NCBI GenBank assembly: GCA_016183325.1
Contig: JACPEV010000009.1
Location: forward strand, 1,303-65,302
Length of the DNA stretch: 64,000 nucleotides
From: Candidatus Curtissbacteria bacterium
GTDB lineage: Bacteria; Patescibacteriota; Microgenomatia; Curtissbacterales; GWA2-41-24
Reading direction: 5' to 3'
In this document: in pieces, positions 1 through 64,000 of the stretch
Layout of the letters: every line of letters starts with the position of its first letter
Position numbering within the stretch: the stretch's first letter is position 1
Notes under the pieces: model-generated
Seen by the model: the letters and a program-made list of their open reading frames with translations, nothing else
Database searches by the model: none
What the model was told of the DNA's origin: nothing
Position numbers and translations under genes: made by a program

Positions 1-1
1 T

Positions 2-199
2 CAATTCTACATTAGGACAACCGATGTTACGGGTGAAGCCACTCTCCCCGAAGGAACCGAAATGGTTATGCCCGGTGATAACATCAAAATGAAGGTAAAA
101 CTTATCGTTCCGGTTGCCATGGAAGAGGGCCTTAGATTTGCTATCCGCGAAGGCGGCCATACTGTCGGGGCCGGCGTGGTAAGCAAAATCATTGCCTAA
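2..199 (+). CDS. tuf: Elongation factor Tu, C-terminal fragment (5' end outside window)
   Basis: Frame-2 translation ...RPQFYFRTTDVTG...[17 protein letters not shown] is the conserved EF-Tu C-terminus; stop TAA 197-199. Confidence 0.9.
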
Positions 200-207
200 C
201 GGCAGCT

Positions 208-275
208 AATCCCCCCCCGCCTCGCTCGACGCGAGTCGAGGCGGGCAAGATTTGATCAAGGGGGATTTTTTTTGA
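208..275 (+). terminator. Putative intrinsic terminator after tuf: nested GC-rich hairpin plus T8 run
   Basis: aatccccc(208-215)/gggggatt(261-268) outer stem enclosing cccgcctcg/cgaggcggg inner stem; tttttttt 266-273. Confidence 0.5.
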
Positions 276-293
276 TATAATAACAAAGTTCTT

Positions 294-349
294 GGAGGTC
301 CGACCTCCGAAAACAGAGACACGACTAAGTTTTTAGAGGTCGGACCTCT
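294..349. repeat. Pair of related 15-nt palindromes (ggaggtccgacctcc / agaggtcggacctct)
   Basis: Each self-complementary; the second is flanked by a T-run and an A-run. Confidence 0.4.
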
Positions 350-540
350 AAAAAAAATTAGTTCGAGCGTAGTTTACACTGAGCGAAACCCTGTACCGGA
401 CGGTACGGGGCGAAGTCTTAGGGGTCGAGAACAACTATATATGAAATCAACAAGTTTAAGCTTCAAGCCTAACCGCTTAAGATAAAAAACTTCTCGACTC
501 ACTCTGCCGACTGGCTGATTCGCTCGACCGTTTGCTAAAC

Positions 541-660
541 TGTCATTCTGGGGAGTTCTGCTACTGGCAGAACGACACCGGAATCGATTCTGGACAAGCC
601 CTTCGATTACACTCAGGACAATTCAAGGGCAATGAGCAAAGTCGAATTGCCAGAATGACA
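541..660 (+). repeat. Inverted-repeat structured element, copy 1 (TIR tgtcattctgg ... ccagaatgaca), ~120 nt
   Basis: Perfect 11-bp terminal inverted repeats. Shares actgtcattctggggagt and gattctggNcaagcc with the copy at 4631-4701. Lies immediately upstream of ORF 701-1060. Confidence 0.6.
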
Positions 661-700
661 AAAATAAAAAAGGAGCACTTGCCAGAAAGGAGTGACATAG

Positions 701-1060
701 ATGTTACAACAAGAAAGAGTCAGAAATCTTAGAGAGAACCTTGATCTTGCAAATATAGAAAATACAAGATTAAGAGAACAACTGAGATTAGCAGAAGAAA
801 TTGGTCAAGTTGAGCGTCGAGGTCTATCAATACCGGAATCTGATGCTATAGTGAATTGGATTCAAGAAAACGAAGCAAGGCGAGTAAGAGTCGAAGGCAT
901 ACTCGATAAGACTTACGTTTATGAGCTGCCCGACAACCAAAAAATAGCATTACATCAAACCGACGGAACACATTATTTTAGCGGGATTACTGCTACAGAA
1001 AAGAGTGTTCAAAGTTTAGAAGAACTTGGAGTTCTCGAAAAGAAAGCTACAAGAAGTTGA
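701..1060 (+). CDS. Hypothetical protein (119 aa) between tuf and rpsJ
   Basis: ORF with RBS aaaggagtga upstream of the ATG; no recognisable motif; preceded by TIR element copy 1. Confidence 0.5.
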   Translation: MLQQERVRNLRENLDLANIENTRLREQLRLAEEIGQVERRGLSIPESDAIVNWIQENEARRVRVEGILDKTYVYELPDNQKIALHQTDGTHYFSGITATEKSVQSLEELGVLEKKATRS

Positions 1061-1201
1061 ACAAAAAACTAATAGCTAGTCGCCAATAGCCAATAGCTAA
1101 TTAAATAGCACATTAATAAACGGTTATCAGGTAATCGGGTAATCAGGATATTGGGAAAAATCCCGACAACCAGAAAACCTGATAGCCCGAAAACCTAAAT
1201 T

Positions 1202-1510
1202 ATGCCAAAAGGTAGAATTCGAGTCAGACTTAAAGCCTATGACGCACGAGTAATCGATGCGGCTTGTCGGGATATCATCAATACCGCACTTGGTACAGGC
1301 GCCAAAATCTCAGGCCCAATACCTTTGCCGACAAATATTCAAAGACTTACCGTTTTGACAAGCCCCCACACCGATAAAGACGCTCGTGAGCAATTTGAAA
1401 TGCGAGTTCACAAAAGATTAATCGATATTATTGAACCGACAAACAAAACCATTGACTCGCTGACTCATTTAGATTTACCAGCTGGAGTCGATATAGAACT
1501 TAAGATGTAA
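1202..1510 (+). CDS. rpsJ: 30S ribosomal protein S10
   Basis: [14 protein letters not shown]...GPIPLPT... classic S10. Confidence 0.95.
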
Positions 1511-1529
1511 ATCCGAAATCCGAAGTACG

Positions 1530-1880
1530 AAATCATTGTATGAAGAAATTAGTTACTGGAAATTAGAAAATTGTAATGGAAAGTAGAAAATAGAAAATGG
1601 ATAATAAATTATAACTATTTTCCAATCTCAATCTGCCATTTCCAATTTCCAGTTTCTAGAAACTATTTTCTAGAATACAGAATTGTTTCGAATTTCGATA
1701 TTCGAATTTCGAATTTTCAATAAATCTGGAGGTTGCAAAGCAAAATTTAATAACTAAATAGACCATTAACGATTAACAATAAACGATACACGTTAATTGG
1801 TGGGACGCCTGAAAACATCTAAGGAGCCCCGCCTTTTTGGTACGAAAACATAAGTTTATTAAGTAGTTTTAATAACGAGC
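1530..1880. repeat. Unusual 370-nt rpsJ-rplC spacer with long imperfect dyad symmetry and a tandem cgaatttcga motif
   Basis: ctggaaattagaaaat...ggaaagtagaaaatagaaaatgg mirrored by ccatttccaatttccagtttctag; cgaatttcgatattcgaatttcgaatttt. Confidence 0.4.
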
Positions 1881-2654
1881 ATGATAAATACATTGTTAGG
1901 TATCAAAAAAGAAATGTCGGCAAGATTCGATCGGTTTGGTCGACGACTGCCGGTGACAGAAATTTATGCCGAGCCCAACATAGTCGTTGTTCAAAAGGAT
2001 GGGAGAATCTTAATTGGAGCTGGGCAAAAAAAGAGAGCCAGAAAAACCGAGAATGCCTTTGTTCAGGCAGCCGGTTTTGCGCCAAGGCTGGTTAAAGAAG
2101 TAAAAGTTGATCAACAAGAAATCAAGCCGGGAACTAAAGTCGATGTATCCATATTTGGACCGGGAGACGAAGTCAAAATAACCGGAGTAACCAAGGGAAA
2201 GGGATTTACAGGCGTTGTCAAAAGATGGGGTTTTGCCGGAGGTCCGAAGACTCACGGACAAAGCGATCGTCATCGTGCACCAGGTTCAATCGGCCAAACC
2301 ACCACACCTGGCAGGGTTTATAAAGGCAAAAAGATGGCTGGCCATATGGGTGTAGCCAAATTAACAATTACGGGGCTTGAAGTCATAGAAGTGGATGCCA
2401 AAAGCAATCTACTTATTGTAAAAGGTTCGGTTCCTGGTGCCAGAAACGGTTATTTGGTAATCGAAAAAACGGGAAAAGTAAAGGGGTACACTCCGCCCCC
2501 TGAACCAAAAGAGGAGCCGGAAGAAGAAGTTAGATCAGAAAAGACTGCAACCGCTGAAAACGCTGAAAAGAACACTGAGAACACTGAAAATCCAGGAGGA
2601 TACCCCCGGAGTGAAGTCGAGGCGTTTCCTGGAAAACACCCCGGGGGTGAGTAA
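1881..2654 (+). CDS. rplC: 50S ribosomal protein L3 with ~45-aa C-terminal extension
   Basis: ...GKGFTGVVKRWGFAGGPKTHGQSDRHRAPGSIG... L3 core; extension ...ENAEKNTENTENPGGYPRSEVEAFPGKHPGGE. Confidence 0.95.
   Translation: MINTLLGIKKEMSARFDRFGRRLPVTEIYAEPNIVVVQKDGRILIGAGQKKRARKTENAFVQAAGFAPRLVKEVKVDQQEIKPGTKVDVSIFGPGDEVKITGVTKGKGFTGVVKRWGFAGGPKTHGQSDRHRAPGSIGQTTTPGRVYKGKKMAGHMGVAKLTITGLEVIEVDAKSNLLIVKGSVPGARNGYLVIEKTGKVKGYTPPPEPKEEPEEEVRSEKTATAENAEKNTENTENPGGYPRSEVEAFPGKHPGGE
2637..2649. repeat. In-frame palindrome caccccgggggtg (encodes HPGGE) in the rplC 3' end
   Basis: 17-nt acaccccgggggtgagt is identical to 17902-17918 in rplM; related cacccccggggtg at 48945 in purL. Confidence 0.6.
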
Positions 2655-2662
2655 AGACCGCA

Positions 2663-3481
2663 ATGTCAAACAAAAAGCAAAAAAGATCCAAAATCGCTAA
2701 GACCCGTATCAAAACCGGATCTAAAACCATAGATAAAAAAAAGATCACAGAAGGCACTGAAAATAAATTGAAGGCACAGAAAAGAACGGCTAAAAAATCA
2801 GCGCCCTCAAATATCTCAGTACCTTCAGTGATCACAAAACAATCAGGACCCTCAAAACTTGCAATCAAATCAGTATCCGCTAAAGTCTTTAATATGCAGG
2901 GTAGGGGCCTAGGTGTCGTTGCCCTCCCTAAAGCAATTTTTGGACATTTGCCAAATCAAAATTTACTTGCTCAAGCCATCAGGGTCTATGTGGCCAACAG
3001 TCATCCGCACACGGCTCACACTAAAACTCGAGCGGAAGTCGCCGGCGGAGGCACCAAACCTTGGCGCCAAAAAGGCACTGGCAGGGCTCGAGCCGGATCA
3101 ATCCGTTCACCGCTTTGGGTTGGTGGAGGCACGACTTTTGGTCCAAGGACAAAAGATACCAAGCTTTCACTGCCTAAAAAAATGAAGCATAAAGCATTAA
3201 TTGACGCGCTATCTGCAAAAGCTAAAGCTGGCGACATCAAAGTGATTTCAAATATTGAAAAAGTAGAGCCAAAAACCAAAAAGATTGCCACACTCTTGAA
3301 AAAGTTAGATGTTGGTAAAAATACTCTTCTTATTGTTTCCGAAAGAACCAAGAACGTTCATTTAGCCACACGTAACATCCCAAATATTAAAGTAGACATA
3401 CCTTCAAACCTAAACGCCTACGAAGTTACTAAAAATAATGACTTGTTAATCTCAAAGGAATCCCTACCCAAATTTAAATGA
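2663..3481 (+). CDS. rplD: 50S ribosomal protein L4 with Lys-rich ~75-aa N-terminal extension
   Basis: ...[42 protein letters not shown]... L4 core; start 9 nt after the rplC stop. Confidence 0.9.
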
Positions 3482-3801
3482 AACCAACTGACCTAATTAA
3501 AACATCAATCCTTTCCGAAAAAGCTTACAAGCAGATGGAAAATGGTATCTATACATTCTTGGTTGATAAGAGGTCAACCAAGAATCAAATAGTCAAAGCC
3601 GTCGAAAATCAATTCGCCGTTAATGTCATTCGGGTTAACGTATCTAAAAAATCTTTCAAGATGAAAAGAATTGGCAGGACTCGAAAACAAGCAAAAGTAG
3701 GCGGCGGCAAAAAAGCCATTGTCTATCTTAAAGCAGGCCAAAATATCGCAATTCTAAGTCCATCTAAAAAAGAAACTAAAAGCATTAAAAAGGAGAAATA
3801 A
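3478..3801 (+). CDS. rplW: 50S ribosomal protein L23
   Basis: L23-like sequence and operon position. Confidence 0.9.
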   Translation: MKPTDLIKTSILSEKAYKQMENGIYTFLVDKRSTKNQIVKAVENQFAVNVIRVNVSKKSFKMKRIGRTRKQAKVGGGKKAIVYLKAGQNIAILSPSKKETKSIKKEK

Positions 3802-4623
3802 ATGTTTAAAATTTCCAAACCCACAACTCCAGGACAAAGATTTAAATCGACTTTATCCTTCGACGAGATAACAAAAACCAAACCGGAAAAATCCTTAATC
3901 GCAAGGCTTAACAAGACAGCTGGTAGGTCGCTGGGAATTGTTACAGTCAGAGGAAAGGGGGGAGGTGCCAAACGAAATTTAAGATTTATAGATTTTAAAA
4001 GAGATAAAAGAGATGTCGTGGCAAAAGTAGCGGCGATTGAATACGATCCAAACAGATCTGCCAATATTGCTCTCCTTCACTATGTTGATGGAGAAAAAAG
4101 ATACATCCTATCCCCGGTTGGTCTTGCTGTTGGGCAGGAAGTTATCGCCAGCGAAAAAGCGCCAATTAAGACCGGTGATGCCCTGCCGCTTGGCAAAATG
4201 CCAGTTGGCACTGTCATTCATAATATTGAGCTTACGCCAGGTAGCGGTGGTCAAATTGTCAGATCTGCCGGCGTCGGTGCAATCGTTGCCGCCAGAGAAG
4301 GAGAATATGTCCACGTTAAACTTCCTTCAAAAGAGATTCGCAAGATTAGTGCTGCAAGTTTTGCCACAGTAGGTCAAGTTGGCAACGTTGATTGGAAAAA
4401 TATCAAAATCGGAAAAGCAGGAAGATCAAGACATATGGGTAAAAGGCCTAAAGTTCGAGGAGTTGCCATGGATCCAAGATCACATCCCCACGGTGGTGGA
4501 GAAGGCAGATCCGGCACGGGTATGCATCCCAAAACCAGAACAGGCAAACCTGCCATGGGCAAAAAAACCCGAAATCCCAACAAACCATCAAGTAGATTTA
4601 TTCTTGAGAGGAGAAAGAAATGA
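3802..4623 (+). CDS. rplB: 50S ribosomal protein L2
   Basis: ...[34 protein letters not shown]... L2. Confidence 0.95.
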
Positions 4624-4630
4624 TTTTTAC

Positions 4631-4701
4631 TGTCATTCTGGGGAGTGAAACGACTCCAGAATCAAAATACGAAAAAAGATTCTGGTCAAGCCAGAATGAC
4701 A
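4631..4701 (+). repeat. Inverted-repeat structured element, copy 2 (same TIRs as 541-660), 71 nt
   Basis: tgtcattctgg 4631-4641 and ccagaatgaca 4691-4701; starts 8 nt after the rplB stop; internal hairpins ggagt-gaaac-gactcc and tctggtcaagccaga. Confidence 0.6.
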
Positions 4702-4720
4702 ATAAACTAAAGGAGAAAAA

Positions 4721-5056
4721 ATGACAGCAGAGCATTTTAAGGACACTATTAATTACGACACTGTGAGGCTCAAAAATATAGACGCTGTGTATGAAAATAG
4801 TGCAGCTATTGCTCCGGAACGGACGATTTTAATTGCGACTGGGATTGATGGAGAAACAGATTATCAGTTTGAGAGATTAGCAAGGACTCACGAGGAGGCA
4901 CAAGAATATATTCAGAGTCAAAACGAGTCAGGCACAAGAATCATAGGTAGACCGGCCGACCCGTTAGCTGCTGAAGTTTGGAAGACAATTAGGTATTACG
5001 ACTTTGGTGTCGGAATTTGGAAGCAAATAGAAACATTAGAAAGGATGGATCAATGA
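4721..5056 (+). CDS. Hypothetical protein (111 aa) inserted between rplB and rpsS
   Basis: Strong RBS aaggagaaaaaATG; 4-nt ATGA overlap with the rpsS start; no recognisable motif. Confidence 0.55.
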
Positions 5057-5337
5057 GTAGATCGAGTAAGAAAGGTCCTTATGTAGATGCAAAGTTACTC
5101 AAAAAGGTCTTGAGCCAGAAGGAGTCTGGCAAGAAGGAGCCGATTAAAACTTGGGCAAGAGCCAGCCAAATTCCTCCGGAATTTGTCAACCACACATTCT
5201 CGGTGCATAACGGTCGCGTATTTATAAACGTTTTTGTGTCAGAAGGTATGGTCGGCCACAGACTTGGCGAATTTGCTCCGACCCGAGTTTTTAGAGGTCA
5301 CGGAAAGATTACAGAGAAAGCAAGAGCAAAGAAGTGA
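5053..5337 (+). CDS. rpsS: 30S ribosomal protein S19
   Basis: [12 protein letters not shown]...HNGR...[12 protein letters not shown]19; start chosen at the internal ATG matching the canonical S19 N-terminus. Confidence 0.9.
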
Positions 5338-5400
5338 TTAATCAATTAGTTATGAGAAGTATAGAACTAAACTACTCATTACTAAACTGCTCATAACAAA

Positions 5401-5844
5401 ATGATAGTTACCGCTACAGCTAAAAATGTCAGATTATCGCCCGAAAAGGCTCGTCTCGTCGTGGCGCAAATAAAAAAAATGAAGCCTTCCTATGCGATTG
5501 CAATTTTAGATCATGTTCACAAATCTTCATCACCAATTCTAAAAAAGGTGATCAAATCTGCCATTGCCAATGCTAAGAATAATTTCAATTTGGATGAGAA
5601 AACACTTACCTTTAAAGAAATTTTAGTTGGAAAAGGCCCGGTTTTTAAAAGATATAGAGCCGTCGCCAGAGGTAGAGCCCATTCTATTTTAAAGCGAACA
5701 AGCAATATAAAAGTGGTTTTAGAAGGAGAAAAAACAAAAGAGGTATCAAAAGTATCACAGGTACCAGAAGTATCACAGGACAAATCAAATATACGAGAAC
5801 GTATTTTTGATAAATCGAAAAGTAAAGATCAAAAATCAAAATGA
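5401..5844 (+). CDS. rplV: 50S ribosomal protein L22 with C-terminal extension partly encoded by a dispersed repeat
   Basis: L22 core ...RYRAVARGRAHSILKRTSNIKVVLEG...; tail ...NIRERIFDKSKSKDQKSK overlaps the repeat at 5783-5846. Confidence 0.9.
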   Translation: MIVTATAKNVRLSPEKARLVVAQIKKMKPSYAIAILDHVHKSSSPILKKVIKSAIANAKNNFNLDEKTLTFKEILVGKGPVFKRYRAVARGRAHSILKRTSNIKVVLEGEKTKEVSKVSQVPEVSQDKSNIRERIFDKSKSKDQKSK

Positions 5845-5846
5845 CA
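5783..5846. repeat. 62-nt dispersed repeat, copy 1 (diverged), containing the TTTT(T/C)GAT-AA-ATCGAAAA palindrome
   Basis: Aligns to 6589-6648 and 14445-14504. Confidence 0.6.
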
Positions 5847-5943
5847 AACCTATATTTATTGTTAGACTCATCACTCATCACTTACTCGCCTCGCTTCGCT
5901 CGCGAAGCGGGTCACTCATCACTACCGACCGAAGGGAGGTCTT

Positions 5944-6582
5944 GTGGGCCAAAAAGTTAATCCTATTGGTTTTAGATTAGGCAATGTTTATACATGGAGC
6001 TCTCGTTGGTTTGCCAAAAAAGGAAACTTCAGCCAGTATCTTCTGGAAGATCAAAAAATTAGAAAGTTTATTATGGATCATTTAAAAGCTGCTGGTGTCT
6101 CAAAAGTCGAAATTGAGCGTTCTTTCGATAAAAGAACTATTATCATTCATGTTTCAAGGCCAGGAGTTGCCATCGGTCGAGGCGGTACTGGCCACGAGCA
6201 ACTAAAGCTTAGTCTTGTAAAAATATTTAAAATCTCAGACCCTAATAAACTGGAAATAAAGTTCGAAGAAATTAAAAGTCCGGATCTAGATGCTTACCTA
6301 GTTGCCACAAACGTCGCAGACCAACTCGCAAAAAGACTCCCTTTCAGAAGAGTCATGAATCAAGCTCTTGAAAGAGTAAAAAGGTCAGGCGCAAAAGGTG
6401 TCAGGATTTCTACGGCTGGAAGATTAGGAGGTTCTGAAATTGCCAGGCGCGAAACTTTAAAGGATGGATCAATTCCACTGCACACCCTAAGAGCTCAGAT
6501 CGATTTTGCCAAAGTCGATGCCAAAGTTCCAAGAGCCGGCATCATCGGTGTTAAGGTCTGGATTAATAAGGGAGAATCATGA
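5944..6582 (+). CDS. rpsC: 30S ribosomal protein S3 (GTG start)
   Basis: MGQKVNPIGFRLG... S3; RBS gggagg. Confidence 0.95.
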   Translation: MGQKVNPIGFRLGNVYTWSSRWFAKKGNFSQYLLEDQKIRKFIMDHLKAAGVSKVEIERSFDKRTIIIHVSRPGVAIGRGGTGHEQLKLSLVKIFKISDPNKLEIKFEEIKSPDLDAYLVATNVADQLAKRLPFRRVMNQALERVKRSGAKGVRISTAGRLGGSEIARRETLKDGSIPLHTLRAQIDFAKVDAKVPRAGIIGVKVWINKGES

Positions 6583-6588
6583 TAAATC

Positions 6589-6648
6589 AAAAATCAAATA
6601 TACCAAAGCGTATTTTCGATAAATCGAAAAGCAAAAATCAAAATGACA
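6589..6648. repeat. 62-nt dispersed repeat, copy 2
   Basis: aaaaatcaaatataccaaagcgtattttcgataaatcgaaaagcaaaaatcaaaatgaca; near-identical to 14445-14504. Confidence 0.7.
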
Positions 6649-6765
6649 TGTAAAAATTTAAAAACTATAAAATCCAAAATTGTAGCTTGCTTTGCAAGTA
6701 CAATTTTGTCCATTAAGGGAAAGGGAATATTAAGGGAAAACCGCTAGGTTTGCCCTTAAAGTTAT

Positions 6766-7173
6766 ATGTTAGCTCCCAAAAGAGCAAAATATAGAAAACA
6801 ATTTAGAGATAAAAGAAGGGGTATTGCTACTCGTCGCACAACTTTGGCTTTTGGAGCATATGGGCTTAAAAGTCTGGAAAGTGCATGGATAACCGCAAGG
6901 CAAATAGAAGCGGCCAGGCGAGCAATGACTCATTACACCAAAAGAGGCGGACGCATCTGGATAAGAATTTTTCCGGATAAACCCGTTACTAAAAAACCGG
7001 CAGAAACAAGAATGGGTTCCGGTAAAGGTGATGTCAATGAGTATGTTTCTGTAGTCAAACCTGGAATGGTGCTTTTTGAAATGGGTGCAATTGACAGCCA
7101 AACTGCCCAGGAAGCTTTAAAACTTGCCGCTTTTAAGTTACCGATCAAAACAAAAATAATAACCAGAATATAA
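6766..7173 (+). CDS. rplP: 50S ribosomal protein L16
   Basis: [19 protein letters not shown]... L16. Confidence 0.95.
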
Positions 7174-7186
7174 ATTATTTGAAATT

Positions 7187-7402
7187 ATGAAAAAGAAAGA
7201 AAAAGAAGAACTAAAAGCTAAAAATACAAGTCAACTGAAAGAAATTCTAAAAGAAAAAGAAAAGGGGCTTATTGTTGATCAAATAGAGTTGAAAATGGGC
7301 AAAATTAAGAATGTTCATATTGTTCATAATAAGAAAAAGGATATTGCGACAGTTAAAACAATGCTAAAAGCCGCAATCTTTAAAGAACAACAAGAAAAAT
7401 AA
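7187..7402 (+). CDS. rpmC: 50S ribosomal protein L29
   Basis: Position between L16 and S17; L29-like helical Lys/Glu-rich sequence. Confidence 0.8.
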   Translation: MKKKEKEELKAKNTSQLKEILKEKEKGLIVDQIELKMGKIKNVHIVHNKKKDIATVKTMLKAAIFKEQQEK

Positions 7403-7408
7403 ATATCT

Positions 7409-7639
7409 ATGCCACAAATAAGGGTGGGAAAAGTTATTGGAACCAAAATGCAAAAAACAATAATTGTTGAAATTATGGGAGTGACAAAACACCCACTTTA
7501 TAAAAAACAAATTAAAAGGACTACCAGACTCAAAGTTCATGACGAATTGGGTGTTAAGGTAGGCCAAAAAGTAAAAATTCAAGAAACGAGACCAATTTCA
7601 AAAGATGTCCACTTTAAAACACTGGAGGTTGTGTCATAA
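7409..7639 (+). CDS. rpsQ: 30S ribosomal protein S17
   Basis: MPQIRVGKVIGTKMQKTIIVEI... S17. Confidence 0.9.
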   Translation: MPQIRVGKVIGTKMQKTIIVEIMGVTKHPLYKKQIKRTTRLKVHDELGVKVGQKVKIQETRPISKDVHFKTLEVVS

Positions 7640-8008
7640 ATGCTTGCCAGAAGATCACATTTAACAGTTGCAGACAATAGTGGCGCCAAAAGCTTAGTCG
7701 TAATAGGTTCAGAAAAGGGCTCTGGTAAAAGATTTATTCGACTTGGTGAAATTGCAACTTGTGTAGTCAAAGGAGCAGCTCCATTAGGTCAGGTAAAAGA
7801 TCATCAGATTGTTAAGGCGACAATTGTCAGGACTAAAAAAGAAACTCGGCGAGCCGATGGGTCATATATCAGATTTTCAGACAATGCCGCAGTTGTTTGT
7901 GATGATAATGGTATTCCGGCAGGAACCAGGATTTTCGGTCCGGTTGCCCAGGAGCTTAAACAAAAAGGTTTTACAAAAATTATTTCAATGGCTAAGGAGG
8001 TTTACTGA
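7640..8008 (+). CDS. rplN: 50S ribosomal protein L14
   Basis: ...LTVADNSGAK... L14. Confidence 0.95.
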   Translation: MLARRSHLTVADNSGAKSLVVIGSEKGSGKRFIRLGEIATCVVKGAAPLGQVKDHQIVKATIVRTKKETRRADGSYIRFSDNAAVVCDDNGIPAGTRIFGPVAQELKQKGFTKIISMAKEVY

Positions 8009-8314
8009 ATGTTTAAGTTTAAAATTGGAGACGAGGTAGTTGTGACGGCCGGTCGTGATAAAGGCAAAAGCGGCAAAGTCGAAAAAGTTCTTCTTTTTGA
8101 AAATAAATTAATTATTGCCGGAGTCAATATTTATAAAAGACATCGCAAGGTCACAAGAACCCAAGCCGCGGGAATTTACGAGATCGCCAGACCCATATCT
8201 CTTGCCAAGGTTGCCCTCGTTTGTCCCAAATGCGGCAAAACGACCAGAGTAGGTTTTAAATCCGAAGGGAATAAGAAAAATAGGATCTGCAAAAAATGCA
8301 AAGGAGTAATATGA
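8009..8314 (+). CDS. rplX: 50S ribosomal protein L24 with C-terminal 4-Cys zinc-ribbon tail
   Basis: KOW core KIGDEVVVTAGRDKGKSGKV; tail CPKCGK...CKKCKG. Confidence 0.9.
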   Translation: MFKFKIGDEVVVTAGRDKGKSGKVEKVLLFENKLIIAGVNIYKRHRKVTRTQAAGIYEIARPISLAKVALVCPKCGKTTRVGFKSEGNKKNRICKKCKGVI

Positions 8315-8859
8315 CAAACATAATCTCGAAATATCAAGATGAGGTTTTAACCAAGTTAAAACAAGAATTCAATCTTAAAAATGACCTTTCTGTTCCAAGA
8401 CTTGCAAAAATTGTCATAAATTCGGGCGTAGCGGAGGGAATTACCAATAAAGAAGTCGTTGGCAAAGTTCAAGAACAACTAGAAAAAATTTCTGGCCAAA
8501 GACCTAAAATCACTCATGCCAAAAAAGCCATTTCTACTTTTAAATTAAAGAAAAACGACCCTATTGGTGTAATGGTAACTCTTCGAGGTACAAGAGCGTG
8601 GCATTTTCTCGAAAAGTTGATTAATATTGTCGTTCCAAGGATGCGTGATTTTCGAGGACTCGCTCAGGAAAACTTTGATAAGTTTGGTAACTATAGTTTG
8701 GGAATATCAGAACAAATCATTTTTCCAGAAATCGACTATAGCAAAATTGATAAGATTAGAGGTTTAGTAATTACGATCGTTTTCAAAAATAGTGACAAGC
8801 AAAAATCTCAAAGAGTCATGGAACTTTTAGGCGTACCTTTTAAAAAAGGAGATAATTAG
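8311..8859 (+). CDS. rplE: 50S ribosomal protein L5
   Basis: L5 sequence; ATG overlaps the rplX TGA (ATGA); RBS aaaggag. Confidence 0.9.
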   Translation: MTNIISKYQDEVLTKLKQEFNLKNDLSVPRLAKIVINSGVAEGITNKEVVGKVQEQLEKISGQRPKITHAKKAISTFKLKKNDPIGVMVTLRGTRAWHFLEKLINIVVPRMRDFRGLAQENFDKFGNYSLGISEQIIFPEIDYSKIDKIRGLVITIVFKNSDKQKSQRVMELLGVPFKKGDN

Positions 8860-8891
8860 ATATAAAAATTTCTGCCCAGTAATCTAAGAAA

Positions 8892-9077
8892 ATGGCCAAA
8901 AAATCAAAAATTGTAAAAAATGATAAAAAACAAAAATATGAAGTCCGTCACAGAAATCGATGCCGACTCTGCGGTCGACCAAGAGGTTATTTGCGTAAAT
9001 TTGGGATTTGTCGATTGTGTTTCCGAGATTTAGCTCATCGTGGAGAAATTCCGGGAGTTAAAAAAGCATCATGGTAA
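8892..9077 (+). CDS. rpsN: 30S ribosomal protein S14, zinc-binding type Z
   Basis: 61 aa with CRLCGRP...CRLCFR. Confidence 0.9.
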
Positions 9078-9167
9078 TTAAAAAGATTACACAGATCTAT
9101 AGCGGATTACCACAGATTATCCGCGCAAATCCGCCATCAATCCGCGGTAATCATACAAAGGAGTCAA

Positions 9168-9542
9168 ATGGATCCAGTTGCTGACATGCTGACTATTATC
9201 AAAAATGGATATATGGCTAAAAAACCAGAAGTTTTTGTGACATATTCCAAGTTTAAACTTGCCATAGCAAGTATTTTGGAAAAAGAAGAATTTATTGGCA
9301 AGGTAGAAAAACAAGATGCCAAAATTAAAATTAGCCTCTTGTATCAAAATCAAAAACCCAAAGTTACACAGATCAAGAGAATTTCTAAATTGGGTCTTAG
9401 GATTTATACCAGAAGCAAAAACATAAAAAATATTAAAGGTGGAAAAGGTTTAGTCATTGTCTCAACATCCCAAGGCGTCATGAATGCAAAAGAAGCAAAA
9501 TCAAAAAATCTGGGAGGAGAGATCATCTGCCAATTATGGTAG
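9168..9542 (+). CDS. rpsH: 30S ribosomal protein S8
   Basis: MDPVADMLTIIKNG... S8. Confidence 0.9.
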   Translation: MDPVADMLTIIKNGYMAKKPEVFVTYSKFKLAIASILEKEEFIGKVEKQDAKIKISLLYQNQKPKVTQIKRISKLGLRIYTRSKNIKNIKGGKGLVIVSTSQGVMNAKEAKSKNLGGEIICQLW

Positions 9543-9551
9543 AAAAGACGT

Positions 9552-10103
9552 ATGTCCAAAATCGGTAATCAACCTATTTTAATTCCTAAAGATGTAAAAG
9601 TGATCGTCAATGATTCACAGGTGAGTGTTAGCGGTCCCAAAGGTGATTTAACTTTTCACCTTCATAATCAGGTTTCAGTAAAAGTAGAAGATGACAAAAT
9701 GAAAATTATTAGAATATCTGAAAGTAAATTCGCAAAATCTCTTCACGGTTTAACCAGAAGTCTTATTGCCAATATGGTGAAGGGAGTAACTGAAGGTCAC
9801 CAAAAAACTTTAGAATTAGTTGGTGTTGGTTATAGAGCCGCCAAACAAGGTGAAAATTTAACTCTAAGCGTGGGTTATTCGCATCCTGTTGTTATAGAAC
9901 ACATCCCAGGAATTCAAATTGAAACAAAAGAAAATAAAATCACTGTTTCGGGAATTGATAAAGCTCTTGTTGGTGAAGTGGCTGCCAAAATTAGAAGAGT
10001 TAGACCGCCCGAGCCTTATAAAGGTAAAGGGATTAAATATGTTGAAGAAATTATTAAGCGTAAGGCTGGTAAAACTGTTAAAACTGCCCAGGGTGCAATA
10101 TGA
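9552..10103 (+). CDS. rplF: 50S ribosomal protein L6
   Basis: L6 sequence and position. Confidence 0.9.
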   Translation: MSKIGNQPILIPKDVKVIVNDSQVSVSGPKGDLTFHLHNQVSVKVEDDKMKIIRISESKFAKSLHGLTRSLIANMVKGVTEGHQKTLELVGVGYRAAKQGENLTLSVGYSHPVVIEHIPGIQIETKENKITVSGIDKALVGEVAAKIRRVRPPEPYKGKGIKYVEEIIKRKAGKTVKTAQGAI

Positions 10104-10456
10104 AAAACGTCAAACTATCTCATAGAAAAATAAGACACCAAAGACTGAGAAAAAAAATTACAGGGAACTCTCAAGTTCCCAGACTTGTAGTCTTTCGTTC
10201 TAATAAACATATTTACGCTCAAATTATCGATGATACCCAAGGGAAAACTTTAATTGCCACCACCGATCTTTCAAAGCCAAAAAAAGTGGGAAAAATCACC
10301 AAAATTGAGAAATCGTTTCAAGCAGGAGAAAATTTAGCTAAAGCTGCCATCAAAAAAAATATTAAAAAAGTTGTTTTTGACAGGGCCGGTTATCACTTTC
10401 ATGGTAGAGTTAAATCTCTGGCCGAAGGGGCCCGAAAAGGAGGACTGCTTTTTTAA
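10100..10456 (+). CDS. rplR: 50S ribosomal protein L18
   Basis: L18 sequence and position. Confidence 0.9.
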   Translation: MKNVKLSHRKIRHQRLRKKITGNSQVPRLVVFRSNKHIYAQIIDDTQGKTLIATTDLSKPKKVGKITKIEKSFQAGENLAKAAIKKNIKKVVFDRAGYHFHGRVKSLAEGARKGGLLF

Positions 10457-10915
10457 ATGTACCAGCAAAATTTTCAATCATCACAAATTAAAGAATTTGA
10501 AGAAAAAGTCGTTCAGGTTAATCGTATTTCAAAAAAAACCACCGGGGGCAATAAATTTGGTTTTTCAACTATTGTAGTTGTCGGAGACAAAAAAGGAAGA
10601 GTTGGTGTTGGTTTAGGTAAAGCTCCCGATGTTGCTTCAGCCATTAGAAAAGGCGCCAGTTACGCCAAAAAGCATTTGATTACAGTTCCTATCGTCAAGG
10701 GCACTATCCCCTACGATATTTTAATCAAAAGAGGTGCCGCCAGAGTACTTTTAAAACCAGCAAGAGAAGGATCTGGAATTATTGCTGGTGGCGCTGTTCG
10801 GGCAGTTGTCGAAGCAGCTGGTATCAGAAACATTTCAAGTAAAGTCCTGGGAACCAAAAATCAAGCTTCAAATGTATATGCCACTCTAGAAGCATTAAGA
10901 AGTCTTAAAACATGA
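10457..10915 (+). CDS. rpsE: 30S ribosomal protein S5
   Basis: ...GGNKFGFSTIVVVGDKKGRVGVGLGKA... S5; followed directly by rplO with no L30 gene. Confidence 0.95.
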   Translation: MYQQNFQSSQIKEFEEKVVQVNRISKKTTGGNKFGFSTIVVVGDKKGRVGVGLGKAPDVASAIRKGASYAKKHLITVPIVKGTIPYDILIKRGAARVLLKPAREGSGIIAGGAVRAVVEAAGIRNISSKVLGTKNQASNVYATLEALRSLKT

Positions 10916-11364
10916 AACTTAACACTTTACCAAAAATAGTTGAAAGATCATCAAAAAGAGTCGGACGGGGTCCCGGATCAGGTAGAGGAAAAACTTCTGG
11001 TCGCGGTACCAAGGGCCAAAATGCCAGAAACAAACTGCCGATCACCCATGCACACTTTGAGGGAGGTCAAAGACCCCTGTTTAAAAGACTTCCTTATAAA
11101 AGAGGTAAAGGTAATCCCAAAATTTCTAAAAAGCCAATTATTGTCAATTTAGAAGTACTCAATCTTCTACCCAAAACTATTTCCAATATTGATCTCGATA
11201 CTCTTGCCAAATTTGGCATTGTTAAAGCCCAGGACGCCAAAAGTTACGGAGTCAAGATTTTAGGCGATGGCAATTTACAAAGACCCATGGTTATAAATCT
11301 TCCAACTTCCAAAAGTGCTGCTCAAAAAATCGCCAAATCCGGCGGCAAGGTAATTAAGTCATGA
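10912..11364 (+). CDS. rplO: 50S ribosomal protein L15
   Basis: ...[21 protein letters not shown]... L15. Confidence 0.9.
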
Positions 11365-12644
11365 ACAGTTATCTACAAATATTACTCAAAGTTTTTAAAG
11401 TTAAAGACTTAAGAAGGAAAATTCTTTTCAGTGCTCTTATCTTTCTAGTTTTTAGAATTTTTGCTCATGTGCCTGTTCCAGGTGTGGATCTCGAATCTTT
11501 AAGAAGGTTATTTCAAGAAAGCCAACTTTTGTCTCTACTGGATCTCTTTTCGGGCGGTACTCTCGCAAACTTTTCAGTTATGTCACTGGGACTTAACCCC
11601 TATATTAATGCCAGCATTATTATGCAACTGCTGCAATTAGTTTTTCCCAAACTGGAGGAGTTAGCCAAAGAAGGAGAATCCGGTCGCGAAAAAATCAATC
11701 AATATACTCGTTACTTAACTGTACCTTTAACTGTTATCCAAGCTTTTGGAATGTACATATTACTTCAAAATTCCCAAATTATTAATCAAGTTACTCCCAT
11801 AACTCTTATTTCCATTGTTATGTCTATGACAGCGGGCACTATACTCCTGATGTGGTTAGGTGAACTTATTTCCGAAAAAGGCATCGGTAATGGCATTTCC
11901 ATGGTAATCTTTGCGGGTATAGTCGGCAGGCTCCCCGTAGGGCTGGCCCAGACAGTTTCAATTCTAGACCCTTCGCAAATTAGAAATATTCTAATTTTTA
12001 TCGCTATGGCCCTGATTGTAATTGTTTCAATTGTCACTGTTACAGAAGCAAGACGTCCAATTCAGATTCAATACGCCAGACGGGGGGAAAACCCAACCGG
12101 CCCTACAAGCTATATTCCATTGCGAGTTAATCAGGCCGGAGTAATTCCTATCATTTTTGCAGTTTCGCTAATCCTTCTTCCCACAACTTTTGCTAGATTT
12201 TTTGAAACTTCTCCAAATGTTGCCATTGCCAATATTGCCCAAAATGTTCAAAGAATCTTTAATCCTGAAGGAATTTTGTACAACTTAAATTACTTTTTGT
12301 TAGTAGTTGCCTTTACTTACTTTTACACCACAGTCGCTTTTAATACCAAACAATTATCCGAGATGCTCATGAAACAAGGGGGTTTTATTTCAGGTATAAG
12401 ACCGGGATCACCGACTAAATCTTTTCTGGATTATGTCTCTCTTAGAGTGACCTTATTTGGCGCAATTTTTTTGGGATTAATTGCCATACTGCCCTCTATT
12501 GGCCAAAGCCTAACCGGAGTAACCACTCTTTTAATTGGCGGTACAGGTCTTTTGATCGTGGTTTCAGTCGTACTTGAGACGACTAAACAAATTGAATCTC
12601 ACCTAGTTATGAAAGACTACGATACCTTTTTGAGAAAAAGATAA
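11361..12644 (+). CDS. secY: Preprotein translocase SecY
   Basis: 427-aa polytopic protein with SecY motifs at the canonical position. Confidence 0.9.
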
Positions 12645-12647
12645 ATT

Positions 12648-13211
12648 ATGAAGTTAATATTTTTAGGCAGTCAAGGTTCCGGCAAGTCTACACAGGCAAA
12701 AATGCTTGCCCAGAAACTGGGCATACCCGCCATCGAAATGGGCCAGCTTTTACGAGAAAAGGCCAAGAAAAATGATATAGAAGCAGGAGAAATTAGGCAA
12801 GCTATTCAGACGGGTAATCTCGTCCCAGACGTCATTACTGTAAGAACTTTACAGGAAAGAATTTCACGCCCCGATTGCCAAAGCGGCTATGTTCTGGATG
12901 GTTACCCTAGAAACTATGCTCAGCTCGAAGGCTTAGATGACGACATAGATGTTGTTTTCGATATCAAAGTCTCCGATCAAGAAGGGATTAAAAGACTAAT
13001 CGATCGTTCTCGACATGACGACAGTCTAGAAGTTATTACCAGAAGGTTAGCCATTTTTCATAAAGAAACTGAACCGTTACTAGCTTACTTTAGAAATAAA
13101 GGGATTCTTGAAGAGGTAGATGGCGCAAGAAGTATCGAAGAAATTCACCAGGATGTTGTTAAAAGAATCGAAAAATATAAAACAAAGGACCATGCAAACA
13201 GTAAAATCTAA
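12648..13211 (+). CDS. adk: Adenylate kinase
   Basis: GSQGSGKSTQAK P-loop; canonical position after secY. Confidence 0.9.
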   Translation: MKLIFLGSQGSGKSTQAKMLAQKLGIPAIEMGQLLREKAKKNDIEAGEIRQAIQTGNLVPDVITVRTLQERISRPDCQSGYVLDGYPRNYAQLEGLDDDIDVVFDIKVSDQEGIKRLIDRSRHDDSLEVITRRLAIFHKETEPLLAYFRNKGILEEVDGARSIEEIHQDVVKRIEKYKTKDHANSKI

Positions 13212-13941
13212 AAAGGAGATTGAACTGATGAAAATTTCTGGAAAAATCTGCGCAGAAGCTTTAAAAAAGGTAATCGAGAATATTAAAGTAGGAGTTAGCG
13301 GTAAATATTTAGATGAAATTGCCGCCTACGAAATTAAAAAAAGAAAAGCCAGCCCGTCTTTTGTAACTGTGGGCGATTATAAGTGGACAATTTGCACAAC
13401 TATTAATAATCAAGTAGTTCATGGGATACCAAGCGACAGAATTTTAAAAAACGCTGATATTTTGGGAATTGATATCGGAGCGATCTATAAAGGTTATCAC
13501 AGTGATATGGCCATCTCGCTTGGCGTGGGTCAAATTACAGAAAGTGCCAAGCGATTTTTAGAGGTAGGGCAACAGACTTTAAAAGCCGCCATCAAACAAG
13601 CCAGAGTCGGTCAAAAAATTGGCGATATTTCCCAGACTATCCAGCATGGTGTTGAGGCCGTCGGCTATTCAGTCGTTAAAAGCCTAACGGGTCACGGAAT
13701 CGGCCGTCAGCTTCATGAAGATCCAATGGTCCCATGTTTTGGCAAAAAAAATACCGGTCAAAAAATCCTAGAAAATATGGTATTGGCAATCGAGGTCATT
13801 TACGCACAAGGTTCGGGAGAGGTTAAATTGGAAAAAGATGGATGGACCATCTCCACAGTTGATGGGTCACTCGGAGGACTATTTGAACAGACCGTCGCTG
13901 TCACTAAAAACGGCCCTATAGTCTTGACGCCCTACCTATGA
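13192..13941 (+). CDS. map: Methionine aminopeptidase type I
   Basis: N-terminus KSKKEIELMKISGKICAEAL aligns to the MAP start; overlaps the adk end by 20 nt. Confidence 0.85.
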   Translation: MQTVKSKKEIELMKISGKICAEALKKVIENIKVGVSGKYLDEIAAYEIKKRKASPSFVTVGDYKWTICTTINNQVVHGIPSDRILKNADILGIDIGAIYKGYHSDMAISLGVGQITESAKRFLEVGQQTLKAAIKQARVGQKIGDISQTIQHGVEAVGYSVVKSLTGHGIGRQLHEDPMVPCFGKKNTGQKILENMVLAIEVIYAQGSGEVKLEKDGWTISTVDGSLGGLFEQTVAVTKNGPIVLTPYL

Positions 13942-14076
13942 GCCTGTTACAATATTCGAATGTTTACGAATGAGAATAATCCGAATAAATCCGAATATTC
14001 AGTTACGAGTTTGAAATTGTACCCCATTGTCACATTAGGATAAATTCGGACTATTACTATTCGGATATATTAGAAT

Positions 14077-14319
14077 ATGTTAAAACCCGGCGTAATTGAA
14101 GTTGAAGGTGAAGTCACAGAGGCCCTGCCAAATACAATGTTTCGAGTGGCCGTAGCACCCGGTCAGCTCCCAAGTATTGAAGAGCAAAAAATTGTTCTAT
14201 GTCACCTCTCTGGTAAAATGCGCATTAACTATGTCCGCATATTGCCCGGAGACAAAGTCAGAGTTGAAATGACACCTTACGATTTAACCAAAGGAAGGAT
14301 AACCTTTAGATATAGATGA
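14077..14319 (+). CDS. infA: Translation initiation factor IF-1 (with ~9-aa insertion)
   Basis: ...[18 protein letters not shown]...[36 protein letters not shown]. Confidence 0.9.
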
Positions 14320-14320
14320 T

Positions 14321-14434
14321 ATGAAAGTACAAGCTTCAATAAAGAAACGTTGCATAAACTGCAAAATTATAAAAAGAAAGGGGAGACTGTACGTTATTTG
14401 TACCAATCCCCGTCATAAACAACGACAAGGATGA
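14321..14434 (+). CDS. rpmJ: 50S ribosomal protein L36 (37 aa; absent from the ORF track)
   Basis: Manual translation [37 protein letters not shown]. Confidence 0.85.
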
Positions 14435-14444
14435 TAGTTAATTT

Positions 14445-14504
14445 AAAAATCAAATATACCAAAGCGTATTTTCGATAAATCGAAAAGCAAAAATCAAAAT
14501 GACA
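14445..14504. repeat. 62-nt dispersed repeat, copy 3
   Basis: Near-identical to 6589-6648; followed by ttccattttccattttcaattttcca. Confidence 0.7.
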
Positions 14505-14565
14505 AGCAAAAACTTTCCATTTTCCATTTTCAATTTTCCATTAACTGCGACTGAAAGGAGCTATT

Positions 14566-14988
14566 GTGGCTAGAATCGCAGGAGTAGATTTGCCAAACGA
14601 AAAAAGAATTGAAGCCGCCTTGCCCTATATTTTTGGTATTGGCCCGACGCTGGCCAAAAAAATAATCGTTGATGCCAATATCGATCCTAATAAAAGAACT
14701 AAAAATTTATCAGAAGAAGAACTCGGCAAACTTCAGAGGAAAGTTGAAGAATACAGGGTAGAAGGGGATTTAAGACGCGAAATTCAGGGAAATATTAAAA
14801 GATTGCAAGAAATTGGGTCTTATAGAGGCATAAGACACGCCAAAAACCTGCCCGCCCGCGGCCAAAGAACAAGGACAAATGCCAGAACCAAAAGAGGCAA
14901 AAGAATAACTATCGGTACCATTAGAAAAGACGTTGTTCAAAAGACAGAAACTACACCAGCCAGAGAGCCAGCAGGGGAGAAAAAGTAG
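14566..14988 (+). CDS. rpsM: 30S ribosomal protein S13 (GTG start)
   Basis: [26 protein letters not shown]... S13. Confidence 0.9.
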
Positions 14989-15384
14989 ATGGCAAAAAAT
15001 ACCAAAAAGCCTAAGAAAAATACTGAAGAAAAGGTAATCTCAGGTCGTGGACGGGCCTATGTTACCGCAACTTTTAACAACACACTTGTAACCATAACTG
15101 ACACAATTGGCAACACTCTCGTATGGGGATCAGCTGGCGCCGCCGGATTTAAGGGTGCCAGAAAATCGACCCCTTACGCCGCTACAACTGCTGTCGAGCA
15201 AGTAGCCAGACGTGCAAAACAAAAAGGTATAGAAAGTATAGAGGTCTACATAAAAGGTCCAGGACCGGGAAGGGACGGAGCAATTCGTGCGTTTAAGTCA
15301 GCAGGAATCGATATTGCAATGATTGCCGACGTCACGCCAATTCCTCACAATGGTCCGAGAGCCAGTAAAAGGAGACGCGTATAA
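14989..15384 (+). CDS. rpsK: 30S ribosomal protein S11
   Basis: S11 sequence and position. Confidence 0.9.
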
Positions 15385-15992
15385 TGGCACGTTATACAGG
15401 ACCAAAACATAAACTCTGTCGAGCAGAAGGTGTTGCACTTTGTGGATCACCTAAATGTCCTGTCATTAGAAAAAACGCTGGACCACCGGGACAACATGGT
15501 CAAAAGGGTCGAAGAAAACCTTCAGAATATAGAGTCCAACTTAGAGAAAAGCAAAAGGTTAAAAGGATGTACGGAGTTTTAGAAAGACAATTTAAAAAAT
15601 ATTACACAAATGCTGCTGCAAGTTCGAAAGCCACGGGCGAAGCCCTTCTGGCAATTTTAGAAACTAGACTTGATAATGTTATCTATAAATTAAATTTAGC
15701 CAAAAGCCTTTCACAAGCAAGACAATTAGTTTCTCATGGCCATGTATTTGTCAATAATAAAAAAGTGACTATTCCTTCTTATAATGTTAAAATTGGCGAT
15801 ATTATTTCGCTGTCGGCAAAAGCTTCAAACTTTGATTTCATCCAAAAATTACAAGAAGAGACAAAAAACGAAAAATTACCTGTTTGGCTGGCTAAAAAAG
15901 CAACTGTAGGCAAAATTGTAAGTTCGCCAAAACGTGAAGATTTAACTACCGATGTCAACGAGAAACTAATCGTGGAATACTATTCTAGATAA
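15384..15992 (+). CDS. rpsD: 30S ribosomal protein S4
   Basis: [26 protein letters not shown]... S4. Confidence 0.9.
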   Translation: MARYTGPKHKLCRAEGVALCGSPKCPVIRKNAGPPGQHGQKGRRKPSEYRVQLREKQKVKRMYGVLERQFKKYYTNAAASSKATGEALLAILETRLDNVIYKLNLAKSLSQARQLVSHGHVFVNNKKVTIPSYNVKIGDIISLSAKASNFDFIQKLQEETKNEKLPVWLAKKATVGKIVSSPKREDLTTDVNEKLIVEYYSR

Positions 15993-16068
15993 TATGGAAA
16001 AAAATAAGGAAGAGGAATACTAAGGGGAAACCGAAAGTGTCCCCTTAGATTTAAAGGAGGTGAAATAA

Positions 16069-16989
16069 ATGCTCGATTTATCACAAGTTGAAGTCGAAAC
16101 AGAAAAAGAAACTGCTGATTTTGGTAGATTTGTAATCAAGCCACTAGATCAAGGCTATGGCCATACCATTGGCAATACTTTACGACGGGTTCTTTTGACA
16201 TCAATTCCGGGGGCAGCTATTACTCAAGTTAAAATTGCTCAAGTTCGACACCAGTTCTCATCTGTCCCAGGTATGTCCGAAGATGTAGTTGAGTTGATTT
16301 TGAATCTCAAAAAAATTAGATTAAAAATTTCAAGCGACAAACCAGTTAAATTGCTCTTAGATCAAAAAGGCCCAAAAATTGTTTTAGCAAAAGACATAGA
16401 GAAAGCAGCAGGGGTTGAAATCGTCAATGATGATCTTGTTTTAGCTCACCTTTCGGACGCGAAATCTAAATTAAGCGCCCGACTAGTTGCCGAAAATGGC
16501 ACTGGTTACTCGCTGGCAGATGAAAGAAAAACTGGCGAAATAGGTGTTATTCCAATTGATGCAAATTTTTCATCGGTTGTTCGAGTTAACTACAAAGTAG
16601 AAGCGACACGCGTCGGTAGATTGACGAGTTATGACAAATTAACGATTGAAATCACTACTGATAAAACGATTAAATCATCAGAAGCCCTAAAAAAAGCGGC
16701 TAAAATTTTAGTCGATCATTTTATGACAGTCTATCAACCGCAAACTGGTGGTGTTAAAAAGACTAAAGTTGACCAAAGTCCGCCAAGCGAGGATGTCCTT
16801 AAAACTTCTCTGGAAGAATTAGATTTACCGGTACGCCTTACTAACAGTCTCAAATCTGGGAAAATTGAAACTATCGGGGATTTTTTACAAAAAGACAGAA
16901 AAGACCTTCTAAAGATGAAGAATATGGGACCAAAATCAGTAAGCCTAGTTGAAGAGAAGCTTTTAGAAAAGGGGATTAAAATAAAGTGA
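16069..16989 (+). CDS. rpoA: DNA-directed RNA polymerase subunit alpha
   Basis: 306 aa, RpoA N- and C-terminal domains, canonical position. Confidence 0.9.
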   Translation: MLDLSQVEVETEKETADFGRFVIKPLDQGYGHTIGNTLRRVLLTSIPGAAITQVKIAQVRHQFSSVPGMSEDVVELILNLKKIRLKISSDKPVKLLLDQKGPKIVLAKDIEKAAGVEIVNDDLVLAHLSDAKSKLSARLVAENGTGYSLADERKTGEIGVIPIDANFSSVVRVNYKVEATRVGRLTSYDKLTIEITTDKTIKSSEALKKAAKILVDHFMTVYQPQTGGVKKTKVDQSPPSEDVLKTSLEELDLPVRLTNSLKSGKIETIGDFLQKDRKDLLKMKNMGPKSVSLVEEKLLEKGIKIK

Positions 16990-17480
16990 AACACAAAGTA
17001 TCAGGCCAAAAACTAGGGCGCGACACCAGCGGTAGAAAAGCCTTGTTAAGAAATTTGGCAAGTGAACTTGTTGCAAAAGGCGCAATTATTACAACCTTAG
17101 CAAAGGCTAAATTTGCGCGCCCTTACATAGAAAAACTTGTAACTTCAGCAAAGATTAATCGGCTCACGAAACACAGAAGTCTCGAATCGCGACTTACACA
17201 CCAAGCATTTATTAGACTCCAAAGTGAAATTGGCCCCGGTTTTAGAAGTAGGGCTGGAGGTTACACCAGAATTATAAAATTAGGCATCAGAAAAGGTGAC
17301 GCTGCTCCGCTTGCAAGACTGGAGTTTCTGCAATGGGAAAAGACCCCAACCGCTAAAGTGCAAAAGTCACCAAGAAAAACCATCAATCGGCGTAAATCCG
17401 CTATAAACTTGTCCCGAGCGCCACTAGTGAGCGAAGTCGAACTGAAGTCGAGGAATCAGCGCTCATCTGCGAAATTATGA
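16986..17480 (+). CDS. rplQ: 50S ribosomal protein L17 with C-terminal extension (GTG start)
   Basis: L17 core; basic tail ...KVQKSPRKTINRRKSAINLSRAPLVSEVELKSRNQRSSAKL. Confidence 0.85.
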   Translation: MKHKVSGQKLGRDTSGRKALLRNLASELVAKGAIITTLAKAKFARPYIEKLVTSAKINRLTKHRSLESRLTHQAFIRLQSEIGPGFRSRAGGYTRIIKLGIRKGDAAPLARLEFLQWEKTPTAKVQKSPRKTINRRKSAINLSRAPLVSEVELKSRNQRSSAKL

Positions 17481-17974
17481 AAAACGTTAAACCAAAAGAT
17501 ATAAAGCGAAATTGGCATTTACTTGATGCCAAAAATAAGATTTTAGGCAGACTTGCCTCAGAAATCTCTCTAATTTTAATGGGTAAAAACAAAAGTTATT
17601 ACACACCATATTTAGACACAGGAGACTATGTAGTTGTCATCAATGCAAAAGAAATTGTATTTTCTGGAAAAAAAGAAAGACAAAAACAATATTGGCATCA
17701 TAGCCAATATCCAGGAGGGATGCATGTAAAATCAGTTTCAGTCCTGAGAAATAAAAAACCAGAAGAGCTAATAAGACACGCAGTTGGCGGTATGATTCCA
17801 AAAACCAAACTTGGCAAAGATATGATGAAAAAACTTTTTATTTTTTCAAATAGTAATCATCCATATCAAGACAAATTTGCAACCACTGAAAAACCAGATG
17901 AACACCCCGGGGGTGAGTCAGGATCAAAGATGCATGCTAAATCGGGACCACCCCCAGCGGTTGCAATAAAATGA
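17477..17974 (+). CDS. rplM: 50S ribosomal protein L13 with C-terminal extension containing the HPGGE palindrome
   Basis: L13 core; tail ...KPDEHPGGESGSKMHAKSGPPPAVAIK. Confidence 0.9.
   Translation: MKNVKPKDIKRNWHLLDAKNKILGRLASEISLILMGKNKSYYTPYLDTGDYVVVINAKEIVFSGKKERQKQYWHHSQYPGGMHVKSVSVLRNKKPEELIRHAVGGMIPKTKLGKDMMKKLFIFSNSNHPYQDKFATTEKPDEHPGGESGSKMHAKSGPPPAVAIK
17904..17916. repeat. In-frame palindrome caccccgggggtg in the rplM 3' end
   Basis: Identical 17-mer to 2635-2651. Confidence 0.6.
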
Positions 17975-18438
17975 AACCAGAATCCAAAAACTCTTCGAGT
18001 CTGAGCCTCGGAGTCGAAGACCTCAGAGCCGGAGGCCAGAAATCAAAAACCAGCTATATCAGTGCTCATGGGAACAGGAAACAGGCAGTTGCCAGGATTA
18101 GGTTGTTTAAAGGAAAAGGCGAGACCGTTGTCAATGAAAAACCTATCGAAACATATTTCCCACAAGAAGTTGATAAAATTGTCTGGCAAAAACCCTTTTT
18201 AGTAACTAAATCGCAAGGCCAATACTATGCCACCATTAAAGTTAGTGGCTCTGGCAAAAGGAGTCAACTAGATGCCATTGCCCTTGGTATTTCAAGAGCT
18301 CTTGTCATGCAGGAAGAAAGTTTTCGCCCAATTCTTAGAAAAGCTGGTCTTCTAACTCGCGATTCCAGAAAAAAAGAACGCCGCAAATACGGAAGAGCAC
18401 AGAAGGCACGTAAAGGGAAACAAAGCCCCAAACGATAA
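17971..18438 (+). CDS. rpsI: 30S ribosomal protein S9 with N-terminal extension
   Basis: S9 C-terminus ...RKKERRKYGRAQKARKGKQSPKR; N-terminal ~25 aa encoded by a GC-rich near-palindrome. Confidence 0.85.
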   Translation: MKPESKNSSSLSLGVEDLRAGGQKSKTSYISAHGNRKQAVARIRLFKGKGETVVNEKPIETYFPQEVDKIVWQKPFLVTKSQGQYYATIKVSGSGKRSQLDAIALGISRALVMQEESFRPILRKAGLLTRDSRKKERRKYGRAQKARKGKQSPKR

Positions 18439-18500
18439 TCTTCCGGCAATTCTCCTGATAATATTATTTAATTATTAATCGTGTGCAAGTATAATTATCT

Positions 18501-19430
18501 ATGTTGAAAGAGCCCATCCTAAAAGTTGAAAATTTGGTCAAACTTTTTGGCACGTTTCAAGCTCTCGATAGTATTTCTTTTTCCATTCCAAGAGGAAAAA
18601 TCATCGGACTTCTGGGACCAAACGGCGCGGGTAAAACCACTACAATTAATATACTTCTTGGAATTACATTGCAAAACAGCGGTTCTATTAAATATTTTGG
18701 CAAAAATTTTTCCGAAAATAGACAATTTTGCCTGCAAAAAATAAATTTCACGTCTTCGTTTAATACTCTTCAAAGCAGGATTTCTGTCCGGGAAAATTTA
18801 ATAGTTTTTGCTCATTTATACGAAGTTACAAATCCCGAAAAGAAAATAAAGGAACTCACAAGCTATTTTGAAATCGAAGATTTAATCAATCAAAAATTCA
18901 ATGATTTATCAGCAGGTCAAAAAACGCGAGTTAACATAACCAAAGCACTCATCAACGATCCGGAAATTATCTTGATGGACGAACCAACAGCTTCACTCGA
19001 CCCGGATATTGCAGATAAAACCTTGTCCCTCATCGAAGATTTAAAAAAAGATAAAAAACTCTCCATACTTTACACAAGTCATAACATGAGCGAGGTTACC
19101 AGAATTTGTGATCAAGTAATTTTTCTCGACAGAGGTAAAATTGTTGCTCAAGACACACCGTTAGGACTAACGAAACGTATCCAAAAATCCCAATTAAGAT
19201 TAACTTTCGATGGCAATAAAAATAAACTTGAGAAATATTTAAATTCCCAAAAACTTCATTTTTCATTCGCAAAAAATAATGTCGTCGTCGTAAATACTCC
19301 AGAAAAACAAATTCCAAAAATAATATTTGGAATCGCAAACGAAGGAATCTGGATTACCGATATAGAAATTAAAAAACCTACACTGGAAGATTTCTTTTTG
19401 CAAATGGCCAGAGGTAAAAATGTCGACTGA
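18501..19430 (+). CDS. ABC transporter ATP-binding protein
   Basis: Walker A GPNGAGKTT, signature LSAGQKTR, Walker B ILMDEP. Confidence 0.85.
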   Translation: MLKEPILKVENLVKLFGTFQALDSISFSIPRGKIIGLLGPNGAGKTTTINILLGITLQNSGSIKYFGKNFSENRQFCLQKINFTSSFNTLQSRISVRENLIVFAHLYEVTNPEKKIKELTSYFEIEDLINQKFNDLSAGQKTRVNITKALINDPEIILMDEPTASLDPDIADKTLSLIEDLKKDKKLSILYTSHNMSEVTRICDQVIFLDRGKIVAQDTPLGLTKRIQKSQLRLTFDGNKNKLEKYLNSQKLHFSFAKNNVVVVNTPEKQIPKIIFGIANEGIWITDIEIKKPTLEDFFLQMARGKNVD

Positions 19431-20208
19431 TCGCATAAAAGCTATTCTTCTATCGGAGTTTTTTATAACAAAAAGATCCCTTGAGGTAATTATGGATCTA
19501 TTCTTCTTCTCGCTGATGGCCACAATCGTTTTCGGTTTCGTCTCGGTTTTCTTAGCAAGTTCCATCGACTCTACTGCTGCTCATTACCTTTTTCTCGGCA
19601 TAATACTTATGGAAGTTATTCGCGTTACCCAATACTCGATTTCGGTTTCAGCCCTTTGGGAAGTTTGGTCGAGAAATCTCAGCAATGTATTCATCACCCC
19701 TTTATCGCTCAAAGAATACCTTTTCGCTCTTTTTTTGTCCGGTGCTGCTAAATCACTTTTAACATTTACAGCAATCTCATTAATATCAACGCTCATTTTT
19801 AAGTTCAATATCTTCTCAGCATGTTTTCATAATCTTGCATTATATTTTGTAAATCTAACTATTTTTTCTTGGTCGATAGGCTTGTTCATTTTAGGTTTTA
19901 TTTTCCGTTTTGGAACCAGAATTCAAGCTCTTGCCTGGGGATTGATTTTTTTAGTTCAGCCCTTAACCGCCGCGTTTTTTCCAGTCAATATTTTACCGAG
20001 TCCACTACAAGTAATTGCTTACTCACTTCCGCCAACTTACATCTTCGAAGCTGCTCGGGGAAATTTGGAAAATCCTTCAGTTAATTGGAATTTAATAGGA
20101 ATGGCAGCAGCACTTAATATTTTCTATTTTGCCCTCGCCCTTTGGTTTTTCAACATTATGTTTAAAAAATCAAAACAAACCGGCCAATTCGCAAAACTAG
20201 AAGGGTAG
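19420..20208 (+). CDS. ABC-2 type transporter permease
   Basis: ~6-TM hydrophobic protein overlapping the ATPase gene. Confidence 0.75.
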   Translation: MSTDRIKAILLSEFFITKRSLEVIMDLFFFSLMATIVFGFVSVFLASSIDSTAAHYLFLGIILMEVIRVTQYSISVSALWEVWSRNLSNVFITPLSLKEYLFALFLSGAAKSLLTFTAISLISTLIFKFNIFSACFHNLALYFVNLTIFSWSIGLFILGFIFRFGTRIQALAWGLIFLVQPLTAAFFPVNILPSPLQVIAYSLPPTYIFEAARGNLENPSVNWNLIGMAAALNIFYFALALWFFNIMFKKSKQTGQFAKLEG

Positions 20209-20379
20209 CAAATCGACAATATTGGACGCTTATCCTGAGAAAATCGAAGGGAACTTCGAACAATTTTGTCTCAAATTACAGTTAGTGTCAAAGATTTTGA
20301 TTTTCTTTCGAGAAGCTGCCTAAAAGATTAATAACAGTTTTCTATATCCTTTTATCTATTAAAAATAATTTTGTCTTTT

Positions 20380-20661
20380 TTATACTTCTGTTATTTTACC
20401 CCTTTGTCTCAATATTTGTAGATATTCATTATTAGAAAGATCACATCTTTTGTAATCATTTAATCGTGTAATGCTTAAACCTAGTTGTTTTGCTATGAGT
20501 GGTATATCTTTATCCTTTATTCCTGAATGGGAGCGTTTGGTTTTAAGTATGTATTTATTTCGATAAAAAATGTGATAAAAATAATGGTCGTTAGTATCTT
20601 CTTCTACTGTAAAAACTTCTTTTAGTTTAGTAATTATCTGATTAAAATCATGGATTCTCAT
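20380..20661 (-). CDS. HicA-like putative toxin (93 aa)
   Basis: KRSHSGIKDKDIPLIAKQLGLS resembles the HicA/YcfA ...H...GTLksIlKQaGL C-terminal signature; last gene of a 3-gene minus-strand operon. Confidence 0.4.
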   Translation of the reverse strand: MRIHDFNQIITKLKEVFTVEEDTNDHYFYHIFYRNKYILKTKRSHSGIKDKDIPLIAKQLGLSITRLNDYKRCDLSNNEYLQILRQRGKITEV

Positions 20662-21044
20662 TACCTTACGTTTTCAAGATAGTCTCTTAAAAATTCCCAA
20701 TACTTCACAGCAGAAGGTCCAAGACGATTTTCACCCACATCTTTTAACTTTTTATACAATAAAGCAATTTGCAACTTAATATTAGCGAGTGCTTTTTCCA
20801 AATCTTTGTCTCTTGCCCATAATTCAAGCTCATTTTGTTCAACATAATAATCTTCTCCGTCGAAATTTACGTTGAAATATATGGGTTTATGTAAAAGTAA
20901 GTTGGAGTCCAGACTATAGATAGAATTAATACCTGCGATTGCTATGTCTGGGGCAATAAATTTAGGCGTACTATTAGATAAAGTTCCGACGCTGTAAATC
21001 CACTGACTGAACTCGTCGGATTTTTTAGTATAATTTATGTCCAT
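20661..21044 (-). CDS. HicB/UPF0150-like domain protein (putative antitoxin partner, 127 aa)
   Basis: HKPIYFNVNFDGEDYYVEQNELELWARDKDLEKALANIKLQIALL matches the HicB N-domain pattern kYpvv..e.d.GgY.a.vPdLpGc...G.TleEAlen.keAi; 1-nt start/stop overlap with the downstream gene. Confidence 0.4.
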   Translation of the reverse strand: MDINYTKKSDEFSQWIYSVGTLSNSTPKFIAPDIAIAGINSIYSLDSNLLLHKPIYFNVNFDGEDYYVEQNELELWARDKDLEKALANIKLQIALLYKKLKDVGENRLGPSAVKYWEFLRDYLENVR

Positions 21045-21046
21045 GG

Positions 21047-21334
21047 TTATTTATCCTCCTTTTTTTCCAGCTGGCTCCTAAGAGCTTCTAGAAATGCTTT
21101 TGCGATTTCTAAAGGTAAAACTATCTCTGACAACACTGGAATTCTTGTTTCTTTCTCTTTTTTTATTTTTTCTAATTCCCCTGGGTTAGCTGGTGGTTTT
21201 AGATCACAAAATTTTATAGATACATCTAAACCAGTTTTTGTTACCTCAACGTAGTTTGAATAAATACGCTGACTTCCGTCTGGGCGGTAAGCGATAATTT
21301 TTAATGGTACAGGCTGTTCATTTTTATTGGCCAT
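21047..21334 (-). CDS. DUF3467-like small protein (95 aa)
   Basis: YSNYVEVTKTGLDVSIKFCDL ... RIPVLSEIVLPLEIAKAFLEALRSQLEK fits the DUF3467 pattern from memory; first gene of the 3-gene operon. Confidence 0.35.
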   Translation of the reverse strand: MANKNEQPVPLKIIAYRPDGSQRIYSNYVEVTKTGLDVSIKFCDLKPPANPGELEKIKKEKETRIPVLSEIVLPLEIAKAFLEALRSQLEKKEDK

Positions 21335-21492
21335 ATCTCCCTTTTAGTCTGACCGAAAGATACCACAGTTGCAACAACTACTTCAAGAAGGGATCATTTT
21401 AACAACTCACATCCACTTCCGATGTGAACCAGCTTTGCACATCGGCAATTAATTACGAATCCAAAGTCGACAATACTGCACGAACTTCGAAT

Positions 21493-21612
21493 TTAAATAA
21501 TTGGTCGACCGAATTTTATTAAATTTTCTTTCTTTTCTCTTCGCCATTTTTTGATTTGAGCTTCCCTTTGTCTTGCTTTTTTCAGTGTAGGATATTCTTT
21601 ATATACGAGTCC
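21493..21612 (-). pseudogene. C-terminal remnant (~39 aa) of a small GIY-YIG (UPF0213-type) nuclease gene
   Basis: GLVYKEYPTLKKARQREAQIKKWRREKKENLIKFGRPII matches the GIY-YIG C-terminus (ELVYyEef.tkseAlkrEkqiKkWsRaKKeaLI). The upstream in-frame sequence is tRNA-derived (GSSPASPT); no GIY...YIG N-terminal half in any frame. Confidence 0.5.
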
Positions 21613-21615
21613 AAA

Positions 21616-21668
21616 AGTCGGAGAGGCGGGACTCGAACCCGCGACCCCCAGACCCCCAGCCTGGTGTG
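21616..21668 (-). other. tRNA-like 3' fragment (anticodon arm CCAGG-CTGGGGG-TCTGG, canonical T-arm GCGGGTTCGAGTCCCGC, 3' acceptor strand) with no 5' acceptor/D-arm
   Basis: Minus-strand reading ...CCAGGCTGGGGGTCTGGGGGTCGCGGGTTCGAGTCCCGCCTCTCCGA; no complementary GGAGAGG within 150 nt. Confidence 0.35.
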
Positions 21669-21671
21669 CTA

Positions 21672-21734
21672 GCCTCAGCCAAAGGCTGATCGTCCTCTGG
21701 ACAAAACTGTCAGCCAAAGGCTGATCGTCCTCTG
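21672..21734. repeat. Tandem duplication of a 28-nt unit (tcagccaaaggctgatcgtcctctggac x2, 7-nt spacer)
   Basis: Exact copies at 21672-21699 and 21707-21734, adjacent to the tRNA-like fragment. Confidence 0.8.
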
Positions 21735-21766
21735 GACGAAACTGGAAACAACAAATCTTGCTAAAT

Positions 21767-21843
21767 ATGTCGGGGTACTCGGTTCCGCCCCGAGGACCTC
21801 ACGCACCCCATGCGTGCGCTCTGCCTATCTGAGCTATACCCCG
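21767..21843 (-). tRNA. tRNA-Pro (anticodon GGG); T-loop non-canonical (GGCGGAA)
   Basis: Minus strand CGGGGTA-TA-GCTC-AGATAGGCA-GAGC-G-CACGC-ATGGGGT-GCGTG-AGGTC-CTCGG-GGCGGAA-CCGAG-TACCCCG-A; 7-bp acceptor, 4-bp D, 5-bp anticodon and 5-bp T stems all pair; no encoded CCA. Confidence 0.7.
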
Positions 21844-21959
21844 AACAGAATGAGGGGTATATCAGACGTAGTGCTGATTTACCCCGTCTTGGTAAAGAGG
21901 ATTATATTTTATCACTAAACGTTTGACAATAAAATCTGCCCCATTTCATAATTAAAATA

Positions 21960-22200
21960 ATAACTCATGTTACGCAAACTTCCTTGTCATTCCCATGAAA
22001 ATGGGAATCTATATGCATAAAGAGTCGGGATTCCCGCTCTGGAATTAATAAATTCCGAGTCGTAGACTTACGCGGGAATGACAATGCGTAAGGTGAGATA
22101 ATAACTATGACGATACGAATCATCGTAGTTAAAGTTCGGCTGACCTTACCCCACTTTGGTAACAGATGATGATAGTCTTCAGATAAAAAGGGCAAAGTTC
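21960..22200. other. Highly structured ~240-nt noncoding region between tRNA-Pro and recA (multiple gggaat/attccc inverted repeats)
   Basis: ttacgca...ttgtcattccc (21963-21995) pairs with gggaatgacaa tgcgtaa (22073-22090); internal palindromes ggaattaataaattcc and acgatacgaatcatcgt; only a spurious 76-aa antisense ORF. Confidence 0.4.
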
Positions 22201-22266
22201 GGTACTTGTATTTTTAGCTAATCTATAGTAAAACTAGTCTGAATTCACACTGCCCAGATCTTGTCA

Positions 22267-23337
22267 ATGACAGTCTCCGATGCCAAAAAGCAAGCCATTT
22301 TAACTGCCATTTCCCAAATCGAAAAAGCCTACGGAAAGGGTTCCATCATGAAGATGGGCGAACATATTGGCAAATTAGATGTCGAAGTTTTGAGTACCGG
22401 TGTCTTACCGGTTGATTTGGCTCTGGGAGTTGGCGGTCTGCCAAGGGGCCGAATTATTGAAATATTCGGACCGGAAGCATCCGGTAAAACCACTTTAACA
22501 CTCTCGCTAATTGCTCAAGCGCAAAAAAACGGAGGTACCGCAGCTTTAATCGATGCCGAACACGCCCTCGACCCTCTTTGGGCTCAAAAGGTTGGCGTAA
22601 ACCTTGATGATCTTTTGATTTCTCAGCCGGATACTGGTGAACAGGCACTGGAAATCGCCGAAACCTTAATTCGCTCGGGTGCGGTAGATGCTATAGTAGT
22701 TGATTCTGTTGCGGCCCTAGTTCCCAGGGCAGAAATTGAAGGCGAGATGGGTGATTCCATGATGGGTGTTCAGGCAAGGTTAATGTCTCAAGCTCTAAGA
22801 AAATTAACAGGGGCAATTTCCAAATCCAAAACAGTTGCCATCTTCACCAATCAACTAAGAGAAAAAATAGGAGTTATGTTTGGTAATCCTGAAACTACTC
22901 CGGGTGGCCGTGCTCTTAAGTTTTACTCATCTGTCCGGCTCGACACCAGGAAGATCGAGAACATAAAAGAAGGAGATCGCGTAATCGGGTCACGTCATCG
23001 TGTCAAGGTCGTCAAGAATAAAGTCGCACCCCCATTTAGAATAGCTGAATTTGATATCACAGGCGAGGAAGGAATCTCCAGAGAAGGTGGTCTTCTGGAC
23101 GTTGCATTAGAACTTGGTTTAGTTACAAAATCTGGAGCGTTCTTCAGGTGGAACTCAAAACTCATTGGCCAGGGGAGAGAAAGCGCAAAGGCTTATTTTA
23201 CAGAACACAAAAAAGAGGCTCAAAGTCTTGAAAAAGAAATCTGGGCCAAGGTTAAAAAAGGTCTTCCCCAAAAACCTGTTGTGACAAATTCAGAATCCGA
23301 AGACGAGGGAATCCTGGAAGAGATAGTTGCTGCCTAA
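22267..23337 (+). CDS. recA: Recombinase RecA
   Basis: GPEASGKTT Walker A and full-length RecA similarity; ATG at 22267 preferred over TTG at 22261. Confidence 0.95.
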
Positions 23338-24001
23338 AGTGCCGCAAATTACTGCAATCGAACCTCAGAAATCGTCTAAAAGACGAAAAAGCCGCTTCAA
23401 CATTTACCTCGACGGTAATTTCGCCTTCGCCGTTGATGAAAACACTCTCGTCAAAAATAACCTTCGGATTAATCAGCAAATCACGCAAGAGCAAGTCGAA
23501 AAGTTACTAAAAGAGACTGTTCTTTCCAAATTCCAAGATTTAGCTCTCAGGTTTTTATCATACCGCCAAAGGAGCGAGAAAGAAGTCAGAGATTATCTCA
23601 CGAACAAAATCGCCAAAAAGGAAAATATTAAATATCAGGAAGCTAAAGAAAGCCCCTTAATAGAAAAAATCATCTCCAAGTTAAGAAGATACAATTATCT
23701 CAATGATCGCCAGTTTGCCAAATGGTGGATTGCCGCGAGAAAATTTCGTCCAAAAGGATTAAATTTAATCAAGCTTGAACTTATCAAAAAAGGTATTGAC
23801 AAGGATATAATAGAAGAAGTTCTAAGTGGCTCAGGCAGTCAACTCGAACTGGCCCAAATTGCCCTCACAAAAAAAATCAAAAAATTCCAAAAATTACCAC
23901 CTATCGAGTTGAAAAAGAGAGTCTATCAGTACTTATCAAATCGAGGTTTTGATTACGACACTATTAGGCAGGTGTTTGCACATTTAGTCAAAAAGTTGTA
24001 G
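23327..24001 (+). CDS. recX: RecX-like regulatory protein
   Basis: Overlaps the recA 3' end; N-terminal [14 protein letters not shown]...AFAV and helical repeats typical of RecX. Confidence 0.7.
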
Positions 24002-24107
24002 AATTTAGTGTAGGAAAACTGAAGATTAAGAAGTAAGTTTTTAAAGATGACATATTTAGTCACAACCGAGTCTGGCTCGGTCGCAACTTTCTTCAAAAAC
24101 TTGATTC

Positions 24108-24135
24108 AAGCCTAATTTAGGCTTTTTCTTCTTGC
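24108..24135 (+). terminator. Rho-independent terminator after recX
   Basis: aagcc-taattta-ggctt hairpin followed by tttttcttctt. Confidence 0.6.
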
Positions 24136-24151
24136 GGTTTTCCAAATACAA

Positions 24152-25687
24152 ATGGCTATAATGGACGTTTTTAAAGACCAGTCAAATAAAAGACGGGGTC
24201 AAAGGAACCAAAGTTCAAATCAAGACTTTTCAAACAGGTCAAAGAAAGTCGTGGTTTCCGTGGGCAGACAAAATCCAAGACCCCAGCCACCGCAAGATTA
24301 TCAATCTTCACGGGAAATTATCCAGGATGCCCGTGATGAAGCGTTCAGGATTAAAAAAGCCGTCGAGGAGGAAGCTGCCAAAATCCGCCAAGAATCTTTG
24401 GAACTGGAAAAGAGAATTGCTCAAAAAGAAGAAACAATTTACTCAAAACTTTCACAACTTGAGAACAGTGAAAAAGAAATAGAGAGATATAAACAAGCCC
24501 TCACAAAAAAAGAACAAGAAATTGAAACACTTCGGGATAATCTCATTAAGGAATTAGAGAAAGTTGGTTCTCTGACGCGAGAGGAAGCGAAAAAACTGAT
24601 TTTAGAAAATCTGGAAAGTCATCTCAAGGATGATGTTGCCAAAAAAATAAAAGAGGCAGAAGAGGAAATCAAAGCAACAAGTCAACAAAAAGCTAAAGAC
24701 ATCATCGCCAACGCCATGATTGCAGGAGCAACAGATTGGGTTGCCGAGTACACTGTTTCAACAGTTAAGTTGGAATCGGATGAAATGAAAGGCCGCATAA
24801 TTGGAAAAGAGGGCCGTAATATTCGAGCGTTTGAGTTGGCAACCGGTGTTGATGTTGAACTCGATAGCGAAATCCCCAACGAAGTTAGGCTTTCTTCTTT
24901 TGATCCTATAAGACGCGAAGTTGCCAGGATTGCCCTTGAGATGCTGGTCAAAGATGCCCGTATTCAACCAACCAGAATCGAACAGCTGGTTCAAAAAGCA
25001 AAACAGATGGTTCAGAGTGATATGTCCGAAGCCGGTCGTCGGGCTGCCCAGAGCTTGGGACTCTACAATTTACCCCAGGAAGCCTTAGATACTTTAGGTC
25101 GCCTTAAATTCCGCTATTCTTATGGCCAAAATCAACTGATCGCTGCAGTCGAAACAGGTAGTATCGCCAAAAAACTTGCAGAGGAGTTAGGGGCTAAAAT
25201 GATAGTTTGTGCTACAGGTGGCCTATTCCATGATATCGGCAAGACTCAAGTTGACAAAGAAGGTACGCATGTTGAGTTGGGAGTTGAACTTGCCAAAAAA
25301 TGGAATTTCCCGAAAGCAATTATCGACTGTATCGCTCAGCACCACGAAGACGAACCATTCACCAGCATCGAATCGATTGTTGTACACTTATCAGATGCGG
25401 TTTCCGGCGCAAGACCAGGTGCTCGCCATGAACCGGTGGAAGAGTATATTAAAAGACTGGGAAACATTGAAAAAGTCGCCACAAGTTTTTCCGGTGTTGA
25501 AAAAGCATACGCAATTCAAGCGGGGAGAGAAATTAGGGTAATTGTCAAGCCTGACATCATTGATGATTCTAGCATTGTTAAGCTTGCTCACGATATTAGA
25601 GAAAAATTGGAAAAAGAATTAACTTATCCCGGCCAAATTATGGTCACGGTTATTCGCGAAACCCGGGCAGTCGATATTGCCAAATGA
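24152..25687 (+). CDS. rny: Ribonuclease Y (KH + HD domains)
   Basis: KH motif IIGKEGRNIRAFELATGVDVELD; HD motif FHDIGK...HHE; long N-terminal coiled coil. Confidence 0.85.
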   Translation: MAIMDVFKDQSNKRRGQRNQSSNQDFSNRSKKVVVSVGRQNPRPQPPQDYQSSREIIQDARDEAFRIKKAVEEEAAKIRQESLELEKRIAQKEETIYSKLSQLENSEKEIERYKQALTKKEQEIETLRDNLIKELEKVGSLTREEAKKLILENLESHLKDDVAKKIKEAEEEIKATSQQKAKDIIANAMIAGATDWVAEYTVSTVKLESDEMKGRIIGKEGRNIRAFELATGVDVELDSEIPNEVRLSSFDPIRREVARIALEMLVKDARIQPTRIEQLVQKAKQMVQSDMSEAGRRAAQSLGLYNLPQEALDTLGRLKFRYSYGQNQLIAAVETGSIAKKLAEELGAKMIVCATGGLFHDIGKTQVDKEGTHVELGVELAKKWNFPKAIIDCIAQHHEDEPFTSIESIVVHLSDAVSGARPGARHEPVEEYIKRLGNIEKVATSFSGVEKAYAIQAGREIRVIVKPDIIDDSSIVKLAHDIREKLEKELTYPGQIMVTVIRETRAVDIAK

Positions 25688-25694
25688 ATCGCAT

Positions 25695-25722
25695 TTGACA
25701 AAATCAATCTTTAGATTATAAT
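25695..25722 (+). promoter_or_regulatory. Consensus sigma-70-like promoter (TTGACA-16 nt-TATAAT) upstream of hup
   Basis: ttgaca 25695-25700, tataat 25717-25722. Confidence 0.6.
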
Positions 25723-25787
25723 AACAATCAATAATTCTTATTCGGATACATTGGGATTATTAATAATTCGGATAAATTCGTATTTAA

Positions 25788-26060
25788 ATGACCAAAAACG
25801 AACTCATCGAAAAAGTAGCCAAAAAAGTGGGTCTCACTAAAAAGGCCGCATTTGAAGCTGTTAACGCAGTGTTTGGCAATATCAAAGAAGGACTCGCCAA
25901 AGGTGACAAAATTGTCATTTCCGGGTTCGGAACATTCAAAGTGAGATCCAGAGCAACACGAACAGGAAGGAATCCGCAAACCGGCTCATCAATCAAAATT
26001 GCCGGCCACAAACTCCCAGGCTTCACCGCCGGCAAAACCCTTAAGAGATTAATCAAGTAA
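25788..26060 (+). CDS. hup: DNA-binding protein HU
   Basis: MTKNELIEKVAKKVGLTKKAAFEAVNAVF...GFGTFKVRSRATRTGRNPQTG... HU. Confidence 0.95.
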   Translation: MTKNELIEKVAKKVGLTKKAAFEAVNAVFGNIKEGLAKGDKIVISGFGTFKVRSRATRTGRNPQTGSSIKIAGHKLPGFTAGKTLKRLIK

Positions 26061-26075
26061 ACTATTTGAGGAATT

Positions 26076-26381
26076 TTAGGCCGCCTTTTTACCAAGGCGT
26101 TCTTGACGAAGCGCAAAGGCTAAAGCTGAATGTTCTGGAGTCAATTTTGTAACTGCCGGTTTATCCGAAAGTCCCGTTGACGATGGTGAACCTGTTCTGA
26201 TTGAGGTGACCTGCGGTGTCAGTATATCATCCTCCGGGACATCTACGATCCGACCGTCAGTTGCCTCAATTTCTTGCCTAATTGCCCTAATCTGTCCTGC
26301 AATATAAGCATCAGAACTTGGTGGTTCTGTTGTCTGACCACCAAGGATTCTCTCTTTGTTATTTACGTCGTGTTCAGGCAT
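26076..26381 (-). CDS. Hypothetical low-complexity protein (101 aa), convergent with hup
   Basis: ORF only; weak RBS; shares a bidirectional hairpin cgcctt...aaggcg with the hup 3' end. Confidence 0.3.
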   Translation of the reverse strand: MPEHDVNNKERILGGQTTEPPSSDAYIAGQIRAIRQEIEATDGRIVDVPEDDILTPQVTSIRTGSPSSTGLSDKPAVTKLTPEHSALAFALRQERLGKKAA

Positions 26382-26465
26382 ATTTCAGTTCTCTTTTTAT
26401 ATGCCGCACTATACAACTTTTGGGTCCCAAAGTCAACGAAAAATTTTATGCTAGAATTAAACAAC

Positions 26466-27446
26466 ATGGCCGTTATTGAGGTTAAAAATTTAACAAAAAT
26501 TTTTACCGTTTATCAAAAAGAACCAGGAATCTTGGGAACTTTCAAATCACTTTTTGGGCGCAAATACGAAGAGATCAAGGCAGTTGACAACATCTCTTTT
26601 TCGATCGAAGAAGGCGAACTGGTCGGTTTTATTGGTCCCAACGGCGCCGGCAAAACCACTACTCTCAAATGTCTCTCAGGCCTTCTTTATCCGACAGGCG
26701 GTGTTATCAACGTTTTGGGTTTCCAACCTTGGCGAAGAAAAGCTGATTTTCTCAAAAAAATCGCCTTTGTCATGGGACAGAAAAACCAGCTTTGGTGGGA
26801 TCTGCCCCCAATGGAAACTTTTGTTCTCAATAAAGAGATTTATGGACTGTCTGACGAAAAGTTTAAAAAAGTTCTGGGCGATCTGGTAGACCTTCTTGAC
26901 CTTTCTGACTTACTGAAAGTTCCGGTCAAAAAACTTTCGCTTGGTCAGCGCATGAAATGCGAACTGATTGCATCACTGCTTCATTCCCCTCAAGTGCTCT
27001 ATCTTGACGAACCCACAATAGGTTTAGATGTAGTTATGCAGAAAAAACTTCGCGATTTCATACGTGATTATAACCACAAGTATAAGGCAACCATAATGTT
27101 AACCAGCCATTATATGGCAGATGTCGAAGCGCTTGCCAGGCGAGTGATCATCATCAATCGCGGCAGGATCCTATTTGACGGCGATCTTACATCTCTTATC
27201 AAAAAACATGCACCTTATAAGCTCATAACTTTGGTTCTCAAAGAGCAAGTTGCCCGTCAGAAGTTTGAGAAACTAGGAAAAATTAAGAAATTTTCCTATC
27301 CAGAAGTTGTCCTCAAGGTCGAAAGTCATCTGTCCAATAAAATCGCAGCTAAAATCTTAGAGAATTTTCCAGTCGATGATTTAAATATTGAAGATGCCGA
27401 CATCGAAGAAGTTATTAGAGAAATCTTCCAATCTCAAAATGAATAA
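26466..27446 (+). CDS. ABC transporter ATP-binding protein (ATPase with C-terminal extra domain)
   Basis: GPNGAGKTTT, LSLGQRMK, LYLDEP; start taken at MAVIEVKNL (ATG 26466; alternative 26448); the long upstream ORF extension is judged spurious. Confidence 0.85.
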   Translation: MAVIEVKNLTKIFTVYQKEPGILGTFKSLFGRKYEEIKAVDNISFSIEEGELVGFIGPNGAGKTTTLKCLSGLLYPTGGVINVLGFQPWRRKADFLKKIAFVMGQKNQLWWDLPPMETFVLNKEIYGLSDEKFKKVLGDLVDLLDLSDLLKVPVKKLSLGQRMKCELIASLLHSPQVLYLDEPTIGLDVVMQKKLRDFIRDYNHKYKATIMLTSHYMADVEALARRVIIINRGRILFDGDLTSLIKKHAPYKLITLVLKEQVARQKFEKLGKIKKFSYPEVVLKVESHLSNKIAAKILENFPVDDLNIEDADIEEVIREIFQSQNE

Positions 27447-28233
27447 ATATTTTCAAGTTGCCAAAAATACTTGGGATGAAACAGTCAGTTACCGACTGAA
27501 TTTTGTGATGTGGCGCATTCGAGTTGTTTTACAAATAATCACCCTCTACTTTTTATGGCTTTCAATTTTACCAAAAGATACGACTTTTCTTGGTTACAAT
27601 CAGTCTCTTATGCTTACCTATATTCTTGGGACATCGCTTTTGGCAGCTTTTGTTCTTTCTTCAAGAAGCTACAGCGTCGGTGACGAAATCAATCAAGGCA
27701 ATCTCTCCAACTTTCTAATTAAACCCATTAATTATTTTCTTTATCATTTCGCCAGGGACGTCGGTGACAAATCCATGAACATTGTTTTTTCAATTTTCGA
27801 ACTTACAATTTTATTTCTTCTGCTGCGCCCACCCATTTTTATCCAAACCGATCCATTCTTTCTATTTTTGTTTCTGATATCAGCCATTTTGGCCTTACTT
27901 TTATATTTTTTCTTTAATTTTTTACTTGGTCTTGTCGGTTTCTGGAGCCCAGAAGTTTGGGCGCCAAGATTTATTTTCTTTATTGTTATTACCTTTTTTG
28001 CCGGGGGTCTTTTTCCACTAGATATTCTTCCAAAATCAGTATTTACTGTTTTTCAACTTTTGCCATTTCCTTATCTTCTATACTTTCCACTCAAAATTTA
28101 TTTAGGACAACTGCCACTTTTTGAAATTTTTAAAGGCCTGACAGTTTCGTTTATCTGGTTAATTTTAATGTATTTGTTAGTTAAATTTATCTGGAATGTA
28201 GGTCTTAAACTTTACACCGCTCAAGGACGATAA
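27439..28233 (+). CDS. ABC-2 family transporter permease 1
   Basis: Polytopic hydrophobic protein, overlaps the ATPase stop by 8 nt. Confidence 0.7.
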   Translation: MNKYFQVAKNTWDETVSYRLNFVMWRIRVVLQIITLYFLWLSILPKDTTFLGYNQSLMLTYILGTSLLAAFVLSSRSYSVGDEINQGNLSNFLIKPINYFLYHFARDVGDKSMNIVFSIFELTILFLLLRPPIFIQTDPFFLFLFLISAILALLLYFFFNFLLGLVGFWSPEVWAPRFIFFIVITFFAGGLFPLDILPKSVFTVFQLLPFPYLLYFPLKIYLGQLPLFEIFKGLTVSFIWLILMYLLVKFIWNVGLKLYTAQGR

Positions 28234-28274
28234 GAGGCGACACTACTGTCATCCTGAGCGAAGCGAAGGATCTC

Positions 28275-29060
28275 ATGTTAAAAAAATATTTCAAAATCTG
28301 GCTTTTGATGACAACTTGCGTTTCACAAATCGCTTTCCTTTCACGCTTTGGTGCAGTCTTGTTTATTATTGGCAAATTCCTACGCTTCGGATTCTTTTTA
28401 CTTTTTCTAATTATTCTAGAGACGCAAACCAAGGGCATCGAAGGTTATAATCTTTGGCAAGTGATATTTTTCTTTGCAACCTTCAATCTCATCGACACCC
28501 TACCTCAGCTATTCTTTCGTGAAGTTTATCGCTTTAGATCTTATGTTGTCTCGGGTCAATTTGATTTCTTTTTGACCAAACCGCTCTCACCACTTTTTAG
28601 ATCACTTCTTGGGGGAAGCGATATTTTAGATCTTTCGATGATTTTTATTGCAGTCGGTTTTATTGCACTCTCTGCCACTCGACTTGAGGGTATTACTGGT
28701 CTATCCATAATTTCTTATCTACTTTTGATTGCCAACGCTTTAGTAATTGCCATGGCACTGCACATTCTGGTTATCTCAGTTGGTGTTTTAACGACCGAAG
28801 TTGACAACACCATTATGCTTTATCGGGATATCACCCAAATGGGCCGCATTCCTGTGGATGTTTACCGCGAACCGCTAAGCTTCCTAATCACCTTTGTTAT
28901 ACCTGTCGGAGTTATGGCGACCTTCCCGGCCAAAGCTTTAATGGGACTGTTGACCTTGCAGTTTATGATGATTTCTTTTTTAATCAGCGGAATTTTACTG
29001 GCAGCAAGCCTTGCTTTTTGGAAGTTTTCCCTCAAAAACTACTCGTCGATATCTACTTAA
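28275..29060 (+). CDS. ABC-2 family transporter permease 2
   Basis: Polytopic hydrophobic protein, second permease of the ATPase+2-permease trio. Confidence 0.7.
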   Translation: MLKKYFKIWLLMTTCVSQIAFLSRFGAVLFIIGKFLRFGFFLLFLIILETQTKGIEGYNLWQVIFFFATFNLIDTLPQLFFREVYRFRSYVVSGQFDFFLTKPLSPLFRSLLGGSDILDLSMIFIAVGFIALSATRLEGITGLSIISYLLLIANALVIAMALHILVISVGVLTTEVDNTIMLYRDITQMGRIPVDVYREPLSFLITFVIPVGVMATFPAKALMGLLTLQFMMISFLISGILLAASLAFWKFSLKNYSSIST

Positions 29061-29078
29061 TTAAGCCCTCAAATTTAG

Positions 29079-29192
29079 GTAACTGTTCACCGTTACTGAC
29101 ACAACGCATATTGTTCGAGGCTGAAAGCCGAGAACTAAACTTCTCGCTCACGCTCGAAGAGTAATAACGTGTCAGCGATTGTGAACTCTTAC
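29079..29192 (+). repeat. 114-bp exact repeat, copy A (MITE-like; terminal inverted repeats gtaa-ctg-ttcac ... gtgaa-ctc-ttac)
   Basis: Identical base for base to 55393-55506; sits 10 nt upstream of dgkA. Confidence 0.85.
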
Positions 29193-29202
29193 AAATTTAG
29201 TT

Positions 29203-29604
29203 ATGGATAGAATCCGTGTTAAGATTATTGATATGGGACATAGAGATAGTTTCTTTAAGCATCAGATAGTCAGTTTTTCTTATGCTATCGAAGGAATCAT
29301 TTATAGCTTTAAAAAAGGTACTCATTTTAAAATCCAGACTCTGGCCGCAGTTGCGGCCGTAATTGCCGCAGTCATTTATAAAATTAGCTATATTGAATGG
29401 TTGACTATCATCCTTATCTCGTCAGCCATTCTGGCTGCCGAAGCGATCAACACGGGCATTGAAGAAACTGGCGATGTTTTGCATCCCGAACATCATCCTC
29501 GCGTCAAATTGGCCAAACACTGCGCCGCCGGCGGTGTCCTCATCCTATCCATCGCAGCAGTCATTATCGGAGCAATTATTTTCCTCCCAAAAATCTTCGT
29601 CTAA
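29203..29604 (+). CDS. dgkA: Diacylglycerol/undecaprenol kinase family protein (DgkA-like)
   Basis: ...EWLTIILISSAILAAEAINTGIEETGD...HPRVKLAKHCAAGGVLI... DgkA motifs. Confidence 0.75.
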   Translation: MDRIRVKIIDMGHRDSFFKHQIVSFSYAIEGIIYSFKKGTHFKIQTLAAVAAVIAAVIYKISYIEWLTIILISSAILAAEAINTGIEETGDVLHPEHHPRVKLAKHCAAGGVLILSIAAVIIGAIIFLPKIFV

Positions 29605-29706
29605 AACCCCACACCAAAAACACGCAATTGCGTAAAAATGGTACGGATCGAAATTGTTATTTTGTGATAAAATTTCTTATCAATTTAACAATGTAACAAT
29701 TTAGCA

Positions 29707-30882
29707 ATGAAAAATACTTTTTTCATCAAAACCTTTGGTTGTCAGCAAAATTTAGCCGATTCCCAGCGGATTGCAAGCTACTATCTTGCTCGCGGTTACC
29801 GTCAGACCAACACTATGGAGTCGGCAAGTGAAATTGTTATCAACACGTGCATGATTCGTCAAACCGCAGAGGACAAAGTTACGGGTCTTGTTAAAAATAT
29901 CTTAAAACAATCAGCTCTCCGAGCCAGAGGCTCTCTGAGCCGGAGGCCCAAAATTGTCATCACGGGCTGCATGGTGGGCATGGCTGTTCGCGACGAAACT
30001 GGCAAGTATTTAAAAGCCCTAAGAAAAAGAATGCCTGAAGTCGACGAGTTTTTACCCCTTGAGGAAGTTGGTTTCGATTATCCTGCCCTAAGAAATGATG
30101 TTACACATAGCTGGGTCCCGATCTCAAACGGTTGCAACAATTTCTGCACCTTTTGTGTCGTGCCCTTCACACGTGGTCGGGAAGTATCCCGTCCATTTGA
30201 GGACATAATCTCAGAAATCAAAGAATTAGCCAGCATTGGCTGCAGGGAAGTTACCTTACTCGGTCAAAACGTCAATTCCTATGGAGCCGACTTAGTAAAA
30301 AACTCAAAAGGCTACAAATTGCCAAATGGTAGGCTAGTCAAACCGGTAATGGTCAAACACTTGGGTCGTTATCGTATTCCGACGTTGTTTCCATATCTTT
30401 TGGAAGAAGTTTGCAAAATCAAAGGCATTAAGATCGTTAAGTTTATTTCCTCAAACCCTTGGGATTTTTCAGACGAACTAATTGATGTAATCACCAAAAA
30501 TAAAAAAATCGACAGAAATTTACACTTAGCAGTTCAGTCAGGAGATGACGGAGTTCTTAAAAGAATGAATAGATGGTACACGAGAGAAGAATATATTAAT
30601 CTGGTTAAAAAAATTAAATCAAAAATCAAAGGTGCTCAAATATCAACAGATATTATTGTTGGCTTTCCAGGCGAGACGGAAGACCAATTTAAAAATATTA
30701 TCAAACTCGCCAAAGAAGCAAACTTTGCCTATGCTTATGTCTCCAAATATTCCCAACGTCCCAATACTGCTGCAACCAAAGCTTTTCCGGATGATATTCC
30801 CCATACTGAAAAAGAACGTCGCTTCCACATTGTTGATCAGCTCATCAACCACAAGGGCAATCCCCGCTCAGCAGTTCACTGA
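29707..30882 (+). CDS. MiaB/RimO-family radical SAM methylthiotransferase (no obvious C-terminal TRAM domain)
   Basis: N-terminal MTTase domain FIKTFGCQQN; radical SAM CNNFCTFCVVP. Confidence 0.8.
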   Translation: MKNTFFIKTFGCQQNLADSQRIASYYLARGYRQTNTMESASEIVINTCMIRQTAEDKVTGLVKNILKQSALRARGSLSRRPKIVITGCMVGMAVRDETGKYLKALRKRMPEVDEFLPLEEVGFDYPALRNDVTHSWVPISNGCNNFCTFCVVPFTRGREVSRPFEDIISEIKELASIGCREVTLLGQNVNSYGADLVKNSKGYKLPNGRLVKPVMVKHLGRYRIPTLFPYLLEEVCKIKGIKIVKFISSNPWDFSDELIDVITKNKKIDRNLHLAVQSGDDGVLKRMNRWYTREEYINLVKKIKSKIKGAQISTDIIVGFPGETEDQFKNIIKLAKEANFAYAYVSKYSQRPNTAATKAFPDDIPHTEKERRFHIVDQLINHKGNPRSAVH

Positions 30883-30967
30883 ATTCGAATGTATCCGAAT
30901 GTAATTACTCCGAATGAATCCTAATATTCGGATAAATTAGGATTATTTAAATTCGGATGTATTCGGA

Positions 30968-32305
30968 TCATCTCCACGTCGGAAGCCACATATATTTATC
31001 TATCGCAGCTACTTCAATCGGCCAACCAGAGGAAATTGGATAAAAATAGAAGAAAACAACAGCCACCAGAATTAAAAATATCAACACCAAATATTTCGCT
31101 CTACTTTTGTAAATTTGAAAAAGTGCCACTCCTAAAGCTATCGCCAAAAATGGAAGAGATGGAAGATAGTGGTGTAAAAAAAGTATCCTTGGGGTAAAAA
31201 CGAATGGTAGCCAAAAGATAAAGTATCCCAGAAGTATCAGTAAATATTTCTTTTCTCTTTCCGCAATCAACCGCCCTACAATATAAGAAATAGCCACTAA
31301 TCCTGCCCAAAAAATTAAAGGATTTCCAAGCGCATAAATATAACCGGCTTTTTCTCCCGCTTCGCCGCGAGGCGAGCGAGGCGAGCCGTATTGCTCGTAA
31401 GAAAAATACACGGGGCGTATATCAAGCGCCCAAGGGCAAAAAGTTTTTGGGCCACTGAGCCCTTTGGGAGCACAAAAAATCGGTGTCGTTGCGTACGAAT
31501 GCTCAAGATCTCCTCGACTTTGATACCACCAAATTTGTTGGTGCAAGTTATAAAATTGTTTAAAAGTGTAACCTTGAAGCCAAAATTGGCTGTAAGACAG
31601 AAGGTAAATCACTCCCGGGATAATAAATAAACTCAAAATTTTAGGGCTCACTAGCTTCTGCTTGAAATCATCCCAGAAGATATAAATAAAAAGAGCCAAT
31701 ATTGCCCAGAAACCTGTCCATTTAGTTGCAATCGAAAAACCTAAAAATAGACTCGTTAAAAATAAGAGAACTGATCTTTTCTTAACACCTCCGAGGTGGC
31801 TGAAGGACTCCTCGGAGGTGGACCTTACATAAAGAGCAGCAAAAATAAACGACATTAATACAAAAAATGTCACAAAAACGTCATTCATCGTAATGCGGCT
31901 CATGACAAATGTTAAATTTTCAAACGCTATAACAGTGGCAGCAAAAATCGCAACCACCGGCCCAAATAACAAATTAGCAAGAACAAAAGTTGCGCCAATT
32001 ATGCCTGTGCCAAAAATAGCACTTGGCAACCTCCACCCAAATGGCACGTCACCGAAAATCTTGATCGACCCCGCCTGAATCAACTTTGCCAGCGGTGGAT
32101 GCAGCCAATCATAAGCGGTTCCCTCTTTAGGTGCTGGAGAAAAAGGATCATAAGGCGCCGGATTATTGTCAGCGTAAGCTTTCGCCGTCACCGCATGATA
32201 AACTTCGTCAAAGTAGTAGTGACTGGGCTCTGTCAATCGGAATAAACGGATCGCCAAGGAAAAAACTGTCAAAAATATAAGAAGAACAAAAATTATTCTA
32301 TTCAT
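30968..32305 (-). CDS. GT-C fold glycosyltransferase, PMT/GT39-like membrane protein
   Basis: N-terminal YYFDEVYHAVTAKAY...YDWLHPPLAKLIQAGSIKIFG (DE motif); contains an in-frame palindromic insert at 31786-31820. Confidence 0.7.
   Translation of the reverse strand: MNRIIFVLLIFLTVFSLAIRLFRLTEPSHYYFDEVYHAVTAKAYADNNPAPYDPFSPAPKEGTAYDWLHPPLAKLIQAGSIKIFGDVPFGWRLPSAIFGTGIIGATFVLANLLFGPVVAIFAATVIAFENLTFVMSRITMNDVFVTFFVLMSFIFAALYVRSTSEESFSHLGGVKKRSVLLFLTSLFLGFSIATKWTGFWAILALFIYIFWDDFKQKLVSPKILSLFIIPGVIYLLSYSQFWLQGYTFKQFYNLHQQIWWYQSRGDLEHSYATTPIFCAPKGLSGPKTFCPWALDIRPVYFSYEQYGSPRSPRGEAGEKAGYIYALGNPLIFWAGLVAISYIVGRLIAEREKKYLLILLGYFIFWLPFVFTPRILFLHHYLPSLPFLAIALGVALFQIYKSRAKYLVLIFLILVAVVFFYFYPISSGWPIEVAAIDKYMWLPTWR
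31786..31820. repeat. In-frame inverted-repeat mini-element cacctccgaggagtcc...cacctcggaggtg (minus-strand orientation) inside the GT39-like gene
   Basis: Same arms as the element at 41806-41887 in miaA; encodes STSEESFSHLGGV. Confidence 0.7.
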
Positions 32306-32312
32306 CTTAAAT

Positions 32313-34010
32313 TTAAAAATTTGGTCTCAATCTCAATATTAATAAAATCATTAAAACAATTAAAGAAGCAATACTGATACTATTACCAATATTTCGAATA
32401 GGAGTATTTTTAAAAATCAATTTTATGTTATGGGTCCCTTTTTCGATGTAAAAATTGATCAACCCATGTTTATCTTTAGATAAGGGGGTTTCTTTATTGT
32501 CGATATATAGCTTCCAACCAGGGAAATAAAAAGTATTAGCTCGAATTTGTGCAGTTTGAAAACTAGTGATGTTTGCTGAATATAAAAGGTTATCTTTTCG
32601 TATGTTAGTAATGCTGCTTGATAAACTATCATCTTCAAAAAATGGATGAGTCCATGCAGGGCCACGATTTTCAATAAGTTTAAGTAGCTGATAGTAAGAT
32701 TGTCTAGGCGGCCCAAATTCAGTTTCTGGGAATAGTCCAGAATTAGTCTTAATCATAGTTATATAATCTACGTCTGTAAAAGAAAAACGTGTTGTTATTA
32801 CTTTTGAATACGGCCAATATAAAAATAAAGATAACACAATTATTACAAACGAAAACATTAATTGAAACTTCTTAATTATGACCACAATTATTGAAACTAG
32901 AGCGGCAACTGCAAATGTGGCAATTTCGAGAAACCTCCAAGGGAAGATAATAAATTTCAAGAAAGAAAAGACTTCATAAATTGAAGAGGAGGCCTTCGTT
33001 ATAAAATAAATAGAGGCCATGAAAATAATTAATAAGAAAATCCCCAGGGAGATTAAATGATTCGTGGGCTTACTTCTGATTTTAGATTTATTTATAACTA
33101 ATAAAAAAATGAACACAATTGGTATTACTATATGAACAAGACCTAACTGAAAAGACATAGAATTTTCTTGATTTGATGGAACAGCAAAATGATATTGCCA
33201 CTTCGAATAAATAATTGATTTCAGTGAAGGATAACCATTATCGAAATGATAAGCATTAGAAATATTTGTAAATTTGTTTTCTAAAATTGCCGGTATCCAG
33301 AAAAAAGCAGCCAAACCAAGTCCAAGTACAAAAACATAAATACTATTTATAAAAAACTTTAAATTAGCCTTAAGTCTTAGTTGCAAATAAAACGCGTAAA
33401 TAAAATATAAACCAGCCCCGATTAAAGACATGATATTATGGTTAAGAATAAACAGCATCCAAACTACACTGGTCCATAATGGAAATGTCTTTTGTTTCGA
33501 ATTATAAGCACAAGTTATCAAATAAAATAAGATTGGGAAAAAAAGAAAAGAAGTCGTCTCGCCAAGAGCCCCTCTTATAAAAATATCGGTAAATTGGTAG
33601 GGGGCCCATAAATATAATGTACTTCCAACTAAGGCAGCGAGGTCATTCTTCAAAAGTTTTTTAAGAAATAATAAAGAGAATATTCCTGAGAGTATATATC
33701 CAATACCAAATACCCCCTTAATGCTTGATTGATATGAAAAACCTAAAGAATGAAGAAGACTCCCTACATAATAGGGAAGGTTATAATTTAAAATAAATAC
33801 AGGTGATCCATAACCAGCCATCCATGTTGGAAGCCACCTTACAGGAAACTGCCCATCTCTAAGTGCTTCATTAAAATGGGCAAGCCGCATAATATGGGTA
33901 AATCCATCATGAGTATCAAAAAAACCAGGAAGAAAAAGTTCACGGATACCAATCAATGAAACTATTACTATTATTAAAAGTGGAACTAATATTCCTTGTG
34001 TGTTTTTCAC
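32313..34010 (-). CDS. Large polytopic membrane protein (565 aa), putative GT-C-like
   Basis: FFDTHDGFTHIMRLAHFNEALRDGQFPVRWLPTWMAGYGSP... plus >10 predicted TM segments. Confidence 0.6.
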   Translation of the reverse strand: MKNTQGILVPLLIIVIVSLIGIRELFLPGFFDTHDGFTHIMRLAHFNEALRDGQFPVRWLPTWMAGYGSPVFILNYNLPYYVGSLLHSLGFSYQSSIKGVFGIGYILSGIFSLLFLKKLLKNDLAALVGSTLYLWAPYQFTDIFIRGALGETTSFLFFPILFYLITCAYNSKQKTFPLWTSVVWMLFILNHNIMSLIGAGLYFIYAFYLQLRLKANLKFFINSIYVFVLGLGLAAFFWIPAILENKFTNISNAYHFDNGYPSLKSIIYSKWQYHFAVPSNQENSMSFQLGLVHIVIPIVFIFLLVINKSKIRSKPTNHLISLGIFLLIIFMASIYFITKASSSIYEVFSFLKFIIFPWRFLEIATFAVAALVSIIVVIIKKFQLMFSFVIIVLSLFLYWPYSKVITTRFSFTDVDYITMIKTNSGLFPETEFGPPRQSYYQLLKLIENRGPAWTHPFFEDDSLSSSITNIRKDNLLYSANITSFQTAQIRANTFYFPGWKLYIDNKETPLSKDKHGLINFYIEKGTHNIKLIFKNTPIRNIGNSISIASLIVLMILLILRLRPNF

Positions 34011-34149
34011 AATAGAATTGATATAAATTTTCTCTAAATCAGTTTATCAGGATGGCTTATCTAGATCAAAAAACAGTTGTTATACTCTTAAAAAAAATGG
34101 TTAAAGTTGCTGTTAACTTCGATGGTTTAGCCCAACCATTTAATTTATA

Positions 34150-36078
34150 ATGGATTTAATGCTATTAACTATTTTAGTGATTATAATTACGGTTTTTTTT
34201 GGATATGCTATTTTAAGTCTTTTCGCAACGCAATTGAGATTCAACGAAAAAATAGCTTCTAGTTTTATAATTGGAATCTCGTTATATTCATTATTAACCT
34301 TTTTGATTGCGAATGTCTTTAAGTTAAGTTTTTTAACTATTTTTTTCTCTACAACAATTGTTGTCTTATTTGCGGTAGTAATTTTGGTAAAAAGAAAATC
34401 CTATTATTTCAAAGATTTTTTAACATCTCATGAGCAAATAAAAAATTTTTTGAAAAACAAGTATTTACTATTCACTTTTATTTTTTTCACCATTCTTTTT
34501 TCTAAAATTTTTTACCAAACTTTCGTTCCTGAAAAAGCCGGCTTTTATGCAGGTTCACTAGGATTTTGGGGTGATGGCGCTTTGCATCTCACATTGATTA
34601 ACTCCTTTTTTAAAGGAGATAATTTTTGGCCCCAACAACCACTTTTTGCAGGTGTTAAATTAAGCTATCCGTTTTTACCGGACTTCACCAGTAGTATTTT
34701 CCTAAAGTTGGGAAGTTCAGTGCGCACTGCTATAGCACTTCCTTCTGTACTATTACTTTCCGCATCAATCTTGCTTCTCTACTCGATTTTCCATCAAATA
34801 ACTAAATCTAAGCTTGCCGCTTCTCTAGCAATCTTCATAATATTTTTCCTTGGCGGTTTAGGTTTTATCTACTTCTTCGAGGATTTGGTCAGGACCAATT
34901 TCGCATTTTCTACATTTGCATATCCTCCAAGAGAATACACATCGATGGGAAACGAGAAAGGTATCCACTACATTAATCTAATTACATCTCCTATAGTTTC
35001 TCAAAGAGCCTTTTTATTTGGTTTTCCTCTGATTTTGGTAATTTATATGGTCTTAAGAGAGGCTTTGGAAAAGTTAGACGTAAAACAATTTATTTTCGCT
35101 GGTCTATTAGTAGGTGTTCTGCCATTTATACACAGTCACACTCTTCTGACCTTGGGAATTGCGTTGCCTGTATTTGCTTTAGTTAACCTAATTAATAGGC
35201 CAAAGTCCGAAATAAAAAAGCTCTTTTTATTGTGGACCATTTTTGGAATAATCGCTGCTGCTCTAATTGTCCCACAACTTTTATTGTTTTTTCCCCGGGA
35301 CATCTCGGTTAACACTCTGCGGTTTCAATTTGGCTGGATGGCTCATGTTAAAAATGACAATATTTTTTGGTTTTGGATCAAAAATACTGGCCTTTTAATA
35401 CCTTTAATTATATTGTCTCCAATAGTTTTAGGAAAACAGAAATTTATCAAACTCTTTAAGTTTTATTTGCCATTTTTGGGAATTTTCATTGTTGCAAATT
35501 TTATTATATTCCAACCCTTAGAATACGATAACAGTAAAGTTTTTAACTATTGGTATATTTTTTCCGCACCGCTTGCTGCAACAGTAATTATAAACTTTTT
35601 AAAGAGGAATTCACTGTTTAAAATTATTGGGGTGGTTCTTTTTATCGTCCTTATCTTATCAGGTTTTTTAGATGTTTGGCGCTTGAATAATTATCAAGAG
35701 AACAGAATTCTAATGTTTGATAATGAAAGTATTAAACTTGCTGATTTTGTTTCTATTCATACTGAACCAAGATCAATTTTTGTTACGGCCATTCAACACA
35801 ATCATTCTGTCTTAGCTCTTGCAGGAAGAAGGGTTTTAGTTGGTTACACTGGATGGTTGTGGACTTACAGTATTAACTATGGTCCACGTGAGCAAGATGT
35901 CAGAATGATCTATCAAGGGGGCAATCTATCCCAAAACTTACTTAATAAATATAGCGTTAATTATCTTGTTATCGGGCCAGTAGAGAGTTCGCAGTTTCAA
36001 ATAAATGAACAATTTTTCGAGCAAAATTTCGCCCGTATTTACTCAACGCCTGCGTATCGAGTTTATAAAATATCATGA
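34150..36078 (+). CDS. Large polytopic membrane protein, paralog family member 1 (642 aa)
   Basis: Shares N-terminal W.DG.H....SF.KGDNFWPQQPLFAG..LSYPFL and C-terminal LAGRRVLVGYTGWLW...GPREQDV motifs with 37455-39251 and 39294-41201. Confidence 0.7.
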   Translation: MDLMLLTILVIIITVFFGYAILSLFATQLRFNEKIASSFIIGISLYSLLTFLIANVFKLSFLTIFFSTTIVVLFAVVILVKRKSYYFKDFLTSHEQIKNFLKNKYLLFTFIFFTILFSKIFYQTFVPEKAGFYAGSLGFWGDGALHLTLINSFFKGDNFWPQQPLFAGVKLSYPFLPDFTSSIFLKLGSSVRTAIALPSVLLLSASILLLYSIFHQITKSKLAASLAIFIIFFLGGLGFIYFFEDLVRTNFAFSTFAYPPREYTSMGNEKGIHYINLITSPIVSQRAFLFGFPLILVIYMVLREALEKLDVKQFIFAGLLVGVLPFIHSHTLLTLGIALPVFALVNLINRPKSEIKKLFLLWTIFGIIAAALIVPQLLLFFPRDISVNTLRFQFGWMAHVKNDNIFWFWIKNTGLLIPLIILSPIVLGKQKFIKLFKFYLPFLGIFIVANFIIFQPLEYDNSKVFNYWYIFSAPLAATVIINFLKRNSLFKIIGVVLFIVLILSGFLDVWRLNNYQENRILMFDNESIKLADFVSIHTEPRSIFVTAIQHNHSVLALAGRRVLVGYTGWLWTYSINYGPREQDVRMIYQGGNLSQNLLNKYSVNYLVIGPVESSQFQINEQFFEQNFARIYSTPAYRVYKIS

Positions 36079-36100
36079 GAATTAAAACTTTATCTTTTTA

Positions 36101-37463
36101 ATGCGTACAACTTTATTCACCATTTTGCTGTTGTTGATTACAATTTTAGGTTTAATTCTACGATTTTTAGATTATGACAAATTCCCTCCATTTGATGCCA
36201 CTAAGGATGAATTCTTTTATTCTTGGGCAGGGATGTCTTTAATTCAAACGGGTACTCCAAAATCTTGGTCAATATTTAACGCATATCCAGATGGAGAACT
36301 TGTTTATAAATGGGGTACATGGTATAGGTTAGTTTCTCCTTGGTTAGATAAACCTCCGTTATATTCTTTAATTACTGGTTCATGGGTTTTATTAAATGGT
36401 GCAAGAGATCTATTCGATGTACGTCTATCCATCTTGAGAGTTATCCTTATTTTTTAAAGTTTTTTCACTATTTTCTTAACCGGTATATTAGCTAAAAAAA
36501 TTTTCTCGCCAACAGTCGGAATTCTTGCCTCATTGCTATATGCATTCACTCCGACCATAGTAATATCTAATCGTCTTTCACTTACTGAAAACTTACTAAC
36601 ACCGCTCTCTCTTCTTACTCTTTGGTTTTTCTCCCAAAATCAACAGGGGATATGGTCAAAAATCAAACCTTGGGTCGTCGGATTGACTTGCGGCTTGGCT
36701 CTCATCTCCAAAAATATCGCCATCACCTTGCCAGCTGTCTTAATCTGGTTGCTTTTCGAGAAAAAACAATGGCGTAATTTATTAATCATTGCTGCATTTT
36801 CTTTATTCTTTGCCTTAATCCATCCCCTTATCGGTCTTTATTACAATTGGGATCTTTATCTTGCAGTCTTGGCCGATTATGGAAAGGCCCACAGTCTGGG
36901 ATTACCCAAGCTAGTTACTACTCTCTTCAGATTCCCCGTCATTGGCCATAAAGAAGCCATTTTCCTAGATGGATCCATACTCGCAGGCTATATTCTTTTT
37001 TTTCAGTTCGCCGTTTTGGCTAAAAGGCAAATTAGAAGATATGAATCTTAAACTACTGTTAGCTTTTCCCTTTGCTACTCTGGTTCTCCTTTCAGAATTA
37101 GAAGGCGGAAAGACCTTTTTCGGTTGGCACCTATTTCCTCTATTTCCGTTTCTCTCGATACTTCTGGCCAAAGCCTTTTACGATCTCTGGCAAAATCCCA
37201 ATTTATTAAAATCATTGTTTTTCTATCTAATTCTCGGCTCATCAACGGTCCGCTTTTTTCTACTCTTGACACTCCAATCTCAAAAATCATGGCAATGGAT
37301 TTTAGGGACGTTGTTGGTAATTTTAATTGTTGGATTTTTCCCGAAAACTGCCTATCGACGAATTGTCTTACTGGCTTACTTTATGGTGTTTTTCGTTGTC
37401 AATGTTTTAGTAGTCATCAATCTAAACCAAATTTATCCCAGCTATCCGCAACCCTTAGAGTAA
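36101..37463 (+). pseudogene. Disrupted PMT/GT-C-like glycosyltransferase gene (in-frame TAA at 36455-36457, then a frameshift near 36970-37050)
   Basis: ORFs 36101-36457 and 36533-37051 are in the same frame, separated by one stop with continuous sense on both sides. Third piece 36969-37463 is in another frame; T8 homopolymer at ~36998. Confidence 0.55.
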
Positions 37464-39251
37464 GAGAACTAAGTATTTCTGATTCTGGTAGACTTTTTTG
37501 AACTGTTGTGGAGCTTCGAAGTTATATTTATCGACGGGAATTACTATGTATTTAACAGGTACCTCCAAATTACCAATCTGCGAAAAATTACCAGCTAAAA
37601 TTTGATTAACTTCTTGTTCCCGCTTACCATAATCAATTCCATGAACCCAAAGATGTCCGGGATAACCGATGTAAACTAAACGTCCAGCCAATCCAGAAAT
37701 TGGGTTGACAGGAGTTGGTTCAACTATAAACACGTCACGAGTATTGGTGTTTGATTTTGCCCAATTGGCAAGATCAATATCCCAATTGTCATAAAGTACG
37801 TATCTATTTTTTAATTGCAATTCTAAAGATAAAGATCCGCTGGCGATAGAGATCAGGATAATTACTCCGGCAGTGACCTTTGCGACTAGTCCCTTTTGGG
37901 CAAGTTTTGCAAGCAAAAATCCAGTCAAAATCACAAAAAACAAGAAAGACCACGATAAAAGCTTTATATTATCCCAATCCCAAGGCTGAAAAATCACCAA
38001 ATTGGCGATTATAAAAACCACAAAAGCAGGAATAAAGAATATTTTTTGATCACGCTTTACAAACCAAAACCCCAGTATTGCCAAAGGAATTGTCAAAAAC
38101 GTATTTTTAAGCCAAAAGACTAGAATATTTTCATCCCCATTTTGCCAACCCAGACTTGTATGCAAGAATTGACTAACTTGATGATTTGTAAAAAACAAAA
38201 ATAAAAAGGGGACCATCGTCGCAACAGCCACCAAACCCATTGAAGAAAAATCAACAAATGCTTTTTTGAAATTTTGTCGCATTGACCAGACAGCAAAGAT
38301 TGCACTAACAATTGAGAAGAAAATAAAAGAGTGTGTATGCCAGAAAGGCAAAGATCCCAAAATCAGACCGTTAATCAACAAAAGCTTTCTATCCTTTGGC
38401 CCGAAATATTCCATGAAATTTGAAAACATCAAAAGCCCTAAGAAAAGCCCCGGCAAAAAACTTCTCTCAGACAATACAAGTCCTGTCAAGATATTGCGAA
38501 AGTATAAATTATATTGGGCATTATCAGTATAATCTTTTGTCAAAAATTGCCAAAAGCCTCCACCTTGAGTACCCCATTCATTTAAAAAGAAAATTACGCC
38601 AACACCCCAACCCAAAAATAAAATCAAAAGTGAGATCACAAAACCTATATCCGAAGTAAATTTTCTACAAATCTGATAGAAGAGAACCAAAAATCCTATC
38701 AAAAACAAAATCTGTGGTAAGGAAAATGCTAAATTGAAATTTAAACCGGCGATTTTTAGTGTTGACGAAAGTAAATCATTGGCAAATGGATAAACTAAAA
38801 TGCGGCCTGCAAAAAGAGGATTCTGGATTGGAAACTCACCGGTTGTCAGTCGTGAAGTATAGGCGGCATGCAGAGCCGAGTCTCCATACATCCCACCGCC
38901 ACCAGTTTTTAATCCAACGCTTGTTGCAGCCAGGGTTTGGGTCAGCCAAATATAAGCCAATAACATCGTTGTAACTGCGGTGACTGCCAAAAATACTGGC
39001 GAAATTTCGCCAAAATCGTTCTTCGGTTTAAACTTCACAAAAATTGTCAATGCCAAGATTCCTGCCACAATCAGTGCTACAATAACCCCATTGAATAAAC
39101 CTAGAAAAAAAGAAAAAAGCAGCGCAAGCTCGCCAAAAACAAAAAGACCTAAAGCCGGTGCCACCAATAACCTGTATGGCCAGCCAAAATTTTTAGGCAA
39201 AATAGGGACAAATCCTATCCCCAAGGCCGCAATAGCCAAAAGCAAAAGCAT
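37455..39251 (-). CDS. Large polytopic membrane protein, paralog family member 2 (598 aa)
   Basis: Motifs PIQNPLFAGRILVYPF and LAGRLVYIGYPGHLWVHGIDYGKREQEV. Confidence 0.7.
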   Translation of the reverse strand: MLLLLAIAALGIGFVPILPKNFGWPYRLLVAPALGLFVFGELALLFSFFLGLFNGVIVALIVAGILALTIFVKFKPKNDFGEISPVFLAVTAVTTMLLAYIWLTQTLAATSVGLKTGGGGMYGDSALHAAYTSRLTTGEFPIQNPLFAGRILVYPFANDLLSSTLKIAGLNFNLAFSLPQILFLIGFLVLFYQICRKFTSDIGFVISLLILFLGWGVGVIFFLNEWGTQGGGFWQFLTKDYTDNAQYNLYFRNILTGLVLSERSFLPGLFLGLLMFSNFMEYFGPKDRKLLLINGLILGSLPFWHTHSFIFFSIVSAIFAVWSMRQNFKKAFVDFSSMGLVAVATMVPFLFLFFTNHQVSQFLHTSLGWQNGDENILVFWLKNTFLTIPLAILGFWFVKRDQKIFFIPAFVVFIIANLVIFQPWDWDNIKLLSWSFLFFVILTGFLLAKLAQKGLVAKVTAGVIILISIASGSLSLELQLKNRYVLYDNWDIDLANWAKSNTNTRDVFIVEPTPVNPISGLAGRLVYIGYPGHLWVHGIDYGKREQEVNQILAGNFSQIGNLEVPVKYIVIPVDKYNFEAPQQFKKVYQNQKYLVLLL

Positions 39252-39293
39252 GATATTAGTATATTTAGTATATAGAGTACAATACTTGCAGTC

Positions 39294-41201
39294 ATGGGCT
39301 CAATTTTTTTGCTTCTCTCCTCATTTATCTCTGGCCTGGCAACTTTAGAATTAACCCAGATTGTTTTGCCTTGGCCAGTGCGTGCTGTTTTTGCCACCGT
39401 TTTAGGTCTTATTATTAATACTTTAGCCATCTTTTTAGTTTCTCTATTTGTAAAATTTAATCTGATCAGTGTCCTGGTAACAATCTTTTTAATTTCTTTG
39501 CCTTCATTAATTTATTTAATTAAAAAATCTTCGTTTCAAAATATTATTGAAGATAATCTGGATATTAAAAAGAATTGGCAGATAATTTTAGGATTTTCGA
39601 TCATTACAATTTTTTTAATTTTAATTTTTAGCAAATCTATTTTCGTCAATTCCAGTGGCATCATCGCAGGCAACCGTCTCGTTTGGACCGATTGGCCAGT
39701 CCACATAGCCATCATTACATCGTTTGTGAAAGGTGATAATTTCCCGCCCCAGAACCCATTATATGCAGGCCAACTTATCTCCTATCCTTTCCTCTCAAAT
39801 TTTCTCTCAAGTGTCTTGCAGATTTTAGGCGCTAGCCTAAAAACCTCTCTGGTTCTTCCGGGCATACTTCTTGGACTGTCGGCAATAACAACCGTCTATT
39901 TTTTGGGGATTCTCTTAACAGCCCAAAAACAGATGGCCATCACAGGACTTTTGATCGGCGTTTTTTGGGGAGGATTGGGATTTTTATATTACGCTGTCGA
40001 CCTGCTTTCATCACCCAATTTTATTGAAACACTCAAGTTTCCTCCAATAGAGTACACTTTTTATCATCTCAAAAATTTATGGTTTTTCTCATTTTTGTAC
40101 TCTGAACTTTTACCTCAAAGGGCTTTCCTCTTTGGCCTGCCAATGTTTTTTATGGCACTGATACTCTTGATTCTTGGATTATCCCACCATAAAAAGACCT
40201 ATTTACTAGTCGCTGGTTATTTGGTTGGCATCATGCCCTTTTTCCATATGCATTCTTATCTTAGCTTCTTACTTTTCAGTGTTATTTTTATTCCGCTTGC
40301 GCAAGTTACCAGTTTAAAAAAAAATGGCCAAACTTCGACCAAAAGACAACTAATCTATGTCATTATTTATTTTGCCCTGCCCATCATTGGTCTTGGTTTA
40401 ATTCAACTCCCGTTTTTGCTTTCAATTAATTTAAATCAAACTTTTGGTTTTAACTGGGGCTGGATGAAAGAGCAAGAAAACTTTTTTTTATTTTGGTTTA
40501 AAAATACCGGATTCTTCTGGCCTCTATGGCTCTTTGCAATTTTCAAAACCAAATTAAATCAACTTGTCAAAAATGTGGCCATTGCCTCAGCAATTTTATT
40601 TATACTACCTAATATTTTTCGCTTTGCTCCCTGGCCCTATGACAATCTAAAAATTATGACTTATTGGTATTTAATCGGCGCTTTTTTAGTTGCCATTGCC
40701 CTAGTAGAAATCTACAAAAAAGGTCTTTCGGGGAAAATTTTGGCCATCGCTCTTTTTATTTCTCTGACTGCATCAGGAGCAATCGAGGTTTTTCGAATTT
40801 TCAATACCCCAAAAACTCAAATTCCTCTTTGGTCCTCAAAGGACATCGAACTTTCAAACTCTATCATTAAAAATACCGAAGCAGAGTCAGTAATCTTAAC
40901 CGCCGCCGTCCACGATCATCCCGTAACTGCCCTTGCTGGCAGAAAAATCATCATTGGTTTTCCCGGCAACGCCTGGTCATGGGGACTTGCCGATTGGTCA
41001 CAAAGAGAAGCAGATGTTAGAACCATCCTCAAGGGTGATGCCATTTATGCTCCTTATCTTCTTGCCAAATATAAAGTCAACTATGTCCTGATCAGTCCTC
41101 GAGAAAGATATTTTGAACCGGGTTTAAATGAACAGTACTTTCAAGAGAAATTTACCTTTGTCATTGGCGATTCTGATTACAAATTGTTTAAAGTCCCATG
41201 A
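39294..41201 (+). CDS. Large polytopic membrane protein, paralog family member 3 (635 aa)
   Basis: Motifs PPQNPLYAGQLISYPFL and LAGRKIIIGFPGNAWSWGLADWSQREADV. Confidence 0.7.
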   Translation: MGSIFLLLSSFISGLATLELTQIVLPWPVRAVFATVLGLIINTLAIFLVSLFVKFNLISVLVTIFLISLPSLIYLIKKSSFQNIIEDNLDIKKNWQIILGFSIITIFLILIFSKSIFVNSSGIIAGNRLVWTDWPVHIAIITSFVKGDNFPPQNPLYAGQLISYPFLSNFLSSVLQILGASLKTSLVLPGILLGLSAITTVYFLGILLTAQKQMAITGLLIGVFWGGLGFLYYAVDLLSSPNFIETLKFPPIEYTFYHLKNLWFFSFLYSELLPQRAFLFGLPMFFMALILLILGLSHHKKTYLLVAGYLVGIMPFFHMHSYLSFLLFSVIFIPLAQVTSLKKNGQTSTKRQLIYVIIYFALPIIGLGLIQLPFLLSINLNQTFGFNWGWMKEQENFFLFWFKNTGFFWPLWLFAIFKTKLNQLVKNVAIASAILFILPNIFRFAPWPYDNLKIMTYWYLIGAFLVAIALVEIYKKGLSGKILAIALFISLTASGAIEVFRIFNTPKTQIPLWSSKDIELSNSIIKNTEAESVILTAAVHDHPVTALAGRKIIIGFPGNAWSWGLADWSQREADVRTILKGDAIYAPYLLAKYKVNYVLISPRERYFEPGLNEQYFQEKFTFVIGDSDYKLFKVP

Positions 41202-42271
41202 AAAGAGTGCTTGTAATTTATGGCCCTACCGCAACCGGCAAGACTGATCTGGCTATTTCTTTAGCCAAAAAATTTAATGGAGAAATAATTTCTGCAGATT
41301 CTAGACAAGTCTATAGAGGTTTGGATATTGGCACAGGCAAAGTATCAATTCAAAAGTTAAGCGATCCAGCAATTCAGAAGTTCGAAAGCTTCTGGGTTGT
41401 AGATGGTGTCAGAATTCACGGTTTCGATCTGGTAGGATCACCCGTTCACGAACCCGGCTTGCAGAATTATTCCAAGCCGGGTTCGGAAGCTTTGGTTCGA
41501 TTTTCCGCCGCTGATTTCTTAAAATTTGCATCTACTACGATGATTCGAATCATTGAACAAAACAAATTACCTATTGTAGTAGGCGGGACGGGATTTTATA
41601 TTAAGACTTTAACTAGCGGTGTTGATACAATCGGAATTCCGGCAAATCCCGTACTACGTCGACAACTTGCTGATTTGTCAGTTGGCGAGCTTTATCAAAA
41701 ATTCGAATCGATCGATCCAAATCGCGCCAGATCAATGAACAGATCGGATCGTGCTAACCCTCGCCGGCTGATTCGTGCCATTGAAATCGCAATTCATAAG
41801 TCGTTCACCTCCGAGGAGTCCCCTTCGACTACTTCGACTACGCTCAGTACAAGTTCACTCAGGGCAAGCGAGCCCACCTCGGAGGTGAACACGAGCTACC
41901 AACTACCCGCTACCAGCTACTTACTCCTCGGTCTAACCGCCCCCAACAATTTCCTCTACCAGCGAGCCGATTGGTGGCTCGATCAGCAGCTTGCCCATGG
42001 CATGATCGAAGAAGTCCAAAAATTACTCGATCACAAAATTAACCCAATTTGGCTTGATAGCTTAGGACTTGAATATCGCTGGCTTTCTCGATACTTACTG
42101 AGGAAGATAAGTTTTAAAGAAGCTGTCGCCAGACTTAAAGGCGACACTCACAGTTTTATCAGACGCCAAAAAACCTGGTTTAGAAAGTTTAAAAACATCC
42201 AACTTTTTGATATCTCAAAAGACAATTGGCAAAAAGAGTTAGAAAAGAAACTTCAGCTTTGGTATCATTAA
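41198..42271 (+). CDS. miaA: tRNA dimethylallyltransferase with ~35-aa low-complexity in-frame insertion
   Basis: GPTATGKTDLAI P-loop, ADSRQVYRGLDIGT; insertion ...SFTSEESPSTTSTTLSTSSLRASEPTSEVNT... encoded by a palindromic element. Confidence 0.85.
   Translation: MKRVLVIYGPTATGKTDLAISLAKKFNGEIISADSRQVYRGLDIGTGKVSIQKLSDPAIQKFESFWVVDGVRIHGFDLVGSPVHEPGLQNYSKPGSEALVRFSAADFLKFASTTMIRIIEQNKLPIVVGGTGFYIKTLTSGVDTIGIPANPVLRRQLADLSVGELYQKFESIDPNRARSMNRSDRANPRRLIRAIEIAIHKSFTSEESPSTTSTTLSTSSLRASEPTSEVNTSYQLPATSYLLLGLTAPNNFLYQRADWWLDQQLAHGMIEEVQKLLDHKINPIWLDSLGLEYRWLSRYLLRKISFKEAVARLKGDTHSFIRRQKTWFRKFKNIQLFDISKDNWQKELEKKLQLWYH
41806..41887. repeat. In-frame inverted-repeat mini-element cacctccgaggagtcc...(53 nt)...cacctcggaggtg inside miaA
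   Basis: Perfect 11-bp inverted arms cacctccgagg / cctcggaggtg; internal tandem cttcgacta x2; same arms as 31786-31820. Confidence 0.7.
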
Positions 42272-42275
42272 GCTG

Positions 42276-43307
42276 ATGGCCGAAGACCAATCGCCTACCA
42301 GAATCGAAATTTCCTATAAAACTATTGTTTTTACCGTCGCCGTTCTTATCGGTCTATGGTTTTTGATCCAAATCCGCGATATTATCATTCTTATTTTTCT
42401 TTCGATTATCTTGCTTTCCGCTCTTTTAAAGCCAGTTGATTGGCTGAACGCAAAAGGTATTCCGAGAGTTCTATCAGCAATATTAGTTTACATCGTTTTA
42501 ATTGCTCTTTTATCATTCACTATCGGTATTATCTTCCCCCCACTTATTGACCAGACTTCAGAATTCGTATCAAAACTCCCTACAATTGCGCTTGCCATCA
42601 ATGATTTTCTAATTTTCAACAAGATCCCCGTGGAAGATATTTCTCGGGTTCTCGTTAATCAAATAAACGTAATCACCGGCAATGTTCTTGCCATATCATC
42701 TGCCATATTCGGAAGCATATTTTTACTTTTAACACTTTTTGTATTCACCTTTTACCTACTTTTGGAATGGAAAAATTTCGTAAGACTTATTGCGTCTCCT
42801 TTTTCTGGCAAACAAGAAAAAGTCGTTTCAAGTATCATTACCAAGGTTGAAAACGGTCTAGGAAGATGGTTGAGAGGTCAACTCTCCCTGTCTTTGATTA
42901 TAGGGATCCTCACTTACATTGGTCTGAGAATTTTAGGTATTCCATACGCTCTCCCACTTGCGCTGATTGCTGGAATTTTAGAAATTATCCCGATTATCGG
43001 TCCGATTATCTCCGCGATACCAGCAGTCTTAGTCGGATTGACTATTTCACCATTCTTAGCCCTTGCTGCGGCTGCACTTTTTTTTATAATTCAACAACTG
43101 GAAAATAATCTGATTGTTCCGATGGTTATGTCAAAAGTTGTCGGTATTCAACCACCGGTTGTCATTATTGCTCTTTTAATAGGTTCCAAACTTGCTGGGG
43201 TTGGAGGAGCCTTTTTGGCAGTCCCAATAATCGTCACAGTTAAAATAGTCGTAAATGAAATTTTGGGCCAGGATCAAAAACTAGAAGACGATCTTAAAGA
43301 AGATTAG
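42276..43307 (+). CDS. AI-2E family transporter (UPF0118/PerM-like)
   Basis: 8-TM architecture with typical AI-2E N- and C-terminal regions. Confidence 0.7.
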   Translation: MAEDQSPTRIEISYKTIVFTVAVLIGLWFLIQIRDIIILIFLSIILLSALLKPVDWLNAKGIPRVLSAILVYIVLIALLSFTIGIIFPPLIDQTSEFVSKLPTIALAINDFLIFNKIPVEDISRVLVNQINVITGNVLAISSAIFGSIFLLLTLFVFTFYLLLEWKNFVRLIASPFSGKQEKVVSSIITKVENGLGRWLRGQLSLSLIIGILTYIGLRILGIPYALPLALIAGILEIIPIIGPIISAIPAVLVGLTISPFLALAAAALFFIIQQLENNLIVPMVMSKVVGIQPPVVIIALLIGSKLAGVGGAFLAVPIIVTVKIVVNEILGQDQKLEDDLKED

Positions 43308-43374
43308 AAACAGCTTCTCGCCAATTTTGAAAAATTACCCATTTCTGGTAAAATATATGTTGCTTTTGGGAAGA

Positions 43375-43715
43375 AGAACGATCGCCCCGTACCATACGGT
43401 ACGGGGAGGAAAGTCCAGACAGCAGGAAGCAAAGGATCCCGCGTAAGCGGGGACTAGAAATAGCTGGTGTCTTGGCTCTTTACCCGCATGCGGAGCCAAG
43501 AACAGGTCTTGAGTTTACAAGACTTGAGAGCAACAGAGACGAGCGGGAGTGAAACGGGCAATCCTACTTGCTGCAACCCAGATTTGAACCGATCTAGCCA
43601 TAGGCTGGTCAGTCTTTGGCTAATGACCATGCTTCCGGGAGGTTCAGAGTAGGGGCATCCTGTTAAAAACCAGGACGAAGTGGCTAATTCGTCATTTCGA
43701 GATAGATGATCGTAA
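43375..43715 (+). ncRNA. rnpB: Probable RNase P RNA
   Basis: ccccgtacc-ata-cggtacgggg hairpin followed by GGAGGAAAGTCCAG (P4 5'-strand-like); ...GCAACAGAGAC...GTGAAACGGGC...; ~340 nt of hairpins with only a spurious 61-aa ORF. Confidence 0.5.
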
Positions 43716-43815
43716 AAACCAAGTCTGACTTGGTAAAACAGAATCTGGCTTACATCTTCCCAAAAGCATTTTTAAAGAATTTGACTAATTTTGTCAAAGG
43801 TGTAATCATATTTGT

Positions 43816-44016
43816 ATGGCCAAGAAATCTGCTCTCAAGGCCGCAAAAAGTAATCCTCTTTCCCAATTCTTAATTGCCGCAACAGTTGTTATAGTTCTTA
43901 TAGCTTCATACGAAGCCGCCACCCAAAATGATTTCACGAAAATTGCTCCAACTCAACTTTTCTTGATTGCCGGCGTTTTAGGTGTCTTGGGTCTTTATCT
44001 TAAAGACGAAAAGTAA
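43816..44016 (+). CDS. Small membrane protein (66 aa, 2 predicted TM)
   Basis: ORF with hydrophobic segments; no motif. Confidence 0.35.
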   Translation: MAKKSALKAAKSNPLSQFLIAATVVIVLIASYEAATQNDFTKIAPTQLFLIAGVLGVLGLYLKDEK

Positions 44017-44272
44017 AACCTAATTTGACGGAATTGACACTTTAACCATAATCAAGTATATTAACTTCAGCTATACGTATATGAGTGGCCCAGAAGGCAG
44101 CAACCAAACCCAATTCGAAATTGGCCCAACTCCAGTTCTACCCCGAAAAATATCTTCGGTCCCAAGAGGATTCGTGTTTGTCAATACCTTTTTATCTCCT
44201 GATATGGAAACTCCACGTCCACCACCCGATGCTGTTGAAGCAATAGAAAAACGTTTAAGTTAACTCTTGCGC

Positions 44273-44959
44273 GTGGTAAAAATTCCGATTGCTATTATGA
44301 TTGGAGCCGGTTCAAAGTTGCCTGCTCTCATCAAAGCGGCCAAAAGCCCCCAAAGCAGATTTTATATTAGCTTAGTAGTCAGCCACAGGAGTTTTTCTCC
44401 TGGAATCAAATACGCTCTTTTCAAAAAGATTCCGGCAATCTATTTTAAACTTCCAGATTATAGAAAAAGATTGTTTAATGGCTCAAAAAAAGCCAGAGCC
44501 GATTATATGAAGCGCCTCGGCTGGTTTATCTCCCAGCGAGAATATTTTCCCAAATTACTCGTCTTTGCCGGTTGGGATTTAGTCATGGATAAAAATTTCT
44601 TTAGTTTTTTCAAAGCGAAATTCGGCAATGGCTATGCTGCAATCAATCTTCATCCCGCCCTCCTGCCGCAAGAAAATGAAGGCGCCAAGATTAAACTTCC
44701 AGACGGTTCTTTCACCCCGATAATCAAAGGCGAACAACAAGAAGTTTTAAAAACAGTCATTGCCAAAAAACTTACTTATTTTGGCCCAACCGTTCATTTC
44801 ATGGTTCCGGTACAGTTCGACACCGGCGAGGTTATAAAAAGGGCATTTATTAAAATCGCAAGTGGCCAATCCCCCGAATCTTTGCGCAAAAAACTGATGC
44901 CGCAAGAAGACAGAATTTTAACAGAATCGATAAACGAAGTCATATCTAAATATTTGTAA
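44273..44959 (+). CDS. purN: Phosphoribosylglycinamide formyltransferase-like (PurN-like, with insertion)
   Basis: IPIAIMIGAGSKLPALIKAA N-terminus; NLHPALLP; TVHFMVPVQFDTGEVI; start placed at GTG 44273 (uncertain). Confidence 0.65.
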   Translation: MVKIPIAIMIGAGSKLPALIKAAKSPQSRFYISLVVSHRSFSPGIKYALFKKIPAIYFKLPDYRKRLFNGSKKARADYMKRLGWFISQREYFPKLLVFAGWDLVMDKNFFSFFKAKFGNGYAAINLHPALLPQENEGAKIKLPDGSFTPIIKGEQQEVLKTVIAKKLTYFGPTVHFMVPVQFDTGEVIKRAFIKIASGQSPESLRKKLMPQEDRILTESINEVISKYL

Positions 44960-44969
44960 ATCATAAACT

Positions 44970-46289
44970 ATGAACACTAAAGCGACTGTTTTAATTGTAG
45001 ACGGAGGAGGACGCGGCTCAGTTCTTGTTTATAAATATGCAAGAAGTCCACATGTTGGCAAAATCATAGCAGTTCCCGGCAACGATCTTATGGTAGAACT
45101 TACCCCAAAACCCGTGCAGATTTTTAAGGATATCAAAACTACCGATTTAAAAGAAATAATAAGAATTTGTCAACAGCACCACGTAGATTTAATTGATATC
45201 GCCCAGGATGATGCAATCGCCCAAGGTCTTACTGATGTTTTAAAAAAAGAAAATTTTAAAGTGCTTGGGCCCACCCGAGCGGCTGGCCAAATCGAGTGGG
45301 ATAAAGCTTGGGCGCGAAATTTTATGGTAGATTTTAATATCCCCTCACCCAAATTTAAAGTTTGTTTCACAGAACAGGAAGGAATTGATTTTATAAAATC
45401 TCAAAAAGAAAGCCAGTGGTTTATTAAAGCATCAGGCTTAGTTGCTGGCAAAGGTGCCCTTTATGCCAGGAATAATCAAGAAGCCCAAGAAAATATCACC
45501 AAGATGAAAACTTTTGGCATAAAAGGCCAAACTTATTTGATAGAAAAATGCCTTTACGGAGAAGAATTCTCCTCATTTGCCTTAGTCGATGGCCAAGACT
45601 TCCAAATTTTAGGTCACGCACAAGATCACAAAACGGTTTTTAACAATAATCTGGGTCCAAATACTGGTGGCATGGGTTGCTCCTCACCACCAATGGCCAT
45701 AACTAATAAAATAGCAGAACAAATAAAAATTATTTTTAAAAAAACATTAAAAGGACTAGCACTATTAAAAAGGCCATATCGGGGAATTCTCTATTTGGGT
45801 GGCATTATAGATAAAAACGGCAAAGTTTATGTTATTGAATTTAATGCCAGGTGGGGGGATCCTGAAGCTCAAGTAGTTCTGCCTCAAATTAAAAACGATT
45901 TTTACGAAATTGCCAAAGCGACCATTGAAAAGAAATTTTCCAAAATAAAATTAAAAAGAGATAAACTTTATCGGATAGCTGTCACGGCCGCGGCATCGGG
46001 TTACCCAATTGACTCCAGTCAAGCGCAAAATAAGCAAATTTTTGGTTTAGAAAAAATTTTCAAAAATAAAGATATTCAGATTTTCGGCGCCGGGATAAGG
46101 AAAATCAAGAAAAAATATTATGTAGCGGGCGGACGCCTTTTAACCATAGTCGCCAAAGCGCCCAATGTTGCACTGGCACGTCAAAAAGCCTACAATGCTC
46201 TTTCTCTTATTTTTATTGAAAGCAATAACCTTCACTATAGAACAGACATTGGTTATCGTGATTTAGAAAGACTTTACGAGGGATCGTAA
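44970..46289 (+). CDS. purD: Phosphoribosylamine--glycine ligase
   Basis: MNTKATVLIVDGGGRGS...; ATP-grasp architecture. Confidence 0.85.
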   Translation: MNTKATVLIVDGGGRGSVLVYKYARSPHVGKIIAVPGNDLMVELTPKPVQIFKDIKTTDLKEIIRICQQHHVDLIDIAQDDAIAQGLTDVLKKENFKVLGPTRAAGQIEWDKAWARNFMVDFNIPSPKFKVCFTEQEGIDFIKSQKESQWFIKASGLVAGKGALYARNNQEAQENITKMKTFGIKGQTYLIEKCLYGEEFSSFALVDGQDFQILGHAQDHKTVFNNNLGPNTGGMGCSSPPMAITNKIAEQIKIIFKKTLKGLALLKRPYRGILYLGGIIDKNGKVYVIEFNARWGDPEAQVVLPQIKNDFYEIAKATIEKKFSKIKLKRDKLYRIAVTAAASGYPIDSSQAQNKQIFGLEKIFKNKDIQIFGAGIRKIKKKYYVAGGRLLTIVAKAPNVALARQKAYNALSLIFIESNNLHYRTDIGYRDLERLYEGS

Positions 46290-46292
46290 ATT

Positions 46293-49202
46293 ATGATTCA
46301 CCAAATAAGTATTACCGCAAAAAGCAAGAAAGATCCTCTAGGGCAGGATTTACTCGCCGAGATTAAAAGAACACTGGGGATTAACAATATTAAAAACATA
46401 AGAACAGCCAAAATTTACAGACTTCAAGGTGTAAGCTTAAAAAAAGCCCAAGAATTTACCCAAAAAGTTTTATTCGAGCCGATTGATCAAGTAATGTCTT
46501 TTGACAAACCATTATTCAATGATGCTGGTCAAAAAATTGAGGTCGCCTACAAACTTGGGGTTATGAATCCTGAAGTTGGATCGCTACTTAAGTCGGCAAT
46601 TGACCTTGGTATCAATCTGGAAGCGGCGGACGCTTCTCGTCAGTACGCTTTTTATGGAGGTCTGACAAAGGAACAACTTGCAGAGATTGCCGTCAGACTT
46701 TTAGTTAACAAAACTGTTGAGCAAATCATCGAAAAACCTCCGAAAAATCTTATTATCACTGGCAAGGTCCAAAAAACAGAAAAAATTCTGATCAGAAATA
46801 TGAACGATAGTCAACTAGTAAAGCTTTCAAAAGACAAGCTATTTCTCAACTTAGAAGAAATGAAAGTAATACAAAATTATTTTAAAAAAATAAAAAGGGA
46901 TCCTACCGATTGTGAAATTGAAGTTCTTGCCCAAACATGGAGCGAACATTGTGTGCATAAAACTTTCAAAGCCAAACTCATTGTCGATGGCAAAGTCAAA
47001 AAACCGTTAATTGAGAGGATTAAGGCAACTATCAAAAACAACCCCAAAATTGTAGTCTCCGCTTTTGTCGACAATGCCGGTGTCATCGATTTTTATGACG
47101 GTTTTGCCATAAACGGCAAAGTCGAAACTCACAATTCTCCATCAGCAATCGAACCTTATGGTGGGGCAATGACCGGTTCCGGAGGTGTTTTTCGCGACAT
47201 CCTTGGGACTGGGCAAGGAGCAAAAGTTGTCGCATCAACCGACATTTTTTGTTTTGCGCCTCCCAATACGTCTTCAAAATTAATTCCCCCGGGCTGTCTT
47301 CCTCCGGACTATCTTTTAAGAAAGGTTGTTGCCGGCGTTCGAGATTACGGGAATAGAGTTGGCATTCCCACCAACAACGGGTCAGTCCATTTTCATCAAG
47401 ATTTTCGTGCCAAGCCCACAGTTGCCGCAGGCGCTTACGGCATTGTTCCCAAAAAACAAGCAAAAAAACAATGGCCCAAAAAGGGTGATCTTATTTTGAC
47501 TATTGGAGGCCGAACTGGTCGTGATGGTATCCATGGCGCTACTTTTTCTTCAGGCGAAATGACCGACCGCACAATTTCAGTTTCCGGCTCGGCAGTTCAG
47601 ATCGGCAACGCTATTGAAGAAAAAAGAATGATCGATGCCATCCTGACACTTCGTCAAAATGGTTTAGTCAGAACATTAACCGACTGCGGCGCCGGCGGTT
47701 ACTCATCGGCAGTTGGCGAAATGGGCCAAAAAATTGGCGCCCGAGTTTATCTTGAAAAAGTTCTTCTCAAATATACTGGTCTTGCTCCTTGGGAAATATT
47801 TCTTTCCGAATCGCAAGAGCGCATGGTACTTTGTGTTTCGCCCCGTCAGATTAAAAAAGTTAAAGAAATTTGCCAACTTTACAACGTCGAAGTAACCGCA
47901 ATCGGCAAGTTTGACGGTTCAAAAAGGCTTAAGGTTCTTTATAAAGATCAAGTAGTTTGCGATCTTGCGATGAAATTTTTACATGAAGGTCTTCCTCAAA
48001 GAAAAATGATAGGAACGACCGCAAAAAAACAAATCAAAGAAAAATTACCGGCAAAAAATATCGACCTTGAAAATATCTGGCAAAAGATCATGTCTCATGG
48101 CAATGTTTGCTCAAAAGAGCCAATAGTAAGAATGTATGATCATACAGTCCAAGGCACAAGCTCCCTGCCACCTCTTTGCGGGGTCAATCAGGATGCTCCA
48201 AATGACGGAGCAGTTATTCGCCCTATTTTAAAAAAACCATATGGCCTGGTTATAACTCACGGATTGAATCCCTCCCTGAATAAAATCGATCCTTATAAAG
48301 GCAGTATTTGGGCGATACTTGAAGCGGTATCAAACTATGTTGCAGTCGGTGGCAATTTAAAGGACGCTGCCTTAATAGACAATTTTATCTGGTCATTTCC
48401 AGACGAAAAAAGTCTTGCCGATTTGGACAAATCGGTTGATGCTTGTATCAAAATGGCCAAAATTTTAAAAATGCCTTTCGTTTCCGGCAAAGACAGTCTT
48501 TCATCAACGTACAGATTTAGAGATGGCCGAATTTTAAAAATTCCACCTGTTCTTTTAATTTCCGTTTTTGGAAAAATTCCTGATGTCAACAAAACCGTCA
48601 GCTCTGACTTTAAGAAAATTGGATCTACAATAGTTTTAGTTGGCAAACCGGATATCAATAACCTTGGTGGCACAGTTTACTTTGATCTAACAGACTCAAC
48701 GAGTCCCAATGTTTCAAGTCCTGATCTTCAACCTACAACAAAAGTTCTTTCGACAATCACTTCAGTGATTCGAAACGGTGAAGTAATGTCTGTCCATGAT
48801 ATTTCTGAAGGAGGACTTGCAGGATCACTCGCCGAAATGTGCTTTGGGGGTGATTGTGGAGCTAAGATCGATTTAGCTAACATTAAAAATTATCAAAAAA
48901 TTCGCTATAGCAAAAAAATGGAAAATAGTGTCAATGTAACCGACACCCCCGGGGTGGGCAAAACAAGACCGGACTTTATTTTATTTAATGAAACCCCAGG
49001 AACCTTTTTGGTAGAAGTGGCAAATCCCCAACTTGCTCAAAAACTTTTTGCCAAAGTCCCTCACTATATTCTTGGACAGACCATAGCAGATCAATCAATT
49101 ATCGTCGCGCAGGGATCTAAAAAAATTGTCAGAATTGATGTCGGTAAACTTAAACAATCGTGGCAAAAGCCAATGAAAGAAATATTTCATTATGAAGCCT
49201 AA
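46293..49202 (+). CDS. purL: Phosphoribosylformylglycinamidine synthase, PurS-like N-terminal domain fused to PurL
   Basis: 969 aa; N-terminal ~80 aa PurS-like, then PurL AIR-synthase-related domains (VEXHNSPSAIEPYGGA, DCGAGG). Confidence 0.85.
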   Translation: MIHQISITAKSKKDPLGQDLLAEIKRTLGINNIKNIRTAKIYRLQGVSLKKAQEFTQKVLFEPIDQVMSFDKPLFNDAGQKIEVAYKLGVMNPEVGSLLKSAIDLGINLEAADASRQYAFYGGLTKEQLAEIAVRLLVNKTVEQIIEKPPKNLIITGKVQKTEKILIRNMNDSQLVKLSKDKLFLNLEEMKVIQNYFKKIKRDPTDCEIEVLAQTWSEHCVHKTFKAKLIVDGKVKKPLIERIKATIKNNPKIVVSAFVDNAGVIDFYDGFAINGKVETHNSPSAIEPYGGAMTGSGGVFRDILGTGQGAKVVASTDIFCFAPPNTSSKLIPPGCLPPDYLLRKVVAGVRDYGNRVGIPTNNGSVHFHQDFRAKPTVAAGAYGIVPKKQAKKQWPKKGDLILTIGGRTGRDGIHGATFSSGEMTDRTISVSGSAVQIGNAIEEKRMIDAILTLRQNGLVRTLTDCGAGGYSSAVGEMGQKIGARVYLEKVLLKYTGLAPWEIFLSESQERMVLCVSPRQIKKVKEICQLYNVEVTAIGKFDGSKRLKVLYKDQVVCDLAMKFLHEGLPQRKMIGTTAKKQIKEKLPAKNIDLENIWQKIMSHGNVCSKEPIVRMYDHTVQGTSSLPPLCGVNQDAPNDGAVIRPILKKPYGLVITHGLNPSLNKIDPYKGSIWAILEAVSNYVAVGGNLKDAALIDNFIWSFPDEKSLADLDKSVDACIKMAKILKMPFVSGKDSLSSTYRFRDGRILKIPPVLLISVFGKIPDVNKTVSSDFKKIGSTIVLVGKPDINNLGGTVYFDLTDSTSPNVSSPDLQPTTKVLSTITSVIRNGEVMSVHDISEGGLAGSLAEMCFGGDCGAKIDLANIKNYQKIRYSKKMENSVNVTDTPGVGKTRPDFILFNETPGTFLVEVANPQLAQKLFAKVPHYILGQTIADQSIIVAQGSKKIVRIDVGKLKQSWQKPMKEIFHYEA
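48945..48958. repeat. In-frame palindrome cacccccggggtgg inside purL
   Basis: Third member of the caccccgggggtg family (encodes DTPGVG). Confidence 0.5.
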
Positions 49203-50016
49203 AGTTTGTATTTTAAGAACCGACGGTACCAATTGCGATGAAGAGCTCTTTTATGCCTTTGAGAAATTTGGCGCCGCTCCCCAGTATGTCCACGTCAATC
49301 AGCTAAGAGCTAAAAGCAAAAAGCTAAAGGCATTCCAGATTCTGGCCCTTCCCGGCGGTTTTTCTTATGGAGATGATGTCGCCTCCGGCAAAATTCTGGC
49401 TGTTGAGTTGATTTCATACCTCAAAGATCAACTTCAGGAATTTATCAGCAAAAATGGACTTGTGATCGGCATTTGTAATGGTTTTCAAACACTCGTGCGA
49501 ACTGGCCTTTTGCCATTTGGCCATTTAGGCAAGATGGAGGCAACTCTTGCCCAAAACGAAAGCGGTCATTTTGAATGTCGCTGGATCAGATTAAAAATCG
49601 AAAAAAGCCGCTGCCCCTTTTTAAATCTCTATCTCAAACCGGGTTTGCCTACGTATTCCAAACCCGGTTTGGATAATGGTTTGGAAAATGGCGTCTTTGA
49701 ATTGGCCGTTAATCATGGTGAAGGTCGCTTTTTCGCCAACAATGAAACAATTGCAACAATGGAACAATCAAATCTCGTTGTGTTTCGCTACGTTGATGGA
49801 AAAGGTAAACCAACTGGGCATTATCCCGAGAATCCCAATGGTTCAATCAACGCTATCGCTGGAGTCTGTGATCCAACCGGTAGAATCTTAGGCTTGATGC
49901 CCCATCCCGAAAAATTCGTCGACATTACTCAATACCCAAACTGGCGCCGGGGAAAAGTGACCGAACCCCATGGAGCCTTTATCTTTAAACAACTGATAAG
50001 ATTTGCCACTGTCTGA
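49192..50016 (+). CDS. purQ: Phosphoribosylformylglycinamidine synthase, glutamine amidotransferase subunit
   Basis: MKPKVCILRTDGTNCDEE...; GIC catalytic cysteine; overlaps the purL stop. Confidence 0.85.
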   Translation: MKPKVCILRTDGTNCDEELFYAFEKFGAAPQYVHVNQLRAKSKKLKAFQILALPGGFSYGDDVASGKILAVELISYLKDQLQEFISKNGLVIGICNGFQTLVRTGLLPFGHLGKMEATLAQNESGHFECRWIRLKIEKSRCPFLNLYLKPGLPTYSKPGLDNGLENGVFELAVNHGEGRFFANNETIATMEQSNLVVFRYVDGKGKPTGHYPENPNGSINAIAGVCDPTGRILGLMPHPEKFVDITQYPNWRRGKVTEPHGAFIFKQLIRFATV

Positions 50017-50044
50017 TACTATGATTTAAATCATTAGAACAAAC

Positions 50045-51145
50045 ATGAATAAGAAAATCACTTATTCCCAAGTTGGCGATGATTACGACACCAAAGATCC
50101 CATCAAAAAAATGGCCCAATTTTTCGCCCGCCAAACCATTATTAAAGATAAATCAGGATTTGTAGAACTGTCCAGCACTCGTGGAGAGTCGGCATTCGTT
50201 TGGCAGCAAGATGGTGTTTTTATGGCTTCCGTTGTTGAAGGCCTTGGTACCAAAAATCTCGTTGCCGACGACATGCGAAAAATCACAGGTAAAACTTACT
50301 ACGATGTCATCGGTCATGATACCGTCGCCACCATCATCAATGATTTGATTACCGTCGGTGCCAAACCTCGCGTTATCCATGCTTATTGGGCAATTGAGGA
50401 TAACAGTTGGCTCCAAGATCACCAGCGTATGACGGATTTTATTACCGGTTGGCGAGATGCTTGCAAAATTTCAATGGCCACATGGGGAGGAGGAGAAACA
50501 CCAACATTAAAAGGGGTTATAGAAAAAGACACAGTGGATCTTGGGGGATCAGCTATTGGAGTAATAGAAGACAAAAAAAGATTGATTACAGATAAAAAAC
50601 TAAAAGCGGGGGATAGAATAGTATTTCTTAAAAGTAACGGTATCAATTGCAACGGCCTATCTCTTGCCCGCGCCGTTGCCAAAAAGTTTCCGAAAGGTTA
50701 CGCCACAAAAATGTCCGATGGTCAGGTGTACGGAGAGGCACTTCTTACCAAAACCAATATCTACGCCAAACTAATTCAAGATTTACTAAATGCCGGCATT
50801 GATATCCATTATATTTCCAACATCACAGGTCACGGACTTAGAAAAATTATGAGGGCAAGAAGCAATTTTACTTATGTAATCGAGAAACTTTTTGAGCCCC
50901 AAGAAGTTTTCCTTTTTACCCAAAAACATGCCAACTTAACGGACGACGAAATATATCAAACACTCAACATGGGTCAGGATTATGCAATATTTCTTTCCCC
51001 AAAAGATATTAAAAAAGCACAGGAAATTATCGCTAAAAATAAATCCCAAAGTCTCGACGCAGGTTATGTTAAAGTCGGTCCCCGCCAAGTCAAAATCCTT
51101 CAAAAAAACATCACCTACAAATCAGAAACCTTAGATTTACGATAA
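50045..51145 (+). CDS. purM: Phosphoribosylformylglycinamidine cyclo-ligase (AIR synthase)-like
   Basis: AIR synthase-related N- and C-domains. Confidence 0.75.
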   Translation: MNKKITYSQVGDDYDTKDPIKKMAQFFARQTIIKDKSGFVELSSTRGESAFVWQQDGVFMASVVEGLGTKNLVADDMRKITGKTYYDVIGHDTVATIINDLITVGAKPRVIHAYWAIEDNSWLQDHQRMTDFITGWRDACKISMATWGGGETPTLKGVIEKDTVDLGGSAIGVIEDKKRLITDKKLKAGDRIVFLKSNGINCNGLSLARAVAKKFPKGYATKMSDGQVYGEALLTKTNIYAKLIQDLLNAGIDIHYISNITGHGLRKIMRARSNFTYVIEKLFEPQEVFLFTQKHANLTDDEIYQTLNMGQDYAIFLSPKDIKKAQEIIAKNKSQSLDAGYVKVGPRQVKILQKNITYKSETLDLR

Positions 51146-51162
51146 TGTGCTAAAGTACACCT

Positions 51163-51444
51163 ATGAAGAGCAAGCTGGCTAAAAAACAAAGAGAAAAAAT
51201 CATGAAACAATTTGGGGGTAGGATGCCCACCAAAGAAGAGATTTTCGAAAAGATCAAAGCCTCACAAGAGAGAATGATGCAAGCATTAGCGGGAGCTGCA
51301 AGAACCGCTCCCGACGATCCCGAGACAAGAAAACAGCTTTTAGAAGTTATCGAAAGAGCCTCAAAACTCAGGGGCAAAATCTATGAGCAAGTTTTAAAAG
51401 AAAAACCACCAAAAATCCGCGAAAACCCCGACGAATCAAACTAA
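51163..51444 (+). CDS. Hypothetical protein (93 aa)
   Basis: ORF only. Confidence 0.4.
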   Translation: MKSKLAKKQREKIMKQFGGRMPTKEEIFEKIKASQERMMQALAGAARTAPDDPETRKQLLEVIERASKLRGKIYEQVLKEKPPKIRENPDESN

Positions 51445-51506
51445 ATTTTATTCAGACTTCTATACCTAATCAAGGATAGCTTATTGTAAATCTGAAACTT
51501 ATGAAC

Positions 51507-51540
51507 CATCACACTCGATGACATATCACAGAGCGTGATG
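51507..51540. promoter_or_regulatory. 34-bp imperfect palindrome overlapping the putative promoter (-10 ttataat at 51541-51547) of the PaaX-like gene
   Basis: ccatcacactcgatgacatatcacagagcgtgatg; related copy immediately after the gene stop. Confidence 0.5.
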
Positions 51541-51564
51541 TTATAATCCGATCTGCAGAACATT

Positions 51565-52140
51565 ATGAAAGTAGATCCAAAACGAAAAGAAGTTTTAACA
51601 ATGTTAGGTCTTGGTGTATTTCTTTCCGTAAGCATTATCTTCCCGGGACTACCGTTAATAACTAAAAAAATTCTCGACATCGCGCAAGAAGAAGAAATAA
51701 GGAAAAAGCAAAAAGATTGGGATAAATTCAACTTATGGCGCCTTCGGCAGTTAATAAAAAGGATGCAGGATTCAAAATATATTGAAATCAAAGAAGAAAA
51801 TGGAATTCCAATTATCAAAATAACACAAAAAGGTAAAAACAAGCTCTTGAGTTATGATTTGGAAAAGTTAAAGCTCAATGAAACTAAATGGGATGGTAGA
51901 TGGAGACTGATTATATATGACGTTCAAAAATCAAAAAGGGCAAACAGTGAAACATTCAGAAGAGCATTGTTGAGGTTGAACTTACTAAAATTACAAAAAA
52001 GCGTCTACTTGACACCATTTAAATGCGAGGACGAAATTGAATATCTCAGATTACTTTTTGATATAGGTAAAGAAGTACAAATTTTGACTGTAGGAAGCTT
52101 GGAAAACGAATCTGCCTACAGACGCTACTTCGGAATCTAA
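51565..52140 (+). CDS. PaaX-family-like transcriptional regulator (wHTH + PaaX_C-like domain)
   Basis: WDGRWRLIIYDVQKSKRANSETFRRALLRLNLLKLQKSVYLTPF resembles the PaaX C-domain (WdGrW.lv.yslPe..R..R..lrr.L.w.GFg.l..gvWisP); N-terminal KEVLTMLGLGVF... and YIEIKEENGIPIIKITQKGKNKL resemble a winged helix. Confidence 0.5.
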   Translation: MKVDPKRKEVLTMLGLGVFLSVSIIFPGLPLITKKILDIAQEEEIRKKQKDWDKFNLWRLRQLIKRMQDSKYIEIKEENGIPIIKITQKGKNKLLSYDLEKLKLNETKWDGRWRLIIYDVQKSKRANSETFRRALLRLNLLKLQKSVYLTPFKCEDEIEYLRLLFDIGKEVQILTVGSLENESAYRRYFGI

Positions 52141-52141
52141 C

Positions 52142-52179
52142 ACCATCACACTCCGTGATATGTCACAATACGTGATGGT
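52142..52179. promoter_or_regulatory. 38-bp imperfect palindrome immediately after the PaaX-like gene stop (second copy of the operator-like element, or a terminator hairpin)
   Basis: accatcacactccgtgatatgtcacaatacgtgatggt; shares the ccatcacactc and cgtgatg arms with 51507-51540, with an inverted core. Confidence 0.5.
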
Positions 52180-52240
52180 ATTGTGATTGACGTTTTTCGG
52201 CAATGACGCCCTAGAAGTCACAAGGAAAGTAAATTAAACC

Positions 52241-52702
52241 TTAGTTGTTATTTACCAAACACTTTTCAAACCTTATTTTCTCATCAGCCGTCAATACAGA
52301 AGTATTTTCGGCAACAATCAAATTCTTAATGGAAGTATCTGAGAGCGCATTTTTGACACAGGCAATATTAACTCTTCCCACTCTCGGAATATTTGCTTCA
52401 GTCGGCTGCTGTTTTTCAGCCTGTTGTTGTTCTTGTGCTTGTGGTTGTTGAACTTGTCCATCTTTGATTTGTCCAGTTCCAGCCCCATTTGCACCTAAAA
52501 CTTTGTTAAAAGTGCCGTTTCTAAAGTTTTGAATAACAAAGATGGAAAGTGATCCTCCTAAAAAGATCCAAATTGCCATCGATAAAACCATCATCAAAAC
52601 AAATATTCTCCTGAAAAATGGAAGCAGATTTAGTCTAAAAGAAGTTTTAGATATCGCCTTTAATCTTTTTTGAAATTTTTTTAACAATTTCTCTGCCTTC
52701 AT
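52241..52702 (-). CDS. Membrane-anchored small protein, paralog A (153 aa; TM anchor, Gln-rich linker, 2-Cys C-terminal domain)
   Basis: Paralog of 54446-54853: IPRVGRVNIACVKNALSDTSIKNLI...ADEKIRFEKCLV vs LSGIGKVKVDCVQSALSSDSIQKMV...DEEKAKLEPCIL. Confidence 0.55.
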   Translation of the reverse strand: MKAEKLLKKFQKRLKAISKTSFRLNLLPFFRRIFVLMMVLSMAIWIFLGGSLSIFVIQNFRNGTFNKVLGANGAGTGQIKDGQVQQPQAQEQQQAEKQQPTEANIPRVGRVNIACVKNALSDTSIKNLIVAENTSVLTADEKIRFEKCLVNNN

Positions 52703-52867
52703 AAAACTCGGGCAGAAGAAAATCTAGGAGTTGCAACACTCTATCAGAAACTATTTCATTCGTCAAATATGCTTGTTTTCCTGATATTTTCAAGAATATT
52801 AGGATAAAATTTATTATGGACAATTAGCCTGAAAGTCACACAGATGATTTAAAGAAAAAGTGCCAAG

Positions 52868-53167
52868 CTAAGTCAAATGGAATGTGAACTGTTGATAAAA
52901 ATCTATCCTTTCATTTTCAACACTATCCGTCTTTCTGTGCATCACATGGACAATCTCGAGATCATTCGGGTTTATTATCAAATCAGCTTCCTCTTTAGCC
53001 TCCCGGCAGATTGCAACGGTTGCCGATTCATCACCATTTAGATGTCCGGAAACCAAAGTATAATTGCCGTCCTCCCATCCCGTATTAAAACGTCTGAGCA
53101 AAAGTATCTTATTATTCCGGGCTAAGATTAAAAATACTGCAGGAATTAATTTAAATCTACTAGGCAT
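52868..53167 (-). CDS. NUDIX hydrolase, truncated (99 aa)
   Basis: Nudix box GHLNGDESATVAICREAKEEAD; too short for a full NUDIX domain. Confidence 0.5.
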   Translation of the reverse strand: MPSRFKLIPAVFLILARNNKILLLRRFNTGWEDGNYTLVSGHLNGDESATVAICREAKEEADLIINPNDLEIVHVMHRKTDSVENERIDFYQQFTFHLT

Positions 53168-53292
53168 ATAAATGCGGTCGTAATACTTTATAAAGGGAAT
53201 AAGGCATCACTGCCATTTATTAGTTCTTTATAAATATTATCGTTCAGGTCAACCTAAAAAGGAGCACAACCACAGTTCTTATTTATTCAGAA

Positions 53293-53655
53293 TTATATCT
53301 TAATCGCTTTGCCAACAAAATCATCAGGATCTTTACCGGAAATAAAATTTGTGACAAGTTTATCTATTTCCTCATTCGATAATTGAGATTCAATTCCTAA
53401 AATACCTGGTTTTCCTATTTTCACCAATTTCTTAAAATCTTTAAGATTAACCGTCAGGACGAATCTGTTTTCCTCTATTGCTTTCTGGTAAATTTCTTTG
53501 TCCTCAGCTTGAATTGGTAAGTGGCAATCATGAACAGAATGAGAAACGTTTGCCTTTTTTGAAAGTTTTGGAAATTGCCCAGGTTTTGCAAAAGCCGAAT
53601 CTAATAGAATTCTGAATTTTCTTGGGTGCCTTTTGGGGGTTTTATTTCTGCGCAA
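53293..53655 (-). CDS. DUF5615-like protein (PIN-like putative toxin of the DUF433/DUF5615 pair)
   Basis: FRILLDSAFAKP...HSVHDC...EDKEIYQKAIEENRFVLTVNLKDFKKL fits the DUF5615 pattern. Confidence 0.55.
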   Translation of the reverse strand: MRRNKTPKRHPRKFRILLDSAFAKPGQFPKLSKKANVSHSVHDCHLPIQAEDKEIYQKAIEENRFVLTVNLKDFKKLVKIGKPGILGIESQLSNEEIDKLVTNFISGKDPDDFVGKAIKI

Positions 53656-53983
53656 GTTGCTTTTGGTAATAAGTAAAGATCGTCAGCAAATCTTTTTTAG
53701 TTAGATCGAGATATGGGTAGTCTTCCTTGAAGTCTTTTATTTTGTATCCCTGAACATAAAGCGCCACAATACGCGCAATAGGAATCCTTGTCCCCTTAAT
53801 TACCGGTTGTCCTCCTAAAATTCTTGGATTAGTCTGAATAATGTCTGGCATAGTAATATTATACACGCAACTTGCAACCATCTGCTGGCCGACTTTTTCG
53901 GATTTTTCTAAAGCTGATAATTTTTGTCTTCTGAGGCAGCCGTTATCAGTTCTCTGGTTTTGGCTACCCGGCTCAGTGGGCAA
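53642..53983 (-). CDS. DUF433-like protein (putative antitoxin partner); true start probably internal (~53851 or ~53881)
   Basis: NPRILGGQPVIKGTRIPIARIVALYVQGYKIKDFKEDYPYLDLTKKDLLTIFTYY fits DUF433; 14-nt overlap with the downstream DUF5615 gene. Confidence 0.55.
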   Translation of the reverse strand: MPTEPGSQNQRTDNGCLRRQKLSALEKSEKVGQQMVASCVYNITMPDIIQTNPRILGGQPVIKGTRIPIARIVALYVQGYKIKDFKEDYPYLDLTKKDLLTIFTYYQKQLAQK

Positions 53984-54046
53984 TTGTCAAAAATAAAAGA
54001 GAAATATATCAGATTGTTCTGAAAACAAAGCTGATATAATTAACCC

Positions 54047-54460
54047 ATGGCAAATTCGCAAAAACCAAACGTCGAAGAGCTCAAGAACAAGCTCACGCCC
54101 GAGCAATATAACATTTGTTTCTTAAAAGGCACGGAGCCTCCGTTTAGCGGAAAGTACACTGACAACTTTGACAAAGGCATATATCACTGCGTCGTTTGCG
54201 ACACGCCGCTTTTCTACTCGACTGCCAAATTCCACTCCGATTCCGGCTGGCCAAGCTTTGATCGACCCATCGACAAAAAAAACATTAAATACGAAAAAGA
54301 CTCAAGTCTTGGCATGGAAAGGACCGAAATTATCTGCAAAACTTGTGGCGCACATTTGGGCCATGTTTTTGACGATGGCCCAACCGCAACGAAAAAAAGA
54401 TATTGCATCAATTCCCTGGCACTGGACTTTAGAGAAGAAAATTTATTAGCTAGAGGGTGA
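54047..54460 (+). CDS. msrB: Peptide methionine sulfoxide reductase MsrB
   Basis: CxxC...CxxC zinc site, GWPSF and RYCINS motifs. Confidence 0.9.
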   Translation: MANSQKPNVEELKNKLTPEQYNICFLKGTEPPFSGKYTDNFDKGIYHCVVCDTPLFYSTAKFHSDSGWPSFDRPIDKKNIKYEKDSSLGMERTEIICKTCGAHLGHVFDDGPTATKKRYCINSLALDFREENLLARG

Positions 54461-54853
54461 AGGGCTTGCGGCTTTTTCCAAGATACAAGGCTCAAGCTTT
54501 GCTTTTTCCTCGTCAGTCAAAGAATTCGTGCTACCCTCTTGAACCATTTTTTGTATCGAATCGGAACTCAAAGCGCTTTGAACACAATCAACTTTTACCT
54601 TGCCAATTCCCGACAAATTTACCTCAGATGGCACTTGTTGTGAGACCGCTTGTTGTTGGGGACCAGTTGAGTTGAAAATTTCTTGATATGCGCCCTGGCG
54701 CAAATTTGCATAGATAGAAAGCAAAACGAAAATGCCAACGACGATCCAGATTAAATGAAATATCAATGACAAAAATCTATCGACTGCCCAAAGTAACGGT
54801 TTTTTATGCGGCGCTGGTTCTGACACAATTTCTTTAACTGTATTTCTTGCCAT
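54446..54853 (-). CDS. Membrane-anchored small protein, paralog B (135 aa)
   Basis: See 52241-52702; same architecture and conserved Cys pair. Confidence 0.55.
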   Translation of the reverse strand: MARNTVKEIVSEPAPHKKPLLWAVDRFLSLIFHLIWIVVGIFVLLSIYANLRQGAYQEIFNSTGPQQQAVSQQVPSEVNLSGIGKVKVDCVQSALSSDSIQKMVQEGSTNSLTDEEKAKLEPCILEKAASPSPSS

Positions 54854-54910
54854 ATTCCTGAAAGCCTAAACTATTAAAGAATTAAAATCAAGTCCCAAAT
54901 TTCCAGAAAT

Positions 54911-55348
54911 TTACAAAATATAGGGGATGAATTTTTTGGTTTTATTTTTATAATCCGCATATTCCGGATGCTTGGCGATCAACATTACCTCTTCCATGTC
55001 TGCCTTTAGATTTAAAACATAAATCAAAAATAACCAGATCAAAAACGATTCTAATCTCAACTGAGAAAGCACCAATCCCAGCCCCATCACAACCATCCCC
55101 GTATACATTGGATGACGCACGTATCTATACAAACCCTTTTGTTGGAAAGTTCGGCCTTCTCTCGGTTCCGGGTAAGGAGAATATGACTTAATACCGATAT
55201 TAAAAAATCCGGCCACTAAAATCCCGGCTCCCAAACCAAAAATCAAAGACAGTACTAGATCTTTGGCAATATTGCCTAAATCTCCCAGAAAGAAAAGCAA
55301 CCCCAAAAATATTACCTGAAGATAGATAATCCAACGATTATCGTGCAT
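54911..55348 (-). CDS. Isoprenylcysteine carboxyl methyltransferase (ICMT/PEMT) family membrane protein
   Basis: YRYVRHPMYTGMVVMGLGL ICMT signature; 4 TM segments. Confidence 0.7.
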   Translation of the reverse strand: MHDNRWIIYLQVIFLGLLFFLGDLGNIAKDLVLSLIFGLGAGILVAGFFNIGIKSYSPYPEPREGRTFQQKGLYRYVRHPMYTGMVVMGLGLVLSQLRLESFLIWLFLIYVLNLKADMEEVMLIAKHPEYADYKNKTKKFIPYIL

Positions 55349-55392
55349 TTGTCTCCTAGAAAAACAATATCACAGGAATTTGCCCATAACAA

Positions 55393-55506
55393 GTAACTGT
55401 TCACCGTTACTGACACAACGCATATTGTTCGAGGCTGAAAGCCGAGAACTAAACTTCTCGCTCACGCTCGAAGAGTAATAACGTGTCAGCGATTGTGAAC
55501 TCTTAC
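55393..55506 (+). repeat. 114-bp exact repeat, copy B
   Basis: Identical to 29079-29192; 51 nt upstream of purP-1. Confidence 0.85.
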
Positions 55507-55557
55507 CATAACAACTCAAACTTTGCAATTTGGCGAAAATGTGTTTAAAATACGTCA

Positions 55558-56571
55558 ATGGCGGGCCGTTTAAGCTACAAAATAGCAACATTAGGTTCGC
55601 ACTCCGCGCTCCAAATCTTAAAAGGCGCCAAGGATGAGGGGTTCCAAACTCTCCTTGTCGCGACTCCAGGCCGTCTTTCTCTCTATAAACGCTTCAAATT
55701 TATAGACAAAATTATTCAGATCTCCTCTTATTCAGATTTCCCAAAAATCGAAAAACAACTCATTGCCGAAAACGCGGTCATTGTTCCACACGGCTCATTT
55801 GTTGCATATTTAGGCATCGATGAAAATAAAAAAATAAATGTTCCCTATTTTGGTAATAAAGCTGTTTTGGATTGGGAATCGGACAGACTTAAACAACGCT
55901 ATTGGTTAGAAAGTGCCAATGTCCCCGTTCCCCGAAGATTTACTCACCCCAGCGATATAGATGTTCCTGTCTTGGTTAAGTCTTACGGCGCTGCCGGTGG
56001 CCATGGTTATTTTTTCGCCAAAAATAAAGGAGAGTTTAAACAAAAAATCAAAAGTTTTAAAGCCAAAAATTACATCATTCAGGAATATGTCATTGGTGTT
56101 TCAGCTTACATCCATTACTTTTACTCTCCACTAACACAAAAACTTGAAATTCTCTCAATCGATAGGCGTTATGAAACCAATGTCGACTCTCTCGGCAGGA
56201 TTCCTTCTCACAATCAGCAAGGGCTTGGCATTGAACCTTCTTTTGTAGTTGTCGGCAATAGCCCGCTGGTTCTGCGCGAATCACTTTTGGTTGATGCTTT
56301 TGAAATGGGTGAGCGTACGATTGCTGCCTCCAAAAAATTAATGAAAGGTGGACTTTGGGGACCGTTTTGTCTTGAGGCCATAATTACCCCAGCTCAAGAA
56401 TTTTTCGTCATCGAAATTTCCTGCCGCATTGTTGCCGGCACAAACTTATTCATCAACGGTTCACCATACTCCTCACTATACTGGGACAAAGAAGTTTCCA
56501 CCGGTCGAAGAATCGCTATGGAAATTAAAGATGCGATAAAGAAACGGTTACTGAGTAAAATTTTAAATTAG
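55558..56571 (+). CDS. purP: Archaeal-type FAICAR synthetase (PurP, formate-dependent ATP-grasp), paralog 1
   Basis: IATLGSHSALQILKGAKDEGF...VPHGSFVAYLG...FGN...HYFYSP...IDRRYETN...GPFCLE close to characterised archaeal PurP. Confidence 0.8.
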   Translation: MAGRLSYKIATLGSHSALQILKGAKDEGFQTLLVATPGRLSLYKRFKFIDKIIQISSYSDFPKIEKQLIAENAVIVPHGSFVAYLGIDENKKINVPYFGNKAVLDWESDRLKQRYWLESANVPVPRRFTHPSDIDVPVLVKSYGAAGGHGYFFAKNKGEFKQKIKSFKAKNYIIQEYVIGVSAYIHYFYSPLTQKLEILSIDRRYETNVDSLGRIPSHNQQGLGIEPSFVVVGNSPLVLRESLLVDAFEMGERTIAASKKLMKGGLWGPFCLEAIITPAQEFFVIEISCRIVAGTNLFINGSPYSSLYWDKEVSTGRRIAMEIKDAIKKRLLSKILN

Positions 56572-56646
56572 CGGTAAGTTCTCACTGGCGTTCGAACAAT
56601 AACCTGCTAGTTATTCTTCGAAAGAGAGAAGTTACACAACAAATCT

Positions 56647-57927
56647 ATGGCCAGTAAAAGTTTGAAAAATTGGCAGGGCATAGCTTGTGTCATCGGTTTA
56701 GATTTTGGTGATTCAGGTAAAGGTCGGCTTATTGACGATCTTGCCCAAAATGCCCATATTGTTGCCAGATTTAACGGTGGGTCAAACGCCGGCCATACCG
56801 TAAGAAATCAATTTGGCGCGTTCGCCCTGCACATGATTCCTTCAGGAATCTTTAACCAGAAAGCGACTTGCATCATTGGCAGGGGAGTCGCAGTCGATCT
56901 TGAATCTCTCATTGACGATGAATTTCAACAGTTGAAAAAAGTGGGCGTTTCCTGGAAAAATTTAATCATTGACGATCAGGCAACTTTAACTATGCCCTGG
57001 CATAAGCTAAAGGATGGAATTCGCGAAAATTACCGAAAAACAAAAATCGGAACGGTTGGTAAGGGCATTGGACCAACTTATGCCGATAGAGTCGAAAGAT
57101 CAGGATTGCGAGTTTACGATTTGATTGCCAAAGATTTCAGAGAAAAACTGGCAGATGAGTTATCGTTTCAAAATAAATTTTTTAACTTAAAATTAAAATT
57201 TGAAAATATATTTAGTCAGTACGCAAAATATGCCACCATCATCAAATCCCATGTAGCAACTACTATTCCCGTCATTAAGAAAGCTAAAAAAGATGGCAAA
57301 AATATTTTATTTGAAGGAGCCCAAGGGTACTTTTTAGACATTGATTCGGGTACTTATCCGTATGTTACATCATCTAGTACCGGGGTTTTAGGCATTTGGC
57401 GATCTTTTGATATTCACCCCTTCGACATCAATCAAGTCGTAGGAATTACCAAAGCTTATTTGACAAGAGTAGGAGCAGGCCCGATGCCCACAAAAATCAA
57501 CTCTCACGAGAAAGAAACCATCATCGAAAAAGGCACGGAATTTGGAACAACCTCCGGCAGGGTAAGGGATCCGGGCTGGTTGGATTTGGTATTAATAAAG
57601 CATGCAGTCGCCGCCAATAAAGTAAACAGTCTTGCCCTAACGAAACTAGATATTTTATCCGGCTTTAAGAATATAAAAATTTGCATCGGCTACAAAATTG
57701 CAAGTCAAGTTGCCAATTATGTATCAGGCGATGCAACTTCACTTGAAAAGTGCCAGCCCCAATATGAAGTGCTTCCAGGATGGCGCCAAGATATTTCAAA
57801 AGCTAGAAATTTTAAAGACCTTCCAAAAAATGCCAAGAACTATATAAAATTTATTGAAAAATTTACGCAAGTACCGGTCAATATTATTGGAGTCGGGCCA
57901 GAAAGGGAGCAAGCAATTTATGTCTAA
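56647..57927 (+). CDS. purA: Adenylosuccinate synthetase
   Basis: GLDFGDSGKGRLIDDL...NGGSNAGHTV... PurA. Confidence 0.9.
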   Translation: MASKSLKNWQGIACVIGLDFGDSGKGRLIDDLAQNAHIVARFNGGSNAGHTVRNQFGAFALHMIPSGIFNQKATCIIGRGVAVDLESLIDDEFQQLKKVGVSWKNLIIDDQATLTMPWHKLKDGIRENYRKTKIGTVGKGIGPTYADRVERSGLRVYDLIAKDFREKLADELSFQNKFFNLKLKFENIFSQYAKYATIIKSHVATTIPVIKKAKKDGKNILFEGAQGYFLDIDSGTYPYVTSSSTGVLGIWRSFDIHPFDINQVVGITKAYLTRVGAGPMPTKINSHEKETIIEKGTEFGTTSGRVRDPGWLDLVLIKHAVAANKVNSLALTKLDILSGFKNIKICIGYKIASQVANYVSGDATSLEKCQPQYEVLPGWRQDISKARNFKDLPKNAKNYIKFIEKFTQVPVNIIGVGPEREQAIYV

Positions 57928-59194
57928 AATGTACAAAACGCAAAATTATTCTTCGAGCGAATCCGCCAACTGGCGGAGAAGTCGAGAAACTACCTCTGAA
58001 AATATAATAAATTTTAAGGTAAGTTCTCGACCTGCCCCGTACCGTATGGTAACGGGGCAAGCTCGAACAATAACGGTAGCTGTTTTGGGGAGCCACTCTG
58101 CTCTAGATGTCTGCCGAGGTGCCAAGGACGAGGGTTTAAAGACTTTAGTCATCGCAGAATATGGGCGCGACAAAACTTACGCAGAGTATTTTAAAACTAG
58201 AAGTCCTTCGACAAGCTCAGGACGATCTTCGATCGGTTGCGTTGATGAAGTTTTGTATGTTGATAAATTTAAAGATATTCTTTTGCCAAAAATTCAGAAG
58301 ATCTTAAAATCAAAAAATAGCATTTTCATCCCCCATCGTTCCTTTGAAGTCTATATCAACGATTATGACGCCATCGAAAACGACTTTAAAATTCCCATAT
58401 TTGGAAATCGTAAACTTCTGAGAATAGAAGAAAGGTCCGAAAAACCAAATCAATATGACCTTTTGAAACAAACCGGTATTAAGTACCCAAAAACATTTAA
58501 AGATCCAAAAGATATTGATACTATTGTTATTGTTAAAGTAAACGAAAAAGAAAGAAAGTACGAAAGAGCCTTTTTCCTTGCAAGCACTCGCAAGCAGTAT
58601 CAGTCCGAGTCAGAAAGGTTAATTAAAGCAGGAGTTATTACTAAAAAAGATCTGAATGCCGCAATAATTGAAGAATTTATTTTAGGAGTCCAAGTTAATT
58701 TCAACTTCTTCTATTCTCCAATTAGTCGTCGACTCGAATTAGTTGGAACAGATACCAGAAGACAAACTGATATAGAAGGAATTTTAAGATTGCCTGTTGA
58801 CAGACAAAAGGAAATTCTTGAAATGAAGACTAGAGCTGGAAATAAAAAAATCAATCCTCAGTGGGAAGAAGCGGGGCACATTGCTGTCACTACTTTGGAA
58901 TCCTTACTTGAGCCTGCTTTCGAAATCGGAGAAAAGTTTATCAAAGCGGCCCGACAGATGGTTCCACCCGGCGTCATCGGTCCATTCAGTCTGCAATCAG
59001 TCATCACTCCCGGCCCGCCTAAAAAGGAAATTGTTGTTTTTGATGTTTCTCCAAGAGTGCCCGGCTCCCCAGGTATATCAAGCACTCCCTACAGCGCTTA
59101 TTTGTGGGGTCAATCCGTCAGCATGGGTCGTCGAGTTGCCATGGAAATTAAAAATGCAATCTTTAGAAAAAAACTGAATAAAATATTGACTTAA
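57920..59194 (+). CDS. PurP-family ATP-grasp protein, paralog 2
   Basis: VAVLGSHSALDVCRGAKDEGL...IPHRSFEVYI...FGNR...NFFYSP...TDTRRQTD...GPFSLQ; start chosen at ATG 57920 (RBS aagggag), overlapping the purA stop. Confidence 0.75.
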   Translation: MSKMYKTQNYSSSESANWRRSRETTSENIINFKVSSRPAPYRMVTGQARTITVAVLGSHSALDVCRGAKDEGLKTLVIAEYGRDKTYAEYFKTRSPSTSSGRSSIGCVDEVLYVDKFKDILLPKIQKILKSKNSIFIPHRSFEVYINDYDAIENDFKIPIFGNRKLLRIEERSEKPNQYDLLKQTGIKYPKTFKDPKDIDTIVIVKVNEKERKYERAFFLASTRKQYQSESERLIKAGVITKKDLNAAIIEEFILGVQVNFNFFYSPISRRLELVGTDTRRQTDIEGILRLPVDRQKEILEMKTRAGNKKINPQWEEAGHIAVTTLESLLEPAFEIGEKFIKAARQMVPPGVIGPFSLQSVITPGPPKKEIVVFDVSPRVPGSPGISSTPYSAYLWGQSVSMGRRVAMEIKNAIFRKKLNKILT

Positions 59195-59247
59195 AATATC
59201 ACATTTTTCGCCATGGCGGTTTTTATGATGAAATTATATTTAAATTT

Positions 59248-60642
59248 ATGAATCAAAAGATCAATTTTGGAACTTACCAATCACCATTTTCCTGGCGTTA
59301 TGGTTCAGATGAGATGCGATCACTATTCTCCGAGGTAAATCGCCGCAAAACTTGGCGCAAAGTCTGGGTAGCTCTCGCCCGCGCCCAATCAAAATTTGGT
59401 CTAGTTACAGGCCGCCAACTCCAAGATCTTATCAAAAACCAGAACAATATAGACATTCAAAAGGCACACGAGATAGAAGCAAGAATCAAGCACGATCTAA
59501 TGGCAGAAATTAAAACCTATGCCGCTCAATCTGGTGCAGCCGGAGCCAAGATTCATCTCGGCGCCACCTCTGCCGATATTGAAGATAATGCCGATGTTAT
59601 TAATTTCCGAATATCGCTGGCAATTATAGAAAAAAAATTAAAAGATTTACTTCGCGAATTTTCCCAAAAAATTGACGAAAATAAAAACCTTGTTTGCATG
59701 GCCTATACTCATTTGCAGCCAGCCGAACCGACCACTCTGGGATACCGTTTTTGTCTTTATGCTCAAGATCTGCTTTTAGATCTGAAATTATTGTCGTATA
59801 TCAGAAGTCAAATGAAAGGTAAAGGCATCAAAGGCGCGGTTGGAACATCTGCAAGTTACGTTTCTCTACTGGGTCAAAAAGCCAAAGACATGGAAAGAAT
59901 GGTCCTCAAAGAATTGCAAATAGAAGCTTTTGATGTTACCGGCCAGGTTTACCCAAGAAAAATCGACTACCTAATTTTAACGGCTCTTGCCAGCATTGCA
60001 CAAAGTCTTTATAAATTTGCTTTTGACCTTCGAATCATGCAATCCCCGGGTTTTGGCGAGCTCCAAGAACCATTTGGGGCTAGTCAAGTCGGTTCTTCTG
60101 CCATGCCGCATAAAAGAAATCCCCAAACTTCAGAGCGAATTTGTTCAATTAGCCGTTTCGTCAATTCATTAACTCATGTTGCTTGGGAGAACGCCGCCAA
60201 CTCGCTACTTGAAAGGACCTTAGATGATTCAGCCAGTCGCAGAATTATTATTCCACAGGCATTTTTGGCAACTGATGAAATTCTGGCTCATATGATTTTA
60301 ATTGTTAGAGATCTAAAAATTAACAAAAGAAACGTTCAAAGAAACTTGGAAATCTATGGACCTTTCGCTGGCAGCGAAAATATTATGATGCAATCAGTTA
60401 AAAACGGAGCCGATCGGCAAGAAATCCACGAAGCAATTCGACAAGTTTCCATGAAAGCTTGGGAAAAAGTAGGAGAAGGACACGCTAACCCCTTGGTAGA
60501 CTTGCTTAAACGCAATAAAATGATAACTAAATTTGTTAATCCCGACCAAATTGCCCAACTTATTAATCCTGCCAAACATATTGGATTTGCTAAAGATAAG
60601 TGCCTCTCATTTCTTAAGGAACTAAATAAACAATTACTATGA
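59248..60642 (+). CDS. purB: Adenylosuccinate lyase
   Basis: Fumarate lyase signature GSSAMPHKRNP. Confidence 0.9.
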   Translation: MNQKINFGTYQSPFSWRYGSDEMRSLFSEVNRRKTWRKVWVALARAQSKFGLVTGRQLQDLIKNQNNIDIQKAHEIEARIKHDLMAEIKTYAAQSGAAGAKIHLGATSADIEDNADVINFRISLAIIEKKLKDLLREFSQKIDENKNLVCMAYTHLQPAEPTTLGYRFCLYAQDLLLDLKLLSYIRSQMKGKGIKGAVGTSASYVSLLGQKAKDMERMVLKELQIEAFDVTGQVYPRKIDYLILTALASIAQSLYKFAFDLRIMQSPGFGELQEPFGASQVGSSAMPHKRNPQTSERICSISRFVNSLTHVAWENAANSLLERTLDDSASRRIIIPQAFLATDEILAHMILIVRDLKINKRNVQRNLEIYGPFAGSENIMMQSVKNGADRQEIHEAIRQVSMKAWEKVGEGHANPLVDLLKRNKMITKFVNPDQIAQLINPAKHIGFAKDKCLSFLKELNKQLL

Positions 60643-61187
60643 AAAAACTTGTCGGTATTTTAATGGGTTCTGATACAGATCTAGAGGTCGTCTCCGAAGC
60701 AGCTAAAATTTTGGATGAGTTACAGATATCGTACGAAATATCCGTGCTCTCAACCCACCGAGCCCCAGAAGAAACGGCAAAGTATGCTAAACTTGCCAAG
60801 GGAAAAGGTCTTAAAGTATTAATTGCAGCAGCAGGCGGAGCAGCCGCGCTACCCGGATCTGTAGCTTCTCAAACTACTCTTCCTGTAATCGGTATCCCCA
60901 TAAAAGCCAAATCTCTGGATGGTATTGATTCCCTTCTTTCTATTTCTCAAATGCCCCCCGGCGTCCCAGTTGCTACAGTTGGTGTAAATGCGGCTAAAAA
61001 TGCCGGCATCTTAGCTGCCCAGATTTTGGCACTTTCCGATACTAAAATCGCCGGAAAAGTCGAAGATTATAAAGAAAAGTTGAGACACGAAGTACTTTCG
61101 AAAAATTCCAAGATTCAAAAACTCGGCTGGGATAAATATCTGAAAGATAAAACTGCAACCACTGAAGGTACTGAAAATAGAACATGA
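60639..61187 (+). CDS. purE: AIR carboxylase / N5-CAIR mutase catalytic subunit
   Basis: GILMGSDTDL...AAGGAAALPG... PurE. Confidence 0.85.
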   Translation: MKKLVGILMGSDTDLEVVSEAAKILDELQISYEISVLSTHRAPEETAKYAKLAKGKGLKVLIAAAGGAAALPGSVASQTTLPVIGIPIKAKSLDGIDSLLSISQMPPGVPVATVGVNAAKNAGILAAQILALSDTKIAGKVEDYKEKLRHEVLSKNSKIQKLGWDKYLKDKTATTEGTENRT

Positions 61188-61239
61188 GATCACTGAGGCT
61201 AATAAAACATTCAGTGTTTCCAGTGGTTGCTTAAGTTCA

Positions 61240-62229
61240 GTGTTATCAGTGGTTACAATGATAGACAAAAAAACTATTTTAGAAAATATTCCCGAAGCAA
61301 TAGACAAAATCGCTTATCCAAAACTCGGCAGGCGAAACAGCGGAAAAGTCCGCGATTGGTACATTAGAAATAACCTTCGCATCCTGATTACCACAGATCG
61401 CGTTTCTGCTTTCGATAAAGTTGTAGGAACAGTTCCTTTCCGTGGCGCTGTCTTAAATAAGCTTTCCCAATTTTGGTTTGAAAAAACCAGAGATATTGTT
61501 GCCAATCATATGATTGGTATAACCGACCCGAATGTCATGCTCGTTTCCGAATGCCAAGCATTGCCAGTGGAAGTAATTGTTAGGGGACATATCACGGGTG
61601 TTACGCAAACCTCAATCTGGAAAATGTATTCGGAAGGTCAAAGAATTATCTATGGCATTAAATTTCCAGAAGGTCTTGTTAAAAATCAAAAGCTAAAAAA
61701 ACCTGTTATTACTCCAACAACAAGAGCGACTGGTCCTGGCGGACATGATGAACCAATTACCGCAGCCGAAATCATCAAGAAAAAACTTGTACCTCCAAAT
61801 ATTTGGAGACAGATCGAAAAAGTTGCCCGCGATCTTTTCGAAAGAGGAACCAAGATTTGTCAAAAAGGCGGCTTTATTTTAGCGGATACTAAGTATGAAT
61901 TTGGTCTCTCCAAAAATGGCAAACTTACTTTGATAGACGAAATTCATACTCCTGATAGCAGCCGGCTTTGGCTGAAAAAAACCTACAGAGAAAGATTCAA
62001 AAAAGGCCAAGAAGTTGAAAACTACGATAAGGAAATTATGCGCATTTGGTTTAAAGAACGAGGATATAGTGGAAAGGGTAAAGCGCCGGAAATACCCGAC
62101 AGTCTCAAGGTCCAAATTGCCACCCGCTATATGGAGGTTTATGAAAAGATAACTGGAGAAAAATTTATAATTGATTTGAAAGTTCCACCAAAAGAAAGAA
62201 TTTTAGAAAATCTTTCGATGCTCATATAA
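61240..62229 (+). CDS. purC: SAICAR synthetase
   Basis: ...GKVRDWY...ILITTDRVSAFD... long-form SAICAR synthase. Confidence 0.8.
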   Translation: MLSVVTMIDKKTILENIPEAIDKIAYPKLGRRNSGKVRDWYIRNNLRILITTDRVSAFDKVVGTVPFRGAVLNKLSQFWFEKTRDIVANHMIGITDPNVMLVSECQALPVEVIVRGHITGVTQTSIWKMYSEGQRIIYGIKFPEGLVKNQKLKKPVITPTTRATGPGGHDEPITAAEIIKKKLVPPNIWRQIEKVARDLFERGTKICQKGGFILADTKYEFGLSKNGKLTLIDEIHTPDSSRLWLKKTYRERFKKGQEVENYDKEIMRIWFKERGYSGKGKAPEIPDSLKVQIATRYMEVYEKITGEKFIIDLKVPPKERILENLSMLI

Positions 62230-63819
62230 ATGATTATAGTCGTTAACTTTGGTGGTCAATTTGCTCACCTGATCGCAAGAAGAATCAGAAATTTGGGTGT
62301 CAAAAGTGAATTAGTTCCACCTGATATTTCTCCAAAAAATCTTATTAAACTTTCTCCGCAGGCAGTTATTTTTTCTGGCAGTCCTTCTTCTGTTTACGAA
62401 AATAACGCTCCCAAAATAAGTCCCCAAATTTACAATTTAAATTTACCAATTCTAGGAATCTGTTACGGTCAGCAATTAATAGCCCATCAACTTGGAGGCA
62501 AAGTTTCATCACATGATGCTAAACAATTCGGAAAAGAAATATTAAAAATAAAAAAGTCATCGCTCTTTTCAGGTCTTTCCTCACCTCAAACAGTTTGGTT
62601 TTCCCATGGAGATCAGGTGGATAAACTATCACCAGGTTTTGAAACAATTGCCTCTACAACAAATGCCAAAATTGCCGCCATGCAAAATTCAGCAAAAAAT
62701 ATTTACGGCATCCAATTTCATGCCGAAGTTGTCCATACTCCAAATGGCCAAAAAATCCTTGAAAATTTTCTTTTTAAAATAGCCAAGGCCAAAAAAGATT
62801 GGAAGCTAGACTTTGTCAAAGAAAATTTAATCAAAAATCTCAAAAAAGAAATATCCAATCAAAAAGTCTTAATGGCGATTTCTGGAGGAGTTGATTCTCT
62901 TGTTGCGGCATCGATTTTAACAGAAGCGATTGGTAAAAATTTACTGCTTGTATTTATCGATACAGGACTATTAAGAAAATACGATATCCCTGATCTGAAG
63001 GCTACAGTAAAAACACAAAAATTTAATAATTTAAAAATTGTAGACGCGCAAGAAAGGTTTCTTAGTGCATTAAAGGGAATTACCGATCCAGAAAAAAAAC
63101 GCCAGGTTATCGCCAGGATCTATTTTGAAGTTCTCACAGAAGAAGCTAAAAAGTTAGGGAATCTTAATTTTCTTGCCCAAGGCACCATCTATCCCGATAG
63201 AATCGAATCGGGAAAGCCCTCAAAACATGCCGATAAAATCAAAAGCCATCACAACGTCACATTGCCGCAAGGTTTAAAACTAAAAATAATAGAACCACTC
63301 GCCGAATTTTATAAAGATGAAGTTAGAAAAATCGGCAAACTTTTAAATATCCCAAGCGGATTTCTAGATCGCCATCCCTTTCCCGGCCCTGGTCTGGCAA
63401 TTAGAATTTTGGGAGAAGTAACAGAGGAGAGATTGAAAATATTAAGGGAAGCAGATGAGATTTTTATCAGCGAATTAAAAAGATATGAACAAGGTGCATA
63501 TAATAAGGAAGTTTCACTTCGGTCAACTTCCTTGCGGTCCTCCCGAGTCGGACTCGGTGCGGGCCTAAAGGTAGGACAAGCGTTTGCCGCTCTTTTCCCG
63601 GTAAAGTCAGTGGGAGTAATGGGCGATAGCAGAACTTATTCTTATATAATTTCTCTAAGAGCCGTCGACACAGTCGATTTCATGACCGCAGACTGGTCTA
63701 AGTTACCAAACGAATTGTTAGAAAAAGTATCTACGAGAATCGTCAATGAAGTTCGAGGAGTCAACCGCGTCGTTTATGACATCACCCAAAAACCCCCGGC
63801 AACCATAGAGTATGAGTAA
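62230..63819 (+). CDS. guaA: GMP synthase (glutamine-hydrolysing) with ~21-aa in-frame palindromic insertion
   Basis: GATase ILGICYGQQ; PP-loop SGGVDS; C-terminal ...VGVMGDSRTYSYIISLRAV...PPATIEYE; insertion EVSLRSTSLRSSRVGLGAGLK. Confidence 0.9.
   Translation: MIIVVNFGGQFAHLIARRIRNLGVKSELVPPDISPKNLIKLSPQAVIFSGSPSSVYENNAPKISPQIYNLNLPILGICYGQQLIAHQLGGKVSSHDAKQFGKEILKIKKSSLFSGLSSPQTVWFSHGDQVDKLSPGFETIASTTNAKIAAMQNSAKNIYGIQFHAEVVHTPNGQKILENFLFKIAKAKKDWKLDFVKENLIKNLKKEISNQKVLMAISGGVDSLVAASILTEAIGKNLLLVFIDTGLLRKYDIPDLKATVKTQKFNNLKIVDAQERFLSALKGITDPEKKRQVIARIYFEVLTEEAKKLGNLNFLAQGTIYPDRIESGKPSKHADKIKSHHNVTLPQGLKLKIIEPLAEFYKDEVRKIGKLLNIPSGFLDRHPFPGPGLAIRILGEVTEERLKILREADEIFISELKRYEQGAYNKEVSLRSTSLRSSRVGLGAGLKVGQAFAALFPVKSVGVMGDSRTYSYIISLRAVDTVDFMTADWSKLPNELLEKVSTRIVNEVRGVNRVVYDITQKPPATIEYE
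63505..63572. repeat. GC-rich palindromic in-frame insertion in guaA (core ccgagtcggactcgg)
   Basis: The well-characterised E. coli GuaA has LYDKVSQAF contiguous at this point, as recalled from memory; here 63 nt of palindromic GC-rich sequence intervene. Confidence 0.55.
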
Positions 63820-63851
63820 GTCTTGACAATAAGTAACTTATAAGTTACCAT

Positions 63852-64000
63852 ATGAAAAAGAATATATTTTTAGATAAAAATGCCGAAAAGGAACTAAGAG
63901 AATTTGATGAGGAAGTACAGTTGGAGTTTGAAGCGTATTTTAAAATATTGGAAATAGAGGGTAAACTGGATTTTCCCTCAGCTAGAAAAGTTACTAAAGA
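63852..64000 (+). CDS. Gp49/RelE-HigB-like toxin family protein, 5' fragment (runs off window)
   Basis: MKKNIFLDKNAEKELREFDEEVQLEFEAYFKILEIEGKLDFPSARKVTK resembles the phage Gp49-like / HigB N-terminus. Confidence 0.45.
   Translation, partial: MKKNIFLDKNAEKELREFDEEVQLEFEAYFKILEIEGKLDFPSARKVTK

Follow-up and report, generated by a model that had tools for sequence, protein, structure and literature searches.

A DUF3467-headed gene cassette of Candidatus Curtissbacteria: a possible mobile, tripartite toxin-antitoxin-like operon

Background

HicAB modules, represented by E. coli HicA/HicB (PDB 6HPB; Pfam PF07927), pair a small, basic toxin with an adjacent antitoxin. In our searches, the C-terminal part of E. 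coli HicB matched an XRE-family protein. Two described kinds of three-gene system also bear on the locus studied here. TAC systems have the gene order toxin, antitoxin, chaperone, whereas omega-epsilon-zeta has the order accessory, antitoxin, toxin, with a separate regulator, omega, and an antitoxin that lacks a DNA-binding domain. The latter order, again with an antitoxin devoid of its own DNA-binding domain, is found in the regulator-first system paaR-paaA-parE (PMC7167474). In TAC systems, among them HicAB-SecB(TA) of Methylomonas methanica, one family of SecB-like chaperones serves HigBA, MqsRA and HicAB pairs by way of an antitoxin extension (ChAD) that lies at the C-terminus and still functions when grafted N-terminally (PMC5105189). 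This extension depends on aromatic residues, and competition for the chaperone comes from phage proteins (bioRxiv 10.1101/2024.02.24.581848). In the Panacea and NetFlax networks, finally, one antitoxin domain family can occur with several toxin families, and one toxin family with several antitoxin domain families (PMC8832971, PMC10440598).

Here we describe a three-gene cassette from a Candidatus Curtissbacteria genome that shares features with all of these systems and differs from each of them. It lies in a stretch of 64,000 nucleotides (contig JACPEV010000009.1 of assembly GCA_016183325.1), which is called the window below.

Results and discussion

Organization of the cassette

The cassette consists of three minus-strand ORFs, taken from the ORF list and the sequence and called g1, g2 and g3 (Table 1). 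A 2-nt gap (taaCCatg) separates g1 from g2, g2 and g3 overlap by 1 nt (taATGa), and Shine-Dalgarno-like motifs precede g1 (GGGAG) and g2 (AGGAGG). The neighbours are all on the plus strand: S9, an ABC ATPase and an ABC-2 permease (end at 20208) on one side, RecA (from 22261) followed by RecX on the other. The cassette is placed between ABC-transporter genes and tRNA-Pro/recA. An earlier note, made from the letters of this DNA, had described the tight packing of the three ORFs and their orientation opposite to the flanking genes; both descriptions hold exactly, down to the gap and the overlap. Since homologues with 54–78% identity occur in the same order and with the same spacing on independent contigs, g1, g2 and g3 are real genes and not chance ORFs.

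The candidate promoter upstream of g1 was read by eye and falls under the threshold of the promoter scan. In most relatives, clear promoter-like motifs of the TTGAC(A/T)...TAATAAT/GATAAT/TATAAT type lie just upstream of g1. The hairpin downstream of g3 can also be read as a plus-strand terminator-like site following the convergent ABC permease gene.

Table 1. Features of the cassette and its surroundings (positions within the window)
Feature	Position	Strand	Remarks
g1	21334..21047	-	95 aa; DUF3467 protein; heads the cassette; proposed accessory third component
g2	21044..20661	-	127 aa; acidic, pI 5.0; proposed antitoxin
g3	20661..20380	-	93 aa; basic, pI 9.4; divergent 'long' HicA-family putative toxin
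Candidate sigma-70-like promoter, weak	21357..21386	-	TTGAAG, 18 nt, TATCTT; 8/12 matches; upstream of g1
Terminator-like hairpin	20244..20259	-	TCGAAGTTCCCTTCGA then TTTTCTC; downstream of g3
tRNA-Pro, anticodon GGG	21843..21770	-	Rfam RF00005, 43 bits vs gathering 29, E 1.3e-7
Partial second tRNA-Pro-like gene	21618..21672	-	anticodon arm GGG, canonical T-arm, 3' acceptor strand; 5' half absent
GIY-YIG nuclease gene remnant, C-terminal part only	21493..21606	-	Pfam E 0.0088, profile positions 51-78 of 78
Split direct repeat, upstream copy	21464..21491		TTCGAAGTT + CGTGCAGTATTGTCGACTT on minus strand; 16/19 matches
Split direct repeat, downstream copy	20210..20260		TTCGAAGTT, 23-nt insert, CGTCCAATATTGTCGATTT; directly after ABC permease stop codon

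Surroundings of the cassette and mobility

The earlier note had placed the cassette next to a tRNA-Pro gene, at a tRNA-adjacent integration hotspot. Such a gene exists, at a distance of 436 nt upstream of the start of g1, and its T-loop (GGCGGAA) is atypical. The Rfam score backs the assignment, with the caveat that this tRNA was detected only in the E-value mode of Rfam, ARAGORN and the gathering-mode Rfam scan having reported no tRNA in the whole window. A partial second tRNA-Pro-like gene, unique within the window, was read by eye, and Rfam also recognised its T-arm, as the 3' end of a tmRNA/tRNA. This partial copy is possibly a recombination scar. Between it and the cassette sits the remnant of a GIY-YIG nuclease gene, and the two copies of a split direct repeat bracket the cassette. 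The interval 20209–21770 of the window holds no recombinase ORF.

In the relatives L006/7, a 549-aa serine recombinase abuts a tRNA-Pro(CGG) gene about 0.3 kb downstream of the three genes; a search of the 10-kb locus of L006 for an att-type repeat, in the form of a second tRNA 3' end, found none. Together with the partial tRNA copy and the repeats in the window, this recombinase lends support to the hotspot idea. Other relatives have IS1595 transposases or an rve-type gene as neighbours, while the phage collection, the plasmid collection and IMG/VR contained no relatives of the cassette. The cassette is small and probably mobile, moving horizontally.

The third gene and the HicA family

Neither Pfam nor NCBIfam gave a match for g3 itself, even at E values up to 10, and PADLOC and PHROGs gave none either. 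Its family, which we refer to as 'long HicA' (141 representative clusters at 50% identity, so that the clade comprises 141 clusters or more), is more informative. Pfam HicA_toxin (PF07927) was matched by 22 of the 70 family members examined (best E 1.9e-7), any other Pfam family by two of them at most. An hhalign comparison of the family with four solved HicA proteins, the reference sequences being checked against PDB 6HPB and 1WHZ, covered the whole HicA domain (95.9% probability, E 5e-9, 69 columns); for the close subfamily alone, the values were 70.5% and E 3.9e-5. An HMM-to-sequence search with the family profile did not find solved HicA. An AlphaFold2 model built from 70 sequences is confident (pLDDT 93.9) and has the order α-β-β-β-α followed by two further helices. 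The first model, from four sequences, was mediocre (pLDDT 74.7), and Foldseek was uninformative with it. With the confident model, Foldseek returned no significant HicA structure from the PDB (best E 0.15), and in BFVD HicA-like toxins appeared only at ranks 32 and 36 (E 0.17–0.18). Taken together, the transitive Pfam matches, the profile-profile comparison and the order of secondary structure elements in the model indicate that g3 most likely encodes a divergent candidate toxin of the HicA family, in agreement with the HicA-like signature that had been noted before.

His26 of g3 aligns with His23 of E. coli HicA, which we take to be the catalytic residue. In the subfamily of g3 that occurs in the three-gene triads, H26, the DHYFYH motif and the motif DH(Y/H) are invariant. 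Across all 70 long-HicA members the histidine is not universal, and it is missing from P0019, P0078, P0081 and P0084. Unlike HicA, g3 escapes the Pfam model and has about 30 additional C-terminal residues, which form two helices in the structure model and contain an invariant Cys73. Matches of the subfamily profile to designed β-propellers in the PDB were discarded as spurious, being due to an 'NDHY(L/F)Y' motif that yields about 3–5 bits per stretch. Long multi-stretch matches (P0031, P0042, P0127) are probably the same artefact.

The second gene, a putative antitoxin

The g2 protein begins with a variable N-terminal extension rich in S/T/N and aromatic residues (about residues 1–41). The C-terminal domain that follows (residues 42–127, about 86 aa) is conserved, and the protein ends about 30 residues past a conserved LGP motif. 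We found nothing for it in Pfam, NCBIfam, PADLOC or PHROGs, and its profile had no meaningful matches in the PDB. Two distant members matched the Pfam antitoxin family PHD_like weakly. The earlier note had assigned a HicB fold to g2. Comparison of two domain profiles (10 and 11 sequences) with the HicB N-domain by hhalign gave scores of 16.4–17.9 and P of about 0.008–0.016 at a probability of 3–5%, which is not significant by HH-suite standards; a full-length g2 profile (5 sequences) reached 0.2% against HicB. The alignment nevertheless has exactly the register that had been proposed, and its score exceeds those of 200 column shuffles and of all 13 control comparisons. Of the original assignment, the register has stood; the match itself is weak and has no counterpart in Pfam. 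Going by this alignment, the C-terminal domain is possibly HicB-N-like, with a β-β-β-α arrangement. The absence of a recognisable DNA-binding domain, also pointed out before, extends to the relatives: no DNA-binding family, RHH and HTH included, was detected in any of them or in g2.

These features set the pair apart from HicAB in several ways. The antitoxin gene is upstream of the toxin gene, the putative neutralising domain is C-terminal and preceded by a variable extension, and the RHH/HTH domain is absent. What the two have in common is a basic HicA-type protein with an adjacent small acidic partner. The pI is 9.3–9.7 for g3 and mostly 4.8–5.7 for g2 proteins, charges that suit a toxin-antitoxin pair.

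Relatives and exchange of partners

The pairing of the two genes is strict. Every long-HicA gene for which upstream sequence is available is preceded by a gene with the g2 domain, the frames overlapping or abutting; for the loci that are most distant, E values of the g2 profile range from 2.7e-18 to 1.3e-6. There is also always a third gene, which is a further difference from HicAB.

In the window, this gene belongs to DUF3467. The match of g1 to Pfam PF11950 (30.7 bits vs a cut-off of 25, E 3.4e-7, model positions 4–85 of 92) agrees with the family named in the earlier note, and relatives of g1 are likewise annotated PF11950. Homologues with 41–76% identity to g1 are always the first gene of a three-gene array. 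The complete triad of DUF3467, g2 and HicA genes was found in the window and at L001/2/3/16, L017, L005, L006/7, L014 and L018; it recurs in at least six lineages and in unrelated genomic contexts. The earlier note had suggested the co-occurrence of DUF3467 with HicAB as a check, and the triad does stay together across several lineages and genomic surroundings. At one locus (L013), a DUF3467 gene stands alone and is not followed by a pair of small genes.

The DUF3467 subfamily of g1 also heads a second type of triad, in which it precedes an unrelated small protein and a basic protein. The small protein is acidic in most loci. A profile of four sequences of the third gene matches YoeB over its full length (E 1.3e-3); when sequences were scanned singly against Pfam, a RelE/ParE nature of this gene was not confirmed. 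In a tree of g1 proteins, the second-type triads mostly form one clade nested among the HicA-type triads. Conversely, the g2/HicA pair is also found behind other first genes, encoding either DUF6941 or a 204-aa protein of no assigned family. At these loci, the N-terminal extension of g2 differs in length and composition. Loci without DUF3467 always have another first gene in its place, never nothing. The N-termini of the antitoxins in both DUF3467 triad types are, as a description of their composition, S/T/N-rich, low in charge and aromatic-containing. Judged from sequence and gene order, g1 is an integral part of the array and at the same time a module that can be swapped from one array to another. 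This partner modularity, with a YoeB-like third gene on one side and first genes other than DUF3467 on the other, goes beyond the account given in the earlier note.

A possible role for g1

We propose a type II toxin-antitoxin-like operon of three components that is carried by CPR (Microgenomates) bacteria, moves horizontally and can swap its accessory protein; we give this reading an even chance of being correct. By homology, g3 would be a small protein that inhibits growth by cleaving RNA, with use of the conserved His26. Its cognate protein antitoxin would be g2, whose C-terminal domain would bind and block g3. What the sequences show is the gene structure, the family assignments, the conserved synteny, the exchange of partners and the mobile-element neighbours; we infer the toxicity of g3 and its neutralisation by g2, and, with the greatest latitude of all, a contact between g1 and g2. 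In this last step, g1 would bind the variable N-terminal extension of g2 and thereby control the folding or stability of the antitoxin, in a manner resembling that of TAC systems, where SecB-like chaperones have the ChAD extension as their target; it might also tie the release of toxin to a trigger, phage infection for example.

By analogy with TAC, g1 is probably the partner of this extension. As in TAC systems, one accessory family accompanies unrelated pairs (HicA-like and YoeB-like), and the antitoxins have an additional stretch that is poorly conserved and contains aromatic residues. The solitary DUF3467 gene of L013 recalls the housekeeping SecB that exists beside SecB(TA). There are also differences: the accessory protein is a DUF3467 protein with a putative chaperone role, its gene comes first and not last, and the extension is N-terminal, the C-terminus being conserved. 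The position of the extension is no bar to a TAC-like mechanism, because ChAD works as an N-terminal graft (PMC5105189). PDB profile searches found no solved relative of g1 by sequence. Homology of DUF3467 to SecB was not supported (hhalign probability of 0.3% for 15 DUF3467 sequences vs SecB of E. coli and H. influenzae). Besides the N-terminal place of the extension, the order accessory, antitoxin, toxin speaks against a TAC-like reading, as it fits regulator-first systems.

The main alternative, which we consider rather unlikely, takes up this order: g1 would be a dedicated transcriptional autoregulator of the same HicA-type pair, comparable to omega or PaaR, supplying the DNA binding that g2, unlike E. 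coli HicB with its XRE-like part, does not have. The invariable first position of g1, the promoter-like motifs upstream of it and the precedent of paaR-paaA-parE agree with such a role, as does the pI of g1, near-neutral to basic in most members. Two g1 proteins are however acidic (pI 4.9–5.3), and DUF3467 has no match to a DNA-binding family in Pfam or NCBIfam and no recognisable HTH, RHH or AbrB motif; in this, and in its toxin family, the cassette differs from paaR-paaA-parE and omega-epsilon-zeta. Across the loci, the search for a conserved operator in front of g1 gave none; even between the window and L001/L017, with g1 proteins 73–77% identical, the upstream regions share no operator-like palindrome or sequence. 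In addition, L006/7 already has a separate XRE HTH gene just upstream of g1, and at L013 no small gene pair follows the DUF3467 gene.

It is quite improbable that the cassette is a plain two-gene HicA/antitoxin pair with DUF3467 as a co-transcribed passenger of unrelated function. The breadth of the DUF3467 family, with at least one solitary member, and the existence of g2/HicA pairs without DUF3467 would be in line with this. Against it, g1 is kept at 0–4 nt from the next gene, or overlapping it, in every triad, across 31–77% g1 identity and varied contexts. The same subfamily has also been kept ahead of another toxin-like pair, a substitute first gene is present where DUF3467 is missing, and loci with different types of first gene differ in their g2 extension. 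Very improbable, finally, is a non-toxic RNA-binding or regulatory complex that uses the HicA-like dsRBD fold for binding only and that mobile elements carry for some other reason: the patchy occurrence of the histidine in the long-HicA family and the lack of a direct HicA profile match for g3 could be cited in its favour, but DH(Y/H) is invariant in the triad-associated subfamily, an overlapping acidic-then-basic pair with patchy distribution and recombinase and IS neighbours is typical of toxin-antitoxin modules, and the parallel triad has a YoeB/RelE-like protein in third position.

If the cassette is indeed a tripartite toxin-antitoxin-like operon, it would provide a first functional context for the widespread family DUF3467, for which the literature searched contained one incidental mention. 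Tripartite organization would then not be restricted to SecB-like chaperones: DUF3467 would join them as another, independent accessory family, found together with two or more families of toxin. The likeness to the Panacea and NetFlax networks lies in the free combination of families; unlike there, promiscuity lies here with a third protein of its own and not with an antitoxin domain. Three NetFlax supplementary files contain no mention of DUF3467 or DUF6941, and we found no description in the literature of DUF3467 as an interchangeable third partner.

A broader version of this proposal is offered tentatively, at less than even confidence. DUF3467 might represent a new class of chaperone or adaptor dedicated to toxin-antitoxin systems that holds a disordered antitoxin extension, and the g2/HicA pair might recruit interchangeable sensors (DUF3467, DUF6941 and others). 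The adaptor-antitoxin-toxin architecture would then be widespread, and possibly phage-sensing, in CPR and other uncultured bacteria. The CPR hosts are uncultured and have tiny genomes, and mobile toxin-antitoxin or defence modules are rare handles on their phage and plasmid biology. The long-HicA clade is distinct and comes with its own non-canonical putative antitoxin lacking a DNA-binding domain. With three genes in less than 1 kb, the cassette is compact and hence directly testable in E. coli.

The cassette and its neighbours

The cassette comprises g1 (a DUF3467 protein), g2 (the proposed antitoxin) and g3 (a HicA-like putative toxin). The ORF list and the sequence confirmed the three small minus-strand ORFs that the earlier note had described here, with a 2-nt gap between g1 and g2 and a 1-nt overlap between g2 and g3. 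Shine-Dalgarno-like motifs precede g1 and g2, and the GC content drops to 0.29–0.32 across g3 and g2. The flanking housekeeping genes lie on the plus strand: S9, an ABC ATPase and an ABC-2 permease (ending at 20208) on one side, RecA (from 22261) and RecX on the other. According to the NCBI names of identical proteins, which are annotated as hypothetical, the contig belongs to a genome of Candidatus Curtissbacteria (CPR).

The assignment of g1 to DUF3467 was upheld, as it passes the Pfam threshold (30.7 bits vs 25). It had no match in NCBIfam, PADLOC or PHROGs, and neither sequence nor profile searches brought up a solved relative.

Cassette genes and neighbouring features
Feature	Position	Strand	Details
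g1	21334..21047	minus	95 aa
g2	21044..20661	minus	127 aa
g3	20661..20380	minus	93 aa
tRNA-Pro, anticodon GGG	21843..21770	minus	Rfam E-value mode on 1-kb stretch, 43 bits vs gathering score 29
Two 35-nt tandem repeats	within 21618-21745	minus	perfect 28-nt repeats, terminator-like hairpin TCAGCC-TTT-GGCTGA in each
Partial second tRNA-Pro-like gene	within 21618-21745	minus	GGG anticodon arm, perfect canonical T-arm, 3' acceptor strand CTCTCCGA; 5' half missing
GIY-YIG remnant ORF	21493-21717	minus	starts inside the tRNA-like fragment
Split imperfect direct repeat bracketing the cassette	20210-20260 and 21464-21491		TTCGAAGTT + 19-mer, 16/19 positions matching

A C-terminally extended HicA family

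Direct searches with g3 (Pfam, NCBIfam, PADLOC, PHROGs) gave no match, and its close homologues are scarce (four clusters among 5.8 billion proteins). A profile of these homologues retrieved 141 representative clusters from a 1.84-billion-protein library, nearly all 85–110 aa long and matching over their full length. Pfam HicA_toxin was matched by 22 of 70 aligned family members (best E 1.9e-7), each other Pfam family by at most two. In profile-profile comparison, the family (70 sequences) scored 85.8% against E. coli HicA alone (E 5.3e-6) and 95.9% against four solved HicA proteins (E 5e-9, 69 columns); the five-member close g3 subfamily scored 70.5% against the same four (E 3.9e-5). The references were checked: E. 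coli HicA is identical to PDB 6HPB_A and TTHA1913 to 1WHZ_A. His26 of g3 pairs with His23 of E. coli HicA in the profile-profile alignment and sits in a DHYFYH motif, invariant across the g3 subfamily. An HMM-to-sequence search with the family profile did not reach the solved HicA proteins.

The AlphaFold2 model of g3, built from the 70-sequence alignment, is confident (pLDDT 93.9, pTM 0.81) and shows the order α-β-β-β-α, followed by two extra helices that bear the family-invariant Cys73. Foldseek found no significant match for it in the PDB (best E 0.15); among its BFVD matches, those to 'HicA-like toxin' and to dsRBD/RNase III proteins got no better than E 0.13–0.2. Judged from sequence-profile similarity and secondary-structure order rather than 3D superposition, g3 is predicted to belong to the HicA superfamily as a divergent member with a C-terminal extension. 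The HicA likeness noticed earlier is supported by transitive Pfam matches, by profile-profile comparison and by the modelled order of elements.

The two-helix extension (g3 residues 62–90) occurs in 70/70 members of this family, here called long HicA, and is absent from canonical HicA. C73 is invariant and Tyr80 and Leu84 are near-invariant in the 70-member alignment. Some long-HicA members lack the His aligned to the HicA catalytic His. Matches of the subfamily profile to designed 'Bagel' β-propellers in the PDB were rejected as spurious multi-stretch matches caused by the DHYFYH motif. The long multi-stretch matches P0031, P0042 and P0127 are probably the same artefact and should not be counted in any family census.

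The proposed antitoxin

Pfam, NCBIfam, PADLOC and PHROGs do not recognise g2, and its close relatives amount to one other cluster. An approximately 86-aa C-terminal g2 domain is encoded directly upstream of every long-HicA gene with upstream sequence to inspect. The g2 profile detected it at the most distant loci (E 2.7e-18 in L026, 4.4e-9 in L025, 1.3e-6 in L024) and at truncated ones (3e-10 in L015, 1e-6 in L108). The N-terminal region of these proteins varies in sequence and in length, from about 30 to 110 residues. The g2 proteins are mostly acidic (pI 4.8–5.7) and the g3 proteins basic (pI 9.3–9.7). It is very probable that g2 is the cognate partner of long HicA and therefore its antitoxin.

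The HicB fold suggested for g2 fared less clearly. We compared it with the HicB N-domain, represented by 3 solved sequences or by 58 phage-borne and solved sequences. The full-length profile (5 sequences) gave 0.2% probability, and domain profiles (10 and 11 sequences) 3–5% (P 0.008–0.016, scores 16.4–17.9). Column shuffling reached the observed score in 0/200 cases (null mean 8.8, sd 1.9, maximum 16.5), and 13 controls with reversed queries or unrelated profiles scored 6.6–14.1. The low-probability alignment pairs PIYFNVNF with β1, DYYVE with β2, LELWARD with β3 and DLEKALANIK with the helix. This is the register proposed from the sequence. No Pfam match was found for g2, which may plausibly carry a HicB-like neutralising domain. 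Two distant members matched the Pfam antitoxin family PHD_like weakly, below threshold (E 0.004 and 0.011). As had been noted, no DNA-binding domain was detected in g2, nor in its relatives.

Triads and partner exchange

Beyond the window, equally tightly spaced DUF3467-g2-HicA triads occur at related loci in other genomes or contigs (L001/2/3/16, L017, L005, L006/7, L014, L018). The genes around them are unrelated; they include a ComM-like Mg-chelatase and a sigma-70 region-4 protein at one locus and a Cap4 nuclease, XRE and a recombinase at another. This supports the earlier view of the three genes as one unit. In L006 (968-7928) and L007 the triad lies in an apparent defence or mobile island, with genes for an AAA_23 protein and a Cap4-type nuclease upstream and one for an XRE HTH protein immediately ahead of g1.

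A second triad type is headed by the same DUF3467 subfamily (L008-11/L021, L012, L019, L020, L022, L023), whose members in the locus alignment are 39–54% identical to g1; the L019-like P0010 reaches 61%. The middle gene of this triad type encodes an unrelated protein of 77–93 aa, which at most loci is acidic. On contigs long enough to include it (L019 stops after the second gene), the last gene codes for a basic protein of about 92–103 aa. A profile of four of these (L012, L020, L022, L023) matches YoeB (7V5Y_E) over its full length (E 1.3e-3). In a neighbour-joining g1 tree, the majority of second-type triads form a clade lying inside a grade of HicA-type triads, a topology consistent with replacement of the toxin-antitoxin pair while g1 stayed in place.

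The first gene varies as well. At distant loci (L024, L025, L026/L027) the long-HicA gene again takes third place in a three-gene array and follows a g2-domain gene; the first gene encodes a DUF6941 protein in L024 (134 aa, E 8.7e-9) and an unknown 204-aa protein in L026/27. The third component of the cassette is modular. A stand-alone DUF3467 gene with no small gene pair after it occurs in an Acidobacteriota genome (L013). L026 additionally has a fourth gene, for a 159-aa membrane protein that weakly resembles PrsW proteases (E 0.008).

The 35 N-terminal antitoxin residues are S/T/N-rich, low in charge and contain aromatics in both DUF3467 triad types, except in the divergent L023 triad. They are more charged in L025 and L026, which have other first genes. 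Both comparisons are descriptive.

A possible role for g1

The best-supported reading is a tripartite type II toxin-antitoxin operon, in which g3 would be a HicA-type RNase toxin, g2 its antitoxin and g1 a swappable accessory protein acting on the variable N-terminal extension of g2; we infer toxicity, neutralisation and the g1-g2 interaction alike. The main rival makes g1 a first-position regulator of the paaR-paaA-parE kind (PMC7167474), which would offset the absence of a DNA-binding domain from g2. However, DUF3467 has no match among DNA-binding families, no operator-like sequence is common to the upstream regions of closely related triads, and in L006/7 the XRE gene already lies upstream of g1.

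For g1 as an accessory protein, the closest mechanistic precedent is the toxin-antitoxin-chaperone (TAC) system. There, a single family of SecB-like chaperones assists HigBA, MqsRA and HicAB pairs by binding a poorly conserved antitoxin extension, which is transferable and functional also if grafted N-terminally (PMC5105189). This extension needs aromatic residues, and phage proteins can out-compete it, triggering the toxin (bioRxiv 10.1101/2024.02.24.581848). Membership of the cassette in TAC itself fails, since its DUF3467 protein has no SecB similarity (hhalign 0.3%), its accessory gene is encoded first and its antitoxin extension is N-terminal.

HicAB modules and tripartite TAC systems are already known. 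In the literature searched, we found no description of a DUF3467-headed triad, of a long-HicA clade with an antitoxin lacking a DNA-binding domain, or of combinatorial first-gene exchange. That search returned one unrelated paper for DUF3467 and none for DUF6941, and both are absent from three NetFlax supplementary text files.

The tRNA-Pro and the possible insertion site

The tRNA-Pro that the earlier note had placed beside the cassette was recovered in Rfam E-value mode, 436 nt from g1, but not by ARAGORN or a gathering-mode Rfam scan of the 64-kb window, which reported no tRNA. Its T-loop reads GGCGGAA in place of the usual TTCGAAT-like sequence, and the gene may therefore be degenerate or unusual. 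Several GGGAAT-containing hairpins or palindromes, e.g. CATTCCCATGAAAATGGGAATC, lie between it and recA (21960-22090); their Rfam matches were weak and at chance level (FtrB, E 1.3).

The 436 nt hold the tandem repeats, the tRNA-like fragment and the GIY-YIG remnant. The fragment and the 28-nt repeats, each unique in the window, may be a recombination scar or att remnant. The GIY-YIG ORF is probably a truncated pseudogene; only its last approximately 40 residues resemble the nuclease domain, at its C-terminal end (positions 51-78 of the 78-position Pfam profile, E 0.0088). The split direct repeats may mark insertion boundaries; in the downstream copy, an interruption of 23 nt completes a hairpin that resembles a terminator on either strand.

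No recombinase remains at the window cassette, and searches of the phage, plasmid and IMG/VR collections turned up no relatives. In L006/7, a gene for a 549-aa large serine recombinase comes after the triad, and its 3' end shares about 20 nt with a tRNA-Pro(CGG) gene. This recombinase, the tRNA fragment and the repeats lend support to the tRNA-adjacent integration hotspot proposed earlier. The features of the window would fit cargo left behind when an integrative element at a tRNA-Pro hotspot decayed. Elsewhere, IS1595 transposases lie immediately downstream of the L020 and L022 triads, and an rve-type gene downstream of the L018 triad.

What the first reader, a model, noticed from the sequence alone, without database searches (positions are those of the whole stretch)
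21493..21734. GIY-YIG gene remnant fused to a tRNA-like 3' half, plus a tandem 28-bp duplication
Seen directly: on the minus strand a canonical T-arm (GCGGGTTCGAGTCCCGC), a 3' acceptor strand and an anticodon arm (loop CTGGGGG, anticodon GGG) are present. No complementary 5' acceptor strand or D-arm exists within 150 nt. Immediately 3' of it the reading frame continues into a 39-aa peptide matching only the C-terminus of small GIY-YIG (UPF0213) proteins; no GIY/YIG N-terminal half is encoded. Just upstream a 28-nt unit is duplicated exactly in tandem. Taken together this looks like the scar of an integration/excision or homing-endonuclease event at a tRNA-Pro gene, with an intact tRNA-Pro(GGG) 100 nt away.
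Basis: partly seen in the sequence, partly recalled or inferred. Interest (0 to 1): 0.55.

Follow-up and report, generated by a model that had tools for sequence, protein, structure and literature searches.

The report
Decayed tRNA-Pro/GIY-YIG cassette with double-hairpin inserts
This is the wreck of a proline-tRNA gene and the small nuclease gene attached to it in a Curtissbacteria genome, and the "duplicated 28-mer" inside it is two copies of an apparently undescribed 30-base double-hairpin element that also turns up, letter for letter, in tRNA genes, RNase P RNA and protein genes of other ultra-small bacteria.

Summary
A related Curtissbacteria contig (L147) holds the same locus intact: recA, 77 nt, tRNA-Pro(GGG), a 78-nt leader, an 86-aa UPF0213-type GIY-YIG gene.

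The window differs from it in three ways:
- tRNA nt 1-12 and its upstream DNA are replaced by about 456 nt carrying a second tRNA-Pro(GGG)-like gene with an abnormal T-loop (GGCGGAA).
- A 30-nt double-hairpin element, TCGTCCAGAGGACGATCAGCCTTTGGCTGA, sits in the D-loop. It was then duplicated with 5 flanking bases, giving a 35-nt period.
- About 200 nt (leader plus 42 codons) were deleted across an 11-nt microhomology. This fuses the tRNA 3' end to the GIY-YIG C-terminus.

So it is a nested selfish-DNA scar of homing-endonuclease type, not an integrase att scar.

Wider pattern:
- 9 of 10 members of this GIY-YIG subfamily lie just downstream of tRNA-Pro.
- The 28-nt core of the element is exact in 39 metagenome contigs: in D-loops of tRNA fragments beside GIY-YIG genes, in frame in proteins, and (a diverged copy) in this genome's RNase P RNA.
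- Variants keep both hairpins through compensatory changes.
- No description of the element was found in the literature searched.

The parts
21901..21929 (-). Sigma-70-like promoter match TTGTCA-17-TATAAT, 58 nt upstream of the second tRNA-Pro-like gene
   Evidence: Consensus scan, 11 of 12 matches. A consensus match only, not evidence of function.
21844..22200 (-). 357-nt block with no counterpart in the intact relative. It is part of the ~456-nt segment that replaced the tRNA's upstream region and nt 1-12. It contains a ~100-nt stretch with perfect 11-nt terminal inverted repeats (21984-22084) and two TTACCNNNNNGGGGTAA motifs.
   Evidence: Homology to L147 stops at window 22201 and resumes at 21674. 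Repeats (D3, I9). The ACGGGGTAAAGG motif also flanks the inserted tRNA in L142.
21770..21843 (-). Second tRNA-Pro(GGG)-like gene ('tRNA*'): perfect cloverleaf stems but T-loop GGCGGAA
   Evidence: Rfam RF00005 43 bits, against 51-71 bits for most other CPR tRNAs and 44 for one. ARAGORN negative. Cloverleaf-like minimum-energy fold with acceptor, anticodon and T stems intact and a weakly paired D arm. Its anticodon arm and T stem match the tRNA inserted in L142 and the remnant in L150.
21745..21769 (-). 25-nt spacer belonging to the incoming tRNA* block
   Evidence: Weak similarity to the right flank of the L142 insert. No counterpart in L147.
21710..21744 (-). 35-nt unit 1: CAGTT plus the 30-nt double-hairpin element E1 (21739-21710). 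Its second hairpin plus the downstream CAGTTTTGTC scores as terminator-like.
   Evidence: Covariance model R1, 52 bits.
21675..21709 (-). 35-nt unit 2: tRNA nt 13-17 (CAGTT) plus element E2 (21704-21675, TT instead of TC at its start). It is inserted between D-loop nt 17 and G18.
   Evidence: Same insertion point as in six other tRNA fragments.
21618..21674 (-). Resident tRNA-Pro(GGG) nt 18-73: D-loop 3' part, 3' D-stem strand, anticodon arm, variable loop, T arm, 3' acceptor strand and discriminator
   Evidence: 97% identical over 66 nt to the intact tRNA-Pro(GGG) of L147. 82% to the recA-adjacent tRNA of L137.
21609..21619 (-). Deletion junction GACTTTTGGAC. It aligns both to the start of the leader and to GIY-YIG codons ~43-46 of the intact locus.
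   Evidence: The two blastn segments overlap here by 11 nt.
21493..21617 (-). GIY-YIG (UPF0213-type) gene remnant: the last ~41 codons plus the stop codon
   Evidence: 78% DNA identity to L147 1626-1784.
21466..21492 (-). Conserved 3' end of the GIY-YIG cassette (ATTCGAAGTTCGTGCAGTATTGTCGAC)
   Evidence: Present after the stop codon in L007, L144, L147 and as a relic in L004/L017.
21451..21465 (-). TTTGGATTCGTAATT: a direct repeat of the sequence that follows the tRNA 3' end (the trailer or leader start)
   Evidence: Read directly. Analogous flanking direct repeats occur in L015 (109 nt), L018 (19 nt) and L004 (81 nt).
43594..43623 (-). Third, diverged copy of the double-hairpin element, inserted inside the RNase P RNA gene (43366-43767, + strand)
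   Evidence: Model R1, 29 bits, E 3e-5. Infernal shows it as a ~31-nt insertion in RF00010 between model positions 245 and 246.

Best explanation
The region is a dead, nested scar in the variable rpsI-recA interval of a Candidatus Curtissbacteria genome.

Ancestral state (shown by an intact relative): recA, 77 nt, tRNA-Pro(GGG), a ~78-nt structured leader, an 86-aa UPF0213-type GIY-YIG gene, and a conserved 3' end ...GTCGAC.

This tRNA-plus-nuclease unit behaves like a free-standing homing-endonuclease cassette that targets the 3' side of tRNA-Pro genes. That behaviour is inferred from its distribution, from the target duplications that flank it and from presence/absence among relatives. Cleavage itself has not been shown.

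The end states are shown; the order is inferred.
1. A ~456-nt block carrying its own promoter-like site and another tRNA-Pro(GGG)-like gene replaced the 31 nt upstream of the resident tRNA and its nt 1-12. This killed the resident tRNA or made it redundant.
2. A 30-nt double-hairpin element inserted between D-loop nt 17 and G18. The same site is hit in other disabled tRNA fragments.
3. Slippage duplicated the element together with the 5 preceding bases, giving the 35-nt period.
4. About 200 nt (the leader plus GIY-YIG codons 1-42) were deleted between two 11-nt near-repeats (GACTTTTCGAC and ACATTTGAAC). This abuts the tRNA 3' end to the GIY-YIG C-terminus in an open frame.

Neither the tRNA fragment nor the nuclease remnant can function.

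The 30-mer is a member of a mobile or copy-corrected family of small palindromic elements in Patescibacteria. Its hairpins, rather than its sequence alone, are conserved. It survives where it is tolerated: dead tRNA pieces, loops of structured RNAs, and hydrophilic loops of proteins.
For: Intact orthologous locus and breakpoints
- L146/L147 hold the intact locus.
- Three colinear blastn segments link L147 to the window: recA region at 73% identity, tRNA nt 18-76 at 97%, GIY-YIG codon ~43 to the cassette end at 78%. The last two overlap by 11 nt in the window.
- The rpsI ... tRNA-Pro(GGG) ... recA order is also seen in L137 and L140.

GIY-YIG cassette behaves as a tRNA-targeting element
- 9 of 10 subfamily members lie 78-230 nt downstream of a co-oriented tRNA-Pro(TGG or GGG), among unrelated neighbouring genes.
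- The cassettes are flanked by direct repeats of the tRNA 3' end: 109 nt in L015, 19 nt in L018.
- L137 has the tRNA without the gene.
- Across 84 GIY-YIG genes, all 11 adjacent tRNAs are on the same strand.

A second tRNA-Pro displacing a cassette-linked one recurs
- L142 against L140: same species, identical flanks, with a tRNA inserted in the anticodon loop of the resident tRNA.
- L150 shows a new tRNA-Pro next to a decayed remnant.

The 30-mer
- Its 28-nt core is exact in 39 metagenome contigs, giving 33 distinct contexts.
- In 7 independent loci it lies between N17 and G18 of a tRNA fragment, in either orientation, with no target duplication. The uninterrupted D-loop is present in the adjacent intact tRNA.
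- It forms a 10-aa in-frame insert in a ComF protein that 11 orthologues lack.
- A diverged copy lies in RNase P RNA.
- It folds as two hairpins, z -3.5.
- Compensatory changes keep 98.8% of cells paired, against 7-49% in slid controls.

Assembly
- Two independent assemblies are identical to the window across the locus, and a third across most of it.
Against: - The order of the four events is inferred, not shown.
- Nuclease activity and target specificity of the 84-86-aa proteins are untested. They lack a separate DNA-binding domain. A 2024 survey of CPR rRNA inserts judged GIY-YIG ORFs there to lie outside typical homing (PMC11270868).
- A conserved tRNA-Pro/GIY-YIG transcription unit with a cellular role would also give the adjacency.
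- The origin of the 357-nt block is unknown.
- One short Logan contig (L014) shows different sequence to the left of element 1. This could be a real variant rather than a k=31 chimera.
- The 30-mer is rare: 1 related copy in 466 kb of other CPR DNA. The set of 39 contigs was collected by exact match, so the apparent uniformity of the element is partly ascertainment.
Confidence: 0.8

Rival explanations
1. Integrase-type scar. A tyrosine-recombinase island integrated into, or excised from, tRNA-Pro. That would leave a duplicated 3' tRNA half as an att repeat, with the GIY-YIG piece as island or flanking DNA.
For: - Partial 3' tRNA copies are the classic signature of such islands.
- Short direct repeats of the tRNA end do flank GIY-YIG cassettes in relatives.
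Against: - There is no integrase or recombinase between rpsI and recA. The interval holds an ABC transporter, DUF3467 and two small unknown ORFs.
- The fragment and the neighbouring tRNA are 62% identical, so they are not att copies.
- The fragment extends into the D-loop.
- The fusion to GIY-YIG is explained base for base by a microhomology deletion relative to L147.
Confidence: 0.04
2. A functional unconventional tRNA gene: split, permuted or intron-containing. On this reading the 5' half lies elsewhere, or the 30-mers are removed from the transcript.
For: - The anticodon arm, T arm and 3' acceptor strand are perfectly formed and 97% identical to a functional-looking orthologue.
- CPR RNA genes are known to carry many insertions (PMC11270868).
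Against: - No matching 5' acceptor or D-stem strand exists in 64 kb.
- ARAGORN and Rfam find nothing here.
- The insert is in the D-loop, where no bacterial splicing system is known to act (my own knowledge).
- The 3' end runs straight into a truncated ORF with no trailer.
- The same element sits in obviously truncated tRNA 5' pieces elsewhere.
Confidence: 0.02
3. Exapted scar. The wreck is not just junk. The element hairpins, and the T-run created by the duplication, now terminate or process the transcript of the upstream tRNA-Pro-like gene.
For: - A promoter-like site (11 of 12 matches) lies 58 nt upstream of tRNA*.
- The only terminator-like site in the 1-kb region scanned (21300-22300) is hairpin 2 of element 1 followed by CAGTTTTGTC. 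That T-run exists only because of the duplication plus the C-to-T change in element 2.
Against: - These are consensus matches at chance frequency: 1 terminator found, 0.9 expected.
- tRNA* itself has a T-loop that breaks the conserved T54-A58 and G18-psi55 contacts, so its function is doubtful.
- There are no expression data.
Confidence: 0.12
4. Assembly artefact. The repeated 30-mer caused a chimeric join, so the tRNA fragment, the repeats and the GIY-YIG remnant are not truly adjacent.
For: L014 (Logan assembly, k=31) has a different sequence immediately to the left of element 1. The 30-mer plus one base is exactly the length that can mislead a 31-mer graph.
Against: - L012 matches the window at 100% identity over 714 nt across the whole locus. 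L013 and L014 match it at 100% on the tRNA/GIY-YIG side.
- Both outer junctions are colinear with the intact locus L147.
- The same architecture recurs in unrelated contigs from many projects.
Confidence: 0.03

Closest known systems
Free-standing GIY-YIG homing endonuclease genes, for example phage T4 segB in the tRNA gene cluster (PMC2330249)
   Same: - A small GIY-YIG gene sits beside tRNA genes.
- It is found at the same target in different genomic backgrounds.
- It shows presence/absence among relatives.
- Flanking target sequence is duplicated or co-converted.
   Different: - The host is a cellular chromosome of Patescibacteria, not a phage.
- The protein is only 84-86 aa: a bare UPF0213/Slx1-like catalytic domain with no DNA-binding domain.
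- Cleavage has not been shown.
- The cassette carries a conserved leader hairpin.
UPF0213 / YhbQ-type small GIY-YIG proteins (PDB 1zg2, 1ywl)
   Same: Best solved-structure matches to full-length relatives: E 5e-10 and 3e-6. Same size and motif layout.
   Different: - The window keeps only the C-terminal ~41 residues, and the catalytic GIY and YIG motifs are gone.
- I know of no reported tRNA linkage for UPF0213 proteins. That is my own knowledge, and only a weak literature check was possible.
Mitochondrial double-hairpin elements and repetitive hairpin-forming elements (Allomyces, sponges; PMC2800124) and yeast mitochondrial GC clusters (PMC4478555)
   Same: - Tens of nucleotides long, with two adjacent hairpins, G+C-richer than the host.
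- No target duplication.
- Found in intergenic DNA, rRNA loops and occasionally ORFs.
- Stems are conserved.
   Different: - This is a bacterial (Patescibacteria) genome.
- Copy density is low.
- The 28-nt core is identical across many different organisms.
- There is a repeated hit at one precise D-loop position of tRNA fragments next to GIY-YIG genes.
Rickettsia palindromic elements (RPE)
   Same: Palindromic repeats inserted in frame in protein-coding genes and in RNA genes of reduced-genome bacteria. (My own knowledge; Rickettsia repeats are discussed in PMC3733652.)
   Different: RPEs are roughly 100-150 nt and restricted to one genus. This element is 30 nt and spread across CPR lineages. 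No sequence relation was tested.
REP elements, CGTC-tagged superfamily (PMC3733652)
   Same: - A 20-40-nt palindromic unit.
- It begins (T)CGTC.
- No dedicated transposase is known for CGTC REPs.
- Some copies are intragenic.
   Different: - Here CGTC is inside the stem, not an unpaired tag.
- The unit is two different hairpins.
- Copy number per genome is low: three in 64 kb, all in RNA genes or pseudogenes.
Non-intron insertion sequences in CPR rRNA genes, some encoding GIY-YIG proteins (PMC11270868)
   Same: - The same bacterial group.
- Insertions at the tops or bases of stem-loops of structured RNA genes.
- GIY-YIG ORFs in inserts that are neither group I nor group II introns.
   Different: That study covers rRNA only; the word tRNA does not occur in it. 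Neither the 30-mer nor the tRNA-fragment architecture is described there.

Membership tests
tRNA (Rfam RF00005), applied to the fragment 21618-21674 | Complete cloverleaf with paired 5' and 3' acceptor strands and a D-arm | tested here: not met
   ARAGORN and Infernal call nothing here. nt 1-12 are absent from the whole window. The D-loop is interrupted by 65 nt.
tRNA (Rfam RF00005), applied to the neighbour 21770-21843 | Score above the gathering threshold and a cloverleaf fold | tested here: met
   43 bits against a gathering score of 29. Cloverleaf-like minimum-energy fold with a weakly paired D arm.
tRNA (canonical elongator), applied to the neighbour 21770-21843 | Conserved T-loop T54-psi55-C56-R57-A58 | tested here: not met
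   The T-loop reads GGCGGAA. ARAGORN rejects the gene. Its score is below all but one of 30 CPR tRNAs scanned.
GIY-YIG nuclease domain (Pfam PF01541 / UPF0213) | N-terminal GIY and YIG motifs and the catalytic Arg/Glu core | tested here: not met
   Only profile positions 51-78 of 78 match, at E 0.0088, below the cut-off. Alignment A1 shows homology only from TFGLVY onward. No N-terminal half is found in any frame.
GIY-YIG nuclease domain (Pfam PF01541 / UPF0213) | C-terminal helix region homologous to family members | tested here: met
   E 2e-14 to P0001, with the QIKKWRREKKENLIKFG block invariant. 78% DNA identity to L147.
Free-standing homing endonuclease cassette | The same gene at the same target sequence in otherwise unrelated genomic neighbourhoods | tested here: met
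   9 of 10 subfamily members lie downstream of tRNA-Pro, with different neighbouring genes.
Free-standing homing endonuclease cassette | Presence/absence polymorphism at the target among relatives, and duplicated or displaced target pieces | tested here: met
   L137 lacks the gene and L147 has it at the recA-adjacent tRNA. Direct repeats of the tRNA 3' end occur in L015 and L018.
Free-standing homing endonuclease cassette | Site-specific cleavage of the cassette-free target | not testable with these tools
   Needs biochemistry.
Integrase-borne genomic island at a tRNA gene | A tyrosine or serine recombinase gene, and near-identical att repeats derived from the tRNA 3' end | tested here: not met
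   No recombinase in the interval. The two tRNA-Pro sequences are 62% identical.
REP / RAYT system | Unpaired GTAG or CGTC tag next to a palindrome; high-copy, mostly extragenic; an associated RAYT gene | tested here: inconclusive
   A CGTC is present but paired within the stem. Copy density is low and many copies are intragenic. RAYT genes were not searched for.
MITE | Terminal inverted repeats plus a target-site duplication | tested here: not met
   Filled and empty D-loops differ by exactly the 30 nt, with no duplication, in L100, L112 and L120. The termini share only TC...GA.
Double-hairpin / repetitive hairpin-forming elements | Two adjacent conserved hairpins; dispersed copies; no target duplication; tolerated in RNA genes and ORFs | tested here: met
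   This class is defined by description in organelles. No common origin with those elements is implied.

The most novel reading that the evidence does not exclude
The 30-nt double hairpin is an ultra-small mobile element of Patescibacteria. It is mobilised, or captured at breaks, by the bare-domain UPF0213-type GIY-YIG nucleases that themselves home to tRNA genes. Together they form a two-part selfish system.
- The nuclease cassettes split or duplicate tRNA genes.
- Replacement tRNA copies follow.
- The hairpin element marks or immunises the leftover target pieces, always between D-loop nt 17 and G18.
- The element occasionally lands in RNase P RNA, rRNA spacers and protein loops.
Probability: 0.25. 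Interest if true: 0.85.

Novelty: new variant of a known kind. Interest (0 to 1): 0.68.

Why it matters
The flagged locus itself is a pair of pseudogenes. Its value is that it exposes three linked processes in reduced CPR genomes that I could not find described:
- Small GIY-YIG cassettes tied to tRNA genes. They leave tRNA 3' or 5' fragments behind.
- Repeated arrival of replacement tRNA-Pro copies in or next to the disabled gene. One case is a within-species polymorphism of a tRNA inside a tRNA.
- A 30-nt double-hairpin element whose 28-nt core is identical across many organisms. It inserts without target duplication into D-loops, RNase P RNA and coding sequence, where it is read as RPEDDQPLAE or QPKADRPLDE.

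Practical consequences:
- tRNA and RNase P RNA finders miss or down-score the affected genes. ARAGORN found 0 tRNAs in this window, and its RNase P RNA falls below the Rfam gathering score.
- 31-mer assemblers can mis-join contigs at the element.

If the nuclease and the hairpin element are mechanistically linked, this would be a very small and experimentally tractable mobile system.

Tried and rejected
- **Split, permuted or tmRNA-like gene.** Rejected: only a local T-arm match to tmRNA, and no 5' half in the window.
- **N-terminal homology of the 74-aa ORF to GIY-YIG.** BLAST reported 95% coverage. Rejected as spurious: about 15% identity over that part in alignment A1, and that stretch is the tRNA fragment plus part of the second element copy.
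- **Known RNA family for the repeats or the leader.** Nothing in Rfam.
- **Element as vector, phage or plasmid sequence.** No match in IMG/VR, GenBank phages or PLSDB.
- **Literature search by sequence and peptide.** No hits. The search on YhbQ/UPF0213 was unproductive.
- **Exact RecA look-up.** It failed with the TTG start and was resolved through the homologue search.
- **L014 as evidence for a gene ending in the repeat.** Set aside as a probable 31-mer chimera, though not excluded.
- **Further copies of the 11-nt inverted-repeat stretch at 21984-22084.** None found.
- **Relatives of tRNA* with the same T-loop.** None in the loci held or in viral contigs.
- **First fuzzy-regex scan for element variants.** It missed copies and was replaced by a Hamming scan.
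Full report
**1. What is in the sequence**

All features lie on the minus strand.
- 21843-21770 is a tRNA-Pro(GGG)-like gene.
- A 25-nt spacer follows.
- Then come two 35-nt units, 97% identical to each other. Each is CAGTT plus a 30-mer.
- 21674-21618 reads GGCTAGCAC-A-CCAGG-CTGGGGG-TCTGG-GGGTC-GCGGG-TTCGAGT-CCCGC-CTCTCCG-A.
- With no gap, an open frame then encodes ...PTFGLVYKEYPTLKKARQREAQIKKWRREKKENLIKFGRPII*.

Checks against chance:
- The exact 28-mer occurs twice; none is expected.
- The T-arm 17-mer is unique; 0.04 is expected.
- ARAGORN finds no tRNA in the entire window.
- Rfam finds only the upstream gene, at 43 bits, plus a local T-arm match.
- The peptide matches Pfam GIY-YIG positions 51-78 of 78.
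- It also matches 84-86-aa GIY-YIG proteins of CPR bacteria at E down to 2e-14. Alignment shows real homology only from TFGLVY onward.

**2. Organism and synteny**

- RecA is 100% identical to a protein that NCBI names Candidatus Curtissbacteria.
- The window runs secY...rpoA-rplQ-rplM-rpsI, then a 3.8-kb variable interval, then recA-recX-rny.
- Two relatives hold a tRNA-Pro(GGG) in the same rpsI-recA interval. These are L137 (RecA 89% identical) and L140 (88%).

**3. The intact counterpart**

L146/L147 carry GIY-YIG protein P0003, and their RecA is 83% identical to the window's. The locus there is undamaged:
- recA
- 77 nt
- tRNA-Pro(GGG): CGGAGAGTGGCGCAGTTGGCTAGCGCACCAGGCTGGGGGTCTGGGGGTCGCGGGTTCGAGTCCCGCCTCTCCGA
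- a 78-nt leader
- an 86-aa GIY-YIG gene
- ...GTCCAATATTGTCGAC

blastn gives three colinear segments:

| L147 | Window | Identity | Content |
|---|---|---|---|
| 163-1317 | 23371-22201 | 73% | recA region |
| 1366-1431 | 21674-21609 | 97% | tRNA nt 18-76 plus 9 nt of leader |
| 1626-1784 | 21619-21466 | 78% | GIY-YIG codon ~43 to the cassette end |

What follows from this:
- The last two segments overlap by 11 nt in the window (GACTTTTGGAC). This is the signature of a deletion of about 200 nt between short near-repeats. It removed the leader and 42 codons.
- L147 1318-1365 (31 nt upstream plus tRNA nt 1-17) corresponds to 526 nt in the window. Those 526 nt are a 357-nt block, the second tRNA, the 25-nt spacer and the two [CAGTT + 30-mer] units.
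- The 5' acceptor strand predicted from the fragment (CGGAGAG) is exactly what the orthologue has. It is absent from the window.

**4. The GIY-YIG gene is a tRNA-linked cassette**

- Of ten distinct members of this subfamily, nine lie 78-230 nt downstream of a co-oriented tRNA-Pro (TGG or GGG). The nine are L004/5, L009, L015, L016, L018, L144, L147, L148 and L150. L007 is the exception.
- They come from Curtissbacteria, Roizmanbacteria, Yanofskybacteria, Minisyncoccia and others, with unrelated neighbouring genes.
- The cassettes are flanked by direct repeats of the tRNA 3' end: 109 nt in L015, 19 nt in L018, 81 nt in L004.
- In the window, CGACTTTGGATTCGT after the cassette end repeats the tRNA-end junction.
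- Among 84 GIY-YIG genes from species-representative genomes, all 11 tRNAs within 300 nt are on the same strand.
- A second subfamily shows the mirror arrangement: a tRNA 5' fragment (nt 1-26), then GIY-YIG, then the intact tRNA. The tRNAs are Pro, Asp, Ile and Val.
- Full-length relatives are closest to the UPF0213 structures 1zg2 and 1ywl.
- All leaders share a hairpin with loop GAGYTTRYCGA and four covarying pairs.

This is how a free-standing homing-endonuclease gene behaves. Cleavage itself is inferred, not shown.

**5. The second tRNA**

- tRNA* has perfect stems but the T-loop GGCGGAA. It scores 43 bits, against 51-71 for most other CPR tRNAs and 44 for one.
- Its anticodon arm and T stem match a tRNA-Pro(GGG) in L142. 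There it sits inside the anticodon loop of the resident tRNA-Pro(GGG).
- L140 and L143 encode the identical RecA protein, and L140 has 100% identical flanks around the tRNA; both have the resident gene intact.
- L150 shows a third case: a new tRNA-Pro, 12 nt, then a decayed tRNA-Pro remnant carrying a palindrome, then the leader and GIY-YIG.

So cassette-linked tRNA-Pro genes are repeatedly disabled and complemented by another copy.

**6. The '28-bp duplication'**

The unit is TCGTCC-AGA-GGACGA + TCAGCC-TTT-GGCTGA, two 6-bp hairpins.

Distribution:
- The 28-nt core is exact in 39 JGI metagenome contigs, giving 33 distinct contexts.
- It is absent from IMG/VR, GenBank phages and PLSDB.

In tRNA D-loops:
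- In seven independent loci it lies between D-loop N17 and G18 of a disabled tRNA piece. These are the window, L096, L099/L103, L100, L112, L120 and L046.
- It occurs in either orientation.
- The uninterrupted D-loop is visible in the adjacent intact tRNA, and there is no target duplication.

In and near genes:
- About 13 copies lie in frame within long reading frames; a few of these turn out to sit just upstream of the real start codon.
- Where the reading is clearly coding, the two hydrophilic frames are the ones used.
- ComF protein P0153 carries QPKADRPLDE where 11 orthologues have nothing.
- In two paralogues in L110, by eye from the printed flanks, the flanks are roughly 70-90% identical but the element is 30/30 identical.

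Structure and a third copy:
- Diverged copies keep both hairpins through compensatory changes. 98.8% of cells are paired, 8 cells carry double changes, and slid controls give 7-49%.
- A covariance model finds a third, diverged copy in the window at 43594-43623.
- Infernal shows that copy as a ~31-nt insertion inside the RNase P RNA gene, between P16 and P17. The gene consequently scores 78 bits, below the gathering score of 100.

**7. Interpretation and limits**

- The flagged region is a decayed composite; nothing in it is likely to function. The one possible exception is the hairpin plus T-run acting as a terminator for tRNA*, which is only a consensus match.
- The homing model for the cassette and the mobility of the 30-mer rest on comparative patterns.
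- What mobilises the 30-mer is unknown.
- Its tie to GIY-YIG-flanking tRNA fragments has two possible readings. It could be mechanistic: a nuclease cut site, or immunisation of the leftover target. Or it could simply reflect where insertions are tolerated.
- The literature held here has no mention of the sequence.
- The closest descriptions are:
  - GIY-YIG ORFs in non-intron inserts of CPR rRNA genes (PMC11270868)
  - mitochondrial double-hairpin elements (PMC2800124)
  - CGTC-type REPs (PMC3733652)
  - Rickettsia RPEs
  - T4 SegB (PMC2330249)

Noticed in passing
window 43366-43767 (+), insert at 43594-43623: The RNase P RNA gene (class A) scores only 78.4 bits, below the gathering score of 100, so the default Rfam scan missed it. 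It carries a ~31-nt diverged double-hairpin element inserted between P16 and P17.
   Followed up: partly
L142 780-1160 compared with L140 960-1150: A within-species polymorphism with identical flanks and identical RecA. One allele has an intact tRNA-Pro(GGG). In the other, that tRNA is split in the anticodon loop by a ~150-nt insert. The insert carries a different tRNA-Pro(GGG) flanked by inverted repeats GCCCCGTAAAAATTTT / AAATTTTACGGGG. There is also a 47-nt hairpin insert in the T-loop.
   Followed up: partly
L150 1264-1500: A new tRNA-Pro(TGG) is followed 12 nt later by a decayed tRNA-Pro remnant, which ARAGORN calls 'tRNA-???'. The middle of the remnant is a perfect palindrome, CCTGCCTGCCGGCAGGCAGG. 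The GIY-YIG leader and gene follow, and a tRNA-Gly overlaps the gene's end.
   Followed up: partly
L096 (minus strand) ~7140-7900; also L098 and L131: An old tRNA is cut into a 5' piece (30-mer in the D-loop) and a 3' piece (variant 30-mer in what appears to be the anticodon loop). The intervening insert consists of a GIY-YIG gene plus an intact tRNA-Val(GAC).
   Followed up: partly
L046 1290-2260: A Kerfeldbacteria locus with two GIY-YIG genes around tRNA-Tyr. It also holds a tRNA-Thr 5' fragment with a compensated variant of the 30-mer in its D-loop, and a displaced tRNA-Tyr 5' fragment carrying single 15-nt hairpin modules such as TCCGCCGTTGGCGGA.
   Followed up: partly
Leaders upstream of GIY-YIG start codons, for example L147 1455-1480, L144, L150, L009, L004, L015, L140: A conserved hairpin (GCCCT-GAGTTTATCGA-AGGGC) has an invariant loop core and 4 covarying stem pairs in 11 cassettes from two subfamilies. 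There is no Rfam match. It could be a regulatory RNA or a DNA recognition structure.
   Followed up: partly
L099 3170-3320, L122, L130, L132: Arrays of related 15-nt hairpin modules (GTCC/GGAC type and CAGCC/GGCTG type) are nested next to the canonical 30-mer. The same composite array occurs in two unrelated flanks: a tRNA fragment and upstream of a recA gene.
   Followed up: no
L014 1-60: This Logan contig joins a different sequence directly to element 1. That sequence is an open frame ending ...GDSSRGRSAFG*, with its end lying inside the element. It is either a k=31 chimera through the repeat or a real recombinant between two element copies.
   Followed up: partly
window 21984-22084: A ~100-nt stretch is bounded by perfect 11-nt inverted repeats TTGTCATTCCC / GGGAATGACAA, within the 357-nt block between recA and tRNA*. 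It is unique in the window and in all loci fetched. Two TTACCNNNNNGGGGTAA motifs lie at 21879-21895 and 22146-22162.
   Followed up: partly
window 20380-21334 (-): Three small co-directional genes lie downstream of the scar: DUF3467 (95 aa) and two with no family match (127 and 93 aa). Relatives have different cargo in this interval, so rpsI-recA is a variable islet.
   Followed up: partly
L110 1957-1984 and 3390-3417: Two tandem paralogous secreted-protein genes each carry the element at the same position, read as RPEDDQPLAE. By eye, the flanks are roughly 70-90% identical while the element is 30/30 identical. This suggests copy correction or independent targeted insertion.
   Followed up: no
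L102 ~4379-4406: The element lies in frame (QPKADRPLDE) in the C-terminal tail of ribosomal protein L15. That protein identification is my reading of the translated sequence; no family search was run on it.
   Followed up: no

Follow-up and report, generated by a model that had tools for sequence, protein, structure and literature searches.

The window, by which we mean the whole 64-kb stretch of DNA that was analysed, belongs to Candidatus Curtissbacteria (CPR/Patescibacteria) and derives from an uncultured groundwater bacterium. Two of its intergenic regions each hold one copy of a 114-bp sequence. The proteins encoded beside these regions match NCBI entries for a Candidatus Curtissbacteria bacterium at 100% identity. 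Copy 1 (29079..29192, + strand) lies between an ABC-2 permease gene (stop at 29060) and dgkA (ATG at 29203; PF01219), 18 nt past the permease stop and 10 nt ahead of the dgkA ORF. Copy 2 (55393..55506, + strand) is located in the divergent spacer between a gene for an ICMT/PEMT-like membrane protein (minus strand, ATG at 55348) and purP (ATG at 55558), 44 nt from the start of the former and 51 nt ahead of the latter. This purP encodes an archaeal-type FAICAR synthetase (PF06849/PF06973), named formate--phosphoribosylaminoimidazolecarboxamide ligase, and is followed by purA, a second purP paralogue, purB, and purE. The paralogous archaeal-type PurP genes (DUF1246/DUF1297, FAICAR synthetase; 55558-56571 and 57854-59194) flank purA in a bacterial purine operon, and the two-purP/purA arrangement is kept in related Curtissbacteria.

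The original prediction had described two 114-bp repeats, identical base for base and in the same orientation, each 10-50 nt upstream of a + strand gene. In our comparison of the window with itself, 114 of 114 positions were identical on the same strand at a copy-to-copy distance of 26 kb, and the measured distances of 10 nt (dgkA) and 51 nt (purP) bear out this description. The edges of the identity are sharp, with zero flanking bases extending the 114-nt match on either side of either copy. A 24-nt left-end probe, allowing up to 3 mismatches, found only these two copies in the window, with 0 expected in shuffles. The G+C content of the element is 46%, against 39% for the window.

Junctions between the element and its flanks are present in Logan assemblies from at least seven runs (SRR12113383/384/385/419/422/424/430). 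The Logan contigs that carry an identical dgkA or purP protein all start inside the element, keeping 16-30 nt of it (mostly 29-30), and a contig of SRR12113430 that carries the ICMT-like gene stops after 29 nt of the left end of copy 2. Breaks at about k-1 are expected where a k=31 de Bruijn graph branches at a repeat. For copy 2, both junctions are present in independent assemblies (L004-L007, L034). For the left junction of copy 1, the exact ABC-2 permease protein was sought in other assemblies and was not on record. As the junctions occur in independent assemblies, the repeat is not an assembly artefact; the junctions are real in independent data, and the element sequence is repeated in those populations. 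The practical effect is that the element breaks short-read assemblies of these organisms.

Both copies end in terminal inverted repeats. In copy 1, the left repeat (GTAACTGTTCACCGTTACTGACAC; 29079..29102, + strand) matches the right repeat (reverse complement GTAAGAGTTCACAATCGCTGACAC; 29169..29192, - strand) at 18 of 24 positions, and the repeats of copy 2 (55393..55416, + strand, and 55483..55506, - strand) have the same sequences as those of copy 1. The two ends read GTAACTGTTCAC..CTGACAC and GTAAGAGTTCAC..CTGACAC, and the exact terminal motif GTAANNGTTCAC occurs in the whole window at the four element termini only. The end-to-end complementarity extends inward, making the entire element one long imperfect hairpin. 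Folding also gave this single hairpin, in agreement with the long imperfect helix that the original prediction had assigned to the ends. The predicted folding energies of the two strands are −42.4 kcal/mol (z = −6.0), the value of the copy 1 hairpin, and −41.6 kcal/mol (z = −4.6).

The element has no coding frame that is shared between its two sites. Stop codons interrupt five of the six reading frames, no ORF is common to both sites, and the single open frame (37 codons) is part of an ORF at copy 2 only. The concatenated six-frame peptides of the element gave no match in a 5.8-billion-protein database, even at E <= 10. A non-coding length of 114 bp, within the range of about 50-600 bp, and inverted-repeat ends matching at 18 of 24 positions are properties of a MITE, a non-coding and non-autonomous DNA transposon.

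The decisive evidence lies in the flanks, which the original prediction had not described. Perfect 8-bp direct repeats abut both termini of each copy, and they differ between the copies. Copy 1 is preceded by AAATTTAG at 29071..29078 and followed by exactly the same 8-mer at 29193..29200, and copy 2 is preceded by CATAACAA at 55385..55392 and followed by exactly the same 8-mer at 55507..55514. Target-site duplications had been named in the original prediction as a feature to look for, and a perfect 8-bp duplication is found at both copies. With the base composition of the window, the chance of a perfect 8-mer pair is ~2.4e-5 per copy and 5.6e-10 jointly. The base preceding the left repeat is C in both copies, the same as the final base of the element. 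If this final C is counted in the duplication, a 9-bp duplication (CAAATTTAG in copy 1) with a 113-bp element is the alternative, but the symmetry of the GTAA...TTAC ends favours the assignment of an 8-bp duplication and a 114-bp element. Duplications of a fixed length that differ from copy to copy are a further property of MITEs. The two different duplications indicate that the copies were inserted independently, and the lack of any divergence between them suggests that both insertions are recent.

The original prediction had left the choice between recent transposition and gene conversion. Two copies that are 100% identical, 26 kb apart, and in the same orientation would fit gene conversion, and also an ectopic duplication in which an intergenic sequence already in place was copied without transposition. 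However, the identity stops exactly at the inverted-repeat termini, and each copy is bracketed by its own local 8-bp duplication, which conversion does not make. Two further observations, detailed below, also speak against conversion: neither site holds the element in relatives, and members of the family occur at unrelated loci of other genomes. The differing duplications uphold the transposition half of the earlier proposal and argue against gene conversion or segmental duplication, which we regard as barely credible.

For the comparison with relatives, we used Curtissbacteria and Levybacteria contigs that were found via homologues of the ABC-2 permease for site 1 (L024-L027, 75-82% identity) and via homologues of purP for site 2 (L028-L033, 84-86% identity). 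With 75-86% amino acid identity in the flanking genes, the distance to these relatives is too great to align the empty sites base by base. Empty-site alleles in the source population would join CCCTCAAATTTAG to TTATGGATAG and GCCCATAACAA to CTCAAACTTTGC. The relatives at site 1 conserve the gene order ABC-ATPase/ABC2/ABC2/dgkA/radical-SAM/PMT, and the element was not found in their orthologous ABC2-dgkA spacers. Those spacers are 15 nt (L024), 71 nt (L025 and L026), and 51 nt (L027) long, compared with 142 nt in the window. When the element and one duplication are subtracted from the window spacer (142 - 122), 20 nt remain, which is a normal operon junction. Judged from these lengths, copy 1 splits an ABC2-dgkA junction that is tight in relatives.

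At site 2, purP is preceded in the six relatives by spacers of 106-122 nt, and the element was not found in them. A consensus scan of the window located a promoter-like site for purP, TTGCAA-17-TAAAAT (55523..55551, + strand), outside the element and 16 nt downstream of it. Its −10 box ends 6 nt before the ATG. Four of the relatives (L030-L033), which are free of the element, conserve this block before the ATG in the form TTGC(A/T)-about 17 nt-TAAAAT-ACxTCA-ATG. The distance of 6 nt between the −10 box and the ATG suggests that the purP mRNA is leaderless or nearly leaderless in these CPR bacteria. Because the conserved promoter-like site sits between the element and purP, the element is probably outside the purP 5' UTR. 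Copy 2, being 16 nt upstream of the putative −35 box, would displace whatever preceded that box. The location of the copies just upstream of a gene looks incidental.

A BLAST search of the element against the loci of all ten relatives (L024-L033) gave nothing significant; the best alignment was 18 nt long (E = 0.14) at an unrelated position in L024. Both sites are element-free in the relatives and occupied in the window, which is the insertion polymorphism expected of a MITE. These sequence comparisons make it clear that the element is not conserved at either locus. The original prediction had named as its refuting case only two copies genome-wide with no target-site duplications, plus conservation of the element upstream of the same genes in related genomes with compensatory changes, which would point to a regulatory RNA instead; this case did not materialise.

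The element does have relatives elsewhere. We scanned 596 Gb of species-representative genomes, JGI metagenome contigs, and IMG/VR, collections from which the source genome is absent, with the both-ends pattern GTAASWGTTCACNNNNNCTGACAC, requiring an exact match at 17 fixed bases and at two two-fold degenerate positions. Only two real relatives were obtained, both in CPR sequences of the Microgenomates type. One is a 114-nt copy with 86% identity on a JGI metagenome contig (L015), where it neighbours antitoxin- and PIN-like ORFs at an unrelated locus. One of its two termini is mutated (ATAAC) and no duplication flanks it, which marks it as an old insertion. Directly before this diverged copy, at 497-528 of the contig, a GC-rich hairpin with perfect pairing (GGTCGGTCCTTGTACAAGGACCGACC) is followed by TTGTTT. 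This arrangement resembles a terminator and suggests that the copy was inserted next to one. The other relative is a relic in a Candidatus Levyibacteriota MAG (L011), with a deformylase-like gene on one side and a small zinc-ribbon gene on the other. It has an intact left end, a decayed right end, and a different, longer centre, and it has subterminal sequence in common with the element (ATATTGTTCGAG ... CTCGAAGA.TAAT). At 3007-3615 and 3612-3741 of L011, the deformylase-like ORF ends at 3615 in a TAA stop that belongs to the terminal GTAA of the relic itself; the insertion apparently replaced the original end of this gene.

The 14 other matches of the end pattern were rejected as chance single ends: none has a second end within 4 kb, and no ORF inward of them resembles a transposase gene. 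By our own estimate, ~17 chance matches are expected in the genome contigs, and the 14 are consistent with chance. A scan of viral contigs with the conserved core gave no match, nor did a blastn search of the element against plasmids and phages. An nhmmer profile of the two full-length copies found no extra copies in 286 kb of retrieved sequence. The family as sampled consists of two copies in the 64 kb of the window and, among the collections scanned, the relatives in L015 and L011 only.

Both copies precede + strand genes in the same orientation, at distances of 10 and 51 nt, and their predicted fold is very stable (z = −6.0), which would fit a structured cis-regulatory RNA (riboswitch, leader, or attenuator) controlling dgkA and purP. 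We consider such an RNA highly improbable. The opposite strand folds almost equally well, as expected of a DNA palindrome, and a strand-specific RNA is not favoured by this behaviour. Rfam returned no match anywhere in the window at gathering thresholds, and the search around copy 1 at E <= 10 gave none inside the element, consistent with the earlier remark that the exact identity argues against an independently conserved riboswitch and that ZTP and purine motifs are absent. The likeness to purine or ZTP riboswitches and leader RNAs consists only in the position upstream of a purine-biosynthesis gene. The element differs from them in lacking an Rfam match, in not being conserved at orthologous sites, in lying upstream of the conserved promoter-like site of purP, and in being flanked by target duplications, which are not a property of RNA motifs. 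In addition, dgkA and purP are functionally unrelated, and their orthologues in relatives do without the element.

Covariation, which had also been suggested as a check, could be assessed against one full-length diverged copy. Between the window copies and the L015 copy there are 17 substitutions, and the nine at paired positions are all one-sided, with 0 compensatory changes, so that the reading as a regulatory RNA is again unsupported. The changes at paired positions are mostly G-to-A on one strand and are derived in L015 where the alignment with L011 polarises them, a pattern which fits decay in an AT-rich genome. On the complementary strand, eight of the nine would still pair via G-U; this is a single comparison that is inseparable from mutational bias and carries little weight. 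The element therefore shows neither the conservation upstream of orthologues nor the covariation that characterise riboswitches and leaders. In front of purine genes it could pass for a regulatory RNA, a reading that our analysis largely refutes.

A transposon could nevertheless acquire a function after its insertion. We considered whether the element, a MITE in origin, was later domesticated and kept by selection, acting at the ABC2-dgkA junction as a hairpin that stabilises or attenuates the mRNA, or upstream of the purP promoter as an insulator or a site for protein binding. ERIC and Correia-type MITEs alter mRNA stability and processing. Copy 1 gives a probable operon junction a hairpin of −42 kcal/mol; this hairpin would be added to the predicted read-through ABC2-dgkA transcript 10 nt before the dgkA start. 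MITEAba12 of Acinetobacter has outward-facing promoters (PMC6382973). In contrast, our consensus scan predicted no sigma-70-like promoter inside the element, and the search for an intrinsic terminator (a GC-rich hairpin with a U-tract) was negative at either locus on either strand. Furthermore, zero divergence between the copies implies a recent insertion, leaving no time in which selection could be detected, and the copies in other genomes are decaying. Domestication is very unlikely on this evidence, although the insertions may still have effects on the neighbouring host genes.

Several other features of the window deserve a brief description. A second interspersed repeat family, with a core of ~60 nt (AAAAATCAAATATACCAAAGCGTATTTTCGATAAATCGAAAAGCAAAAATCAAAATGACA), is present at 5774-5850, 6583-6659, and 14439-14515, where it occupies intergenic gaps of an apparent ribosomal-protein/SecY gene cluster. 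Identity is 94% for copies 2 and 3, and that of copy 1 to the reference copy is 71%; inspection by eye revealed no obvious terminal inverted repeats and no target duplications. A 40-nt direct repeat (51505-51544 and 52142-52181, 80% identical) with an internal palindrome (ATCACACTC...GAGCGTGAT) brackets a 191-aa ORF (51565-52140). The gene of equal length at the matching position of L034 encodes a PaaX_M-domain regulator, and the 40-nt repeats may be operator sites. A tandem duplication at 21675-21744 has a 35-nt unit (TCAGCCAAAGGCTGATCGTCCTCTGGACAAAACTG) that is 97% identical between its two occurrences and contains a short hairpin. Three genes at 34150-36078 (+), 37455-39251 (-), and 39294-41201 (+) encode polytopic membrane proteins of ~600-640 aa, each with ~12 hydrophobic segments and no Pfam match. 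They cluster beside PMT- and YfhO-type glycosyltransferase genes and may represent an uncharacterised family of membrane glycosyltransferase-like proteins.

Taken with the inverted-repeat ends, the differing duplications, and the empty orthologous sites, the 114-bp element is very probably a MITE. If it behaves like other bacterial MITEs, both terminal inverted repeats would be bound by a transposase whose gene is, or once was, elsewhere in the genome, and which would mobilise the element in trans. The element would be inserted into a staggered target cut of 8 bp (possibly 9 bp), and repair of the gaps would yield the flanking direct repeats. Both copies would represent recent, independent insertions into AT-rich intergenic DNA of the Candidatus Curtissbacteria genome. 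No transposase was found in the window, whose large ORFs encode SecY, RNase Y, RecA, RpoA, PurD, and an ABC ATPase, and the precomputed Pfam lists of the retrieved loci are free of transposases. An autonomous parent with matching ends was found neither in the window nor in the end-pattern scans of genome, metagenome, and viral contigs.

We compared the element with known systems that have similar features. The ERIC, Correia (CREE), and RUP repeats are ~100-150 bp long, are near full-length imperfect palindromes, are inserted between genes, and are often co-transcribed. Their insertion duplicates a TA dinucleotide or is not known to leave an 8-bp duplication, and in Proteobacteria or Firmicutes these families number tens to hundreds of copies. 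We regard them as functional analogues, being hairpin-forming intergenic MITEs, but they have no sequence similarity to the element, and Rfam, which covers some such repeats, gave no match. Two other kinds of element were also rejected. The core sites of an integron attC site (RYYYAAC / GTTRRRY) are absent by eye, the neighbours are core genes, and attC sites have no target duplications. The REP/RAYT-type and IS200/IS605-type elements were ruled out since they leave no target duplication.

The closest analogue in form is MITEAba12, which is 113 bp long, has 9-bp duplications in AT-rich targets, retains the duplications in only 40% of its copies, and numbers 90 copies with ISAba12 as the parent IS (PMC6382973). 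Both elements are non-coding, have terminal inverted repeats and nearly the same length (113 vs 114 bp), and lie in AT-rich intergenic targets. Their duplications are also alike (9 bp, and 8 or 9 bp here), and in both cases young copies keep the duplications and older ones lose them. They differ in that there is no sequence similarity, that the host here is an uncultured CPR bacterium, and that only 2 + 2 copies are found here, compared with 90. Outward promoters are present in MITEAba12, whereas none was detected in our element, and a parent IS is identified for MITEAba12 only.

With regard to a possible parent, the IS66 family is characterised by terminal repeats of 20-30 bp starting with GTAAGCG and by an 8-bp target duplication (PMC11946415). 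The element resembles this family in its GTAA termini (GTAAG at the right end) and its 8-bp duplication, but the ends, GTAACTG and GTAAGAG, do not match the GTAAGCG consensus. Neither the window nor any retrieved locus yielded transposase genes of the IS66 type (TnpA/B/C). Descent from IS66 is only a lead and does not amount to membership of the family.

No description of MITEs in Candidate Phyla Radiation bacteria was found in the literature searched. The element represents a new, unnamed family of a well-known kind; its mechanism is not new, and it is an ordinary element in a little-studied lineage. Beyond GTAA, the ends of the element have no counterpart in any catalogued family, and the 596 Gb of reference genomes yielded no parent. 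It is conceivable, if unlikely, that this CPR bacterium with its reduced genome harbours a currently active DNA-transposition system. Its transposase would then represent an IS group that is undescribed or highly divergent, or would come from outside the lineage, such as from a host bacterium or a phage. If this were true, the two insertions, one at an operon junction and the other at the edge of a promoter, could rewire the expression of lipid (dgkA) and purine (purP) genes. Identical copies with intact duplications signify recent transposition in a small, streamlined CPR genome. The finding would not surprise a specialist; its use lies in the annotation of these genomes and in understanding the breaks in their assemblies.
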